DNA of 63,877 nt, filler included, from Reticulomyxa filosa (lineage: Eukaryota; Protista; Foraminifera): the NCBI GenBank assembly GCA_000512085.1. It is 20 parts of 20 records of this genome, joined end to end, with 100 filler letters (N's around TTAATTAATTAA, not from the genome) between each part and the next. Parts side by side here need not be neighbours in the genome. Positions count along the whole stretch, not along the records: positions 43,637 to 49,874 come from ASPP01028433.1; 19 more parts are not named here. One strand, 5' to 3'. The translations under genes were made by a program, and so were the position numbers. Shown piece after piece: positions 1 to 63,877 of this stretch (its first letter is position 1; the number at the start of each line of letters is the position of its first letter). The notes under the pieces were generated by a model that worked only from the letters and a program-made list of their open reading frames with translations, ran no database searches and was not told the DNA's origin.

Positions 1-1700
1 ATCAAAGTTGTAAAAGCAGCAGCCAAGTTCGATACCAAGAGAAGGATTTGAATAATTGTCAAGTTCTCAAGTAAATCTCAATTTAAATTGAATAAATTTC
101 ATATGCTCATCATCCCCCAACCTTGGTGATTACACCATTCAAGCCAAAGAGCTTAAGTGTTATTGCTCACACATTCTCTAGCAATCTAAGAACAGTCTAT
201 GTTCATTTTGCTGCGAATGTGAATGTGCAACACTTGCAACAGCTGTTTAGACTATGGCTATTCAGTTGATCAAGTAAAATGATTCAACAGAATACCAATT
301 TATGGTTACACTGTCCAAAGCTGAAGATGTGATGAAGATCCTTGATGACAATGAGATCCAGATTGGATACTCCATGGCACTGATGCTGTCAACAATTGAA
401 TGAAAACAAAAGAAAATAACACGAACCCTCAAAGGAAAAAGAAAAGGGCAAATCGAAAGAAGGACAAGAAGAATAACAATAACAAAGTGGCAGGACAGAA
501 ATCAGTTCATAAGCCACAAGAAAACAAAAAGATGCTGATGAAATCTCATCATTGAAACGTGAAATTAAAGAGATGAAAGCAGCGTTCAAGAGATGATAAT
601 ACTCGTGCAATCACTAGATCAATAGATGAAGTTAATATATCAAATACTGGCATGAGCAGTGATATGTTGATCTTCCAGAACAATATCAACGGATTTTATT
701 CCAAGTTCCAGATACTAGAACAAAACCCGCATCACAAGCAATCACATATTTGCTTATTGCATGAAGAATTCAGATCAAAGAAGGAAGTATCTTTATGTTC
801 ACCACTGGATTATTATGCCGACCGTCTCATAGTATTTAGAGAAATGTATTGATATATAAAATGAGAAATAAATTTAAATTAGATGGTGTATTGATATCTT
901 CTTAGCATATCGACTTGGGAGAGTTATATTGAATGGAACTATTCAGATTGGATGGAATTCAATACTGGAGTCCTCAAGGATCTGCTTTATCCCCAATATT
1001 GTTCCTGTTGTACATTAATGATTTACCAACAGTGGTCCATCAACCTATTCAATGTGGAATGTTTGCTGAACATTAATATTCACAAGTGATGTTGATGAAA
1101 TGATTGATCAATTGCAATCATTGCAAAGTCGAATAAATTGAAGATGTTGATAAGGCGCAATGCATCACATCAGAACAAAAAGAAATTCCCAAAGATGAAT
1201 TTGACATTACTTATATCCATCAAAGGAATCAGACTAAGTTTATCTACGTACAATCTATTATACAAAACCATCATCCGTCACAGTTTCGAGTATGCAATCT
1301 ACATTTTGGAATGGTGCAGCAGACACCATAAGAGACGATTGGAGCGTATACAAAGATTGCAATGTATGATGAACCAGACTGCTTCCTCTTGAATGGCAAC
1401 GAAGACAAGAAGTGAAGTTGTACCACAAGTGTATCAGGGTCAGTCGATTCAATGGTCATAATCTTGTATTGCATACAAGATTTAGAATGAATCAAGACCA
1501 AAGACACATCTAAATTATATCTCATGGATTGTCAAACTATCGACATTATCCCGTGGACGTATCCATGCAGCTGAGGCTGGAGTGTCGATAGTTGAACCTG
1601 ATCCAGTACTGTGTTCTATTTCTTAGAACGAGGTGCTCTTTTAACTTGAAAGACCTGAGTTTATGCAGGTAGAGAGTGCAAAAAGAAGTGCGAGTTGATG
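1..1700 (+). mobile_element. Degenerate APE-type non-LTR retrotransposon (LINE): ORF1 remnant, AP-endonuclease N-terminus, RT C-terminal half
   Basis: 652-852 reads MLIFQNNINGFYSK...HICLLHE (APE motifs I/II). ~967-1027 reads G(V)PQGSALSPILFLLYINDLP, then GMFA at ~1056-1068 (RT core). ~1255-1300 reads LYKTIIRHSFEYA (RT thumb). Many stops, frameshifts and deletions. Confidence 0.85.
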
Positions 1701-1756
1701 ATGAAGCGAGGATAATCCGACGACTCTGATGGTCTTGTATAATATATTATGTATAT

Positions 1757-2400
1757 TACATTCGGAAACTCCATCCAAGTATGAATACCAATAATTCAAT
1801 CATTGCATTGCCACCATTCTTTAACATTTTACTTTGGATGTTATCTGGACCTTGAGCTTGTTTGTAATTTTTTTCATCCACATCTTTGGAGGCTATGAGG
1901 TTCTGCAAATGTCTTTGCCAATAGATATTCTACTTGTTCACTAATACCGGAATAAATATCTTATTGATGTTCAATGAATAAATTTCTTGTATTCACTTCA
2001 TGCAGCGAATTAATGCTGTTTACCACGGCTTGTTGCTTTCCAAATCGTCCTGATACCAATTATCGCTTCTCCAGCTTCAACAACACATTTGATCCAAGAT
2101 TCGACTGCTTTGTCCTAAGAATCTTAATCTCTCGACACAATTGGATCAATAAATTTTATCCAATTGTCAATATTCCTTTTCAATCTCAATCTAAATTGTT
2201 CCCATTTGTTACTTTTAAAATTCCAAGTCTTAACCTTTTGTCGTTCAATCTGTGGTGAAGACCACGTGGCTTTGATATTGAACGGATTGGGAGACTATCT
2301 GATTGCACATCAATTCAACATCCGTTCTCCAATTACTAATTAATTGAAGAATATACTATGGATATAATGTGATATTAATACTTGCTGTCATGAACTGCAG
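1757..2400 (-). mobile_element. LINE fragment, RT N-terminal region
   Basis: Minus strand ~1863-1760 reads KQAQGPDNIQSKMLKNGGNAMIELLVFILGWSFRM, matching the KAPGPDGI motif of non-LTR RT domain 0/1. Upstream sequence is decayed linker. Confidence 0.75.
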
Positions 2401-2458
2401 TCAAATGTCAATGCATTTATAATATGTAATCCATTTGATAAAAAAAAATTGAAAAAAA

Positions 2459-2630
2459 GTTGTATTTTGAAGGAAGACAAGTACCGAACAACTAGATACT
2501 GCAACATCTAGCAAGAAGTTCGAAGTTAATCTTCGATTATTAACAACGATTTTCGTCATATAACAAACGAAACACCCAAAACGAACAGTCGAACAAAAAT
2601 AATCTTAACAAGAAAGAATGTCGAACAAAA
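2459..2630. repeat. Dispersed non-coding repeat A (LINE-associated), inverted copy at ~26441-26782
   Basis: gttgtattttgaaggaagacaagtaccgaacaactagatactgc...gaagttcgaag and ataacaaacgaaacacc...aacaagaaagaatgtcgaacaaaa match the reverse complement of 26441-26782. A short similar stretch lies at ~5070-5095. Confidence 0.8.
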
Positions 2631-3049
2631 TTGAGATACTTTTCTATTAAATAAGCCGAAATGGCAATATCAACAACATTCATTCACATACTTTTCTTTA
2701 ATAATAAGTGTTTAAATTTTATTTTGTTTTAGTTTGCTTTAATTTGTTAAAAGAGGTGACAGGGGATTAGGTTGAGCATTATCATTGCTTCTGTAATTCC
2801 CCCTGACCATTCCACAGGGAATAGCCAAATTTGTTTTCACAATCGCTGATTGATCTCTCCATTCAACCTTTGAGATTTTATTTGTTTTTTTTTCACTGGC
2901 TGTTGTTGGCGTGAGTTTTTGATATGATTTGTTGATCTTTTCCTTTTTTTGTTTTTATTATAGTACTGTGCTCCTTTTGGGACGAGGTGCTCATTTTAAC
3001 TTGGATAAGATCTTGTTCTTGCTAAAAAAAAATCTCCTTCAATGACAGT

Positions 3050-3478
3050 GATTTTCATAGCATACCGGAATTTAATAGTTCACTAGTATAGTTAACATGT
3101 ATGCCTTACTATTAAATTTGATCCTTGGTTCAATTTCATGTGTGGTATTTTGCCCCCAGTTTTGTGGTTTTGAGCTAGTTAATGTTCTATCGCTTTGTTG
3201 TTATTCTCATTTGTCTTTATTCTTCTTTTTTGATTGTTGAAAATTATGACTTTACTTGTTCTGACCACTGATCGATCATGTTTTGATTTGTTCTTGTCGA
3301 ATAATAATATGGCTTGTGCTAATCTGAATATCCTTGTCTTGAAGAATCTTCATCACGTCTTCATGTTTGGATAATGTCACCATTTACATTTACATTCTGT
3401 TGAATCGTTTCACCTGTTCAACTGAGTAGCCGTACTTTTCAAATATCTCTTTAATTCCTTTCACTTTCCCGAACCAAA
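3050..3478 (-). mobile_element. LINE ORF1 fragment, same family as 1-400
   Basis: Minus strand 3445-3310 (FEKYGYSVEQVKRFNRM..MVTLSKHEDVMKILQDKDIQI) aligns at DNA level with + strand 250-380. 3055-3120 also matches 4610-4690. Confidence 0.75.
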
Positions 3479-3504
3479 CATTAAAATATATATATATGCA
3501 TATC

Positions 3505-3828
3505 TCCCTTCATCATCATTGGCTAGCTAAAAGCCAACAGGGGGTAACATCCAAGCGAAAGGGAGTGGCAAGAATACCAAAATACATCTCCTCATCGCGA
3601 CCCGCATCTCATTAAGATGCGCGGAAAGCTCGCGCGGGCAACGTGCAATGAGCCGCAGGCTCCAAGTAAGAAAAGGTCATTGAAAGCCCTAAAACCCCAG
3701 AAATCAAAGACTTGAACAATTTTTATGTTTATTTTTGTTTTATTTTATTCAATTTTGTAAGTGGTGATAACGTAAAGTATTGAATTTTATCCATTTTAAT
3801 TTGATTGAGATTTATCTTTGAAGCATAC
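3505..3828. repeat. Conserved GC-rich structured element B (possible retroelement UTR or ncRNA), second copy at 27069-27426
   Basis: Colinear similarity to 27069-27426, several hairpins, and one compensatory pair (ttggct/agccaa vs ttgact/agtcaa). Confidence 0.75.
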
Positions 3829-3869
3829 TTACTGAAGAGTCTGACCGTAGTCCCAAAGGGATCCACAGA

Positions 3870-4700
3870 GGTGAGGCAATGACAATATATTCAGTTACTT
3901 TCATAGCATATTGTAATTCTTGCTCGAATGCTTGGATATTGGAATAATCACACTGCAAATTTCGATAGAAACTGCAGAATAATAAGTGTTGATCATGACA
4001 CGAGATTTCCACCCAACACGATTCATAACCAAATACAAGTCATGCTGTTGAATGATCGTGATTATGAATGTAATTTCGTCTCTTGATCTATTACCAACCT
4101 CATCTGCATTAGCGTCGGGTTAATTGATTGCAATAAGAATTTTGATTGCTGGAATGCTACCAATTCACGTCTTAGCGATAAGATTTCATCAGCATTAGAT
4201 TTTTTATTTTGCTTATTATTGTTTTTCCTCTTCTTTGGTCTTCGATGTTCATCTTTATTTTCATTTCCAACTAATCTTTGTCCTTTAGCAGCATCAGTAT
4301 AAAAAGAATTCTTTGCTTGCTACTGCACATTTAATTTGAAATGTATAATCTAATACCTTTCTGGACAGAATATTTTTGTTCTTTAATCCAAGGAACTTAA
4401 TCACCGAAGTAGCTGATTTTAGCTCTATGAGCTTAATTGAGTTACGATAATTGTTGGAGTATTTGCACACATGAATTGTCGTCGAACTTGCATATTCTTT
4501 TTCCACACGTTCTTAAATGTAATATCATCAGCTGTCTTTTCGTCATTGTTTGTGGATCTAATATCCTGAATTTGGCATGTCAATATCATAATTAATTCCA
4601 ATGCCGCCATGCATACCGGTATTTAATAGTTCACTAGTTGTAGACATGTTCGTAAGTGTAGTTAACATGTCTGCGCTACCATTAGTATTTTGTCTCAACA
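3870..4700 (-). mobile_element. LINE fragment: ORF1 remnant plus AP-endonuclease middle region
   Basis: Minus strand ~4030-3875 reads GYESCWVEISCHDQHLLFCSFYRN...EYIVIA, typical APE strands truncated just before GDFN. The upstream part shares sequence with 3055-3120. Confidence 0.7.
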
Positions 4701-6551
4701 TATCTTGCAATAAAGCCTATTATGGTAAAGACATCTTGCTTCGGCCGTCCGGATCGCCTTTACAAGACTTGTTATCAGCTATTGTGTTTCTGTTTTGACC
4801 AAAGTCAGTTTAAGTTACCATACTATCGTAGTTCTGCCAAACACAAGAGACTGTTATTTGCCTCGAAAATGCTAATTTCCCGAAATCGTCAAACACTCTT
4901 AATGCTAAACAATTATCGATACAATATCACTCAAGCATCCAGTTTCCAGTAAAAGAGTTACTATCAGTTAACAGTAGTTTGCATCTACAATTAAAGTAAT
5001 TTATGACAATATACAATGTAAGTTTAAAAGCACTTCCACATATCAAAGTCACACTACACTAAATGCTGAACAAACGACGAAACCTAAAATAAACTGCAAC
5101 AAAAAACGTTGCAGCAACAACAGTAAACCAACAATAATCAATGTTAAAAAAAGTCTGATTCACAAACACAAATTTATTATACAACAAAAGAAATAGAATG
5201 ATATTCAAATAATTTAAAAAATACATTTAAATTGAAACTAAAATATTATATAAATATATCCCCAAATTGTATGTATATGTCAATTGCTTCTACTCCAACA
5301 CTTGCCATTTTTCATCTACAGGTCAAGTGATCTAATCGCGTACTGGTGTTCAAAATTGAAATAATCTTTACAATATGCATACTGACATTCAACGCTGAAA
5401 TCGTCATACTTCTTATTATTGATTAAAATCACAAATAATAATCTAGAACAAACAAGTAATTCATCACATTAGCTGCAACACCACCAATAATCATTTCTTC
5501 ACCTCGTCATTTCATGAATCTTTACAATGTAAATTGTTTCATCGTGGCAAACTTCGTATACAATCGACATCAATTGATCATCAACTTCAATAATGTGATT
5601 CACATTTATTTAGTACATTGTGCAGATCTTTTCGAGAAGCACAATGTCAATAATTCCAGCTCCTCATCAGCGCGAGCATTGCATAAGTTCTTGTAGTAAC
5701 TGCAGTCTTTGAAATATATGCTCAAATTGTTCGACTATACCAACGAAATAGCCTGTTTTATCTAGGTACCAAATACATATCATTCAATAAGTGGATAATC
5801 TGCTTCAGTCTACTTAGCAAATATTATTGTGGAAAGATAACAAAAATGCTTCAAGTAATGCAAATCTGCATGATGACAGTAAGATCACATATGAACCTGA
5901 TTCAAACTCAAAAATTCTTGTTCTCGTCTGACCCTCTCATAAAACCCCACACGAATCAAATCGACTTTTCCGCTTAAATAAGCAAATTACATAAAAGAAA
6001 ATTTGACTTATAGTAATTTTTTTGTGTGATGTGATATTAGCAAGGTATTTCGAGTGATCGATTCATAAGTGTCTTAAGTTACCGTGTTAACACATTCGCT
6101 GTTCCTCGTGATAATTTACCGTAAATTAGCGTCCACCTTTTTGTAGTGTGTAAGTGTATATCACCAACATCTTTTTTTGCCTTCATACGACCAGTGAAGT
6201 TGTCTGTCGATCCATAAATATAAATCGCTACTATTTGTCTATACCAAATCGTAGATGTAAGCAGCCAAGACATGACATAATTTGTTCTTGCAATTAATTC
6301 TCATAATGCAATAGCGTGTTCCACAAGAGATTGCGTTATAAGGATTTTATTTCTCAAAACTAAAAAATCACCTGTTGCATACTTTATAATTGATATTTAT
6401 GATTTAAAATGTTTGCATTCTTTGCTTCTGATATAAGGACTGTGCAAAACCCTTTTTGTTGCTTGCAACAAACGTTCATTCCTTTTTTTTTTGAATTGTC
6501 TGTTACTTTTTTTGTGTTTCTAAACTTGAGATACTTGAAAGAGAGAAGCGA

Positions 6552-9500
6552 TATGCCAAAAGAGAAGAAAAATTTTGACTGTGTAGCTGTTACTCCCAAC
6601 ACAAAACATCACTCCAAGTTTGTTCAAATAAAAACAAGTAAATCCACTTTATTGTTTGGTGGGGACAGTGGGGTGAGAATATCTATTTGATTTAATTTTT
6701 TTTTGCATACTCAAAAAAATAGATCTGTCGCATTACAAGTTAAATACTTTTTTTTTTTTGGAGTGACATTAAAAAAAAAAAAGGATTGGATAGCTGCATT
6801 TTGGCGTAACGCAAGCTGGTTAATTCTAGCGTGTGCATTGATAACGTATCCGAAAGGTGGTCATTGTCAATGTTCAAATCCACAATTTGCGATTCCATCT
6901 CCTCCCCAGTATGATTGCAGTCGAGTAAATTTGACTTTAGCAAAAGGAAAATTGATGAAAGTAAGTGAGTATTGGAAGACTCTTGGGTATCAGCAATCTG
7001 CTGCAAATATGGATCATTTCTTAGAAAATACAGGAACAAGTGTCCAACTCTCCGTGGAGTGGACAAAAAAATATACTCAAAGCATCATCCAAAATATTGT
7101 ATTGGATAATACAAGAGTATTGTTGGGGTGGAATTACAAAGAAAATGTATTTTCAGGTGTGTTAAAACGTGGTTTAGAATTGAAAGATGGCACTTGTTCG
7201 ACGAACAGAGAGTGCTTGACATGGACTGACTCTCATAATATTGGATTTATTCCTAACGATTTCTTTTTTGCAGTGGGTGGTTATACGTTTTATTCGGATG
7301 GAGTTGGTTGCTATTGTAGAGATGGGGACCAAGTATTGTTTGACTTACATATCACTCACATTCTTTATGATTATTATGATTTTAATCCCAATGAAAATTT
7401 TTTTTCGATTGCTGGAGAGTTTCGTTTTTATTTGCAAAAAAAACAAATAAATAAACAAAAAACTTTAAAAAAAAAGGGACCCATTTTGTTTAGCTCAAAA
7501 TGGTATGGCAAAGAATTTTATTCAAACATCCTCTTGGACACAAGATTTATGTGGAACTGTGTCCAAAAGAAGAGTTGGTAATGCATATTTTGGAATCAAC
7601 GTGGAGTATGGTGATTGCAACATTGGATGCAAGAAATCTTGGGCGATGGTGATTGACTACACTGGTTCGTTTTTGTTTTTGTTAATTTTGGGAGGAAAAA
7701 AAAGATGGTTTGTTTTTGTAATGTATTCTTTTAATTATGTTGGTTGAAAGGATCAATGAGCAGTAGTATAGCAGCAGTAAAATCAATATCAACGACATTA
7801 GTAAATGAAATTGAGAATACAACGCTCAAACCTTATTTGTACATTTTATCGTTATTCAATGATCCTCCAAGTTTAAATAAGATATATACGACGACAAGTG
7901 GAGATGAATTTGTAAATGCATTGAATGCAATCAGCGTAAATGGAGGAGGAGATTGTCCTGAATATTCAATGAGTGGTATTTTAAATGCATTGACGTATGC
8001 AGACAAATTTTCAACGGTATTTTTGTTTACGGATGCGGAAGCCAAAGACGCAGATATAGAGCCCACAGTAGCAGCAAGAATTGCACAAAAGCAAATTACA
8101 CTGGTTGGAATTTTAGCTGGTTCGTGTTATTCATCTCGTCGTCGTGAATTGGAAGAAAGAAGAAGACTCTATAGTGCAAGTTCAACCTACACAGATCTTG
8201 CACTTGGAAGTGGCGGGTTTTTGGTCTTGTCCTCTCAAAGTAAAGTGTCCAGTATCATTGATGTGATGAAGCCATTGTTATTAACCAGTGGAGTGGATGT
8301 GTGGATCTCGAACAGTAATTTGAAGACATTTACAATGCAAGTGTGGATTGACCAAACCATTTCGCAATTCACAATTACAACTACTTGTAGTTCCTATGCG
8401 TATCCAGTAATGAATATAACAAGACCAGATGGCTCCAAATGGTCATTTTCCTCTTCTTCCTCTACTTCTTCTCAAAATTATTCCAATGGAAAAGTTGTGT
8501 CTTCTGATTCATTGATGCAAGTCCTTGTCAACATCGAAGACGATAGTTGGACCAATGGAACATGGAGAATTGACGTGACAACATTATTAACGAATCCAGT
8601 CGCAACGACAAAAGTGTTTTGTAATTCTCAATTGTCATTTACATTTTCATTGGAACAAATGATTACAGATGAATTTGAAAAAGTGTCTGGAAATCTCCTG
8701 GTCTCGAATGCAAAAATGTTTCGCATTATTGCTTTGCCAACGGGGAATACCTCGCTACTCAATGACGTTCAATTTATTCAATTGTACCATCTCAATGGGA
8801 CACTATTATATCAGCAAGCTGCTTTATTTTCCGTGCAAGGGTATTACGCTGATTTCGACGTGCAAGGAAATATGTCGCCACAAGATAGTCTTCGAGTTGT
8901 TGTGATTGGAACAATAGCGACATCTCATAATACAAAATTCACTCGCGTTTTGAATCAAGTCATTTCTTTTTCCGCAATTGAGATTGTTGCTCATTGGGAA
9001 AAAAATACAAACATTTCAGGATTTCAAATTCAAATTGGATCGATTTATAAAATTCCAGTGAATATTACAAATTTTGACTCTTCTTATCAAAGTATTACTC
9101 TCAATGTGGATATCTCTGGCAATACCACAGTCACTGGTAATGTATCGGCTAGCACTCTTTGGATGGCTCCTTATTCCAATCAAGCGATTACTTTGATAAT
9201 TGTTGTTCCAAATGATCAAAATCTTGAAGAATCGCAATTTGTTCTGACTTTACTCGCGTCCACAACGAGTGGTACATTCAACTATGTTGCACAATCCTTT
9301 CATGTTAGCACGAAGATAGATCCAACTGCAAAATCTCCAACATGTATTGTTCGAACAAATAATTTCACTCAAGCTTGTTTTACAAATGATCAAATGACCA
9401 CAGAATCTTGTCAAAAAAGTGTTTGGAGTGCACATGTTCATTTGAATTCCAACACTTCCGCAATTGACTATGTTTCTTTGGTCACGGACCGTATGGATTT

Positions 9501-9994
9501 GCTTCAAAGCGCAAATATCACTGCATTGCCAAGTTTTGCTTTTGTTACAAACAAAAAAAAAAAAAGATAACAATAAAAACACTAAAATTTTCAAACAAAC
9601 AAAAAAAGGATCTAATTACGATATGGAAGTGTGGATTACTGCTGCGTGCTGCATCAACACGGCTGTCTCCGTGACAACAGTCAGTTTGCAACAGTTATCT
9701 TCAAGTTGCAATGTTGGTTTTGATGGATGTCTCTTGAAAGATTTCAATTTAAATAAAACTTTACGCAGTGGCGAGGAATACACTGGAGATTGCGATGCGT
9801 TGCTGAACGATACTCAATCACTTGGAAATATGTCAATCGCGTGTCTTCAAGACAATGTATTCACAAACTGGAGTAGTAATTGTCACTATCAATTTCTTCA
9901 ATCCACAAACAACGACAAGTCATCTTCAAAAAAATTAATGAGTGTTGAAGTCATTATAAGCATTGTCTTTGGATGTCTTGCGCTTCTATGGTAA
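6552..9994 (+). CDS. Secreted or membrane-anchored vWA (VWA7/hemicentin-type) protein with a possible colicin-M-like N-terminal domain; multi-exon
   Basis: Hydrophobic signal WLILACALITYPKGGHC. Introns 7419-7476, 7665-7750 and 9533-9608 join ORFs 6703/7505/7744/9464 in frame, restoring MIDAS VIDYT-GSM. Also GGGDCPEYSMSGI, LFTDA.AKD, a beta-rich stalk and a C-terminal TM VIISIVFGCLALLW. The first and last exons are uncertain. Confidence 0.8.
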
Positions 9995-10589
9995 TGAATT
10001 GTTACTTTTTTCAAAATGTTTGATTTTCAAAAATATGTTGAATTTTTTTCTTTTCAAGTTGGAATGATGTATTGCGTCATTCCATTACACCCAAAAGGCA
10101 ATAAAATAGAAAAATTATTCTGCTAAAATCAATTCAAATATCTTCTTTTTTGTTTCTTTTCACGTAGTGTTACGCTGTCAAATCACCAGTACTACAACAA
10201 GTGCATATATATCATGTTTAGCAATAAAAGTTGAAAGAAATCACCTCAACTTTCAGTACGTACTATTAATCTTTTTCTTCATTTATTCAAAAAACAACTC
10301 GGCATTTATTACTTTAAGAATTCAGTATTTGTCATAAAAAAAGGGGTACCGTTTACGTTGTTTTTCTCCTAAAACAATTAGTTGTGTGGATTTAATATCA
10401 GAATATCAAGGCTGTCGAGTCTACATGACAATCACAATTATTGTTGCCTCTTACAAAAGATAGACTCTTTATTGAAAAAGGATCGGTTTACAAATTGAAA
10501 CTTGAGGGAAATTATAATTGATGAAAGGAATATGGAGCAAAAAAATCAATACAAAACAAACAAAAAGACAAAAAAGATGAAAATCAAAA

Positions 10590-13500
10590 CTATTCATTTT
10601 CTGGAAGAGCTTCATCTTCTTCATTGCTCTCATTATCACTGACGTGAATATATAATTGAGGTTCTTCGCTTCCTCGCATTTGATTGTACTCTTGTCGTTT
10701 ATATTCACTATAGGTAGTTGTCCATTTGTCTGTGTTTTCTGGATTTTCGTTTGCGTCCTTTTGGCATTCATCAAACATGATCGAAGGTAAAACTTAAACA
10801 AATTCTTACAAAAAAAAAAAAAGAATTAACTCGAATTCCAATAATGTCAGCTTCAAATAACTCTGGTTCGACAACTCGAATAAATTCATCGTTGTCATCC
10901 TCCTCGTCGGTGTTTTGCTCATTCTGTTGACAAGAAGCAGCCGAAGTATCTGCAGGATTGGATGGAGTGAGATCCACAGACGATTCTGGTTTTGGTTTGC
11001 GTTTGGGTTTGTTTGCAGGATTGGCCTTATTGTTTTTGGGCTTTTTCCTTCTCGTAGGAGTTTCATGTAACTCTTCCCAGCGATGATCCAATGGATGAAG
11101 TTTGGCCAGTTGAATGTGTTCCAAAGCAATGCCAAACTCGCTCCCAAATTGAGCGTGTATTTTCTTTTTAAGAAGTTTAGACTTTGAACAGATTTTTGGA
11201 GACAATCAAGTCATACTTTGTTGGATGATAGCACTGTTTCGAGACATTGCGACGATACAAAAATAGCAACATATGGGTCTTTGTATTATACTCTTCGGCT
11301 TTGTTGAGCAGCTGACAAACGACAGTTTTTCCAGCACAATTGAGGACCTTTTGGTCGTCGGGCAGCACATGCCAACGCACGGGTTTTCTGGCTTTTTCAA
11401 ATGTCAATAAACGAACTTGTTTTGTGTTTGAAAACTTGAACAAATCCACAATATTTTTTTTGAGGCTTTCGATCGAGTCTCCTGAGTTCATATTCGTTTC
11501 CAACAATGTGCGTAAGCGTTCTTGGCAAATACCAACACCGTCAAATTCTGGAAGTTTCGAATTATTTTTATCGTCCAGGGCATCACCGGCATTAATCTTC
11601 AAATCATTGAAAGCAGAGTGTAAAGTCCCATTGGATGCATTATTACAACTATCAGTATTACTATTACTATTATTACTATTATTATTATTAGCGTTGTTAA
11701 GTTTTTTGGAATATGGAAAGAAGATGTTGATGTCATCACTGCAGATTGCTCTCCGCAAAGCATCATCGATGACAAGCTTATTTGTAAGCGGATCGCATTC
11801 CATTTGAATAATGATTTTTTTCTGTCCCTTTTGCAGTCGTCGATGCAAAATGATTTTTGTGGAAGGCTTCTTGTCGTCCTTTGGAAAGTTTAGCTCTTGC
11901 AAAGATTTATCGCGAAATGAAAGATTATATTGATGGACGTCGTTCCAATCTTTGATTGTCCCCAGTGCCCAATTCTTTTTCGCTAAACGAATGTCAAAAT
12001 CACCCGACTGATAGCCGTCCATTTCGAAGCAACACATGAGTTGTTGTTTGAACAGCGCCAAGGTGCAATGTTCTTTGACAATCAGCTCTTTCATCGTGTC
12101 GCCCACAGGCTGATCCCCGTCTTTGTATCGACATTCAAAGATTAAGTCGTCTTCGTCGGGCATTTTGCTGTTTTCCCAACGTAGCTCCAGACGAGTTACC
12201 TTCTTTTCCGATAGCTCCTCTTGCGCGTCTGCACACTTCTCCAACGTTTGCTTCCAATCGCGGATAATGCGGTTTTGACAGCGAAAGCGAAAAGTGCCTT
12301 TCCCATTCGACTCGAGTGCAAATGAGCTTGGAAAGTAGTTTTTCAGTTCATTCCAAACGTCTTCGAGACAGTACTTGTGTTTGTCCAAGTAGAAACAGAA
12401 CGAGGGATGCTTGTCGTCGAGATTGATCTCGCCTTTCACACTTACGTGTACCATCAAACTCGTTTTGCGTTTTTCGTATTCCAATTCTGCCAATGATTTC
12501 TTTCTTTTCATTGTCGTCGTCGTCGTCGTCGTTGTTGTTGTTGTGGATTCACTGCTGTTCTTCAAATCATGATCATCACATTGATCTGCGATTGAATCAT
12601 AGACCAATAACTCGTCTTCATTGACCAGTTTCAAGTGCTTCAACGTCGATCGACTCGAGTCTCCTCCTTTGCCCAAATCACATTCTAACTTTTGAGGCTT
12701 TTGATTGGCCAAGTACTTGTACACATACAAATTCGACTCGGGGATCCCCGTCGAATCGCAGATCCTTTGAACCAGCTCTGACCATGGCGTCGTTTTAAAC
12801 ACGTGCAAATTGGGTAGCGTTTTTGATTTCGAAGAATATTTGATTATCACACTGGGTTTGTCAACCGTCTTTTCTTCATTCATTTCCGACATTGCAGACG
12901 AGTCACGGGTCGAAGACAATGGGTTGGATCCATTTGGACGTCTTTTCTTCAAAACAGGTTCGCTTTCACGACTCGCTTCTTGAGGAATATCCGTTGTATG
13001 TACCATCTCTGAATAACAACGCTTCGATCCATTTTTACCCCCCATTTTTGTATCGTGTGTATTGTCTTTGTCTTTGTCATTAGCATTAGCATTATCAATG
13101 TCATTGTCATCCGATTCTTTTGTTTGTTTTTGCTGAGTGGGAAATCAAATCAACATTATATGCATATATAAATATATATACATATATATAATACTTTGTA
13201 ATCTTTAAGAAACAAATACAGCACTTTTTTTTGTTTTGTGTAATCAAAGCAATGGATAACGCAACTCCTCTTCGACGACGTCGTGGAAAGATTTTTGGAC
13301 TTGGTGGTAATGGTTCCGAGGATTGCTCTTCAAGTAATGTCAACTGCGTTAACTGCAATTGAATGGTATCATTTTCGTCCTCGCTTTCAGGCTCGCCGTC
13401 GTGCTCCAACATATGCTTCACAAAGTCGGGAATTTCCGGAGGCCACTGGCTCGGCAAACTGCCATTTGCACATCGATAAATGAGTATATCTGTTGTATTT

Positions 13501-15716
13501 GTTCGTGACGTCCACAACAGTAAAAGTGATTCTCGATAAAACAAATGAGAGGGGAAAAGAGACACAGCATAGAGCTAAGTTGCATAACATGGACATTCTT
13601 TTTCACCACCCTTGTAACATGCCTCCACACTATCTTTCACACGAACATACAAACCAATTAAAAAACAAAGGGAATGGTTATTCGCTTTTGTAAGTTAACT
13701 GTAACGTAGTGATGGGACTGACACTTGCATCATTGAAATCAAACCAATGAGGCAATTTGGTAATGTCTTCAGCCGGCATTTTCGTTTCAGTGTCAATTTC
13801 AGTATTTTTGTCTTTGTCATTTGACACTTCTTTCTTTTCTTCCGTTTCATGGTCATTCTCAATGTCCAGTATTTTTCCTTTATGTTTTTCATTGTTATCA
13901 TCGTCGATTGCTTTGTGGCTCTGTTGTGAATGGGGTCCTTCGTCTTCGGAAGAGCTGACAAAGCCTGAGTCACATTTTGGAAGTGGCAATGTGATCAACG
14001 GATTTGCGATTTTTCCTTCATTCACAATGCTTTTTTTTTTTTTTTTTTGCCACCCCAAACAAAGTAAAAATAAAGTTTATTTGAACCTATTGTCAATTTT
14101 TTTTTTAAAACACCTAAATTTTTCAGGTGCCTTTTTGATAAAGTCGAGCATGTCTTTCGATGAAGTCCAATGATTTTCTTTTTGTTCTTCCAAATCCTCC
14201 CATAAACGTTGTGCCCTGAAGATCATATAATTATGAAAATCGCAATGATATTCCAGTGTATCGAAATTGGCAAAAAAAAAAAAAAAAAAAAAAGACATAC
14301 TCAATTTGTTGTCCATGATAAATAATGATGTGCTCGAGCAAGGAGACACGCCGTGCAAATGTCTCTTGTTGTCGATTGCTCCTTCGTGTGTGCTGACGAC
14401 GAGAGCGATGAGTGGTGGGCGGATTGAAAGCGAGAGCTGAGGATGAGGATGAGGATGAGGATGAGGAAGAAGAATAAGAGGGAGGATTCCAAAGGCCTTC
14501 TTTCATCCAATCGCAAAGAAAGGCATGATAATGTCCACGATGTGCAGCAGAACCTCGATGAATGACAACTCCGGACAAATGGAATTGGAGTGATGCCTCG
14601 GGATATTCTGCTAAGTCGGACGAGGACACGTAGGGAGCCATATCCATGCAAAAAGGAAAGCGAAATGGCTTTGTGATTTTAATTGATTCCAGACGCCTTG
14701 CGTCGTAATCAGTTCGTCGCAGACATACAATCAGATAGCGCGGTAGTTTCGACACCCTCGTCCTAGTGATAGCACGCACTTTGCGTTGGCAATGTGCACA
14801 TAGATACGCGTTGTCTCCACACATCTCTTCTTCCGTCGAATACATTGACGCCAGCGACGATTCCAAGTTGTCGTGCGCCAGCAGTGGCGCCGATATGTCG
14901 ATGAAATTGTCCACGTGGAGGCTACTGTTGTTGCAATCCAAACACTTCTTTTCCGTCGTCGTGGTGCCGCCGTAGATGTCTTGCAAAAAATTTTTCTTCG
15001 CGTTCGCTTTTTCCAATGAGCTTTCGATTGCTTGTAGCAATTTCAAAAATAACTCACCAATGTCATGTTGAACACGTGTCTTCATTTTATATATGTACAT
15101 GTATACACTTATAAAATATTTATATATAAATATATGTATATGTGATATTTGATACATATTAATCATTCGATAATTGCTGTGATCCCAATGCATTTACACA
15201 TGTATTTTCATATACAATTTTTTTTTGGTTTTTTTTTTGAGTATTACCTCATCACTATTCCATCCGAATGCATTTGTCAATCCTTTCGTTGATACTGTTG
15301 TCGTTGTTTTGTTCTGAAGTAGTCCAAATAGTTTTTGCAATTCTGTTAATACTTTCACTCGTCGTCTTTTTGTTTGTTTTTTTTCATATAATCTTTTTAA
15401 TAAAAAAATTATAATGGATTAACTTTTTGTCAGGACATTTTTGGTTCTCGTCACCTTCCTGGAAAGGCTTGTCTTTTTCATTTTTGTTGTTTTTCGTCAC
15501 ATCCCTCAGTGTTAAATTAAATACTTGTTCCCGAAATTCTGGTGTCATAAACAGTGCTTGAAGTAATGAATTCAAATAACAGGTTGCTCCTCTACGTTCA
15601 TCCAATGCACACACTCAGAACCTCCAGCACATAAGATACGTTTCCCTCTCTCCCCTCTCTCTTCCTTGTTAAACATTAAGTCAAGTCAACTGATTTTGCA
15701 AGCCAACCAGAGTCAT
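10590..15716 (-). CDS. USP40: Ubiquitin-specific protease (peptidase C19), USP40-like; multi-exon
   Basis: Splicing 15690>15592 gives [30 protein letters not shown] (Cys box). Also RVQHD, His box HRGSAAHRGHYHAF and PHWFDFNDASV, then a long C-terminal region (ORF 11177-13045). The motif pattern resembles USP40. Confidence 0.85.
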
Positions 15717-16122
15717 TTTTGGACGGCAAAAATATTGTCTTCAACGATATTTTTTTATCCCTCGCCCCTTGCCACAATCCACACTTACTTTTAATTCTTT
15801 TTCTATACCAATCTCTCGTGTTCTATTCAGAAATTGTGATTTCCAATCTAAAAATTTTACCGTTTGTGGGCGTCTATCATTTGGCAGAGAAGGGATCAAT
15901 CCCAGTTCTTAAAAAATTATATTCCCAAAAAAAAAGTAAAATAGAGGCAAATAAAAAATCACATAATCCAATGTGTCACTATGGCGAAAACAGCGCGGGA
16001 AAAAAAGATGTGGTTCCATGTAGCCGTGAACGGCAAAGAATTTTTTTTCCCTAAAGTTATGACTGTTCCACTTTACAAATTTACGGAAAAGTCAAAAAGA
16101 AAAAAGAAACACTTTTCCAAAT

Positions 16123-18265
16123 TTGTCAAGCATGACAGCAGCTAATCAACTTTCATTCGATGAAAAAATACTGTACATTAGAACGTTAGAGGAAGAGGAA
16201 GCGGTGATAGAAAAGTACTTAACGGAAAAAGAACGTGTTGTAGGGTTCTCATGTTGTTGGAAATCACAGTCCTCAGTTGACATCGAAAAGTCGTCGATCG
16301 TAATGATCCAACTGGCAACCCCGACGAAAGTGTTTTTATTTCACATTGGGATCTACAACCATCCGGATAATATAATCGAAACCAACGGTGACACGAACGA
16401 CGACACAGATCACGAAGTCGACTTTGACTTGACAAAGCCAGACCAAAAAGGTAGGACAGCCCCATGTACTTCATTTACCAAAAAAAGAGGCATTGGGAAC
16501 AACATAAACAAACAAAAAAAAAAAAGAAAAGGAACAACCCGAGAACAATGAAGAAGTGATGGAAGTGGATCGGAACAATTCCCAAACAAACGAAAGTATC
16601 AAAGCGACGGATTCCAAGGCAGTGCTATCCAAATCGCTGCAATACCTTCTAGAAAGCAACGATATACTAAAGGTGGGGGTGAATATTTGTCAAGACTTTA
16701 TGAAGCTGTCAGAAATGTTTGAAATCCAATTCGACAGCAACAGTGTATTGGATTTGCGAGATTGGTTCAATGAGTCTTTTTTCTTTTCGGAAACGAAAGC
16801 AAATGAGATGGACCACAACGAGGCCGAGCCATATCTACCGTACTCGAGTGTGGATACGTTTTACAGCGGACTGTGGACATTAGAGACGTTGGCGGAGTAC
16901 ATTTTCGGACAGCAAATCTGCAACCCCATTACAGTTATGACCAGTGTGGCTATGATGGACAAGTTGAATTGGGAAATGATCCCACTGAATACACACTACC
17001 AAGCCTACGCCGCAAACCGTGCTTTCGTCACTTTAAAGATATTTTATGCCATCCATTGTTTTAATATTTCTTGTAGTGATCAGTTTATTGTCATACAAAT
17101 ATAAAGATATATCCATATATGTGCATATATAAATATATACACATATATAGATATATCTTTATATGTGTGTATATATTGCAATAGGTGGCATGAAAATAGT
17201 TGGAGTGGGGATGCAAACGACCTAGCTTATTTTGAAATGTTGAGTACATTGAGGATCTTTGAATTGGAGAGCTACAAAAAGAATCACGATGTGATGAAAA
17301 AGTACTGGGGCTGGCAATGGAAAAACCTGATAGCCCCCACTCATCTTTCATCCACGACTACTGAACGCGGCTTGACCGACTTCGATGCTCTGCAGGCGCT
17401 GGAACTCACTCCATCTTTGTTTTGGAGCGCGTTCATGTGGTGGAAGCATCACGCTGAGATTGGAAACGACTCGTGGTATGTGGTACACGACACCGGCGAT
17501 CTGCCAAAGTTGAAGGAGTTTGAAAAAGAGATTGCGACGTGCTTCAACGTGCTGAAGATGGACTTTTTAACCATTCGCGAATTCCGCGGCTTCAAAATGA
17601 GTACCATTGAACTATGCATCAGCGAACTCATTGACAAAGGCTACGAATACAACTGGAAGTGCATTGGCGATTGCATTGTTGATGTCATGATCTTTCGACA
17701 AAGACAAGACCGACTATTGGACAACTTTTCCATCGACGCTTTGTCGGTGTCCGCTGTTGCTTTTGTGGATAGATATGCCTACAATGTTCGCAAGTTACAT
17801 CGGTTTTCCAAACAATGGATTCAATTCCAATGCCATGTCGTGTCCGCCTTAGAGGTCCAATTGCAACACATTTTCGACTCACTTCAAGTCAAGGATCAGT
17901 TTCAATCCAGCAAAAAACTGTCCTCTTTGTTGGAGCATTACGAGGCAAATGACAACGATCTTCGACTCAATCCCAACAAACCCTCCGATCCTCAAAAGTA
18001 TCGGGAACTCTTAATGGGCGCTTTCAAAACAGACTTTGATCGCGTGTGGAATGCTGTAAGCATCGCAAAAATTAAGTCACATGTCGAAGACATTGCCAAC
18101 AAAGAAGTCGATCACTCCTACCTGAAATATTGGCTCAAATACTCGATTCTCAAGATTATCGTCAATCATGTCAAACGGGTCATTTGGATGCATCATTTGC
18201 ACCCGATGTACAGTAGTTTGCAAAAAAAATGTACACATAAAATATTACTTTATGAAGATGATTGA
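16123..18265 (+). CDS. WRN/EXD2-like 3'-5' exonuclease-fold protein, catalytic residues substituted; multi-exon
   Basis: VVGFSCCW (normally GFDxEW), MIQLATPTKVFLFHI, ILKVGVNICQDFMKL, NWEMIPL..YQAYAANRA (normally YAAxDA), followed by a helical C-terminal region. Confidence 0.7.
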
Positions 18266-18485
18266 TTCTTTACACGAAAGACAAATAATTGATCATATTT
18301 TTTAAAAAATATCTACAATGTTTTTAAATATGATACATAAAGTAGACTCAAATATACGGATTTGAGTTCTGGGAAAGATATTGTGTCAATTTTTTTTTGT
18401 AACATATGTCAGTCAAGTTTTCAAAGACTTTTCTGTCTCTTTTGCGCTGCAGTTATTAAAAATAAATTGATTAAACATCTAAATT

Positions 18486-18585
18486 NNNNNNNNNNNNNNN
18501 NNNNNNNNNNNNNNNNNNNNNNNNNNNNNTTAATTAATTAANNNNNNNNNNNNNNNNNNNNNNNNNNNNNNNNNNNNNNNNNNNN
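18486..18585. other. Artificial contig linker N44-TTAATTAATTAA-N44 (first of 19)
   Basis: Identical 100-bp linkers with stops in all six frames start at 18486, 25211, 26317, 27432, 29083, 32416, 34458, 36774, 38507, 41767, 43537, 49875, 52406, 53932, 55283, 58036, 59781, 61158 and 62419. Confidence 0.98.
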
Positions 18586-20300
18586 AAATTTAATGCATCT
18601 TTTATTTCTGGCTGCAACATTGTTATGTTTATTGGAAAATGTGGATCTATTCTTGGTTTCTTCGAAAATATCATTGGAATGTTTTAAATAATCTTTCCAC
18701 AATTGGGAATACGATTTATCTCTCCATAATTTGATTCGATCTAATATGGTTTTGGTTGTATTGTTGATATGCGCGCGTCCCCCTCTACTTGGAGCCCATA
18801 AAATTGAACGTATCATAACCATCCATTTAGCCCATGATTCTTTGTTATTTCTGTTGGCTATGTCCATTAAAGATATACTGGCAATTGAAGCAAAATGGCT
18901 TCTGGCTGCTTTGGGTATTCTTGGTATGATTTTTGCCGGGTAGAGGGCTATTTCTTCCGGTTTTGGAAAAATCCATTGGTCTGAATTATCCAATTCTGCT
19001 GGGATATTAAAATCTATTTCGATATCTGGCCGCGGAATTTGCGGTTGATGTACTCTATTGGAGCATTTGGGGTGCATTCCGTGAACTGCACTGCTTGCTG
19101 GTAAGGATAAACGACAATGCAAGCAGGAGACTCTTTTGTAAATGTGGAAATAATGCGATAAAACCACGGTATTTGGGTTCCTCTCGATATGCTTGTTTGT
19201 ATGTATATGCTGTCTGCAGCAATCGTGGTATGCCGCGTGGTACAAATTGGGGACGGAGGCAAGCGCGAATTTGAGAGCATCAGCGAGGACGATTGCAAAA
19301 AACGTTTCGCCCAGCGGGTCTCCTTGATGAACCCCAGACCTGGAAAGAATGGTGCGTCCAGTTGGAAGAAAGATGGGTACGTGTTTCGCGTAACACCCCC
19401 TGGCGTATTCGTATAATTCTGGGACGCCTCGTCGCACTAGATCCAGCAGCTTTCTTCGTTTGCAGGCATTGAATGCGTTTTGAAAATCGATTTTTACCTC
19501 CACACCTTGTTTTCTCTTTTGTATGTGTTTGACCACAGCTTTGAAGCCGTGAAAAAAGGTCTCGATGCCACGCTTGACATTCACGCCCAGTTGATTGGGT
19601 CCCAGCACAGCGGTTATTGCCTTGGAATGTCTTTGAAGGAGGATCGCTCCGGCTGACCTCCGAAACAACGACCCAACTGCAATTGGTCTTGGGTTGTTTC
19701 GGGTTTGGGTATCGCAATCAATCTAGCCCCATAGGCAATTGCCTGAACAGACTTTCCCTTTGACTATCATTTGTGCCATTTTGGCCCAGTTCCCCAAGGT
19801 ATTCGACTCCGATTGATAAGGTAGCAAATCGATTAAATGCTGGGCTGTAAATAGGTCGATTCTCCCAGAAGAGGTCCTATTCAATTTGTTAATGTATTGT
19901 GTTAATTCTTCCTCGGTGATTGGTTGATGTGGTGGAAGTGGTGGAAGGTCTGGGATTCGATTGTTTGCAAATGCTGTGACGATATCATTTTCGCATTGTC
20001 ATCTTGTGTGTTGTTGGATAGATTTTGGGTTTGAATTTCTTGGTTGTCATCGGGTTCATTGGTTGCTGCCAGTTGGCTATCGGGTTCGTGGTGTTTTGGT
20101 AGCACGAGTACGTTCGCGTTTTCGCATATTGAATGGATTTGGTTGGGATGAATAACGGCAGGAATGAGAATCGTGATTTCTGTGCTCACAATGTGTTCCG
20201 GTGGTTGCACTGGTTGGTTTGGTGATTGGATCAATGGTGGCTCGGGTGGTGTAATCTCGATTACGTGGCTTTGTTGGTTCCAAGTATCGGGTGTAGTTAG
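18586..20300 (-). mobile_element. CRE/SLACS-like (RLE-class) non-LTR retrotransposon, rearranged or degenerate
   Basis: RPIAVG..FRR, NQLGV..GIE, KIDFQNAFN, SRSGVHQGDPLG, AAYHD (RT motifs in CRE-clade style). Also a Cys/His finger region and RIPKAAR...LWAPSRGGR...RIKLW. Confidence 0.8.
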
Positions 20301-21904
20301 ATAATGTCCATTTTGGACTTAAGGTCCTTTCTTATGCGCAACAAATTCCCTATGTCCGGTTCACGTATACGCTTGGTACAATCGTTGGTTGTTTAATCGA
20401 AAAAATCCTCCGATGAAACCCCTTTACACAGTGTTATGTTCGCTGCCTCACTAGACAACGCTGTCACTACAGTTGTCTTTGGGCCGCCTTGTTTAGCTTG
20501 AGGCCGGCACATGGTCTGTGTTTTGTGTTGGTGTTTTGTTGGTGTTTTTCCAAGGCATTTTTGACCGCATTGACAATGCATTGTTGTTGGCCAAGTGTTT
20601 TTGATTCGTTTTGTTCGGCCGTCTTCGGCATTCTGAATTCGCTTGACACATACTGCATTCATCTTTTTTTATATAAAAACTTTTGTTAAGAAAAAGTTTT
20701 CGTCAGCAACCACTTGCGATTCTTCTTCAATGCACTGGATCACCATACTACTCTTAGCTCTGTCTTGTAATACTGTGACCATGTTGAAAAATGTCCAATT
20801 AATTGAAAAGCATTTTTTCTGATCTTAGTTCCGGTTGTCTGCCAAATTCTCAGGTGACAAATATTCTCGTTCTAATGTAAGTAGATTGTGCAGCAAATCG
20901 AAAAGGAGAAATCCAGCGTGCAAGAAGCGCAAAAGGAAAAAAAATCTCAAAAAAGCAAATATTACATCCGTCGGTATGTTATATATTCAATAATTTATAT
21001 TTGTATAAATAAATGAATAATTAAATAGATATTTATTTATTTTATTTATATTCAATGCAATGTCCTGCTTCTCAGACTTGACGAGGAACTCCCAAAGCGC
21101 AATGCTTTTGAAAATACAAAACAGGGCGAATATCAATATCAATATACGTGTGCACTCATAAAAGGAAACATCCATCGTTGCGATATGACATGGACTTAAA
21201 ATTTGAACGAGTTTTATATCACTGTGCATGTGTGTATCAAATCCTTCTACACGTGAATTTGATCGGCAGCGATCTGATTTGCTCTTTGATGATATTCAAG
21301 AACAAGCGATCATTAGGCGAATGCAGATGGTTTTGGCTTAAAGCGCAGCTCACCAATCTCTTTGGCTATGACAAAGTGAACAATGAAACACGCTGTCAAT
21401 GGACCGAATAGTGTCTGTCACGGATGATAGAAGGCGCCAAAGATCTAATTGCGTCATCGCTGGTGGTTGCAAGAGTCAACCGATCCATGACATGCTTTGG
21501 TCTGCATATTCGAAATCAAGAATGTTATCGATTTCGAAAATCCATTGACTTGTGAGACTGGCTGTGCTGTTTCTCAAGACGGTAATGTTTTTATTGATAA
21601 TTCACAATGAATGATTTCATAATTAAATAAACAATATATAAATAATAATCATCATCATCATTATAGTCTTGTAACCGCTTGCAATATTACGCACGAAAGA
21701 ATTGCTGTCTATATGAATTTAGCGCCAAAGATAGAACGTGACGATATGTACTCGGAGGGAACAAAATTGGTGAAACAAAGGATTGCTGAAACGCGAAAAA
21801 TCCAGAATGTCCCAATCGCGAATTGAATGAGAAAATCAGTCTATTGATCACTCGCAAACTTTTGAAACAGTCTGTCATGATCTCTGTGTATGGTGTAACT
21901 GGAT

Positions 21905-22405
21905 ATGGAGTTAAACTATTTTTCCCTAACTCACAGAATATTATTTAAAAGGCTGTTCCATTTATTTGGCCAAACATACCAGGATAGATCATACTCCTGT
22001 CTGGCTCTCCATGCTCTGGACAAAAGATTGCGCAAAAAAGATCACCAAGCATGGCTATCGTATATGTTGAATGACTCCACTCAACTTGCTTTGCACATAG
22101 CCTTATGCCGATACCACGCTCCAAACCCCGACCTCGTTGCAATGCGTCACTATTCGCAATCACAAAGGTGTATCCAACTTTTTAAAACAACCATCTGCTT
22201 TCCCTCCCAATTTTGTTCACGCTTTGAACATCATGCATTGCTTGCTCATCGCCAGGGCCATGCACAGACGCAGCATGGAGCTTGCTTCTATACACAACTC
22301 GGTTTGGCTTATGCTTGTAATATCGACAACTTGATAGAATTATTGAGGGACGAGTTCATTCGTTTGCACTCACGATCGCTCTTACAACATTTGTATCAAC
22401 CCTGA
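21905..22405 (+). CDS. Hypothetical protein, probably the last part of a multi-exon or decayed gene starting near 21050
   Basis: 166-aa ORF with coding-like GC content against an AT-rich background; no motif recognised. Confidence 0.35.
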   Translation: MELNYFSLTHRILFKRLFHLFGQTYQDRSYSCLALHALDKRLRKKDHQAWLSYMLNDSTQLALHIALCRYHAPNPDLVAMRHYSQSQRCIQLFKTTICFPSQFCSRFEHHALLAHRQGHAQTQHGACFYTQLGLAYACNIDNLIELLRDEFIRLHSRSLLQHLYQP

Positions 22406-23789
22406 ATTTGATTTTTCTCACTCCATCACAACAGTCGTTTTTTGATTTGGAGTCAGTGCGAAAATTGAAATACTTTTTTACCACTTTTTTCATTATTATT
22501 AATTGTTGATATAATTTTTTATTATTGTTATTGCAATCATTATTTTACCTCTTTGTTGCTGTTGTTCTTATTCTGATGAACATATTTTAGTTAGCTTTTT
22601 TATTTCTGATGAATAAAAAAAACGATGAATATTCTTTTGAGGTTATTTGTTTTAGCCAAATCGTTATAATTTTGGGATTTTTATTTGTCTCTACTGTTTT
22701 GTGATGGGAAGATATAAAGAGATCAAGATTTTTTTATAGCTAAAAAAAATTTTTCACAAATGAATTCAACAAATTTTATATTTGCGCATGAGGTAAAAAA
22801 AAAATCATTAAATTATACGTATTAAAAAAATTGAAATTTTTAGCTGTTTCACTTGATAGGGATCTATATTTGAACTTTTTCTTTCAAATTTATCAATGAT
22901 TGATATCAATAATTTTTCTAAAAAAATTTTAAAGACATGGCCATAAGTGAAAAAATCGTTGATCATAAATTACTCCACAATTTTTAATTTGTATTTTTTT
23001 AGAGGAAATAATAATTCATTTGTACATTTCATACCTAAATATGAATTGTTTGTCTAAGAACATTACAACAGTTTGATGCAATATTGACATAAAACGCACA
23101 ATTAGGAGTTTTCGCCTTTGTATTGCATTTCCTAATTATAAATGATGGGAATATGAAAAAAACCTATCAAGGATTTTTTTGTTGATAATATTTTGGTGTT
23201 TCAAGTATTTTTTCTTGACTCCAAAATCCACATGACAACAACATAAAATTATCTTTGTGTGTTAATATTACTGACTTGCAATTACAATTTTTTTTCTTAA
23301 AAGTGAAACAAAATTTAATCAGAAATTGATTCTTGACCAGATTTAGATAATATTCTGAAATTCAACATCACTGAGAGACTCAAATTCTGCAAAAATAGTG
23401 ACTACTTTCTTGATAAAGCATATGCCACATTGCGATAAAAAAAAAACAAATAAAATTTACGATTATATGTAATAATGATATCTATATTAGCAAAAGCCGT
23501 AATAATGACATAGATAGAAAGCACTTCAACTCTGGCAGATCAAACAATTATTTTATTTTATTTTTTCTTCCAACAGGAAGTTTTTTTTACTAGTTAATTT
23601 CTTGTCATGTAATTTTATTATAACTAAATGTTTCAATTCGTCCTTTTCGTTCTACGCCATTTTATTGTCCAACTGTGACATGACCATTTCTTTTGTTAAA
23701 AACGAGAATACGTTTAAAACAATTAATAAAAATTTTTCTTTTCTAATGTTATCTGTTATTTGTTTGTTCCAATTTTAAAACAAATTAAG

Positions 23790-24160
23790 TAAAATAAGCA
23801 TCGTGAAACCATGACTGGCAAAAAAGCACGCTTAATAAAGTGGAGTCAAATATGCCAATATTGTTCGGATAGTGCGTAATAAACAATAAATGATTATTCC
23901 TTCCTCGCACTCCAGCATAATTATCTGCACTATCTCCAATCTGAATCTATTGCCATTGCTCGTCAAGGGCATCCATTTGTTACAGTATTTCATGTTTTTC
24001 TTTTTAATCGCATTTTCGTTTTTTTTGTTTTCATCTCCCCAAACACTCATATATTTCATTCTCAACGTATGCTTACAATTCCCTCCAAAAGATAACAATG
24101 TAACATAATTTGAATCATCGTTCTCCACATACTTTACTACACAGTATCCATATAACCTAA
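23790..24160 (-). pseudogene. Kelch/beta-propeller family fragment (lineage-expanded type), frameshifted
   Basis: VTLLSFGGNCKHTLRMKYMSVW...NKWMPLTS motif; the frame breaks downstream. Confidence 0.6.
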
Positions 24161-24824
24161 CGTAATCCGGATATGAATAAATAGTTGTTCAAAAAATCCA
24201 ATATTAGCGTAATGAAAGGATTTTGTTTGAATTACGAAAAATAAACTTATCATATTTAAAAAAATTTCTTTCAAACCCCTTTGCTTAAAATAACTTATTA
24301 GTTGCGATATTTAATCTTTGATTCATCAGTCATTGTTTATATTTACTACTAGATAAAAAAGTTGTGAATGGAAAAGAAGGGGTTTTTTATTGGAAATTTC
24401 AAACTATTTTCTAAAACGACATGTCTTAATGATGGAATAAAGAAACATATAATAACGTTACCAGAATTAATGATTGAGGCGTTGGATTTCAAGAAACATT
24501 GGAATAAAAACTGGAGAAAGTCTGCAATTGAAGCAGTGCATTTCTCCTATTCCATGGAATACTAAGATGCATCATGACATTCTACTACAATTGCAAAGTG
24601 TTGAAGAAAAAGCAGAGTACTATCACAATCTTTCGAGTTACCACCAAAACGTTCGTTTGGCAACCCCCTGTCAACATCAATTTTGGAAGGATCACTCTGA
24701 AAATTCCACTACCAAAGTCTTTTCTTGTATGTGTATGTGTGTGTATACGTATATTCGTGTATGCCCCCTCCCTTAAAACTAGTATAGACTTTTTTTTTTA
24801 ATGAAAAAAAAGGTGTATGAAGGT

Positions 24825-25191
24825 ATGTTGATTCAAGTAGAAGTCAAGGAAAAGATCATGTAATTCACAACATCAACACCTGTCAAATAGTGTCTGAAAT
24901 TGTGCGAACAACATTGAGTTCTCGAGGAATGGACAAATTGGTTTACACTCAAAATGGAAATATGACAATTTCAAATGACGGACGACAATAATTGATTTAT
25001 TGGACATTGTCCGAATGATAATCGACATTGCAATTGCCCAAGAAAATCAAGTTGGCGATGGCACGACATCGGTGGCCATTATCGCTGCAAAGTTGCTGAA
25101 GCAAGCAAAAGCATTTATCGAAGACGGTGTGTACCCACAGTTAATCATTAAAGCCTTCCGTAGAGCCCAAGAAGCAGTTACTTTCAATTGA
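24825..25191 (+). pseudogene. CCT7: Chaperonin CCT eta subunit N-terminal fragment, degenerate
   Basis: SQGKDHVIHNINTCQIVSEIVRTTLSSRGMDKL...TISNDG, then a frameshift, then IDIAIAQENQVGDGTTSVAIIAAKLLKQAKAFIEDGVYPQLIIKAFR. The conserved HPAA is lost. Confidence 0.8.
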
Positions 25192-25365
25192 TCTATTATT
25201 TTTTTTTTTTNNNNNNNNNNNNNNNNNNNNNNNNNNNNNNNNNNNNNNNNNNNNTTAATTAATTAANNNNNNNNNNNNNNNNNNNNNNNNNNNNNNNNNN
25301 NNNNNNNNNNTTTTAAAAAAACCCCCTTTTTTTTTTTTTTTTTTTTTTTTTTGAAGAGACTACTT

Positions 25366-26215
25366 TCATACACTGATGACACGAGGCACAGCAGCGACAA
25401 CAGTATCTGTGGCTTCTGGCAATTCATCAACAAGCTCACCAAAGTATTTACCAACTTCCCTCTGTGCAATCATATGTGCTTGATTTCCGGCCACAGCCCA
25501 GAATAGTTCATCCCTTTCCAAATCCGTTAAATTTGCACCTAGAGCATTCATGCGTGTTCCAAAATCGGTAATGGTGAGAAGTTTCTCGCCGACAGACAAT
25601 CTTCGACCATGCTTGTCGCGATTTGATTCTGAAATTGGTGTTAAGTCGTTATTGCTTTTGGTTTTGTCGCATAACATGGTCATCACAAACTATGGAAGAA
25701 AAAAAAAAGGAGATGTTCTAAAGGTTCCTCAAATCAGATTACACGTTAATGATGAAAAATGAAAGACAGACAAAAAAAAAAAAAAACGCACACACATACT
25801 TCTAGCTTTTGTTTCAAATTGATTTTGCGGGCAACAGCCTCAGTAAATGCAACTCGATCTAGATTTCCACTTCCATCTTCCATTTGCAAGACAACCAGTC
25901 CAGGGGTCAAATGAACAAAGTCTGCAAGCCGAGCGTTTTTTCCTTTACATAGTTGGAACGATCAAAAGTGGGGAACTTTTGCTGGATAAATTGTCCCAAG
26001 TCATACATTCGAATCCCCTCCACACCCGCTTTTTCGATGCGCGTTTTCATGTACACTTGCACATCTTTCATCAGCCTCTTCAAGTATTTGTCTTCCACTT
26101 CCAATTTCTGTTGCTTAATTTTCGGAACATATTCATGTTGTTCGTCGGTGGGCACTACTTTCAAGTATGTGCCATGCAAGCCAATGCTCTACTTTGGCGA
26201 CATGCATTGTGACAA
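25366..26215 (-). CDS. Internal fragment of a multi-exon gene with a LOTUS/OST-HTH-like domain
   Basis: GIRMYDLGQFIQQKFPTFDRSNY..KTL..L resembles the OST-HTH consensus LG..L.K..PDFD.RNYG. The contig is truncated at both ends and the frame breaks near 25907. Confidence 0.45.
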
Positions 26216-26440
26216 GTCCATACACATACACACACATACATACATACAAACACATTGTCCAGCGTTGGAAAAGAGCAAAGAAAAAAAAAAAAAAAAAAAA
26301 AGTAATAATAATAATANNNNNNNNNNNNNNNNNNNNNNNNNNNNNNNNNNNNNNNNNNNNTTAATTAATTAANNNNNNNNNNNNNNNNNNNNNNNNNNNN
26401 NNNNNNNNNNNNNNNNTATTTAATAGAAAAGTTACTAACT

Positions 26441-26782
26441 TTTGTTCGACATTCTTTCTTGTTGTTTATTTTAGGTGTTTCGTTTGTTATCTTGTATATC
26501 TAATCTCGCGCAAAATCACAATATCAGATATCTGAAAGTTTCAACTAGTAAAAAAGATTTTTTATCACGATAAAAAAAAAAATTTTACTAGTTAAAAAAA
26601 ATTTCTTTTTTTAGTAGTTTGAAAGTATTTTCTTTTTATCTTTGTCTTTGTTTCTGTTTTTGTCACAATCTTGTTGACGACAAAAATTGTTCATAATGGA
26701 ATATTAGCTTCGAACTTCTTTCAGATACTGCCAGATGTGCAGTATTTAGTTGTTCTGTGCTTGCCTTCCTTCAAAATACAAC
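26441..26782. repeat. Dispersed repeat A, inverted relative to 2459-2630
   Basis: Reverse-complement similarity to 2459-2630. Confidence 0.75.
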
Positions 26783-26828
26783 AGTTTATCTCGATGATGA
26801 AAGATGTTTAATTTTTGTTTTTATTATG

Positions 26829-27030
26829 TCAAATATCCAAGTTTCCTCGCTGTCTTGCCGTATATGTAATTAACTGCTTGAAATACGTCGTATTGGAATC
26901 AAGGAACAATCCGAGATACTTCACGTAATGCAATCCTTCAGGTTTGATTGCTTTAATGCAATTTCGTCTTTGGCATTGCATCTTATCAGCTGGTCCAATC
27001 AATGCCGGCAAATGGATACTTCATCCAGGC
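26829..27030 (-). mobile_element. LINE RT fragment
   Basis: YVKYLGLFLDS matches the non-LTR RT domain 7 KYLG motif. Confidence 0.6.
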
Positions 27031-27068
27031 TTTGTTGTAATAAAATAAAAAATAAAAAAAAAATTAAA

Positions 27069-27426
27069 TCCCCCTGAATCATCATTGACTAACTAAAAGT
27101 CAACAGGGGTAAATGCCTGCGCGAAAGGGAGTGGCAGAAATGCCAAAATACTTCCCATCATCGAGGCTAGGCATCTCATTTCACAAGCACACACCCGCCA
27201 AAAGTACGCGAGTAGCCGTAGCTACGAGCAAGTCCCGGAAAGAAACGAAAAGGCCCCGAAAGGCCAGGAAAGCAACGAAAAGGCCCCAAAGGCTCAGACT
27301 TCAACAAATTTTTGTTTATTTGTTTTATTTTCGGTGCAATAGTTTAATTTAAGTTTGTTAGTGGTGACTGATTTTGTTGACTTTCATGCACTTTAATTTA
27401 ATTGATATTTTATCATCGAAGCATAT
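27069..27426. repeat. Conserved structured element B, copy 2, with an internal ~30-bp tandem duplication at ~27237-27298
   Basis: Homologous to 3505-3828. Hairpins cccctg/cagggg, ttgact/agtcaa, atgcct/aggcat, tggca-gaaa-tgcca and gtagc-cgta-gctac. Confidence 0.75.
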
Positions 27427-29183
27427 AACATNNNNNNNNNNNNNNNNNNNNNNNNNNNNNNNNNNNNNNNNNNNNTTAATTAATTAANNNNNNNNNNNNN
27501 NNNNNNNNNNNNNNNNNNNNNNNNNNNNNNNTCCGGGTTTTTAAAAACCCGGAATTCAAACCCTTTCGGTTCCAACATAAGATATGTTTTAGTCGTTCAG
27601 TTTTCTTTGCAACCTACTGTAGTTTATTAGGTAAAAAACATAAATTTTTCAAAACACACATTCTTCATACTTCTTATACTTTGCAAAACAATCTTTTAGC
27701 CAAACTTACCTATAGTTTGTCCATACTTGATATTACAATGATCTCTTGATATTTCTTCTAATACTTTACTAACTAGATCTCTATTTTTTAATATTAACCT
27801 TTTCTTTGCTTCAATTGCTGTATATGATATAAAATATTCTAATCCATCCATGACAGTCGATTTAAACTTTTTAATTTTACTTTGAACTTTAACTATTCAC
27901 TTTCTTTCTACGTTTTGATTGAACTTTTAACTAATTTTCCTGGAATTTTCTTTTACGTATACTTGATTTTCGTCCATGAATTTCGTTTCTCAGTTTGTAC
28001 AATGATAGCGACGCTTTTAATTTGTTTGAACTATTTATATTAGTCATTCAAATTATTTTTTTGAACATGATCACTTACAATGTAGACAATGCAATCTCGT
28101 AAGTAAATGAGCAATTTCAATTTAGAATCATTACTATCTTTGATTGAAACTGTTGATATAAGTACTAACAATAAAACTTTTTGCAATAATTGAAGCAACT
28201 AACGTTTCTGGATTTGGACAACCTTAAATGTATTGAGTCTCTTCAAAACTTATCGTAGAACCTTTGAAATACTTTGTTTATCATTGCAGTTAATTAATAG
28301 AATATGAAATTTTATCTATATATGTAGTGTCAAGTTGTGTAGAAATATAATGTGAAATTTATTATAATGATATCAAGTAGGTATAATTGAAGTTATAGAA
28401 GAATAAAACATTTGTCACCATACAAAGCGCAAGGCCAGATAACGCCAATAACCTTATATTGAAAAATAGATACCAAACTATGACTGATTCAATCGTCATT
28501 TTATTTAATTTGAGTTTTCGAATTGTCCATTTACATCAATTATTGAGTTTGTCAAATATCGTATCTATAAAAAACTTGAAAGAGATCATAGTATATGTAA
28601 AAATTATAGATATATATTATTACTATCGTATTTGGGAAGCTATTAGAACGTATAATCACAATGATGTTAATATGGTAACCAATGAAAATAAATTATTACA
28701 TTACAGTCAATCTTGTTTTCAACTTCTTTTGAGAATCTTGGAACAATTCATGCTTCAATTGACAACAACTAAGTTACTTATGCCGCCATGTTAAATATTT
28801 GCAGCGTATGATATTGTATGTTGATACTGACTAAGCTACAAAATAAAAAACCAATTCGACAAACAGTATATAGCAAAAAAAACTGCAATAACTAAATGGC
28901 GTTATATGAAAAGAATCAATTTTCTCCATGAAAAACAAAGATTTAAAACCTAACTTTTTTTAAAAATATATATACTAATCTTGTAGTTTTTCTGATAATT
29001 ATCTTTATTGTCAATATTTATAATTTATATTTCAAAAATTGATATTTAAAATAGTGCAAATAAATTATTAAAATTTATAAAANNNNNNNNNNNNNNNNNN
29101 NNNNNNNNNNNNNNNNNNNNNNNNNNTTAATTAATTAANNNNNNNNNNNNNNNNNNNNNNNNNNNNNNNNNNNNNNNNNNNNT

Positions 29184-30991
29184 TCAAAGAACAAATAAAT
29201 AAACAAACAAAAGACCTTTGATATCCGGTTGCAAAAGAAATCCTCCTCGTTGTGGTTGTTTATTGGTGAGCAAGAAGATATAATGCAAACGCTTTGATTC
29301 ATTGAAAATGATCATTTCGGCAGGGATCTTCACTTCTTGTGTTGGTAAAGATTTGTGGATGTCTTTGTTGAACTCGCAGATAGTTTGTATTCGCAATGAG
29401 TAACCATTAGACGTTGGAGTCAATGGCATCCATACACTGTGACAAGTTAGCAATTTTTCAGAGGCTTTGGGATAGTTATCACTAAACTCAATTTCGTATC
29501 CAATTATTCCAATGCCTTGATAGGGCGAACTCCAACACATACATTTCGATGACTTGGAATTGTCGTTATAATAAAACAACCGGATTTGATTGGGCTGAGA
29601 AAGCTCAAATGTTTCTCCTTGCACAATTGTCGGAGGCGTTTTAAATATCACTGGCCAACTCTCTTCCGTTGCTTCATTGGTACTGCATTGTACTCCGCTT
29701 ATTGTCACCATATACTCTTCGTTCTCTTTCAATCCTATAATTTGACAACAGGATTCATTCTTCACTCGTGTGATCACTTCACCTTTGTGGTGGTTGTATT
29801 CACGAATGACATAGTCAATGGTCGTCTCGGTTGTCTTTTCATCAATTGGTGGAAATACTGCAGGTTTCCATCCCAAGTGGATCTCTGTTGGAAAAAACGT
29901 AGTGACGTGAGGGAATAAGGGTCGCAATGGCAAGCGCTGAAGACTGAGAGTGTGCTCAAAGTTTTTATGCGTTTTCGCACGTATTGTCGCTGTCCATGAG
30001 GACTCCAATTTCTTATCTATTTGTTGGAGATTGTTGATACTTGGCCACTCAAAACATGTTTGTACACATATTTCGTAAGACGTATCTTTCGATAATTCTT
30101 TTACAATAATGTAATTTTTGTTATTTTCTACTTTCAAATATTGCTTATTGTTTGCCACTTTTTCTTTGTCGCTTTGTTTCAGATCCTCTACATTGTCACT
30201 AGATGACAAGGGACTTATCACACAGACACTAAACCACCACATTTTTTGTGAGGTCATTTCGTACAATTGCAATTTCTCTTCATTGTACCTCTTCATATTG
30301 TTTTCAATGGCCTTTAATGAGTCATTCGTCATTTTCCAACAAAATATCAATTGTTCTGTCTCCACTCCAATCACTTTTGTTTCCACTGGCGTAAACTCCA
30401 CTTTTTTAAAAATTATTTGTTATTTGTCATTCACAGAGTGTTTTCTTTGTTTGTTTTATTCGAATTGTCGGTTATTTTGATTACATAAAAACTGACTCCA
30501 AATTTTTGTTATACGTACACATATATGTATATATGTATTTATATTATTTGCCTTTTGTTAGCAATGTTTGCAACAAAAAAAAAATTAATTGAGGGGAGAA
30601 AGACAGAGTTACCAATTTTTCGGACGAGGAATTTTTTGATGATCTTTGGAGTCGACTCATTTTCATCACTACTAGTTTCACTATCGGATTCATCTAGAAA
30701 CTCTTCTTGCAATGTACTATCATCTGATATTTGAACGTCTTTGCTCTCGTTGGCCAACATGGCATGGGCTTCTTTGAAAGAAACTAACTTCCATTTTACA
30801 TTCATTGTATAGTTGTCATCCATTATCCCTGGGAATTTAGTGCCAAATTGCACTTTTATTTGATTTACTACATCTTTGTATGTCACTTCTTTCAATGATC
30901 CCACGTTCAAATTTGTAAAGTGTATCATTTCATAATGACAATCAAATTTTGTTGTACAACTTCCATCATCCACATGTATTTCTATCATCAA
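29184..30991 (-). CDS. Fibronectin type III repeat protein, 3' truncated by the contig end
   Basis: Three FN3-like units (LIFCW..VKELSKDTSYEICVQT; IHLGWKP..YVI..IIGLKENEEYMVTISG; MCWSSP..IIGYEIEF..YSLRIQT). An upstream exon lies in ORF 30539-30991. Confidence 0.7.
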
Positions 30992-31996
30992 TCCTTTCTC
31001 GTCTGTTTCTTTTTTTGTTTGTTATATGAAGATATGTACATTCTTCTTTCACAAGTGACAAAAAAGGATCAAGTCAAACCAGATTGTTCCTCTTGGTTTT
31101 TTTCATCCATTCCAAGATTTTGGTAGTATTTGAAGAGAAAAAGGAATAACTTGAACTTAATTTATTTTTGTTTTATTGAAAATTCATTTCAATAACAAGT
31201 TACTTTCTTATTACATTTAAGTCACCACTATTCATAAATCAAAAACAAACTAGTTAGAATATCCAACAATTATCAGTCTATCATTTAGTTGGCCTTTATT
31301 TTACACTTTGCAACACTGCAGTTTTGAGTTTCATTATAAATTGCTGTAAACTTTAATAAAAAAAAAGAAAGATAACGATTAATTCACCTATTGAATGAAA
31401 CATGACAGATGACAACAATTTTTCACTTACTGGAATCTCGAAACTTGACCGACGTTTCTCCATACTTGCTCAAAAAAGGTAAAAAAATCCGAAATTATAT
31501 TTTGAATATTGAGTGTGTTGTTTTTTTTTTTGTGTTGTTAATGAACGTATTAAAATTTTAAAAAATGAATTATTGTTCATCAACAATTCAAAAATATTAA
31601 AATGTATTCACTGAAAATTGTGATTTTTTTTTTAAAGCGGCAACATTTCTATGGAAGAAAAAAATATGGAAGAGCAAAAGTAGACATAACAACACTCGTT
31701 AGGATAAAAAAGACAAAGGTTCTAAATTTTTCGGCCCAAGTCAAACTTTCCTTCATTAGTGCGGTAGCCAACAGGTGCGTCAAGATCTAAAAAAAAGAAA
31801 GCGTTTTGGAAAGATGTCACGTTATGCTGACTTTCCGAGTAGTTTGTATGGGACATATTCGGCGTATCCCGACAGATGGAATCGTCTGTTATCATTTTCT
31901 TTTTTGTTTTGTGTTGTCGGTGTTGTTTGCTTGCGTTTGTATGAAAAGGGATTTGTTTGAGTTGTGAGTTGCAACATTGAGTCGGTGTTTGTGTGT

Positions 31997-32370
31997 ATGT
32001 GTGAACTTTGGCGTCGATCAGAGGACAATGGATTAGGATACAAGACGGAAAGGCAAGAAGACCGAAGCCGACAAGGGTGCGAGCACAGATCAACAAAGAT
32101 GTGGAGCAACAATCATATGGAATCTCCTTACTCAGACAATCATCACTATATCCATCACAGCAACGACCATGGCCATAGTCACGATCACAGTCACAATCAC
32201 AGCCATAATCACAATCACAGTCATAATCACAATCACAGCCACAATTATAATCACAATTACGATTACAATGGTGAAACAATATCGTCCATTGCTTCCTCCC
32301 ATCTTTCTTACAACACTCGCTCTCGCAATATCTCCACTTCCACACGCTTTCGCCAGTTCTTTTTATCCTA
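31997..32370 (+). CDS. Partial gene with a His/Asn/Ser low-complexity repeat (HSHDHSHNHSHN)
   Basis: Open frame containing a 6/12-bp repeat at ~32170-32265; truncated by the contig end. Confidence 0.35.
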
Positions 32371-32382
32371 ATTATTGTTGTT

Positions 32383-32415
<33 letters not shown>

Positions 32416-32515
32416 NNNNNNNNNNNNNNNNNNNNNNNNNNNNNNNNNNNNNNNNNNNNTTAATTAATTAANNNNNNNNNNNNNNNNNNNNNNNNNNNNN
32501 NNNNNNNNNNNNNNN

Positions 32516-32939
<424 letters not shown>

Positions 32940-34112
32940 TTTTTACTTCTCTTTTTTCTTTGAGTTAAGACGACCGAAAAAGCACAAAGATTTTTTTAAG
33001 AAGAACATTCACTGTTGTTATACTGTTTTTGGTGAAATATTCCATTTGCATTTTCATTTTAAACATTAATAATTATAAACTTATTTATTTAAAAAAAAAG
33101 ATTGTGTTGTAATCTATAACAAAACCATATGCCCTGATCATTTTCAATATAAATAATCGTTATCTTGGACCAGATGATTGCATTATGCAAAACCTATCTA
33201 GGAAAGGATCCACATAAAGTTGACCGACATTTACGCCTCTAGGACTTATTATGACTACTAGTTGATAATATATTAGTTTTATTTTAATAGATATACTAAC
33301 AATATACTAACATAATATTAATAAAGAAAAAGAAAAAGTACATTAACACTTAATTAAATTAAAGTTGTTGCAAGTCTTGATGAAGGACAGTATGATAACA
33401 GATTGCATGCAGTACTTCATAAATTTTTGACACCAGAACTATTTTTAATTTTTTATCATGTTTTTGTAACGACAACACTCGTCATTCTTTTTTGAACACA
33501 CGCTCTCTTTTTTACTTTGAACTAGTTTCTTGACATTATGACAAATATCATTTTCCTTTTGTTAAAAAAAAGAAAGACAATAAGAAGTTAATAACTAGAT
33601 AAAACAACTGACAGTGTCTACAATTACAAAAAAAATTTTTTACTAAAATGTTTCCTTTTTACTATGAACGTTTTTTTTGCCAAACTTTTTTTAGGTTGTA
33701 ATTTGAAATTTATGTTTTATGTCATCAAAAAATAAAAATATTTTCAATTTAGAGGCCAAAAAGAATAAATGGAAACAGACATGTTTGACCGAGAGATTGA
33801 CTCCTGGTTTCCAAATACTAACTCAAAACACAAACAAAAAAGACGCTTGACCACTTTTATAAACGTTATACAGAAGTATGAAACAGCTCTTATTAGTACT
33901 TGCGTTTGTAGTCTTTTTATAATATTGGAAAGTTCCACAACGTTTATCTCTGTTGAGAAGTTGAGCACGTGCAGTTGTGTTATCAATATTTGATTGAAAT
34001 GAAGATAATCCCGCTAAAACGCTGCTCACAAGTGGAAATACGCTGAGGACTCACGGTATGGAACTTTTTTAGGGTATGCCAGATACTCTCGGGTGGCAAT
34101 GAATGAATAAGA

Positions 34113-34457
34113 ATGAATGAAGGTAGTTTTCAAGCACGTGGGACATTATTTATCTTAGATAATTGTGAATGGAGGCAATATTATGTGGTGATGGGGCTTG
34201 TGTCAGACGTGAAAACGCAGCGCATAATTCTGACAGCAAGATCGAAGAAGAGAAAGGAAGAAGAAGGCGAAGAAGAATTTGTATACCGTTTTAGGCCAGA
34301 AATACAGAACAAGGGGCCTCGAGCATACGTGATTCGAGTAGAATCAAGTGCCAAAAGTACAGAAAAGGAGACCATAGCGCTGAGATTTGAAACGGACAAC
34401 ATATCGAAAAAGTTTGAGCAATTTGTGAACACTTGGAAAGTGTCCCAAGCCAATTCA
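34113..34457 (+). CDS. RanBD/PH-fold domain protein, partial
   Basis: FQARGTLFILDNCEWRQ...RAYVI...ETIALRFETDNISKKFEQF parallels the RanBP1-type pattern RAKLFRFD..EWKE...AIRF...F...F. Confidence 0.5.
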
Positions 34458-34634
34458 NNNNNNNNNNNNNNNNNNNNNNNNNNNNNNNNNNNNNNNNNNN
34501 NTTAATTAATTAANNNNNNNNNNNNNNNNNNNNNNNNNNNNNNNNNNNNNNNNNNNNTTTTTTTTTTTTTTAAAAAAAAAAAATAATAATAATGAAAGTA
34601 GTGTTTAGAATGCAAGGAAAATAAGAACGAAACG

Positions 34635-34966
34635 TGTTCGTTGTAATCGTCTTTCGGACTGATTTGTTCTGGATCAGAATCACATCCACTTTTTTCACTT
34701 TTGTCTTCTCCGTGGTCTTCCTCTTCTTCGCTCAAATGGATTGTTGCTTCTGATCCACGGGCCTTTTCATTTTTTTGCACGTTTTTGGGGGCTTCTGTTG
34801 TCGTGAGGCTCGCTCCAGTCTTTGTCGACGGAGGGGCTCTTGTGTCCATGTCGTCTTTGTTTTTTGTGCCTTTGGTTTGTGCTTGCTCGCCATTCTCTTC
34901 TTCGACTATCTCGTCCAGCAGCTTTGACGTGTCTCGCTGTCTCGCGTGTCTTCGTGTACTAGTCAT
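34635..34966 (-). CDS. Hypothetical protein, first exon (acidic, disordered), truncated
   Basis: ATG after an A-rich leader, coding-like composition, followed by a GT donor and the contig end. Confidence 0.5.
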
Positions 34967-35599
34967 TTTTTTAAAGATTAATTATTACTCGCTTCAATTA
35001 AATAAAAGATTTTTTTCTTCCAAAAACAAATGTTTCGTTCCGGGTTTTTTTTTTTGGTAATATTTTTATTGTTGTTTTCCCCCTTTTGTTGTTTTAAAAA
35101 TCCGGGTAGCAGAAGAGAAATCGAGTTTTTTAAGTTCAGTGAATAACGTCATTGTATTACTTTGAAAACATTATCCAAAAAACTAAATGATGAAGAGCTT
35201 TAAATGAACTTTTTGATCCATATTAACAGCTTTGTACAATTTCGAATTGGAAATGTTTTGAGCGTGGAATCAAAAGACAAATGTGTTTTCGTTTGGAAAA
35301 CTTTATATTTCAAAATATGGACACAACCTTGTCATCGTTATTGTTGTTTTTTTAAAAAAAGAACAAAAAAGAAAAAAGCTGTTTTGTATAAATTTTTTTG
35401 GGTTAATTTTTCTTCACCTCAAAAAAAAAAAAAAAAGTGTGTCAACGTATCAACGAATAAGGGTTGGTTAAACAAGAACAAAGGTGATTTATTATTTTTA
35501 TTATTCCTCCCTCTTTTCAACGTGTATTGCATTTTAAAAAATGCGTTTTGCCTCTCCTCCCCTTCCCTTCCCTCCTTCCAAGCTATATAAAAATGGAAA

Positions 35600-36545
35600 T
35601 TACTCGAACAATGATCCTCTTTGAATAGAATTGAGCATATTTGTAATGCCTGGAAGAGACAATTAATTCTTGATATAACTTTGAGGTACACGACTGCAGA
35701 ACGTTTCCCAGCAGTTTCGTCTGCATCCTTGGTCACGAGGATTGTCCTTGGAAGCTCCATAGACTTGTCGAATCTGTTGCATTTGAGAGAAGACAGACAT
35801 CATTTATTTATTTGGCCATTTTGGAATCAACATAAAAACAAAAACAAAAACATAACATTTTCGTTAGTGGTTTGAGCAAGACAAATGAGTTGGCAATGAT
35901 ACAATGCCAGACTAGCAACCGACAAGAACACAAATCCAGTAATGACAGTAACAAAGCAAACCATTGGGTTCAAATACATTGCTCGAATGAACTCATCTGT
36001 CCATCGTCTGGCTGTTTTTTTATTTTTTTTAAAAAAAAGGGGTTTACCAAAAAAAAAAAAAAAAAATTTTTTTTTTGTTATCAAAAATGGTATAAAAAAA
36101 AAAAGGGGTCCATAAAAATTTTTTATTATTAAAAAAATGAACTTTCGCTGTCATCTCTTTTATTGGCGAGATCTTGAGCCAATTCGATCCAATAAGCCAA
36201 CCCAGTGACACAGCACCAAATGCACTCACTGGAAATGAAAAACAGGAACATTGCAAAGTGGCGATAGTTGCGATGGCCGACGCAGGTTCCGATCCAAGGG
36301 CAGTGATGATCAAATCCCATTACGCACGCATCGCAAAAGCGGCAATGCTTTGCGCGTGGCGGTCTCCAAATGCAGCACGTGTCGCAAAACCTGGACCCGT
36401 CGCTTCTGGTCATATCTTCTTGACTGTGAGGGATTGGCAAATTGCTTCGAGGAATGTACCCTGGGTCCATCCACGCGCAACGGTGCACAAAAAACAGCGT
36501 CAACCCCATCAACAGTCCAGCTATCACATCAACTGACCACTGCAT
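35600..36545 (-). CDS. DHHC palmitoyltransferase, 5' truncated; multi-exon
   Basis: [54 protein letters not shown] helices and QTTNEN, then after an intron [16 protein letters not shown]. The 3' end is approximate. Confidence 0.93.
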
Positions 36546-36727
36546 GTGCGCTCCTCTATTGTCACCATTTGCACATGCAATATAATAATAATAATAACAA
36601 TGACAATTAAAAAAACTACTTTAAAATATTTGCGTTTTTCCGACAAAAAAAAAAACTCATAAATAACATATACATTATATATACATATATATTATATATA
36701 TATATAATATATATGTATATTATATAC

Positions 36728-36767
<40 letters not shown>

Positions 36768-38028
36768 AACTAANNNNNNNNNNNNNNNNNNNNNNNNNNN
36801 NNNNNNNNNNNNNNNNNTTAATTAATTAANNNNNNNNNNNNNNNNNNNNNNNNNNNNNNNNNNNNNNNNNNNNCAACAAAAGGATTCGTGTTCCAAAGAA
36901 GTCGACATTTTGCAACAAGTTTTTTGTTATATGATTGTGTATATTTGTGTATGTAGACATCAACAACCTTTTTTTTTATAAAAAAAAAAGATAAATATCA
37001 ACTACAATGAATTGCTGCAAAATCACAATGTTGAAAATGATATTTGACTGATCAAATTGCTAAACACTTGATACACTTTTTTTGATCATGTCAAACCTTT
37101 GCGATTGGCCACTCAACTGCAAATCGCGTTTTTCAAAGATAATAATATTCTCAAACATGTTTATATATTTATTTATATACATATATAAATAAATAAAATA
37201 AGATTTTTTTTTTTGGTGTGCATATTATTGTGGCAAAAATAATAGTCAATGAGCAAAATTCGCATTTACATTCGTAACTAATATAATGCAACGCTTGTCA
37301 CCATTTCGAAAACAACACTGCTTTGATACTATATTCTGCCACTTCATTTGCATCACCTGTATCATCATATCACCCAATCTAAAAATCAAAACTAGTTATA
37401 TTTTCTCTTTTTTTTACTAGAGAAACTACATTAAAAAATTAAATTATATAAAAATTCGACTTGTTTCAAGTCCATTTCCAACAACAAATCCGACAACCCC
37501 TTTTTCTTTTTTAAAAGACCAGTTAGTTCTTTTGCTGTTGCTACAATGAACGATTCTATGATTCAACCACCCCACTAAAAACAATATGAACGATGTTAGA
37601 ATATAATACATCATAAAACAAAACGAAATAACAAGAAAACACAAAGCTAGTTTTCCCATTTTCCAGGCTGTTGCACATTGGAAGGACCAGACGAGCCATT
37701 TTGCGAGCTATCCAATGGACGAGAGGCTTGTAAAAGCCTACAGTCAATTTGATCGAGGATTTGAAAGTTTCAGTTTCCACCGTTTTCCACCAGAAGTTAA
37801 AAAATACGATACCAAAGTAAACTTTAAAATTGAGAAAGTAATTTTTTCTTGATTCTTACAAGAAAACTCTACACCACACCATAAATCTAAGTATCTGTTT
37901 TTATTTCGAATTAAATTAAGTTGTTTTTTCTTTTTTTCAAAAGACGCTCAAAACCTAACTACGAAAAAATCTTTGTAAACTTTAATATCATAATCAATAA
38001 TCGAGTAACACATAGAAGTGACTGTAGC

Positions 38029-38506
38029 ATGAGCGATTTAAAGGAGGAGAAAATGAAAGGAAAAGATCAAACTGGAGCAACTTCATTTTCTTTTGACCCT
38101 CATTCGTGCTTTGACAAGAACTGGATTTTGTATTTGAATAAAGAAGAGCAAATTAATCATTTTATTTGTTTAGTTTGCAATCAAGTTACCAGTAATCCGG
38201 TTGAAATTAATTGTCCTCAGCACGAAGATACAGATGAAATATTGATAGCGGGAGAGAATTGTTTGAAAAAGCTACTAATCAACAACAATAATACATGTCC
38301 AATTCAATTTCATGATGGTTGTCAATACTCTGTGATTAAATCAGTGAGGCAACTAATTAATGATATAACTGTAATGTGTCCAAGACAATTTCAACAAGAT
38401 TTACAACCATTTAAATATATGACAATGACATGTAATTTCAAAGGCAAAATAAAAGATCTAAACGATCATTTGAATAAATCATGTTGTTTGAGATTGTCAG
38501 AGTGTT
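38029..38506 (+). CDS. RING-variant plus TRAF-type zinc-finger protein (expanded family), truncated
   Basis: ICLVCNQV..NPVEINCPQH..GENCL..CPI..H..C..VMCPRQF..CNFKGKIKDLNDHL..SC; paralogous to 62567-63214. Confidence 0.7.
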
Positions 38507-39572
38507 NNNNNNNNNNNNNNNNNNNNNNNNNNNNNNNNNNNNNNNNNNNNTTAATTAATTAANNNNNNNNNNNNNNNNNNNNNNNNNNNNNNNNNNNNNN
38601 NNNNNNATTCATCATAATTTGATTGTTGCGTTTTCAATTAAAAAATGTATCATAATTTTATTTTAATGTTGTATTTCAATATTCCAAAAGTGTCAAATAT
38701 TTGTTGTCTTTTAGTTAGCATTAATGTCAGTAGTTTCAATGTTCACTAACTTATCACAAAAATAATTTTAACAAATTATAAACATTTAGCCAATTGATAA
38801 GATTAAAACAGAAGTCAACTTTTTGGACTGTATTGATGCCATATCCAACGTGACATAATGCTAAATTTCCAATAGATATTGTCCAATCCAAACGCGGTCC
38901 CATATTCAAAATATTCACTTGTGATACTTGAAATAAAAATACCGCTTGCATAAAAGGTTTATTTGTTTCTACGAATAGAGAAACTTTACACCTCCTTTAT
39001 GTATCACTTCTCCTTCTCCCTTTAAAGTGAACGTATCATGAACATTGGATTTTCTTGGCAAGCAAAAATACGCTTTTTTTAACTCGTGACATAATGCTGT
39101 CCTTTTTTATTTGAAAAACACGCTTATTCGCGTTTTTGGGGATTGTTCATTTGTGAAGTAAACTGAGTGATAACAAATAAAATACTAAAAGACAGAAGTT
39201 ATGTCAATATTCAAAATTATAAACGTGTGTTTTTGTTTACCTGTGTTTTTTGTGTTTTCACATGGGAAAAAAAACGACATGGCGGCATTGTTCTATAAAA
39301 ATTTATAAAATAAATTTGAAATAAATAACTAAAATTGAATAATAACAATTTAAAATAAACAAAGTGGAAAAGGTTGATTGTTTATGAAATGTCTTGCCAA
39401 AAACAAATGAGACAAACACATTAGTAAAAATATCTTTTCTAAACAAATATATAATTACATTAATGTTATTAATAGTTTGGGATTATATTAATAAAAAATG
39501 ATCATTTTAACCGTGATTTTGATTGGATTTGACGTCAAATGACTTTAAAAAACAGTTCGTGTCTGAAAAAGC

Positions 39573-40691
39573 ATGAGCGATAAAACTTTTGACTGTCAAC
39601 TGTATCAAAAATTGAAAGATATTGTTAAAAACACTCCTAGTGATATTGACAATGAGAACAAGGATATTGAAATTGAAAATACATCTTTATCTCCACAACC
39701 ACTTCCGCAAATCAACTGCATACCTATCGAATTATTGCAAAAAAATTTTCTTGAAAATCTACTCGATTTTGAAAATAAGTTGCTATGTAGTTTGCAAAAA
39801 TGTGGTGTAAAATATCAATGCAAGGCACTTATAGAATATCACATTAGTTTGTGCAAAACTCAATACAATGAGAGCTGTACACATTACCAAAAGATAACAC
39901 AGCAAATGAACAAAAAAATAGAAGAAGTAAATTTAAGCAAACAAGATTATGAAAAAAAAATGCAAGAAGAATTTAATGAAAAGTTACAACAAAAAATAAA
40001 AGAGATTAAACAAAGGCTTCAAACTCAGCTTCAGAAATCAGAAAAACAAGTAGACAACGAAAAAGAAAAAGAGCGCAAAAAAGTCAAGGATAATCCTAAT
40101 TTGGTCATCAATTGCAAGAAAAAATATGAATATTTGCTCAAGCAAAAAGAGAAAGAGATACATTGTTTAAAATGTAAAAACGAAGCGTTACAAGCTGAGA
40201 TGCAGACAAGGGAAAATGCACTAAGAGATGAAATCAACACATTAGAAAAACGCTACTCCGAAACAACAGAGTTTTTTCAGCGAGAATTAGACACTTGCAA
40301 AGAGAACTTTAGGCTTTTAAAAAATGACTGGGAATCAGAAAAACGTATCTCTGCTCTGCATATCCAGGAATTGCAAAAACAAATTGAAGAGCATTCAATA
40401 GAAGCATCCAAATTACACAAAGAAATTGAAGAATTAAACAAAACAATAGATTCATTAAAACAACAACACGCTAGCAAGCTTCAACTACTTGACAGCAGAC
40501 ATAATGCCGTTATCCAAGAAGTCGAACACAAAATGACACAAATTTGCAACAAAAAAAAAATCGAAATTGAAAAGCTGAAACGTTTTTACGAAAAAACAAT
40601 CAGCGTCTACGAAATGGAAAAAATCAAGCTGAACCAAATGATTCACGAAAGAGACGAGCAATTGAACTCGCTCAACTCTGAATTAAGCTAG
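39573..40691 (+). CDS. Coiled-coil protein
   Basis: Intact 372-aa single-exon ORF, K/E/Q/L-rich with a heptad pattern. Confidence 0.7.
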   Translation: MSDKTFDCQLYQKLKDIVKNTPSDIDNENKDIEIENTSLSPQPLPQINCIPIELLQKNFLENLLDFENKLLCSLQKCGVKYQCKALIEYHISLCKTQYNESCTHYQKITQQMNKKIEEVNLSKQDYEKKMQEEFNEKLQQKIKEIKQRLQTQLQKSEKQVDNEKEKERKKVKDNPNLVINCKKKYEYLLKQKEKEIHCLKCKNEALQAEMQTRENALRDEINTLEKRYSETTEFFQRELDTCKENFRLLKNDWESEKRISALHIQELQKQIEEHSIEASKLHKEIEELNKTIDSLKQQHASKLQLLDSRHNAVIQEVEHKMTQICNKKKIEIEKLKRFYEKTISVYEMEKIKLNQMIHERDEQLNSLNSELS

Positions 40692-41286
40692 TGTTTTGGA
40701 ACAATTTAAATATATATTAAGGAATTGTATTTTCAAATTCGAAAGGCAAAAAAAATTTTTATTTTTCTTTAAGTACTTTGTGCGAGAATTTTTAAACGTC
40801 TCAAAATAAAATATGAGGTGGAACCACTAACTAACTTTCAATAATATTCAGTTTCATCATATCAGGTGCTTTCTCTTTTCAAAGAAGACACAATAACCTT
40901 TGCAATGTGCTTTGCATCAAATTAAATTTAAGATTTAATTCTTTGTTAGGTGTGTATTAGAGATAACAAAAAGTGTTGAAACTTGGACAAAGAACTCAAA
41001 ATGCGGAACACGAGACATATAGTTAGTGTAGCTTTCTTCAGACGCTCAATAATTTAACTCACTTTTTTTTTATGAATAATATAATGAGATTTGGAAAGTT
41101 AAACAATTCAATTATTAAAAAATTTAATGTACTTAGTGTCAAATCTACATGAAATATCGGAAGCAGGCTATTTTTTTTTTTTTGAGGAAATAATATTTTA
41201 ATTTTTTTTTCTCGAAGTAAATGAAAAAAAGTAATTACTAAAATATAGCCCCAAAAAGAAGAAAAGAATTTTGGAGGCATTCTTGT

Positions 41287-41637
41287 TTATTCTTGCCATT
41301 CAGGTGAAAACTTATCAATAGGCCGTTGAGGAATTTGATAGTGGGAGGCTAAAATGACGGTTATCAAATCCACGGTTTTTTCCATTTCTTGCCAGGCTGT
41401 TAGTAGTCCTTTGACAAAAGGTTTGAATACCTCTGTGGTGTCATCAACATGTTCCTCCCTCCCCCAGGATATGATATTTTTGGATTTTTGTGTTTTAGGT
41501 TCTAAGTCAACAGGATGTATTGTCTGCAAATTGTCCAAGTAAATGACTGGATCCAACAATCGGTGGCGACTTTGAAGGCCCGTCAAAAAGAGTATTGTGG
41601 TACCCGCCCATATCCAACCATCACCAAACAGAGCCTT
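41287..41637 (-). CDS. CYFIP: CYFIP/PIR121 (Sra1)-like protein, terminal exon
   Basis: LFGDGWIWAGTTILFLTGLQSRHRLLD matches the CYFIP C-terminal FGDGL.WAGC.II.LLGQQ.RF..LD motif. Confidence 0.7.
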   Translation of the reverse strand, partial: KALFGDGWIWAGTTILFLTGLQSRHRLLDPVIYLDNLQTIHPVDLEPKTQKSKNIISWGREEHVDDTTEVFKPFVKGLLTAWQEMEKTVDLITVILASHYQIPQRPIDKFSPEWQE

Positions 41638-42049
41638 ATATATACATATATGTATATGTACATACATATAATTTGCATTATATTTATTAGTGATATGTGT
41701 ATACGTATGTGGCCAATTAGCTATGTTTTGTAGAGAGAGAGAGAGAGGAGGGAGGAAGGAGAGAGANNNNNNNNNNNNNNNNNNNNNNNNNNNNNNNNNN
41801 NNNNNNNNNNTTAATTAATTAANNNNNNNNNNNNNNNNNNNNNNNNNNNNNNNNNNNNNNNNNNNNTGTTTTGCGTTTGTGTGTTTTATCCTATTTCATT
41901 TTTTTTTTTGTTTCCTCTCCTTTGATTATTGTCTTCCATGAATAACTGCCATTGGCAAACAAAAAAAAAATTTTTAGTATTAAAAATAGTAGTGTTTCCG
42001 GATTGTACACCAAAAAAAGTGGTTGATTGATGTTGTAATGTATGTTAGT

Positions 42050-42339
42050 TACAGTGTTGCACTGGAGCATATAAACCGATGTTGGAAATCATCCAGCGCA
42101 GTGACAACCGTATGGTTGTGATGACAGAATATTATCATCAGTTTTTCGTCACGAAAAGTGAGTCTATCCTCGAAGCTGAGAAGAATAAAAGAACGAATGG
42201 CAGCAAAGACGATTGTAACACGGGCTCCTCAGATTCGGATTCTAGTCTATTAAGCGAATCGCTGGGGATTTGCCCATATTTTAAAGCGGCAGAAACGATA
42301 CCGGACGAAGATGGCTTTGTATTTGTACACTACAGTTGA
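42050..42339 (+). CDS. Terminal exon of a hypothetical protein
   Basis: Coding-like open frame after an intron-like AT-rich stretch; no motif recognised. Confidence 0.35.
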
Positions 42340-42912
42340 ATCAACAATTTCAACTCTTTTTGTTCTTTCAAGACAAAGAAATCCATTTCACGGCGGAGTC
42401 ATCGAAATCTTTAAATAGTTTTCACTGACAAAGTGCTTATTTGTTGACAGTTGTATTTTTTTCTTGGGCATTTATCTTTTCGATAATATATCTCCTTACG
42501 ATTTACACTGTAGTTACAGTATACGATTTTAAACTTCCGACAGCTGCTTTGCTCTTGTGTGGTCTTTTTTTATTGTTTTTTCTTTTTGTTCTTTTTTTAT
42601 CTCTTTTTTGTGGTGTTGTTTGTTTTAGCCTGCCGTTGTTTATCTTGCCATAACTGGAATTTTAGTTTATTTTGATTAGTGTTCCAGGTGAGCACTAAGT
42701 AGCCATACAAAAAGATCTGCATAAAAAAAAAACTTAAGTGGAAGTCAAACAAATTCTGTTATAAAAGAAAGAATTTGCTTAAAAAAAATGATAAGCTGTA
42801 TGAACCTTGCAAAAAAAAGGGGAATGGACAAAAAAAAATCCTCGAGTTAAAATAGCAAAAAATAGAACTTAAAGGGTAGACAAATAATCCTTTCTCTTGA
42901 CAGGTTTGCACT

Positions 42913-43515
42913 CTACAGCCTCGAAAAGACCATGAAAGACTTTGTTTTCTGCACAACAACTCGAAAGAAAAAGCATTCATTTTCACACTGTTCAATCAAG
43001 CCAAAAATTTCCATTTGATTGGCGGACAACAAGGGACGTTCGATTTTGGTTCGATCAGTTTGAGTGGTAAAAAAACTCGACACATCTAACAAGTATACTG
43101 TGCAAAAAGGTTCTGGAATGACAGCTCTTGACTCACTACTACTTTTTTGATCTTGGCTGTTCTTGCTCCACCATTTGGGTCTCATCAGTACCTCTTTACG
43201 ATATGTTTGAGTCATGTTTGTGATGGACCATTCGTCCTTAAGGAAAAAGCCTTGTTTCGGATTGTTGATCGGCTCAAATTCGCACAAGGTGTTCCAAACA
43301 AACCGAACATATTCACTTTGGTTCACGTGTCCATTCCAATCCAAATCGCTCGCAAAAAGCTCAAACTTTTTTTCCAGCAGCACTGGATACCGATACTTGC
43401 TGCTGTCACTTCGTTTTGCCACGCCTTGTCGTTTCGGAAATAGCTGTTGCAACAAGTTCATGGCACGGTCATAATTTTCTTCACTTTTCTTGACTTCCGG
43501 GGTCAGCTTATCTTT
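42913..43515 (-). CDS. Acyl-ACP/acyl-CoA thioesterase-like hotdog domain, terminal exon
   Basis: FELFASDLDWNGHVNQSEYVRFV matches the DLD.N.HVNN..Y motif, followed by MTQTYRKEV. Confidence 0.7.
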   Translation of the reverse strand, partial: KDKLTPEVKKSEENYDRAMNLLQQLFPKRQGVAKRSDSSKYRYPVLLEKKFELFASDLDWNGHVNQSEYVRFVWNTLCEFEPINNPKQGFFLKDEWSITNMTQTYRKEVLMRPKWWSKNSQDQKSSSESRAVIPEPFCTVYLLDVSSFFTTQTDRTKIERPLLSANQMEIFGLIEQCENECFFFRVVVQKTKSFMVFSRL

Positions 43516-44041
43516 TGAAGACTTTTTTTTTTTTTTNNNNNNNNNNNNNNNNNNNNNNNNNNNNNNNNNNNNNNNNNNNNTTAATTAATTAANNNNNNNN
43601 NNNNNNNNNNNNNNNNNNNNNNNNNNNNNNNNNNNNGAGACATAAAAAAAAAAATGTAAAACGATTGCACAGACAAATGTGTGAGTCTCGGACTATGGTT
43701 GCAGGATGGAAATTAACCAAAAACACAAGAGGTCACTCACTCACAATCAATTCTGCATATAACAATATCAACTTACGCACATGCACTGTTTTTTTTTTTG
43801 AAAAGAAAAAACTCTTTAAAAAAAAAACAAAAACTACGTGTTTGAGGGAAAGATGTATACAAAATAATAAAAAACAAACAAACTAGTGACTAATGAATTA
43901 ATTCATAGTGCAGCTTCCTTTTCTATAGAAACACAAAGTGAAATATTTATTAAAGTTTTGAGTGAAAACATATTAGTTTAATTTTTTTCTTTTTTGGAAA
44001 GGGTAAAGGGTTATAATATGTATACGTGACTGACATTATTA

Positions 44042-47000
44042 ATGATTGGCAAACACAAAAACCGAACAGCTTTTGGGAGGAATGCAAAGTGTTACGGAAC
44101 AAGGAAAGCACACAATGGAGATGAAAGTCTTAATGCGATTATGTGGTGATGTGATTGAAGAAGAAGAGTTGAAGAAGCAACTCGAAGAAAACAACGGCAA
44201 CGTATCTGTGGTACTTGAAAAGTTGGTTTCAAAATTAATGAACCAAAAAGTTAGGTTATATTTTACTAAAAACAACAAAAAAAAAAGTGTCCAAAAATTT
44301 CTTAATAAAAAAAAAAAGACTGAAATTCAAGTGAAAACGTGCATAGCAAGACACAAGAGCCAGAAAATAAAAATGAACAAGTTTTCATTCTCATAAATTC
44401 TATTTTACTTTCTTTTCTGTTAAAGTAATTATTTGTATTATCTTTTATTAAAAAAAAAAAAAAAAAAAGGATAAAAGACAATCAAGAGTTAAAAAAAGAT
44501 GGAGAAAGCGAACAAAAATTAGACAAATTGCACAAAGAAGATGAAAAAGTAGAGATTGGGGAAACGAAGCCTGGGATAAATGTGCAAGGTTATTGCGTGA
44601 ATCAAGATTGTTTGGCAGCAAGGGCAAAGCTTCCAGTGTGGGTGAATCTTGGATTTGGTGATGCTTCCTTTCATTCCGATAGGACAAATTATCGCTGCCC
44701 AGATTGCGCACAAGCAACAGTTACATCCGTGGTAAAGGCTCTGTTTTTCAATTCAGAGCACTCTATTTGTGCGAGTGATACGTCGATTCCTGTCAAGGAT
44801 AATCATTATCAATGCTTTTATATAATCAAACCGGGACTATCATATGATCTGAAATCGAAAAAAATTAGACAACATGCAACAAGTTTGGAAGATTTAATAA
44901 TGAAGAGTGAAGATGCAATGACGAGTAATGAGATATTAAACTTAGTGGCAGAATTACAGAAGTATTTGATAACAGTGGTAAAACCATCCAAAGTGAAAGA
45001 CAAAGTAAGATTATTGGAGAAGATTCAATGTGATTACAATGGCGATTACAATCAAGTATTTGATGTTGGGAGATTCACAATTTTATGTGATAATGCAACT
45101 AAATTGCAAACAGCAGTGGCGGTGATGAAGAAGGCTGAGCAATTTAACTTGATTGTATCTGAAGATAAAGACTTCTTTGAAAGGCAGTCTAAAACACATC
45201 ATCGTTTCCATAATATTAAACTGTATGTCCCTAAACATGATGTATATGTGGAAATGCAAGCAACATTGAAAAATTTCACAACACTGGAAGGATATACTGT
45301 AATTGAAAATCCAAAATTAAGCCATTTATTTTATGAGCACATTAGAGCATGGAAACCAAACAACTCAGAAGAAGAAGATCTGAAACAAGCAAGTGATGAT
45401 ACTTTAACAAAGATTAATGATATTATTTGTGAATGGATGGATGAAAAAGGAATACAAAAAATGGCAAATCGGTACAAATCGAATTCGGATATCGGAGTAT
45501 TGAAACCACCACAACTCTCTAAAAAAACAGAGATTGAAATTAATAACAATGTGTCATTGAAAATGATACAATTCGTATATGAACAGTTGTGCAAATTCAC
45601 TCCAGAAAAAGTAAAAGGGAAAGCCATTTACATGGTTCTATATGAATATTATAAAAAGTATATAGTTGGAGATAAGAATCCAGCAAGTTGCGCGGATTTT
45701 GCACTATTATTGCAAGAGGCAAGGAAACAAGAAATGGAAGAAGATATTGCCATATCTCAGGCACTCGAAACATATATCCCATTACAAGCAAATAATTATC
45801 CGCATATGGATAACGATGACAATAAAAATCAAGATACTTATGATTGTCATCAACATGTGATTACCTTTTTGGAAAAAGAAAAAGAAAAAGAGGAAGAAAA
45901 CAAAAATGAACAACAACAGCAAAGAAAAGCAATGATCATTCAAGGAAAATCAGGATCAGGAAAAAGTATATTTTGTCGTCATTTGGAAAATACATTATGG
46001 AATAATTACATATCTAATTCAAATAATCGCATCCCTGTTTATATTTCTTTTTCAAAAGTATATGATGACCAAAATGAAAAAGATATTATTTTGCAAGCAT
46101 TACAGGGTAAACATATTAGCAAAGAAATTATGGATGCGATACGTGAAAAAGTGTCCTTTGTATTTATTATGGATGGATTTGATGAAATATTTGACTTTTA
46201 TCGTAAAAATGAAAATGAGCAATATTTCTATGATCGCTTCAATTTGAGTCAATGGAATGCAAAAGTGATTGTTACTTGTCGAAGTAAAGTATTGAATGAC
46301 GATGATATCAAAAGTACTTTAATTGGCACAAACAAAAATGACACATCAATGATGTACTTATGGCCATTTACAAAACAGCAAATGTCGAATTACATTGAAA
46401 AATTTGCAACAATGAAATCCAAAAGTAGCAATAAAATGAATAATGAAGACAATGATTGGACACCGAAGCAATATGAGGAAACATTAAATAACTACTCAAA
46501 TTTACAGAAAATGGTGGAAGAACCATTTCTTCTTCAACTTATTTTAAGTGTATTACCGTCATTGGTAAAACGATATGGAATAGGGAGCAGAATTACAAAA
46601 GCACAAGTATATGAAGTATTCAATGAGCAATGGATTGATATTCATACACAGAATATAACCTCGAAATTAGCAGAATTACGAATGAAAATGGACACAAGCA
46701 AAGTCAAAGCGACATTAAAGCAGTATTGTCTTGATTTAGGATTCGCCATGTTTATTCAAGGAAATCAGGTTGCAATTGAATCTGATTTTCACTATGAAGA
46801 CAATCATGAAACTTGGAGTAAATTAGATCCAATCATAGAAAATGAAAACACAAGTATTGTGGATAAAAAAACGGAAATGAAAACAGCAAACGAAGGTGAA
46901 TCTTCAAAAACAAAAGATGCTTGGGAAAGATATTTCAGCGGTGATAGTGTGGCGAAATATGTATTAAGAAGAGTGGGTGGAAATAAATATCAATTTTTAC

Positions 47001-49500
47001 ACAAATCATGTCAAGAATTTTATGCAGCTCAAAAAATTATATTGGACATTATTTCATGGAAACCAATTATTTCCGGTGACAGTGTTAACAATCAACAATT
47101 TCAAAAGCAATTTAAAACGCATGCCCAAAGCTCTTTTTCAATCGTAAATTATTGAATGAAGAAATGGGAATTATTCAATTTATTGCAGAACGAATTTATG
47201 ACAGCAATCCGATATTTGTAAATTTAAAAGCTCGATTATTCCGAATTATTGAAGCATCCAAAGTAAATCCAACAGTATCAATTGCAGCTGCAAATGCTGC
47301 GACTATACTGAATGCAGCCCGCGTTAGCATGAACTATCAAAACTGGGATAATGTCAAAATACCACATGCCATCCTAGATCGTGCTTTCCTGGAAGGTACC
47401 AGTTTCAAGGAAGCCATCTTAGACAATGTCAGTTTATTCCAGGCTTTTCTTAACAATACCAATTTCACTGGTGCTTCTTTGAATCAAGCTCACTTTGGTG
47501 AATATGCTTACTTCAAGGGACATTCAGGTTGGGTCACTTCAGCGCAATTCTCTCCGGATGGCTCCAAAATTATATCAAGTTCGCATGACAGGACAATTCA
47601 ATTTTGGGACGTGTCATCAGGAAAAGTACTTCAAACATTGAAAGGACATACCAATATAATTAATTGTGTACAATTTTCACCTGATGGCTCCAAAGTTGTG
47701 TCATGTTCAATGGATAACACGATTCGAATTTGGGATTTATCATCCAAAGAACAGCTCCAATTATTGCAAGGACACACAGACAATGTTACATTTGCACGAT
47801 TTTCGCCTGATGGATCCAGAATTGTATCGTGCTCATATGACACTACCATTCGATTGTGGGATGTGTCATCCGGAAAACAATTGAGCATATTGCAAGGACA
47901 TACTGGTTATATTAGCTGTGTACAATTTTCACCTGATGGATCTAAAATTGTATCGAGTGCATTTGATCTGACTATTCGATTGTGGGATGCAATCTCTGGA
48001 AAATTTCTTAGTTTTTTGAAAGGACATACATGCACGATTTCTTATGTGCAATTTTCACATGATGGATCACAAATAGCAGCAGGTTTAAATGATATGACAA
48101 TTCGATTGTGGGACGTGGCATCTGAAAAATGTCTTCAAGTATTCGGAGGACATACCGGTTATGTTACTTGCGTGCAATTCTCGCGTGATGGATCGAAACT
48201 TATATCAAGTGCAAGCGATAACACCATTCGATTGTGGAATACGTCATCTGGGAAAATCCTTCAATTATTTGAAGGACATACGAGTATTGTTGCCTCAGTT
48301 CAATTTTCCTTGGAGGAATCCAAAATTTTGTCAAGCTCAGCAGATTACACAATTCGATTGTGGGATATATTATCCGGACAGCAACTTCAGCCATCAGAAG
48401 GGCATTTCCATATGGTCATTTCGGCGCAATTCTCATCTGACAACTCACGAATTGCATCCTGTTCACATGACAGGACTATTCGACTATGGGATACGTCAAC
48501 TGGAAAGCAGCTCCAAGTATTTGAAGAACATCCCAGTACAGTCTCTTCTGTACACTTTTCACCTGACGGATCTAAAATTGTTTCTGGTGGATGGGATAAG
48601 AGTGTTCGGTTATGGGATGCGTTAATTGGAAAACAACTTCAGTTATTGGAAGGACATACAAATATGGTTACTTCTGTTCAATTTTCACCTGATGGATACA
48701 AAATCGTGTCTGGCTCATATGATAACACGATCCGATTGTGGGACATATCATCTGGAAAACAAATTCAATCATTGGAAGGACACACGGGATATGTCACTTC
48801 TGTGCAATTTTCACCTGATGGATCCAAAATTCTGTCTGGGTCATATGATAAGACAATTCGAGTCTGGGATGCATCATCTGGAAAACAACTTCAATCATTG
48901 GAAGGGCATACAAGTATACTTACAGCTGCGCAATTTTCACCTGATGGCTCCAGAATTGGGTCAAGTGCGTATGATTTAACAATTCGAATATGGGATGTGT
49001 CATCTGGAAAACAACTCCAATTAATAAAAGGGCATACTACTGTTATCGCTTCTGTGCACTTTTCTCCGGATGGATCCAAAGTTGTATCAAGTTCCTGGGA
49101 TCGCACTGCTCGGGTATGGGATGTGTTATCTGGCAAACAGATCCAATTGTTGGAAGGACATACATCTTATGTCAACTCTGCGCAATTTTCATCTGATGGG
49201 TCCAAAATTGTGTCAGCCTCGCATGATAAGACCATCCGCTTATGGAGCATGACTCCCCACCGAAGTGCAGAGTTGTCTGTCCATCCAAAGAACGTAAGTA
49301 CAATTAATCCTTCTGCTGGGCCATCTGGTTTAGAAAATGCAAATAGTCATCTAAAGAATAGGGAAGGGGAGTGGAAGTGCGTTTGGATAGGCGGTGTTCA
49401 GGATTGCGGGTTGTCCTTGAAAGGTAGTATTTGGAAGAACACCAAAGGTTTAACGTCATCGCAAGTGTTACTTGTGGAACAGCGTGGTGGTACTTTTTAA
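44042..49500 (+). CDS. NLR-like STAND protein: CUE-like, Zn-ribbon, RelA/SpoT-like nucleotidyltransferase, NACHT NTPase, pentapeptide repeats, 14 WD40 repeats
   Basis: RelA/SpoT-like block 44980-45352. Walker A GKSGSGKS (~45944-45967), Walker B FVFIMDGFDE (~46157-46186), VIVTCRS, PFLL and YQFLHKSCQEFYAA. Pentapeptides ~47368-47499, WD40 47515-49248. ORFs 44528-47155 and 47152-49500 join if one base is added near 47128 (HAQKLFFNRKLLNEEMG). Two short 5' introns; the start codon is uncertain. Confidence 0.9.
47515..49248 (+). repeat. 14 tandem 126-bp coding repeats (WD40, 42 aa each)
   Basis: Repeated GH....V..VQFSPDGSKIVS.S.D.TIRLWD.SSGK.LQ.L with high nucleotide similarity (caattttcacctgatggatc...). 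Confidence 0.95.
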
Positions 49501-50069
49501 ACCATTATTTTTATTTCTTGTTGATTTGTACAGACAAAAGTTGGACTTTTTAGTGACTCGAATCTCATTTTTCATTCAGTAAATCTTGAAAGACTTCTTG
49601 GGGCTCAAATATTTCCCATTAAGTAAGTCTTCAATCATGAGTATCCAGTTTCGCATACAATACAGCGCCATAGTTTATGGTATGGGCTGACATGTAAGTG
49701 GATTGCGACCCCACCTGACGCCTTTATTTATTTATGAAAAAATAGTACGAAAAAACATTTGCGATAAAATTTTAATTTGAGATCATTTCTAAAACACTAA
49801 TAATTGTATGTAAAGGACAACAGAACAGACAAATATTTGACTGTTGTCATGGATTTTGACATCATTCGAAAAGCNNNNNNNNNNNNNNNNNNNNNNNNNN
49901 NNNNNNNNNNNNNNNNNNTTAATTAATTAANNNNNNNNNNNNNNNNNNNNNNNNNNNNNNNNNNNNNNNNNNNNATACATACATACATACATACATACAT
50001 GCATATATGTATATATATATATATATATATTGGATACTCTTCTCCCAGGAAAATACAACAAATAAACTG

Positions 50070-51671
50070 TTGGAATTGGGATGGGTACATACGAGCAACG
50101 GCTCTTGAAGCGAAGCGCGACGTTGCGACTTTGGATGTTGCAATGGACGGTTCTGTGAAGAGTGATCCAACGAGATCATTGCGCTGGGGGTCTTCACCTT
50201 ATCTGTTATAAAGACTTGCTGGGTAGCACTATACGTACGGTTATGATCGTGGTTGTAAGGACTGTCCTTCTCTTCTCTCACAATCTTTGTCGCTGTCGTT
50301 GGTGCAGTTGTCGGAACAACTTTATTTCCCCTTCTTTCTATTACTTGGTTATAATCTAATGTGTCATTGTTATCACTGTCATTGTTTGTAATGTTTTGTG
50401 CATGACTTTGTTCTTTTCTCACATCTTTTGTTCTTGTTATCCGTTTTCGCACGTCTTGATCGTTTTCAAACTCACGCACTGGAGTTCTGCTTTTTAAACG
50501 TTGCGTCGACTCCAAGTTTGCGTCCTCACCGTCTTTGTGCTTGCCGTTCTTGCGTTTGATGCGATTGTTACTCCACATTTCTTTCATCAGATTTAAGATT
50601 CCTCCTCTGCTTTTCGACAACATATGTGTCGCTGATGTTTCCTCTCTCTTTGATTCGTCCTTCTTTTCAAGTCGACTTGTCTGTTTCCCAACTTTCATTG
50701 TATATTTGTAAATATATTTATATTTAAATAAGTATATTATATATACATATATACATATATGTATATATGACGTATACATTAAAGAGATTGACAACTTAAC
50801 AAAAAAATGGTACAGATACTTTTTTAATTGTCATCTTGGCAGTGTGTATGGTTTCGGAGAGACCAATCTCTTCTTCTTCTTCTTCTTCTTCTTCATTGTT
50901 ATCGTCATTATCTTTTTCTTCTTGTTCTTTGTCATCGAGCGGTGTTTGTTTCATTGGAGTTCGAAGTGGCTCCTGACCTCGGCCGTGGTGTGGATGTCGT
51001 GGTGGAAGCGACGAGTCGTACGTGACCTCATCTTCGGTTTCCGTGTGCAGAGGCTGAGACGGCGAGAGTGTGACCATGGTATGTCGACCGGTGTAGCTGG
51101 TGGTGTGCTTCCGCGTCGTGGACTCCAAAGTGGAGAGCGGGGTTGACCGCGTCACTTTGGGTGACGGGCTGTACGGAGACTGTGTCACAGTTGTGTCCGT
51201 GTTCAGCGTGTTGCGATGTGGAGGACACAATACTCCAGAGCCGCGATGATTATATGCATTCGCATTGTTCTGGTTATTGTGTCTGCTGCTGCTGGCCCTG
51301 CTCGTCTCCGGCATTTCATGTCCAACGTACTGCGATGGCAGAGGTGGAAGAGATGCAAGTGGAAGTGAATATACTGGAAGTGGAGGAGGACGAGGAGGAC
51401 GAGGAGGACGAAGACGAGAGGATGTAAGCTCGTCCTCTTTGCTCTCTTCCTCTTCTGTCTCGTATTGGAACTCTTTCGTACTTTTCGTAGGGGGAGTGTA
51501 GGGCTGAACCACTTCGTACCCGTCGTCGTCTTCGTCGTTACTGACACCGTATCCTTCGCTATCTTCGATTAAACCCTTTTCTCAGTTCGTCGAGTGAGCG
51601 AAAGGTGAGATTGATGAAAAGTATTGCAAAAAAAAAAGTTATTTCAATATCATGCACATATATATATACAT

Positions 51672-51702
<31 letters not shown>

Positions 51703-52343
51703 TGTGTATGTATATGAACTGCATAAGTGTTAGTTTTGATAGCGTCTTTCATGTTTTGAAAGAATTTTCGCATGCGAATATTGTCATCCCTGGGGATACT
51801 TTGCAGTACATCTTTGGATAAATGGAACTGTTGCGGTAACAATATTTTGGGAAGGCGTTTTGCAATTCTCATGTTAGGTATATGCTCTTTCTTTTTTTTT
51901 ACAACTCTCTCCTCTTTTTTGTCTTTGCAATCAACATCATCTTCTTCATCTTCGTTCTCATTGCTTTTTTCCTTCACAATGACCGTGGCACATTTGGATA
52001 CACTTTTGGCATTTTTATCTGAAGATAACTCTGTCTCATTTTGTTGATCTTGTGTTTGTCTATTTTCTTCTTGTTCTCTTTCTTTCTCCTCTCCTTCTTC
52101 TTCTTCTTCTTCTTCTTCTTCTTCTTCTTCTTCTTCTTCGTCGTCTTCTTCAAATGTAATAACTTCGTCATTGTTAGGTAATGTATCAAATTTTTCGGAA
52201 TAGCGGCTGTCAATCTGTCTTTCTGTTATGTCCTCTGTTTTTTTCACCGTGTTCTTTTTGCTACTGTGTTTACGATTGATTTTGTTGTTCGTTTTGTTCT
52301 TGTTGCTGGTATTATATTGTTGCTTCTTTTGACTATCATTGTC

Positions 52344-52405
<62 letters not shown>
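50070..52405 (-). CDS. Internal part of a low-complexity, disordered multi-exon gene
   Basis: Consecutive minus-strand ORFs (51639-52247, 50796-51512, 49919-50794) separated by TA-microsatellite introns; poly-E, poly-N and Pro-rich tracts. Confidence 0.55.
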
Positions 52406-52505
52406 NNNNNNNNNNNNNNNNNNNNNNNNNNNNNNNNNNNNNNNNNNNNTTAATTAATTAANNNNNNNNNNNNNNNNNNNNNNNNNNNNNNNNNNNNNNN
52501 NNNNN

Positions 52506-52892
52506 TATTTACATTTAACTCATTTAAGCAGGAAGTTTCACAAATCTCTCTTAATTTCTCGAATGTATCATAATAAATTTGATTGTAATTTTTACATGTC
52601 TGTGATATTGTCTCTTTTTCTAGCTTATTGCCAAAGTCTTTGAATAGATCCATCAGATAATATTGTTGTTGCAAAGTCGTGCTGTATTAAAATATATAAA
52701 GCAATGATTTGTTAAAAAAATATTGAAATATTTTGTTAGTAAAAAAGAGAAAAGAAATTGATTGTACGTGTTCTCTGTTAGCCAGATTAAAACATCCTTT
52801 GTCTTTTCAGCATCTTGCTTAAACCATTCCAATACATTTGAAATGATCTCTTCTTCCATCTCGGGGAACGTCTGTTGAAGTTGTGTAAGCAT
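52506..52892 (-). CDS. CUE-like domain protein fragment
   Basis: LTQLQQTFPEMEEEIISNVLEWFKQDAEKTKDVL fits the CUE consensus L..MFP.....I..VL......E.....LL; it continues after an intron to the contig end. Confidence 0.5.
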
Positions 52893-55800
52893 GATGATGA
52901 AGTTAACTGCAAAAGAAAACCCTTTTTTTGAACACTTAAAAACTGAATGACGTAATTGGCGAGAAAAAAATGGACACTATATTGTGCGTACAATGTTGAA
53001 TAAGACAATAACAATTCCAACTATGTTTAGTTGATATTGCCACAAGAAGAAAAACATTCTAGGACTAATAAAAACCAACTTAAATACTCTTTGTATACGA
53101 AAATTAAAACAGACACTTTTAAGGGAGAAGGAGACAGTTGCATTTTATCGAGTCTAATTCTTTCTTTTTTCATCAAAGACAATTATAAGAAATTCACTTC
53201 AAGCAAGACAAGCAAAAGAGTGATCATGAAATTGTCTTTCAACAAAAAAAACTTGTATAAAAGCTTTTAACAAAAAATAAGTAAGTAATTCATTTGAGAC
53301 TTTTTTTTTACATTGAATTATGTTGTCTCAAATATTTGAAACACACAACGGATTAAATCAGTTCTTCGATCTCAAAAAAACATTTTTTCGATCAATTGAC
53401 TAAAAAGTCAATAGCATAAAGTGGCAATCTTTATGTTTTCATTTCTACTTTGTAAAGGAAATGAAATACAATTAAAATTGAAATATTTGAAAATATTTTA
53501 TTCTTATGATGAATTAAAAATATTAACAGAAATGTGTTTGCATATTTATTTTTCAAATGTTATCAAATATTTGTGTTAAAAATTATTGAATTAATTCAAA
53601 AAAAAAAAATGATGATAATTGGATAATTGGTATCAATATGATCACATCCAATTATTTCAATAATATGAAATATCAAAATGGTGATTCAAATATTTAAATA
53701 ATAAATAAAATAAAAGTCTATTTTATCAATATCAGAACGTGTTATTACGTTACGTTGATAAACAAACAAAAAAAAGAAAAGTGTTCAAAATGAAATAGAA
53801 AGACAAAAATTGGGGAAACAAAGCTGGGAATCAATCAATTTACAGTAGGTTGCAAAGAAAACGAACGCATAAAACATATCTTATGATGATAATTGATTTT
53901 CTCAATAACTTTTTTTTTTTGTTGGATGAAANNNNNNNNNNNNNNNNNNNNNNNNNNNNNNNNNNNNNNNNNNNNTTAATTAATTAANNNNNNNNNNNNN
54001 NNNNNNNNNNNNNNNNNNNNNNNNNNNNNNNTGAATGTTTAATGTTCGAATCCAATGATGAATAATTATTTGGACTTCTTCTTCTTTTGACTGTTTCAAT
54101 CATAAGGCAAAATGAGAAAAATAAGAAGGACAACATAAAAAAAAATAATGTAAACGAAACTTTCATTACTAAGCTAAAGTATATTCTTTCAGATTTTTTT
54201 TTCCTTGAGATGATCTTTGATGATGTAAAGACGATGAAAGATTCTTTTCCACTTTTTTTTTAAGCTCACGAAGGGACCAATAAAAAATTGAAATGAATTT
54301 GTTTTGTTTAATAAATATAAACTTTGTTATGATAACAAGTATTTTATTTTGTAAAATATTAAGACATCACAACAATAAGAAATATTTTTTTTCAATTTAT
54401 TATAGCAATGTTTTATGAAAAAATATTCGTTCTTATTGAACTTATAGTCACATGCGTTATTTATACATACAAAAAGAATATGAGTAAAATGAAATTTCTA
54501 ATTTCTTAGTATTTTTGCTTCTGTTTACTCAAAATTATAGGAAATGGTAATTTGAATGCATAAGATCGTACAATCGAACATGAATTTTTTTTTTTTTAAT
54601 CAAGAAAAAGGTATCAATAATTTTGTTGCAATTTGATGAACAATAAAAGAAAATAAAATGGATATTTTCCATTGTTCATATCCAATTTCTCAAAAGTATA
54701 AAATGTTGACACTTTAATGTACTTTATCCTTGCACGCCAGCACTTTGCTTGCTAAAAAAATATTTTTACATCAATTATTTTCAAATTTTGATGAAATTGT
54801 CTTTGACATATGACAGTTTATTAATTTTTTGAGCTGTTTTTACACAGTAACCAAGTGAAGTAGTGTGTGATTCAACAAATCTGAGCTGTGATGTGGCATA
54901 CAAAAGTGATGGCGTGCAAGCCACTGCGAATTATTTGCACATGTTCGTTGCAATTTTCAAACAAACTCAATAATTCATCGGGGTTTTTCCAACGCATTTC
55001 GGTAGTGTCTTCAGCAATTAAATAAGCGCACTCAATATCCGAAAGGCATCTCTTCTTCACGTCCCAATGATCCCAGAGCAACCAATACGAATTGGCAAGG
55101 GATTTGTATCAATCGATCCAACACATATTTCACTTCAATATAATATTTTGATCCAGGTTATCTCTTAGTTTTAGTAATCTATCCTTCTTCAACACTTCTT
55201 CTGCACAGCTACATTTCACATACTTTATGGAATAGAAACGTTTATTTAAAAGTTTAATCAATGAATAATACACGTCGTAATTNNNNNNNNNNNNNNNNNN
55301 NNNNNNNNNNNNNNNNNNNNNNNNNNTTAATTAATTAANNNNNNNNNNNNNNNNNNNNNNNNNNNNNNNNNNNNNNNNNNNNGGAAAACTGGAACGGACA
55401 TTGAAAGCCAACATTCGATCCAATACATCATCATGTGCTGATTTCGATTTCAACTGCTCTTTAAGGCTATTTATTTTTCTATTTTTACAGACATATTCAT
55501 GCTCATATCATTGTTATAGGAAAGATTAGATAATGTATAACTCGGAATACTGTTTAATTACCAATTTTCTATTTTTATTTTTACACACACAATTAAACAT
55601 TTTCAAAATGTGATAGTGGTACTGATAGACAATCAAAGATACTGAACTGTGCTTCACATTCACTCAAAGCTTGCGCAAGCTCCATTTGTGTTCTGATATC
55701 ATTTCATACAATGTGAATGATGAGAATGGATGGATATTCCAACAAACCTTTTTTTTTTTTTTTGAAATGATGTTTTGCTCATTTAACTTGATATCATTTT

Positions 55801-58165
55801 CTTTATCTTTTTTAAGTTGCTCATATTCACTTCGTAAATGATTGTAATGGCTATAGAAAACAAAGATAAAACAAATATTGGAATAAAATAGAAATAGAAA
55901 TGTATTTGAGATTCCAACAAATAATAAACAAAAAGAGAGTGAGTGATACTAACTTGTATAGTTGATTGTATTTTTGAATTAGACTGCAATGAAAAATACG
56001 ATTGCAATTGAAAATATTTGATTTTGTGTATGTTTATGTTTGGCACAAGTTATAAACCTACAAATAAAAAAAGTTTGGACAAAATCGATATGAACTTTGT
56101 TTACTTGTTATGTGCTTGGGATTTTTCGTTGTGTGAATGTTTCCATCTGTAAAATGTGCATATACACATTGACATAGTGAAGTAGGAGCACAAATATTTG
56201 ACATTTTTTGCGAATAATTTATTTATCCTAACTCGATTATATCGGCATTTAATTCTTCAATTTTCTTTTTCCTATTCACCCAAATAATGATATTTACATT
56301 TGTATTATTGCCTGTTTTTATTTTGTTTGAAACACGTAGTGTTTGTGCAAACTGCTCCTCATAATTCGTCTTCCGTGTATTTACTTCGTGCTTATAACTG
56401 AACCAAAACAACAAACAATGTGTCATTTTTTTGTTTTTTTTTTTTTTATATTTATATTCGCACTTACTGATTTACTGCAGCTCCTAATTCTTGACATTGT
56501 GTTTTGAGTCTATTGAATGATCGAAGCATTTTATTCCAAAAAAACATGCAAATAAACAAAACAAAAACACATTTAATTTTTCAAATATGTGATCCACTTA
56601 TAGACTCTTTATAACTGTTCCACATCCTTTTTTGCTCTGTCGTATTTTTGCACATAGCTCATTTCAGATGTAATTCATAAAACAAAGCAAACGCAGTTAT
56701 AAGCACATGTTTTTTAAAATTTTCTGTTTGTATTTTAATGTTTGTTTTTCTCACTCCTTTTTTTTTTTTTAATTTGACAAATACATTAGAAAACACATGT
56801 TCATTTGAGTACCTTTTAAATTCTTTCTTTATCTCTTCATACCCTTCCCTTCTTTGATCATGAGTACTGATAAAAAAAAAAAAAACACACACATGTGAAT
56901 AAACATCAGTAACAAAAAACAAGATTATTCATTCTGCATACAAAGCAACACATATGCATATAAAATTTATTTGTATGGTGAAAATGCCCTCAAGTAAAAA
57001 AATGATTAAAATTTTCTCAACATTCGCAATTGGAATAATTTCTTCATGAGCTGGTAGCAATTGTCGTCAAGAGATTTCTTACACGAATTTTGCATGCCTT
57101 CTATCTCTTTTGAAGATATATTTAGATCGGTTATCTTGTTAATTGTTTCTTGCATTGTTTGTATAGCTTCTGACATGCTCATTTCTCTTTTTGGTTTTGC
57201 CTTTTTTCGGGACTCTCTAATCTCGTTTTTTTCGAAATAAAACAGACAATAACACCAATTATTCCATTTAAAGGTCAACACAAACAATCGAACAAAAATA
57301 TGGAGTGGGTCACTTTTAATGTTAAATGAGCTCTACTTCTTTTGCTTTGGTCCAGAGAAAACGAGAAAAAACAAATACGTGAGTGCCAACAACAACAAAA
57401 AATATTTTATATCAAAGACTATCGACGACTGTCTTTCAAGCGTTATTTGAGTATGCCTCAATTTCCTCATTTTATTAAAATGAGAGAATATTCTTTTATG
57501 CTTTTAACTGAGCGCCTGACATTTTCTTGGTTTAAGGTTGCAAAATCCAACAGCAAATGTCACCTTTTTTTTCTCAATGTAAAGAACTTTTTTAGCTTGA
57601 CAAATAAAAAAGGCACAACAAGCAAAATTTGTCTTTTTTTTTGAGCTGTTTGATGTTGTATGTGAAAAGGCAATTAAAAGTTTTGAAACCGCGCTAATGA
57701 GCAGTTTATATTATTAATAAACAAAAGAATTAATTATGGTGAGTGAATGAAGATTTAAATTTCGGGTTTGTACGTGCGTACAGTAGCACTTGTTTAGTCC
57801 ATTAAGGGTGTACTTTGGAAGGAAAAAAACTGTATGCATAATGGATGATCCCTCGATTAATGTAAGAGAATTAAAAGATCAGCTGAAGCGCTTTAAATCA
57901 TCAAATGAACAGTTGCAGCAGCAGTTGACAGAAGTGACAGCCCGCAAAGAATACTACAAAGCAGTTTCAAACTAAGCCCAAACCCAGCCTAAAACAGCAC
58001 AAAGAGCATCAACAGCTGATATAAAAAAAAAAAAANNNNNNNNNNNNNNNNNNNNNNNNNNNNNNNNNNNNNNNNNNNNTTAATTAATTAANNNNNNNNN
58101 NNNNNNNNNNNNNNNNNNNNNNNNNNNNNNNNNNNCAGTGTTTTAAAAAAAACTTATATACATGC

Positions 58166-59780
58166 ATGAAAATAGGTTGCGAACAATTAGCGAGTCGCTT
58201 GCAAGAAAAGGCGCATTACACGATTATCGAAGATCCCATCAAAAGTCGTTATCGAGATATACGTTATGACAGCGTCGAGCAACTATCCCAATTTGCTGGA
58301 CTCGACGATAAAAAGAATTATCTGATCTGCATCTTCTCAAACACGATAACGGCAGCAACAATTAAGAAGTGGATGGTCAATGCAAGAATTTGAAGGAGGA
58401 TGTGATTGTGTATTACAATTGGGATAGATATTTATGGGCCCTTGTCTAAACGCAGCATAAAGATTTTCTCCAACTGATAAGAGATTCCTACGATCACATT
58501 TGGTTTGATTTCTTTTTGCAACGTGATGTGGACAAGGATCAAGATATTGCAAAGTTGAAAATCAGTAGTGTGAGCAAATTTATTACGCTGCTTGGAACAA
58601 GATCGTTCTTTTTCCCACAGGTATACAAGTACATATGTACATTTATTTTTTTTGGAGTAGGGAGGGGGAGGATATTGTAGTAAGAAATACAAATTCTTTT
58701 TTTAAAAAAAAGATACTAATTCTTCATTGCGATAATTGTATACAATGCTCATTGGTTTTATGCAGCTGGCGAACAAAGACGACTCTGTATTTGGTAATAC
58801 TTTGGACAGTATTTGCATTGCCACAAAGAAGCTGTCGACCGCAGACATAGAAGATTTTGCGGTGAATTTTTGCATTTGCTATCGGAACTTTTGCTATAAT
58901 GAGAGGTTGGATCAAATTCACAAATATGTTCCAGGACATCATCGACCCAAAGAAAGAGCTGGATATTCTATTTATTAGACACTTGACTGTTGCAGACATT
59001 GTCGAAATCTTCAATCACTTTCTCGACGAACTGCCTAATCTTGAACAAAAAAATGCCTGACATTTATCGATCATTTTGCAGGCTTGGCACAACGAACAAT
59101 TGGGTTATCATATTTCAGAATTATGTATATCGTGCTGAGTCATTCACGTTGCAGCATAAAAGGTTGCAATAATTAACCAAATCTCCACAAACTGCTTTGT
59201 GATTAAAAATTATGCTCATTACGATAATGCAAGCTGTGTATACGTCAAATCCTCCTGTTCAATCAAATCGCTCCAGATCAATTTGCCGCTTTCGTCACAG
59301 TCTTCATGCTTTTCCATCTAATCTCCATCAGAGTGTAGATATAACGTGTCATTGCGCGCGTATGAAAGACATATTCGACTTCTTGGCAAAGAGTTTGATA
59401 TCTCAAGCATGTCCATTGGATTCGTCTTTGGCTATGAAAGTCTTTTCTAATGGCAAATGAACAATATGAGGAAAATTGTGGCAATCGTCGCAACAAAGTG
59501 GAAATACGAAAGATGATGGCCAACGCAAAAATTATTCGAATTACCCAAAATAAGACAATATTGTGAGCTATAGTTGATAAAGAATATATTCCAATATTGG
59601 ATTTATCAAAAATGATATGCAATTGTATTGTGGTGTGAAAGCGTTGCAAAAAACCTGATCCAATTGAAATTAATAGGATTCGATTTAAATTCAATTTTGA
59701 AAAATGCAAGCCAACAGTCGAGAAACGGAAACAATTGGCCCGAAAAGAGATGTAGTTATATTTGGAGGATGTGGAAGCAT
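58166..59780 (+). pseudogene. Decayed fragment of a large unidentified protein gene
   Basis: A run of short same-strand coding-like frames broken by stops and frameshifts, with GC above background. Confidence 0.35.
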
Positions 59781-60559
59781 NNNNNNNNNNNNNNNNNNNN
59801 NNNNNNNNNNNNNNNNNNNNNNNNTTAATTAATTAANNNNNNNNNNNNNNNNNNNNNNNNNNNNNNNNNNNNNNNNNNNNTTTGTTCATAACAAAATCGA
59901 CACATTTTTGTAGCTGTGACTTCATTGTGTATGTCTTTTTGTCAAGGCTTCCAACGCAGTTGTGTCGTTATTTTTGTTAAATACGTTGATTCCCGAGTGA
60001 TCAGTCAACATCAACACGGAATTTACACGTCCGTGAGTCGATAGACTATCGTTTTGGATGTCCAATGCTTGAAAGTGGCGAAACGGAAAAATCAAACGAA
60101 AAAAGATTTTTGAGAAAAGTTGACGGATGTTTCAACTAGCATTTGTTCCAAGCAGTATATGTTATCTTCCAGTCGTTACCATTCGCGTTTCAACGTTTCA
60201 CTTTCTGTCGTTGTCTTCGTTGTTGGCTTCGGTCGTGTGTTCGATGTAGATTCTCTTTCTTTTTTGTCTGTCGTTATTGTACCTGCTTTTCTTGGCTTCT
60301 TCAAAGGTGGCGATCGTTGTTTCTGTCCAAATGTTTCATTCAAGTTGCGTTTCTTTGGCAGTTGTGTTGATTGTGAGTTTGAATGATTGTTGATTTGTAT
60401 TTGCATTTTTATTGATATTTTCATTGGTATTGGAATCGATTGAGGACAACAACAATGACGTCGAAATAAAACGATCAATCAACCATAATTTTCGTTCGAT
60501 CAATCATAGCCACTCAATTTTTTGAATCAAAGTTACTCTTGATTTCATCGGTGGCGTGT

Positions 60560-61157
60560 TTGTACTGATTTTGCTTCAGATTCAGCCACGACAATGTCTT
60601 AGAAAAGAGCATGATAAAATGCTTCATGACGGACAGAGTGTGGATGCGTATATCGATGGGTTTGTACCCCCCTCCTCCCCCAAAAAGTCGCAATTGTCGT
60701 TGGACTGGGACAGGTTTTGGATGACCAGTTTCTGATCCATGCGTTGTGTCGGATATTGGACGCCGTTTTGCAATTGCCTGTTTCGCCTATGAGTAGAACA
60801 GATCCTTTGTTGACAATACACATTGCAATCTATTCCATCAAACACAGTGCATGTCAAGTGAGAACAAAGTTGATCCATGATTGCCGTTCCAGCTCCTTTT
60901 CAAATTCGTATGCACTTGCATTGACATTGGCATTACCCCTTTTTCGCATGTGCAGCTGTCAACTGGGGGATTGCGCTTTTCATTTTTGCACAAAAATATC
61001 AATTGTCCGTCATCCCCTCTCAATTCTGGCGTGCGTTGCGTCAATAGACTCTCCACGCTAGTGGGATCCAAGTTGAAGAAGCGTCCGATTTCCTTGGCCA
61101 TGTGCAGACAGACTTTGAACTTGCTCTGCCATGCAGCAGTCGTGGCACTCCAGCAGC
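60560..61157 (-). pseudogene. MDN1: Midasin (dynein-related AAA ATPase) fragment, frameshifted
   Basis: Across frames: LMELIAMCIVNKGSVLLIGETGNCKT / QKLVIQNLSQSNDNCDFLG / GGYKP, matching the midasin AAA2 pattern PVLLVGETGTGKT...NLSQQSD..DLLGGYKP. Confidence 0.75.
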
Positions 61158-62566
61158 NNNNNNNNNNNNNNNNNNNNNNNNNNNNNNNNNNNNNNNNNNN
61201 NTTAATTAATTAANNNNNNNNNNNNNNNNNNNNNNNNNNNNNNNNNNNNNNNNNNNNCCCTTCTTCGAGAAGGCACTTTTAGACAAAAGATTGTCCAATC
61301 TTATTATTGCAATCCATAACTTCATTGACATTGTAATTTTATTATTTTGCAAAAAGCGTCTTATGTTTTGCTTTTCTTAAATACAATAAATCATATTCTT
61401 CAATAAAAAGAAAATGTTATAAAAAGTGTCATGCATGTGTTAATGTTGGTACAAATCATATATATTTAAATTTCAAAATTGACTATAGAACAGGCGAATT
61501 GTAAAAAATAATTTACCAAGGCAAGAATATTTTGTTGATATGCTTATTGTTTTTCTTAATTTAGTCTAATGGTTTATCTGCAGTAATAAAGCGAATATAC
61601 ATACTAAACGCATCTTATATGCATAACACTTTTTTCTTTTTAAATTTTACAACATATTTTGTTTTTAAAAAAAACTGATAAAATTTATATGTTGAATAAT
61701 TACACTAAAAGACAAAATTTGCTATCAACATATCTTTAACAATGTTTCAAAGTCGTACATGAAATTCTGGTTGTACTATTCAAATTTAAAGATAATTTAA
61801 TTAATTGATTTAATCATTGTTTTATATGTAGTTTTCATTGTAATCTTTTAAATGACAAAAAGAGTTCTCGCATTATGTATGTAATATGATCGCATTTTCG
61901 TTTTATTTCTCTTTGAGAAAAGAAAGTTGGTTTATGCAGTAAAAACAAACTAGCATCTATCAATGTCAGATTATTTTTATCGACGCAAATTATTTTAAAA
62001 CCCCAAACATTAAAATTATACCAAAAAAGATATAACAATTGTCAAAAACATTACAATTTGAAATTAATTTATTGTAAGTTTCATCAAAAACCAGCGTAAC
62101 GCATTTTCGCAAAGCGTTCTCAAATTTTGACAGCCTATCAAACAAAAATCCACAAACATTTCAAAAATAATACTAAAAAAAAACTTACAACAAAAAATGT
62201 CACCAAGTCAGCCTAGTGCGACTTTTTCATCCAAAAAAAAAAAGATTGTTTGGTGTTACCTTTCTATGAGATGCTTTGTGCCAGCCAATTTTTTCATTTA
62301 CGACAAGTGTACAACATTTTCACTTGGGTTTTATCACTAAAAACATTTTTTCTTTAGGTGAGATGCAAAAATATTAGATTTTATCCTTTATAACAAAATT
62401 AATAAAAAAAACACAAAANNNNNNNNNNNNNNNNNNNNNNNNNNNNNNNNNNNNNNNNNNNNTTAATTAATTAANNNNNNNNNNNNNNNNNNNNNNNNNN
62501 NNNNNNNNNNNNNNNNNNAATAATAAATATTATATATATATATATATATAATATTTATTATTATTA

Positions 62567-63214
62567 TTATTGTAAAAATAATGACAAAACAATTTGTAAT
62601 GTTGTTTCAGTTTGTAATTGCGATAATAAATGTTGATTTGTGTCTTGAAGTTGTTTCAGCTGTTGATTGACAACGTTCAAATGACTTTGGATTTCGGATG
62701 AAATGACCTGTTCAATGTAAGTGAGATTGCACGACTTGTCCAAATGGTCTTGAATATCTTTCATCTTTCCTTTGAAATTGCATCCATATTTTGAATTGGA
62801 CTGTTTCTCACGTTCTTCGCTTTCCCCTGGTTTTGTCGGTCGGAAGTGCTTATTCAAATCAAATTGTCGCGGACAAATGACCATTAAATCAGACACTAAT
62901 TGCCGCACCACTTTGTTTTTTGAAAATTCGCAGTGGTAGTGTTGTTCAATTGGACACTTGCCGCTGCTTTGTTTTAGATACCTTTGCAAACATTCTTCTC
63001 CGATCAAATACACACGTTCTCCGTTGTCGTGCTCACCACACTGTAACTCCATTGCGTTGTTCGTTATTTCGTTGCACAGGCAACAGATCAAGGAGTTCAG
63101 CTTTTGTGGTTCATTTGTCAATGACACCCACTCTTTGTTGTAACAACCAGAATCGAAAAAAAAATGTCTGTTGACATTTACTCTTTTCTCCTCTTTCTCC
63201 TCTTTTGATTCCAT
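62567..63214 (-). CDS. RING-variant plus TRAF-type zinc-finger protein with coiled coil, first exon
   Basis: ICCLCNEI.NNAMELQCGEH..GEECL..CPI..H..C..VICPRQF..CNFKGKMKDIQDHLDKSC; paralogous to 38029-38506. Confidence 0.75.
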   Translation of the reverse strand: MESKEEKEEKRVNVNRHFFFDSGCYNKEWVSLTNEPQKLNSLICCLCNEITNNAMELQCGEHDNGERVYLIGEECLQRYLKQSSGKCPIEQHYHCEFSKNKVVRQLVSDLMVICPRQFDLNKHFRPTKPGESEEREKQSNSKYGCNFKGKMKDIQDHLDKSCNLTYIEQVISSEIQSHLNVVNQQLKQLQDTNQHLLSQLQTETTLQIVLSLFLQ

Positions 63215-63455
63215 GTCTTGTCTTTCGAGTTGTTGTTTTTTTTTTCAAATGGGGGACAATTCTTTATTGAAGTATACCAACAAGTTAGTTTTAAATTATG
63301 CATTGATGAGAAAATATTTGCTTTTTTAAAAAAATACTTGGTGCAAAAGAGTGTAAATAGTATTTGTAATACATTTACATATAAAGTGCAATGAAATAGT
63401 GAAATTGTTGGTTATATTATTGTGAAGAAGTAAAAAAGGAGCAACTCTTAGTTTA

Positions 63456-63810
63456 TCAAAAATACCCAAATTGTAAAATAACATCGAATTTACTTTTGAG
63501 GATATCATACGAGCTATAATTTGGAATATGCAGCGAGTAGTCGCAAGTGCTCGCCTCCGGCAAAGAATTGGAATTGTGTTGATTTTGCTTCAATATATCG
63601 ATCGACCATCGTTCGTGTTTGTGGATGGAATAGTTGCCTTTGCTGAACCCATATAATGGCAAACTACAAGTGCCACCCCAAAACAACAGTAAATGTTTTA
63701 AGCCTTCTTTGTTTAATGACTTTACATAGGTCCAGAACCATTGGATCACTTTGTCATTCTCTGAGCAGCTCTTGTAATTCACATACTTTTGCCACTCTTC
63801 AATATCAATA
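63456..63810 (-). CDS. HECT E3 ubiquitin ligase, C-terminal exon
   Basis: IDIEEWQ..Y..VIQWFW..LLLFWGGTCSLP..GF...LPEASTC (catalytic Cys)..LHIPNYSSYDILKSK. Confidence 0.9.
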
Positions 63811-63877
63811 CTAACAACAACAACAACAAACAAATATATATATATATATATGTATATGTATATATATGTACATATAT

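Follow-up and report, generated by a model that had tools for sequence, protein, structure and literature searches.

Organization of the locus

The window is a 63,877-nt stretch of joined Reticulomyxa filosa sequence, in which a 6,238-nt contig holds the public gene model RFI_32216 (P0068; 100% identical to the locus). All features described here are on the + strand. There are two long open reading frames, ORF1 (44528–47155) and ORF2 (47152–49500), in different frames. The encoded domains are, in order, a possibly CUE-like domain, a four-cysteine beta module, a RelA/SpoT-homologue (RSH) synthetase domain, a NACHT NTPase, a pentapeptide-like linker and 14 WD40 repeats.

The ORF start at 44528 given in the sequence-only reading is wrong; it is a TTG chosen under the bacterial code (table 11) and is an artefact. 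The ORF1 frame is open over 44429–47155, spanning the Cys module, RSH and NACHT, and contains no ATG before 44900. The public model starts with the ATG at 44082 (MQSVTEQ...) and splices from 44380 to 44470. Its first exon (44082–44380), as read from the P0068 sequence, codes for a small helical domain that may be CUE/UBA-like, with a Lys-rich stretch behind it. The predicted intron (44381–44469; GT...AG, 89 nt, A/T-rich) is deduced from comparison of P0068 (...KMNK|IKDNQ...) with the DNA. Paralogues P0002 (aa 31–109) and P0007 (aa 55–122) match positions 44052–44297, and Pfam CUE matches the exon 1 region weakly, with E-values of 0.064 at this locus and 0.0047 in P0045, a paralogue labelled 'CUE domain-containing' in UniRef. 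As judged from these comparisons, the gene starts with this upstream, possibly CUE-like exon and not at 44528.

The second exon opens with an all-beta module that has no family name (44558–44824) and is always immediately N-terminal of the RSH domain. It contains four invariant cysteines (C-x4-C ... C-x2-C) that form a putative Zn site; the invariant positions in an alignment of 12 paralogues (A3) are G29, N31, C36, C41, L42, W51, N53, C70, C73 and E90. Its AF2 model has a pLDDT of 86.5 and finds no PDB match (Foldseek E>1; VIA Z≤4.2), and in the ESM atlas it resembles (TM 0.58–0.63) modules, likewise unnamed, of rotifer ART and ubiquitin/RING proteins. The RSH domain (44879–45442) follows, and is separated from NACHT by a helical or low-complexity linker (45443–45931) with no Pfam match, which is kept in paralogues and is part of a repeated cassette in P0001.

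The NACHT NTPase (45932–46405; Pfam PF05729, E 1e-10, 42.2 bits against a cut-off of 26.7) has intact Walker A (GKSGSGKS, 45944–45967) and Walker B (FIMDGFDE, 46163–46186) motifs, in agreement with the sequence-only reading. The post-NACHT helical region of the STAND module (46406–47127) continues until the first reading frame ends and aligns with P0003, P0004 and P0005 up to 47128. NACHT and RSH share one uninterrupted exon, within the frame open over 44429–47155, and hence, as far as can be read from the DNA, the same mRNA, as had been proposed; paralogue P0005 likewise has its first 596 residues (Cys module, RSH and the stretch behind) in one exon.

The second frame encodes a pentapeptide-like repeat linker (47368–47496; AILDRAFLEGTSFKEAILDNVSLFQAFLNNTNFTGASLNQAHF) preceding the propellers. 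Residues 984–1009 of P0004, part of the same region, give a sub-threshold Pfam match (PF00805, Pentapeptide; E 1.8e-5, no stretch passing alone). The 14 WD40 repeats (47518–49281; Pfam WD40 E 8.7e-165, 14 stretches) are exactly 42 aa each and are detected by TRF with a period of 126 nt, 13.6 copies and 67% matches. Mean pairwise identity between units is 56% (range 38–81%), with variable positions clustered after GHT and around the S-x-D-x-T positions. Fourteen units are enough for two seven-bladed propellers, with a presumed sensor role. The last 72 aa and the stop codon (49282–49500) make up a C-terminal tail that matches no family. The repeat count of the earlier reading is thus borne out and the array lies downstream of RSH and NACHT, but in this copy it is in another frame and not in one ORF with them, as had been supposed.

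Frame change in this copy

The frame changes at 47128–47140, where this copy lacks one base relative to paralogue locus L001, in or beside a run of T (47134–47138), and the ORF1 stop codon follows at 47153–47155. Matches to P0004 and P0005 in tblastn change frame at 47128, and blastn against L001 has a 1-nt gap. The change is, from these alignments, due either to missequencing of a homopolymer or to a lesion that arose very recently, since 782 codons are open behind it.

A possible, though not the favored, reading is that the change is real and this copy is a pseudogene, with its WD40 sensor uncoupled from RSH–NACHT and only the paralogues functional. ORF1 and ORF2 are indeed out of frame with each other, P0004 and P0005 read through the site uninterrupted, the alignment to L001 has its 1-nt gap there, and the public annotation stops the protein there; pseudogenes are also usual in large NLR families. 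However, the change lies in or beside five consecutive T, where read-length errors are typical, and the 782 open codons lie in sequence of 37–43% GC. No further stops or frame changes occur over ~5 kb of this copy. With so many open codons and all 14 WD40 units intact, any lesion must be very recent.

The RSH domain

The RSH domain corresponds to ORF1 residues ~118–305. Pfam PF04607 (RelA_SpoT) matches this copy with an E-value of 0.005, under the curated cut-off, and paralogues P0096 and P0105 clear it with 30.2 and 27.9 bits. A family profile (A1) searched against the PDB finds Tas1 (E 1e-15), RelP (5e-8) and RelQ (3.5e-4) with no match to CapRel at E≤1, and a paralogue-only profile (A2) still recovers Tas1 (E 2e-4). 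In a phmmer search of 1.8e9 proteins the nearest matches outside the paralogues include eCIS_core and MuF proteins of bacteria; several of the proteins found match RelA_SpoT, every one below the Pfam cut-off.

The AF2 model of the domain has a pLDDT of 80.3, and its best 50 Foldseek matches are all RSH synthetases; the non-nucleotidyltransferase fold that would have told against the sequence-only reading was not found. VIA alignment gives Z-scores of 13.8 for Tas1 (rmsd 2.9 over 172 residues), 13.3 for RelQ, 12.8 for RelP and 11.2 for CapRel, and no more than 8.5 for other nucleotidyltransferases (Cid1-type). Profiles and predicted model together indicate that the domain has the RelA/SpoT synthetase fold, a genuine resemblance beyond chance. 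By the same measures it belongs to a toxSYNTH-like, Tas1/polymorphic-toxin branch, and is closest to the (p)ppApp-synthesizing toxin Tas1 and the RSH domains that end bacterial eCIS- and MuF-type polymorphic toxins.

The motifs quoted earlier are all present at the positions given. In ORF1 numbering they are the putative donor-ATP basic motif K155-x-K157-x3-R161-x3-K165 (KVKDKVRLLEK, 44990–45022), the predicted Mg2+ ligand D179 with R182 in FDVGR (45059–45073), EDKDFF (45161–45178), the G-loop H225-R226 in THHRFH (45194–45211), E242-x-Q244 in VEMQ (45248–45259), and H266..Y269 in SHLFYEHIR (45320–45346). Roles are assigned by analogy with FaRel2, and the residue pattern agrees with that of FaRel2 (R64/K66/S70/K74, D90, R95, E145-x-Q147; PMC11782079). 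Across 75 domains K58 and D80 are present in all 75, R83, R127 and E143 in 74, Q145 and Y170 in 73, and H167 in 72; both acids previously proposed to bind metal are therefore conserved in paralogues (D 75/75, E 74/75). At the aromatic position of the G-loop this copy has His, which occurs in 59 of the 75 domains, with Tyr in 14. The D-x-[AG]-R spacing is common to the R. filosa domains and Tas1 (DLAR), whereas housekeeping SAS enzymes have D-x-x-G-x-R. The full set of predicted donor-ATP, Mg2+ and acceptor-loop residues is kept across the R. filosa family.

Predicted function

It is likely that RFI_32216 and the WD40 frame behind it constitute one NLR-like STAND copy with a Tas1-like RSH effector, in which recognition by the WD40 repeats would lead to arrest or death. 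The two propellers would bind a trigger, whereupon NACHT would exchange nucleotide and oligomerize, and the clustered RSH domains would pass pyrophosphate from ATP to an adenine acceptor. The preferred acceptor, by analogy with Tas1, would be ATP/ADP, giving (pp)pApp and draining ATP, and the alternative is the tRNA 3′ CCA end, as for CapRel and FaRel2; the sequence does not fix the acceptor. An ATP-consuming effector of this kind could arrest or kill local cytoplasm in a syncytial, self-fusing amoeba. The architecture and the family expansion are what suggest an innate-immune or allorecognition response.

R. filosa is bacterivorous, and the domain shares its fold and motifs with RelQ and RelP (Z 12–13). 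A different product, (p)ppGpp, might act as a signal inside the protist or in manipulation of bacterial prey or symbionts, an idea proposed by Dyrka et al. for fungal RelA_SpoT NLRs (PMC4986451). We regard this as unlikely, as the sequence is far nearer Tas1 (1e-15) than RelP (5e-8) or RelQ (3.5e-4), eCIS and MuF toxin-type proteins are among the nearest relatives, it is not evident how an NLR effector in the cytosol would reach bacteria, and no ppGpp receptor known from eukaryotes is implicated. Still less probable is that the domain is catalytically dead and serves only as a nucleotide-binding or adaptor/oligomerization module. This copy does fall under the Pfam cut-off and the G-loop Tyr is replaced by His, but 72–75 of the 75 domains retain each class of residue that catalysis requires, even though the paralogues are only 38–86% identical overall, a pattern expected of an active enzyme.

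The R. filosa family

R. filosa encodes at least 54 proteins with an RSH domain, and this locus is one of ~50 NLR-like STAND copies. Paralogues without the interruption include P0005 (1,734 aa) and P0109–P0140. Locus L001 has introns, because its 5,641 nt encode 1,734 aa, and it adjoins a POPDC gene. These features and a GC content of 33–35% support a eukaryotic origin of the gene, and the assignment to a rhizarian protist stands, the organism being R. filosa. That the contig is bacterial contamination (e.g. a cyanobacterial or actinobacterial NACHT-WD40 gene) is highly improbable: bacteria commonly have toxin-type RSH domains and combinations of Pentapeptide, WD40 and NACHT, and the main exon is long and intronless, but every close homologue found (45 and 54) is an R. 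filosa entry, on separate contigs of low GC (0.33–0.35), the conserved Cys module lacks an in-frame ATG and so requires an upstream exon, and L001 has both introns and its POPDC neighbor.

Comparison with known systems

The sequence-only reading knew of no characterized eukaryotic NLR with this effector, which is literally true in that we found no biochemical characterization of RelA_SpoT-NACHT-WD40 proteins in the literature, but its novelty was overstated. This architecture is one of 12 N-terminal classes of fungal NLRs listed since 2014 (Dyrka et al. 2014, PMC4986451) and is still canonical in a 2025 survey of Sordariales (PMC12258605). What is new here is the rhizarian lineage, the family size and the placement in the Tas1/polymorphic-toxin branch. 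The fungal RelA_SpoT-NACHT-WD40 (or ANK) proteins similarly have an N-terminal RelA_SpoT effector, NACHT and, at the C terminus, up to 14 WD40 repeats (two propellers), and are eukaryotic, cytosolic and in expanded families. The R. filosa proteins differ in belonging to Rhizaria (Foraminifera) and in having CUE-like and four-Cys modules before RSH and a pentapeptide linker before WD40. Among fungi the class is rare, with <1% of annotations and 17 genes in Sordariales (PMC4986451, PMC12258605), in contrast to at least 54 proteins in R. filosa. An exhaustive phmmer search (E≤1e-3) yielded toxin-type proteins of bacteria and some metagenome proteins without names but none identified as fungal, so the R. 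filosa and fungal RSH domains are probably not close kin.

Bacterial NACHT/Avs and fungal HET-E/HET-D (HNWD) proteins share the effector–NACHT–repeat layout and presumed activation by oligomerization, but their effectors are nucleases, proteases, HET/TIR-like domains and others. The WD40 repeats of HNWD proteins are near-identical and concertedly evolving with hypervariable spots, and the allorecognition analogy with HET-E-type genes is loose because those of R. filosa average only 56% identity.

The best match in both sequence and structure is Tas1 (PDB 6OX6), a (p)ppApp synthetase that Pseudomonas aeruginosa uses as a type VI secretion toxin. The D-x-A/G-R spacing, the K..EK..DY.GD motif and the H..Y..R tail are common to both, and Tas1 is likewise a monomeric toxin-type RSH fused to other modules. 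Identity is only 18–19%, however, and Tas1 acts between bacteria as a secreted toxin and has an immunity protein, while the R. filosa domain is part of an intracellular STAND receptor. The toxSAS enzymes CapRel and FaRel2 are tRNA 3′-CCA pyrophosphokinases of fused or bipartite toxin-antitoxin phage defense that share the toxSYNTH fold. Their sensor is a pseudo-ZFD antitoxin domain rather than NACHT and WD40, but the logic is similar, with an RSH effector held inactive in one polypeptide and freed by a sensor that recognizes a foreign protein.

Organization of the locus

The Reticulomyxa filosa piece at 43637–49874, a complete contig of the assembly (6,238 nt; GC 0.35), contains two long reading frames on the + strand, 44528–47155 (ORF1; 875 codons) and 47152–49500 (ORF2; 782 codons), which lie in different frames. 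With the NACHT half of ORF1 as query, the public gene model RFI_32216 (P0068; 994 aa) is recovered as a 100% identical match, and the close homologues are all R. filosa entries. ORF1, ORF2 and the public model were searched separately rather than as one protein with frames and exons joined.

The start at 44528 proposed in the sequence-only reading is a TTG codon picked by the bacterial code and is not retained; the frame is open from 44429 and has its first ATG at 44900. Because this ATG comes after a module conserved in every paralogue, coding must enter from upstream. The public model has a first exon from an ATG at 44082 to 44380, a putative GT..AG intron at 44381–44469 and a second exon beginning at 44470, all on the + strand. 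Sequence in exon 1 is shared with the paralogues P0002 and P0007, and the conserved part stops at ~44249, directly before another GT; position 44250 (GTTAGG) is a candidate alternative splice donor to the public donor at 44381. The motif LLGGMQ (44067–44084) is also kept in paralogues and starts right after a CAG, ahead of the public model's first ATG, and from its position a further 5′ exon may be absent from that model.

Homology and predicted fold of the RSH domain

ORF1 residues ~118–305 (44879–45442) correspond to a putative RelA/SpoT homologue (RSH) synthetase domain, and single-sequence searches are too weak to settle its homology. Pfam PF04607 scores 17.5 bits (E 0.005) against a curated cut-off of 27 bits, the best PDB match by phmmer is Tas1 (E 0.26), and an NCBIfam search gave nothing relevant. 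Two paralogues, P0096 and P0105, are above the PF04607 cut-off with 30.2 and 27.9 bits. A phmmer search of 1.84 billion representatives with residues 100–330 yields 66 matches, ~48 of them R. filosa paralogues or environmental relatives. Among the other matches are bacterial proteins, some very long, that contain eCIS_core or phage-MuF domains; several matches of 300–630 aa show a RelA_SpoT hit below threshold. Both eCIS_core and phage-MuF architectures are typical of polymorphic toxins.

Profile searches confirm the RSH homology at the sequence level. A profile from a 25-sequence family alignment matches Tas1 (1e-15), RelP/YwaC (5e-8), RelQ/YjbM (3.5e-4) and Rel/RelA (~1e-2) in the PDB, and Tas1 is still found (2e-4) with a profile built from paralogues only. 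An AlphaFold (AF2) model made on the same family alignment has a pLDDT of 80.3 and agrees with the synthetase fold, in which helices frame a mixed sheet of five beta-strands. RSH synthetases make up all of its 50 best Foldseek matches in the PDB, headed by Tas1. Structural alignment with VIA-align gives the highest Z-score for Tas1 (13.8; 172 residues aligned, rmsd 2.9), followed by RelQ (13.3), RelP (12.8), an exported Streptomyces SAS (11.9), CapRel (11.2) and the long Rel/RelA/SpoT enzymes (about 9), with other nucleotidyltransferases such as Cid1, TUT7 and Pol mu at 8.5 or below. The modelled domain is thus nearer to RSH synthetases than to other nucleotidyltransferases. Because the model, the Foldseek matches and the VIA-align scores all point to RSH, they tell against a non-nucleotidyltransferase fold and favour the RelA/SpoT synthetase fold claimed from sequence alone.

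RSH enzymes are generally viewed as proteins of bacteria and plastids, with a toxin branch (Tas1, FaRel, CapRel) that serves as weaponry in bacterial conflict. Several features place the R. filosa domain with this toxin-type branch, apparently closer than to the housekeeping SAS and long RSH enzymes: Tas1 is the best PDB match with the single sequence, the paralogue profile and the full profile alike, the nearest non-paralogues include the eCIS_core and MuF proteins, and a short D-x-[AG]-R spacing is common to the R. filosa domains, Tas1 (DLAR) and the bacterial relatives, whereas the housekeeping enzymes have D-I-A-G-x-R.

Conservation of catalytic residues

The domain was aligned with 74 further domains from fetched proteins (75 in all), the paralogues ranging from 38 to 86% in overall identity. 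The catalytic set K157/R161/K165, D179, R182, H225-R226 and E242-x-Q244 (ORF1 numbering) is present and is conserved at 91–100% among the 75 domains. K157 and D179 (K58 and D80 of the domain) are kept in all 75; R182, R226 and E242 (R83, R127 and E143) in 74; Q244 and Y269 (Q145 and Y170) in 73; K165 and H266 (K66 and H167) in 72; K214 (K115) in 70; and R161 (R62) in 68. The exception is the first lysine, K155, found in 37 of the 75. Both acidic residues singled out in the sequence-only reading, the D of FDVGR (D179) and the E of VEMQ (E242), are accordingly among the most conserved positions.

In FaRel2 (PMC11782079), the donor triphosphate is bound by R64, K66, S70 and K74, Mg2+ by D90, and adenine by R95 and Q147; E145 is adjacent to Q147, and the G-loop is formed by Y128. 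This residue set is reproduced by the R. filosa pattern K-x-K-x3-R-x3-K ... D-x-G-R ... [HY]-R ... E-x-Q. By analogy with FaRel2, the domain would have the basic donor-triphosphate motif, the Mg2+-binding Asp, the adenine-binding Arg, the E-x-Q motif and the G-loop aromatic residue, the last being His here and Tyr in 14 of the 75 domains. Judged by these residues the enzyme looks active. Readings of the domain as a dead enzyme and of the sequence as bacterial contamination were considered and rejected.

NACHT domain, WD40 repeats and the frame change

The NACHT domain (45932–46405) scores 42.2 bits with PF05729 (cut-off 26.7), and its Walker A (GKSGSGKS) and Walker B (FIMDGFDE) motifs are intact and fit the patterns G-x4-GK[ST] and hhhhD[GA]hDE. 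Effector and NACHT share the single open frame of ORF1. ORF2 follows in another frame, and encodes a pentapeptide-like stretch and then 14 WD40 units, each exactly 42 residues long. The intact NACHT and the 14-repeat array described from the sequence alone are both borne out, as is the joint frame of effector and NACHT; in this copy, however, the WD40 part is frame-shifted relative to them, so that the effector-NACHT-WD40 reading frame is not continuous in the assembled sequence.

The layout is unbroken in paralogues such as P0005 (1,734 aa) and ~40 others. Aligned to the piece, the uninterrupted paralogues P0004 and P0005 follow frame 1 as far as 47128 and frame 3 from there on, and in a DNA alignment the piece is one base shorter than the P0005 locus, in or beside a T-run at 47134–47138. 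Downstream of this change, 782 codons are open and all 14 WD40 units are intact. The frame change reflects either an error in reading the homopolymer or a lesion of very recent date.

The WD40 repeats have a mean amino acid identity of 56% (38–81%), and TRF reports 67% nucleotide matches. Variability clusters just after the GHT motif and around the S-x-D-x-T positions, which we take to lie on the top surface of the propeller. Repeats in fungal HNWD/HET-E genes are highly similar, polymorphic in number, and hypervariable at a few positions under positive selection, whereas the R. filosa repeats are far less homogeneous; concerted evolution of the 14 units is not evident from their sequences. 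The last WD40 unit is followed by a 72-residue C-terminal tail (49282–49497; …EGEWKCVWIGGVQDCGLSLKGSIWKNTKGLTSSQVLLVEQRGGTF) without family assignment.

N-terminal modules

An all-beta module of ~90 residues (44558–44824; pLDDT 86.5) with an invariant C-x4-C ... C-x2-C pattern is always located directly N-terminal to the RSH domain in the R. filosa paralogues. It has no Foldseek match in the PDB below E 1, and a VIA search gives Z-scores of at most 4.2, to cupin- and crystallin-like beta sandwiches, with no fold family assigned. ESM Atlas superpositions (TM 0.58–0.63 over 87–97 residues) link the module to unnamed segments of ADP-ribosyltransferase proteins from rotifers, and of ubiquitin or ubiquitin-RING proteins from sponges and Mucoromycota, and a language-model search finds unnamed rotifer clusters as well; we treat these model-based matches as leads only.

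Exon 1 encodes a small helical domain (44082–44249; …LCGDVIEEEELKKQLEENNGNVSVVLEKL…) common to P0002, P0007 and P0045. The domain resembles CUE weakly in Pfam (E 0.064 here; 0.0047 for P0045), and P0045 is named 'CUE domain-containing' in UniRef. This may be an N-terminal ubiquitin-binding domain of the receptor.

The family in R. filosa and its relatives

When proteins of 954–3,034 aa are searched with the RSH part of P0005, 54 are found, all from R. filosa; ~40 of them have lengths of 1.3–2.0 kaa and are annotated with NACHT and WD40. Both PF04607 and PF05729 are already assigned to two R. filosa paralogues in precomputed public annotation. Some paralogues (P0001; P0096) contain tandem copies of the cassette of Cys-module, RSH domain and linker, P0096 scoring 659 bits against a self-score of 504. 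P0012 has a Cys-module/RSH cassette at aa 590–923 and no NACHT by Pfam.

Members are also seen in metagenomes. P0018 (an ENA metagenome contig, L003; GC 0.48) is 49% identical to the RSH domain described here. A second contig (L002, ENA metagenome ERZ26858995; GC 0.51) has a RelA_SpoT-Ank-TPR gene at 508–3222, encoding P0061, with the same RSH motifs RFT[IV]xC and YVEMQ as R. filosa; 58 nt downstream is an Ank-NACHT reading frame truncated at the end of the contig. Since the P0061 gene adjoins this Ank-NACHT gene, this RSH subtype meets NACHT in at least one other organism. P0018 and P0037 (accession prefix AAFX01) have 39–49% identity to the R. filosa RSH domains and are on contigs of higher GC. 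From these sequences, the RSH family probably exists in other, unsampled relatives.

A proposed mechanism

By analogy with STAND proteins, the WD40 propellers would keep the protein in a closed state until ligand binding, upon which the NACHT would oligomerise. No second gene that could be an immunity or antitoxin partner (Tis1-like, pZFD or SAH) was found in the 6.2-kb piece, and autoinhibition by the NACHT-WD40 part is assumed in place of a separate partner. The clustered RSH domains might then pyrophosphorylate adenine nucleotides and drain ATP, as for Tas1/FaRel, or alternatively pyrophosphorylate tRNA CCA ends and stop translation, as for CapRel/FaRel2; either would lead to local arrest or death. 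Placement in the toxin branch thus leads to a concrete prediction, namely that the domain consumes ATP in (pp)pApp synthesis or pyrophosphorylates tRNA-CCA, which a 200-residue domain is enough to test. We rank (pp)pApp above tRNA modification solely because Tas1 is the nearest relative. R. filosa forms a multinucleate, anastomosing network, so both anti-pathogen and allorecognition roles are plausible for these receptors.

Our fullest reading, offered tentatively and with odds we put somewhat against it, is that R. filosa has ~50 NLR-like receptors with a Tas1-type (pp)pApp synthetase or tRNA pyrophosphokinase as death-or-arrest effector, captured from bacterial polymorphic toxins independently of the fungal RelA_SpoT NLRs, and tied to ubiquitin signalling by the four-Cys and possible CUE-like domains. 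If true, this large and well-conserved family would be the first case in eukaryotes of an immune or allorecognition system whose alarmone-type pyrophosphorylation kills or arrests the cell's own cytoplasm.

Comparison with known NLR systems

To our knowledge, nobody has shown how a RelA_SpoT effector of an NLR acts in a eukaryotic cytosol, and we found no paper joining Reticulomyxa with NACHT or alarmones, or toxSAS with NACHT. The architecture itself has precedents in fungi. RelA_SpoT is one of 12 N-terminal classes of fungal NLRs, with explicit RelA_SpoT-NACHT-WD40 examples in Gaeumannomyces and the suggestion that ppGpp synthesis serves to manipulate bacteria (Dyrka et al. 2014, PMC4986451), and in 2025 it was included among the canonical fungal NLR effectors, with 17 Sordariales genes, 82% of them having T-NACHT (PMC12258605). 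The novelty claimed for the architecture in the sequence-only reading was thus overstated: with these fungal NLRs described and PF04607 plus PF05729 publicly annotated in R. filosa, the layout is of a known kind. The new elements are the rhizarian lineage, the family size, the extra N-terminal modules and the Tas1/polymorphic-toxin assignment. At E≤1e-3 the exhaustive phmmer search returned bacterial toxin-type proteins and no protein identified as fungal, which hints at a capture independent of the fungal RelA_SpoT NLRs. Overall, the observation is confirmed and its interpretation largely holds: the locus represents a member in Rhizaria of the effector-NACHT-WD40 kind of NLR with a RelA_SpoT effector, an architecture that thereby reaches a third eukaryotic supergroup, a point relevant to the frequency with which NLRs take up bacterial toxin domains.
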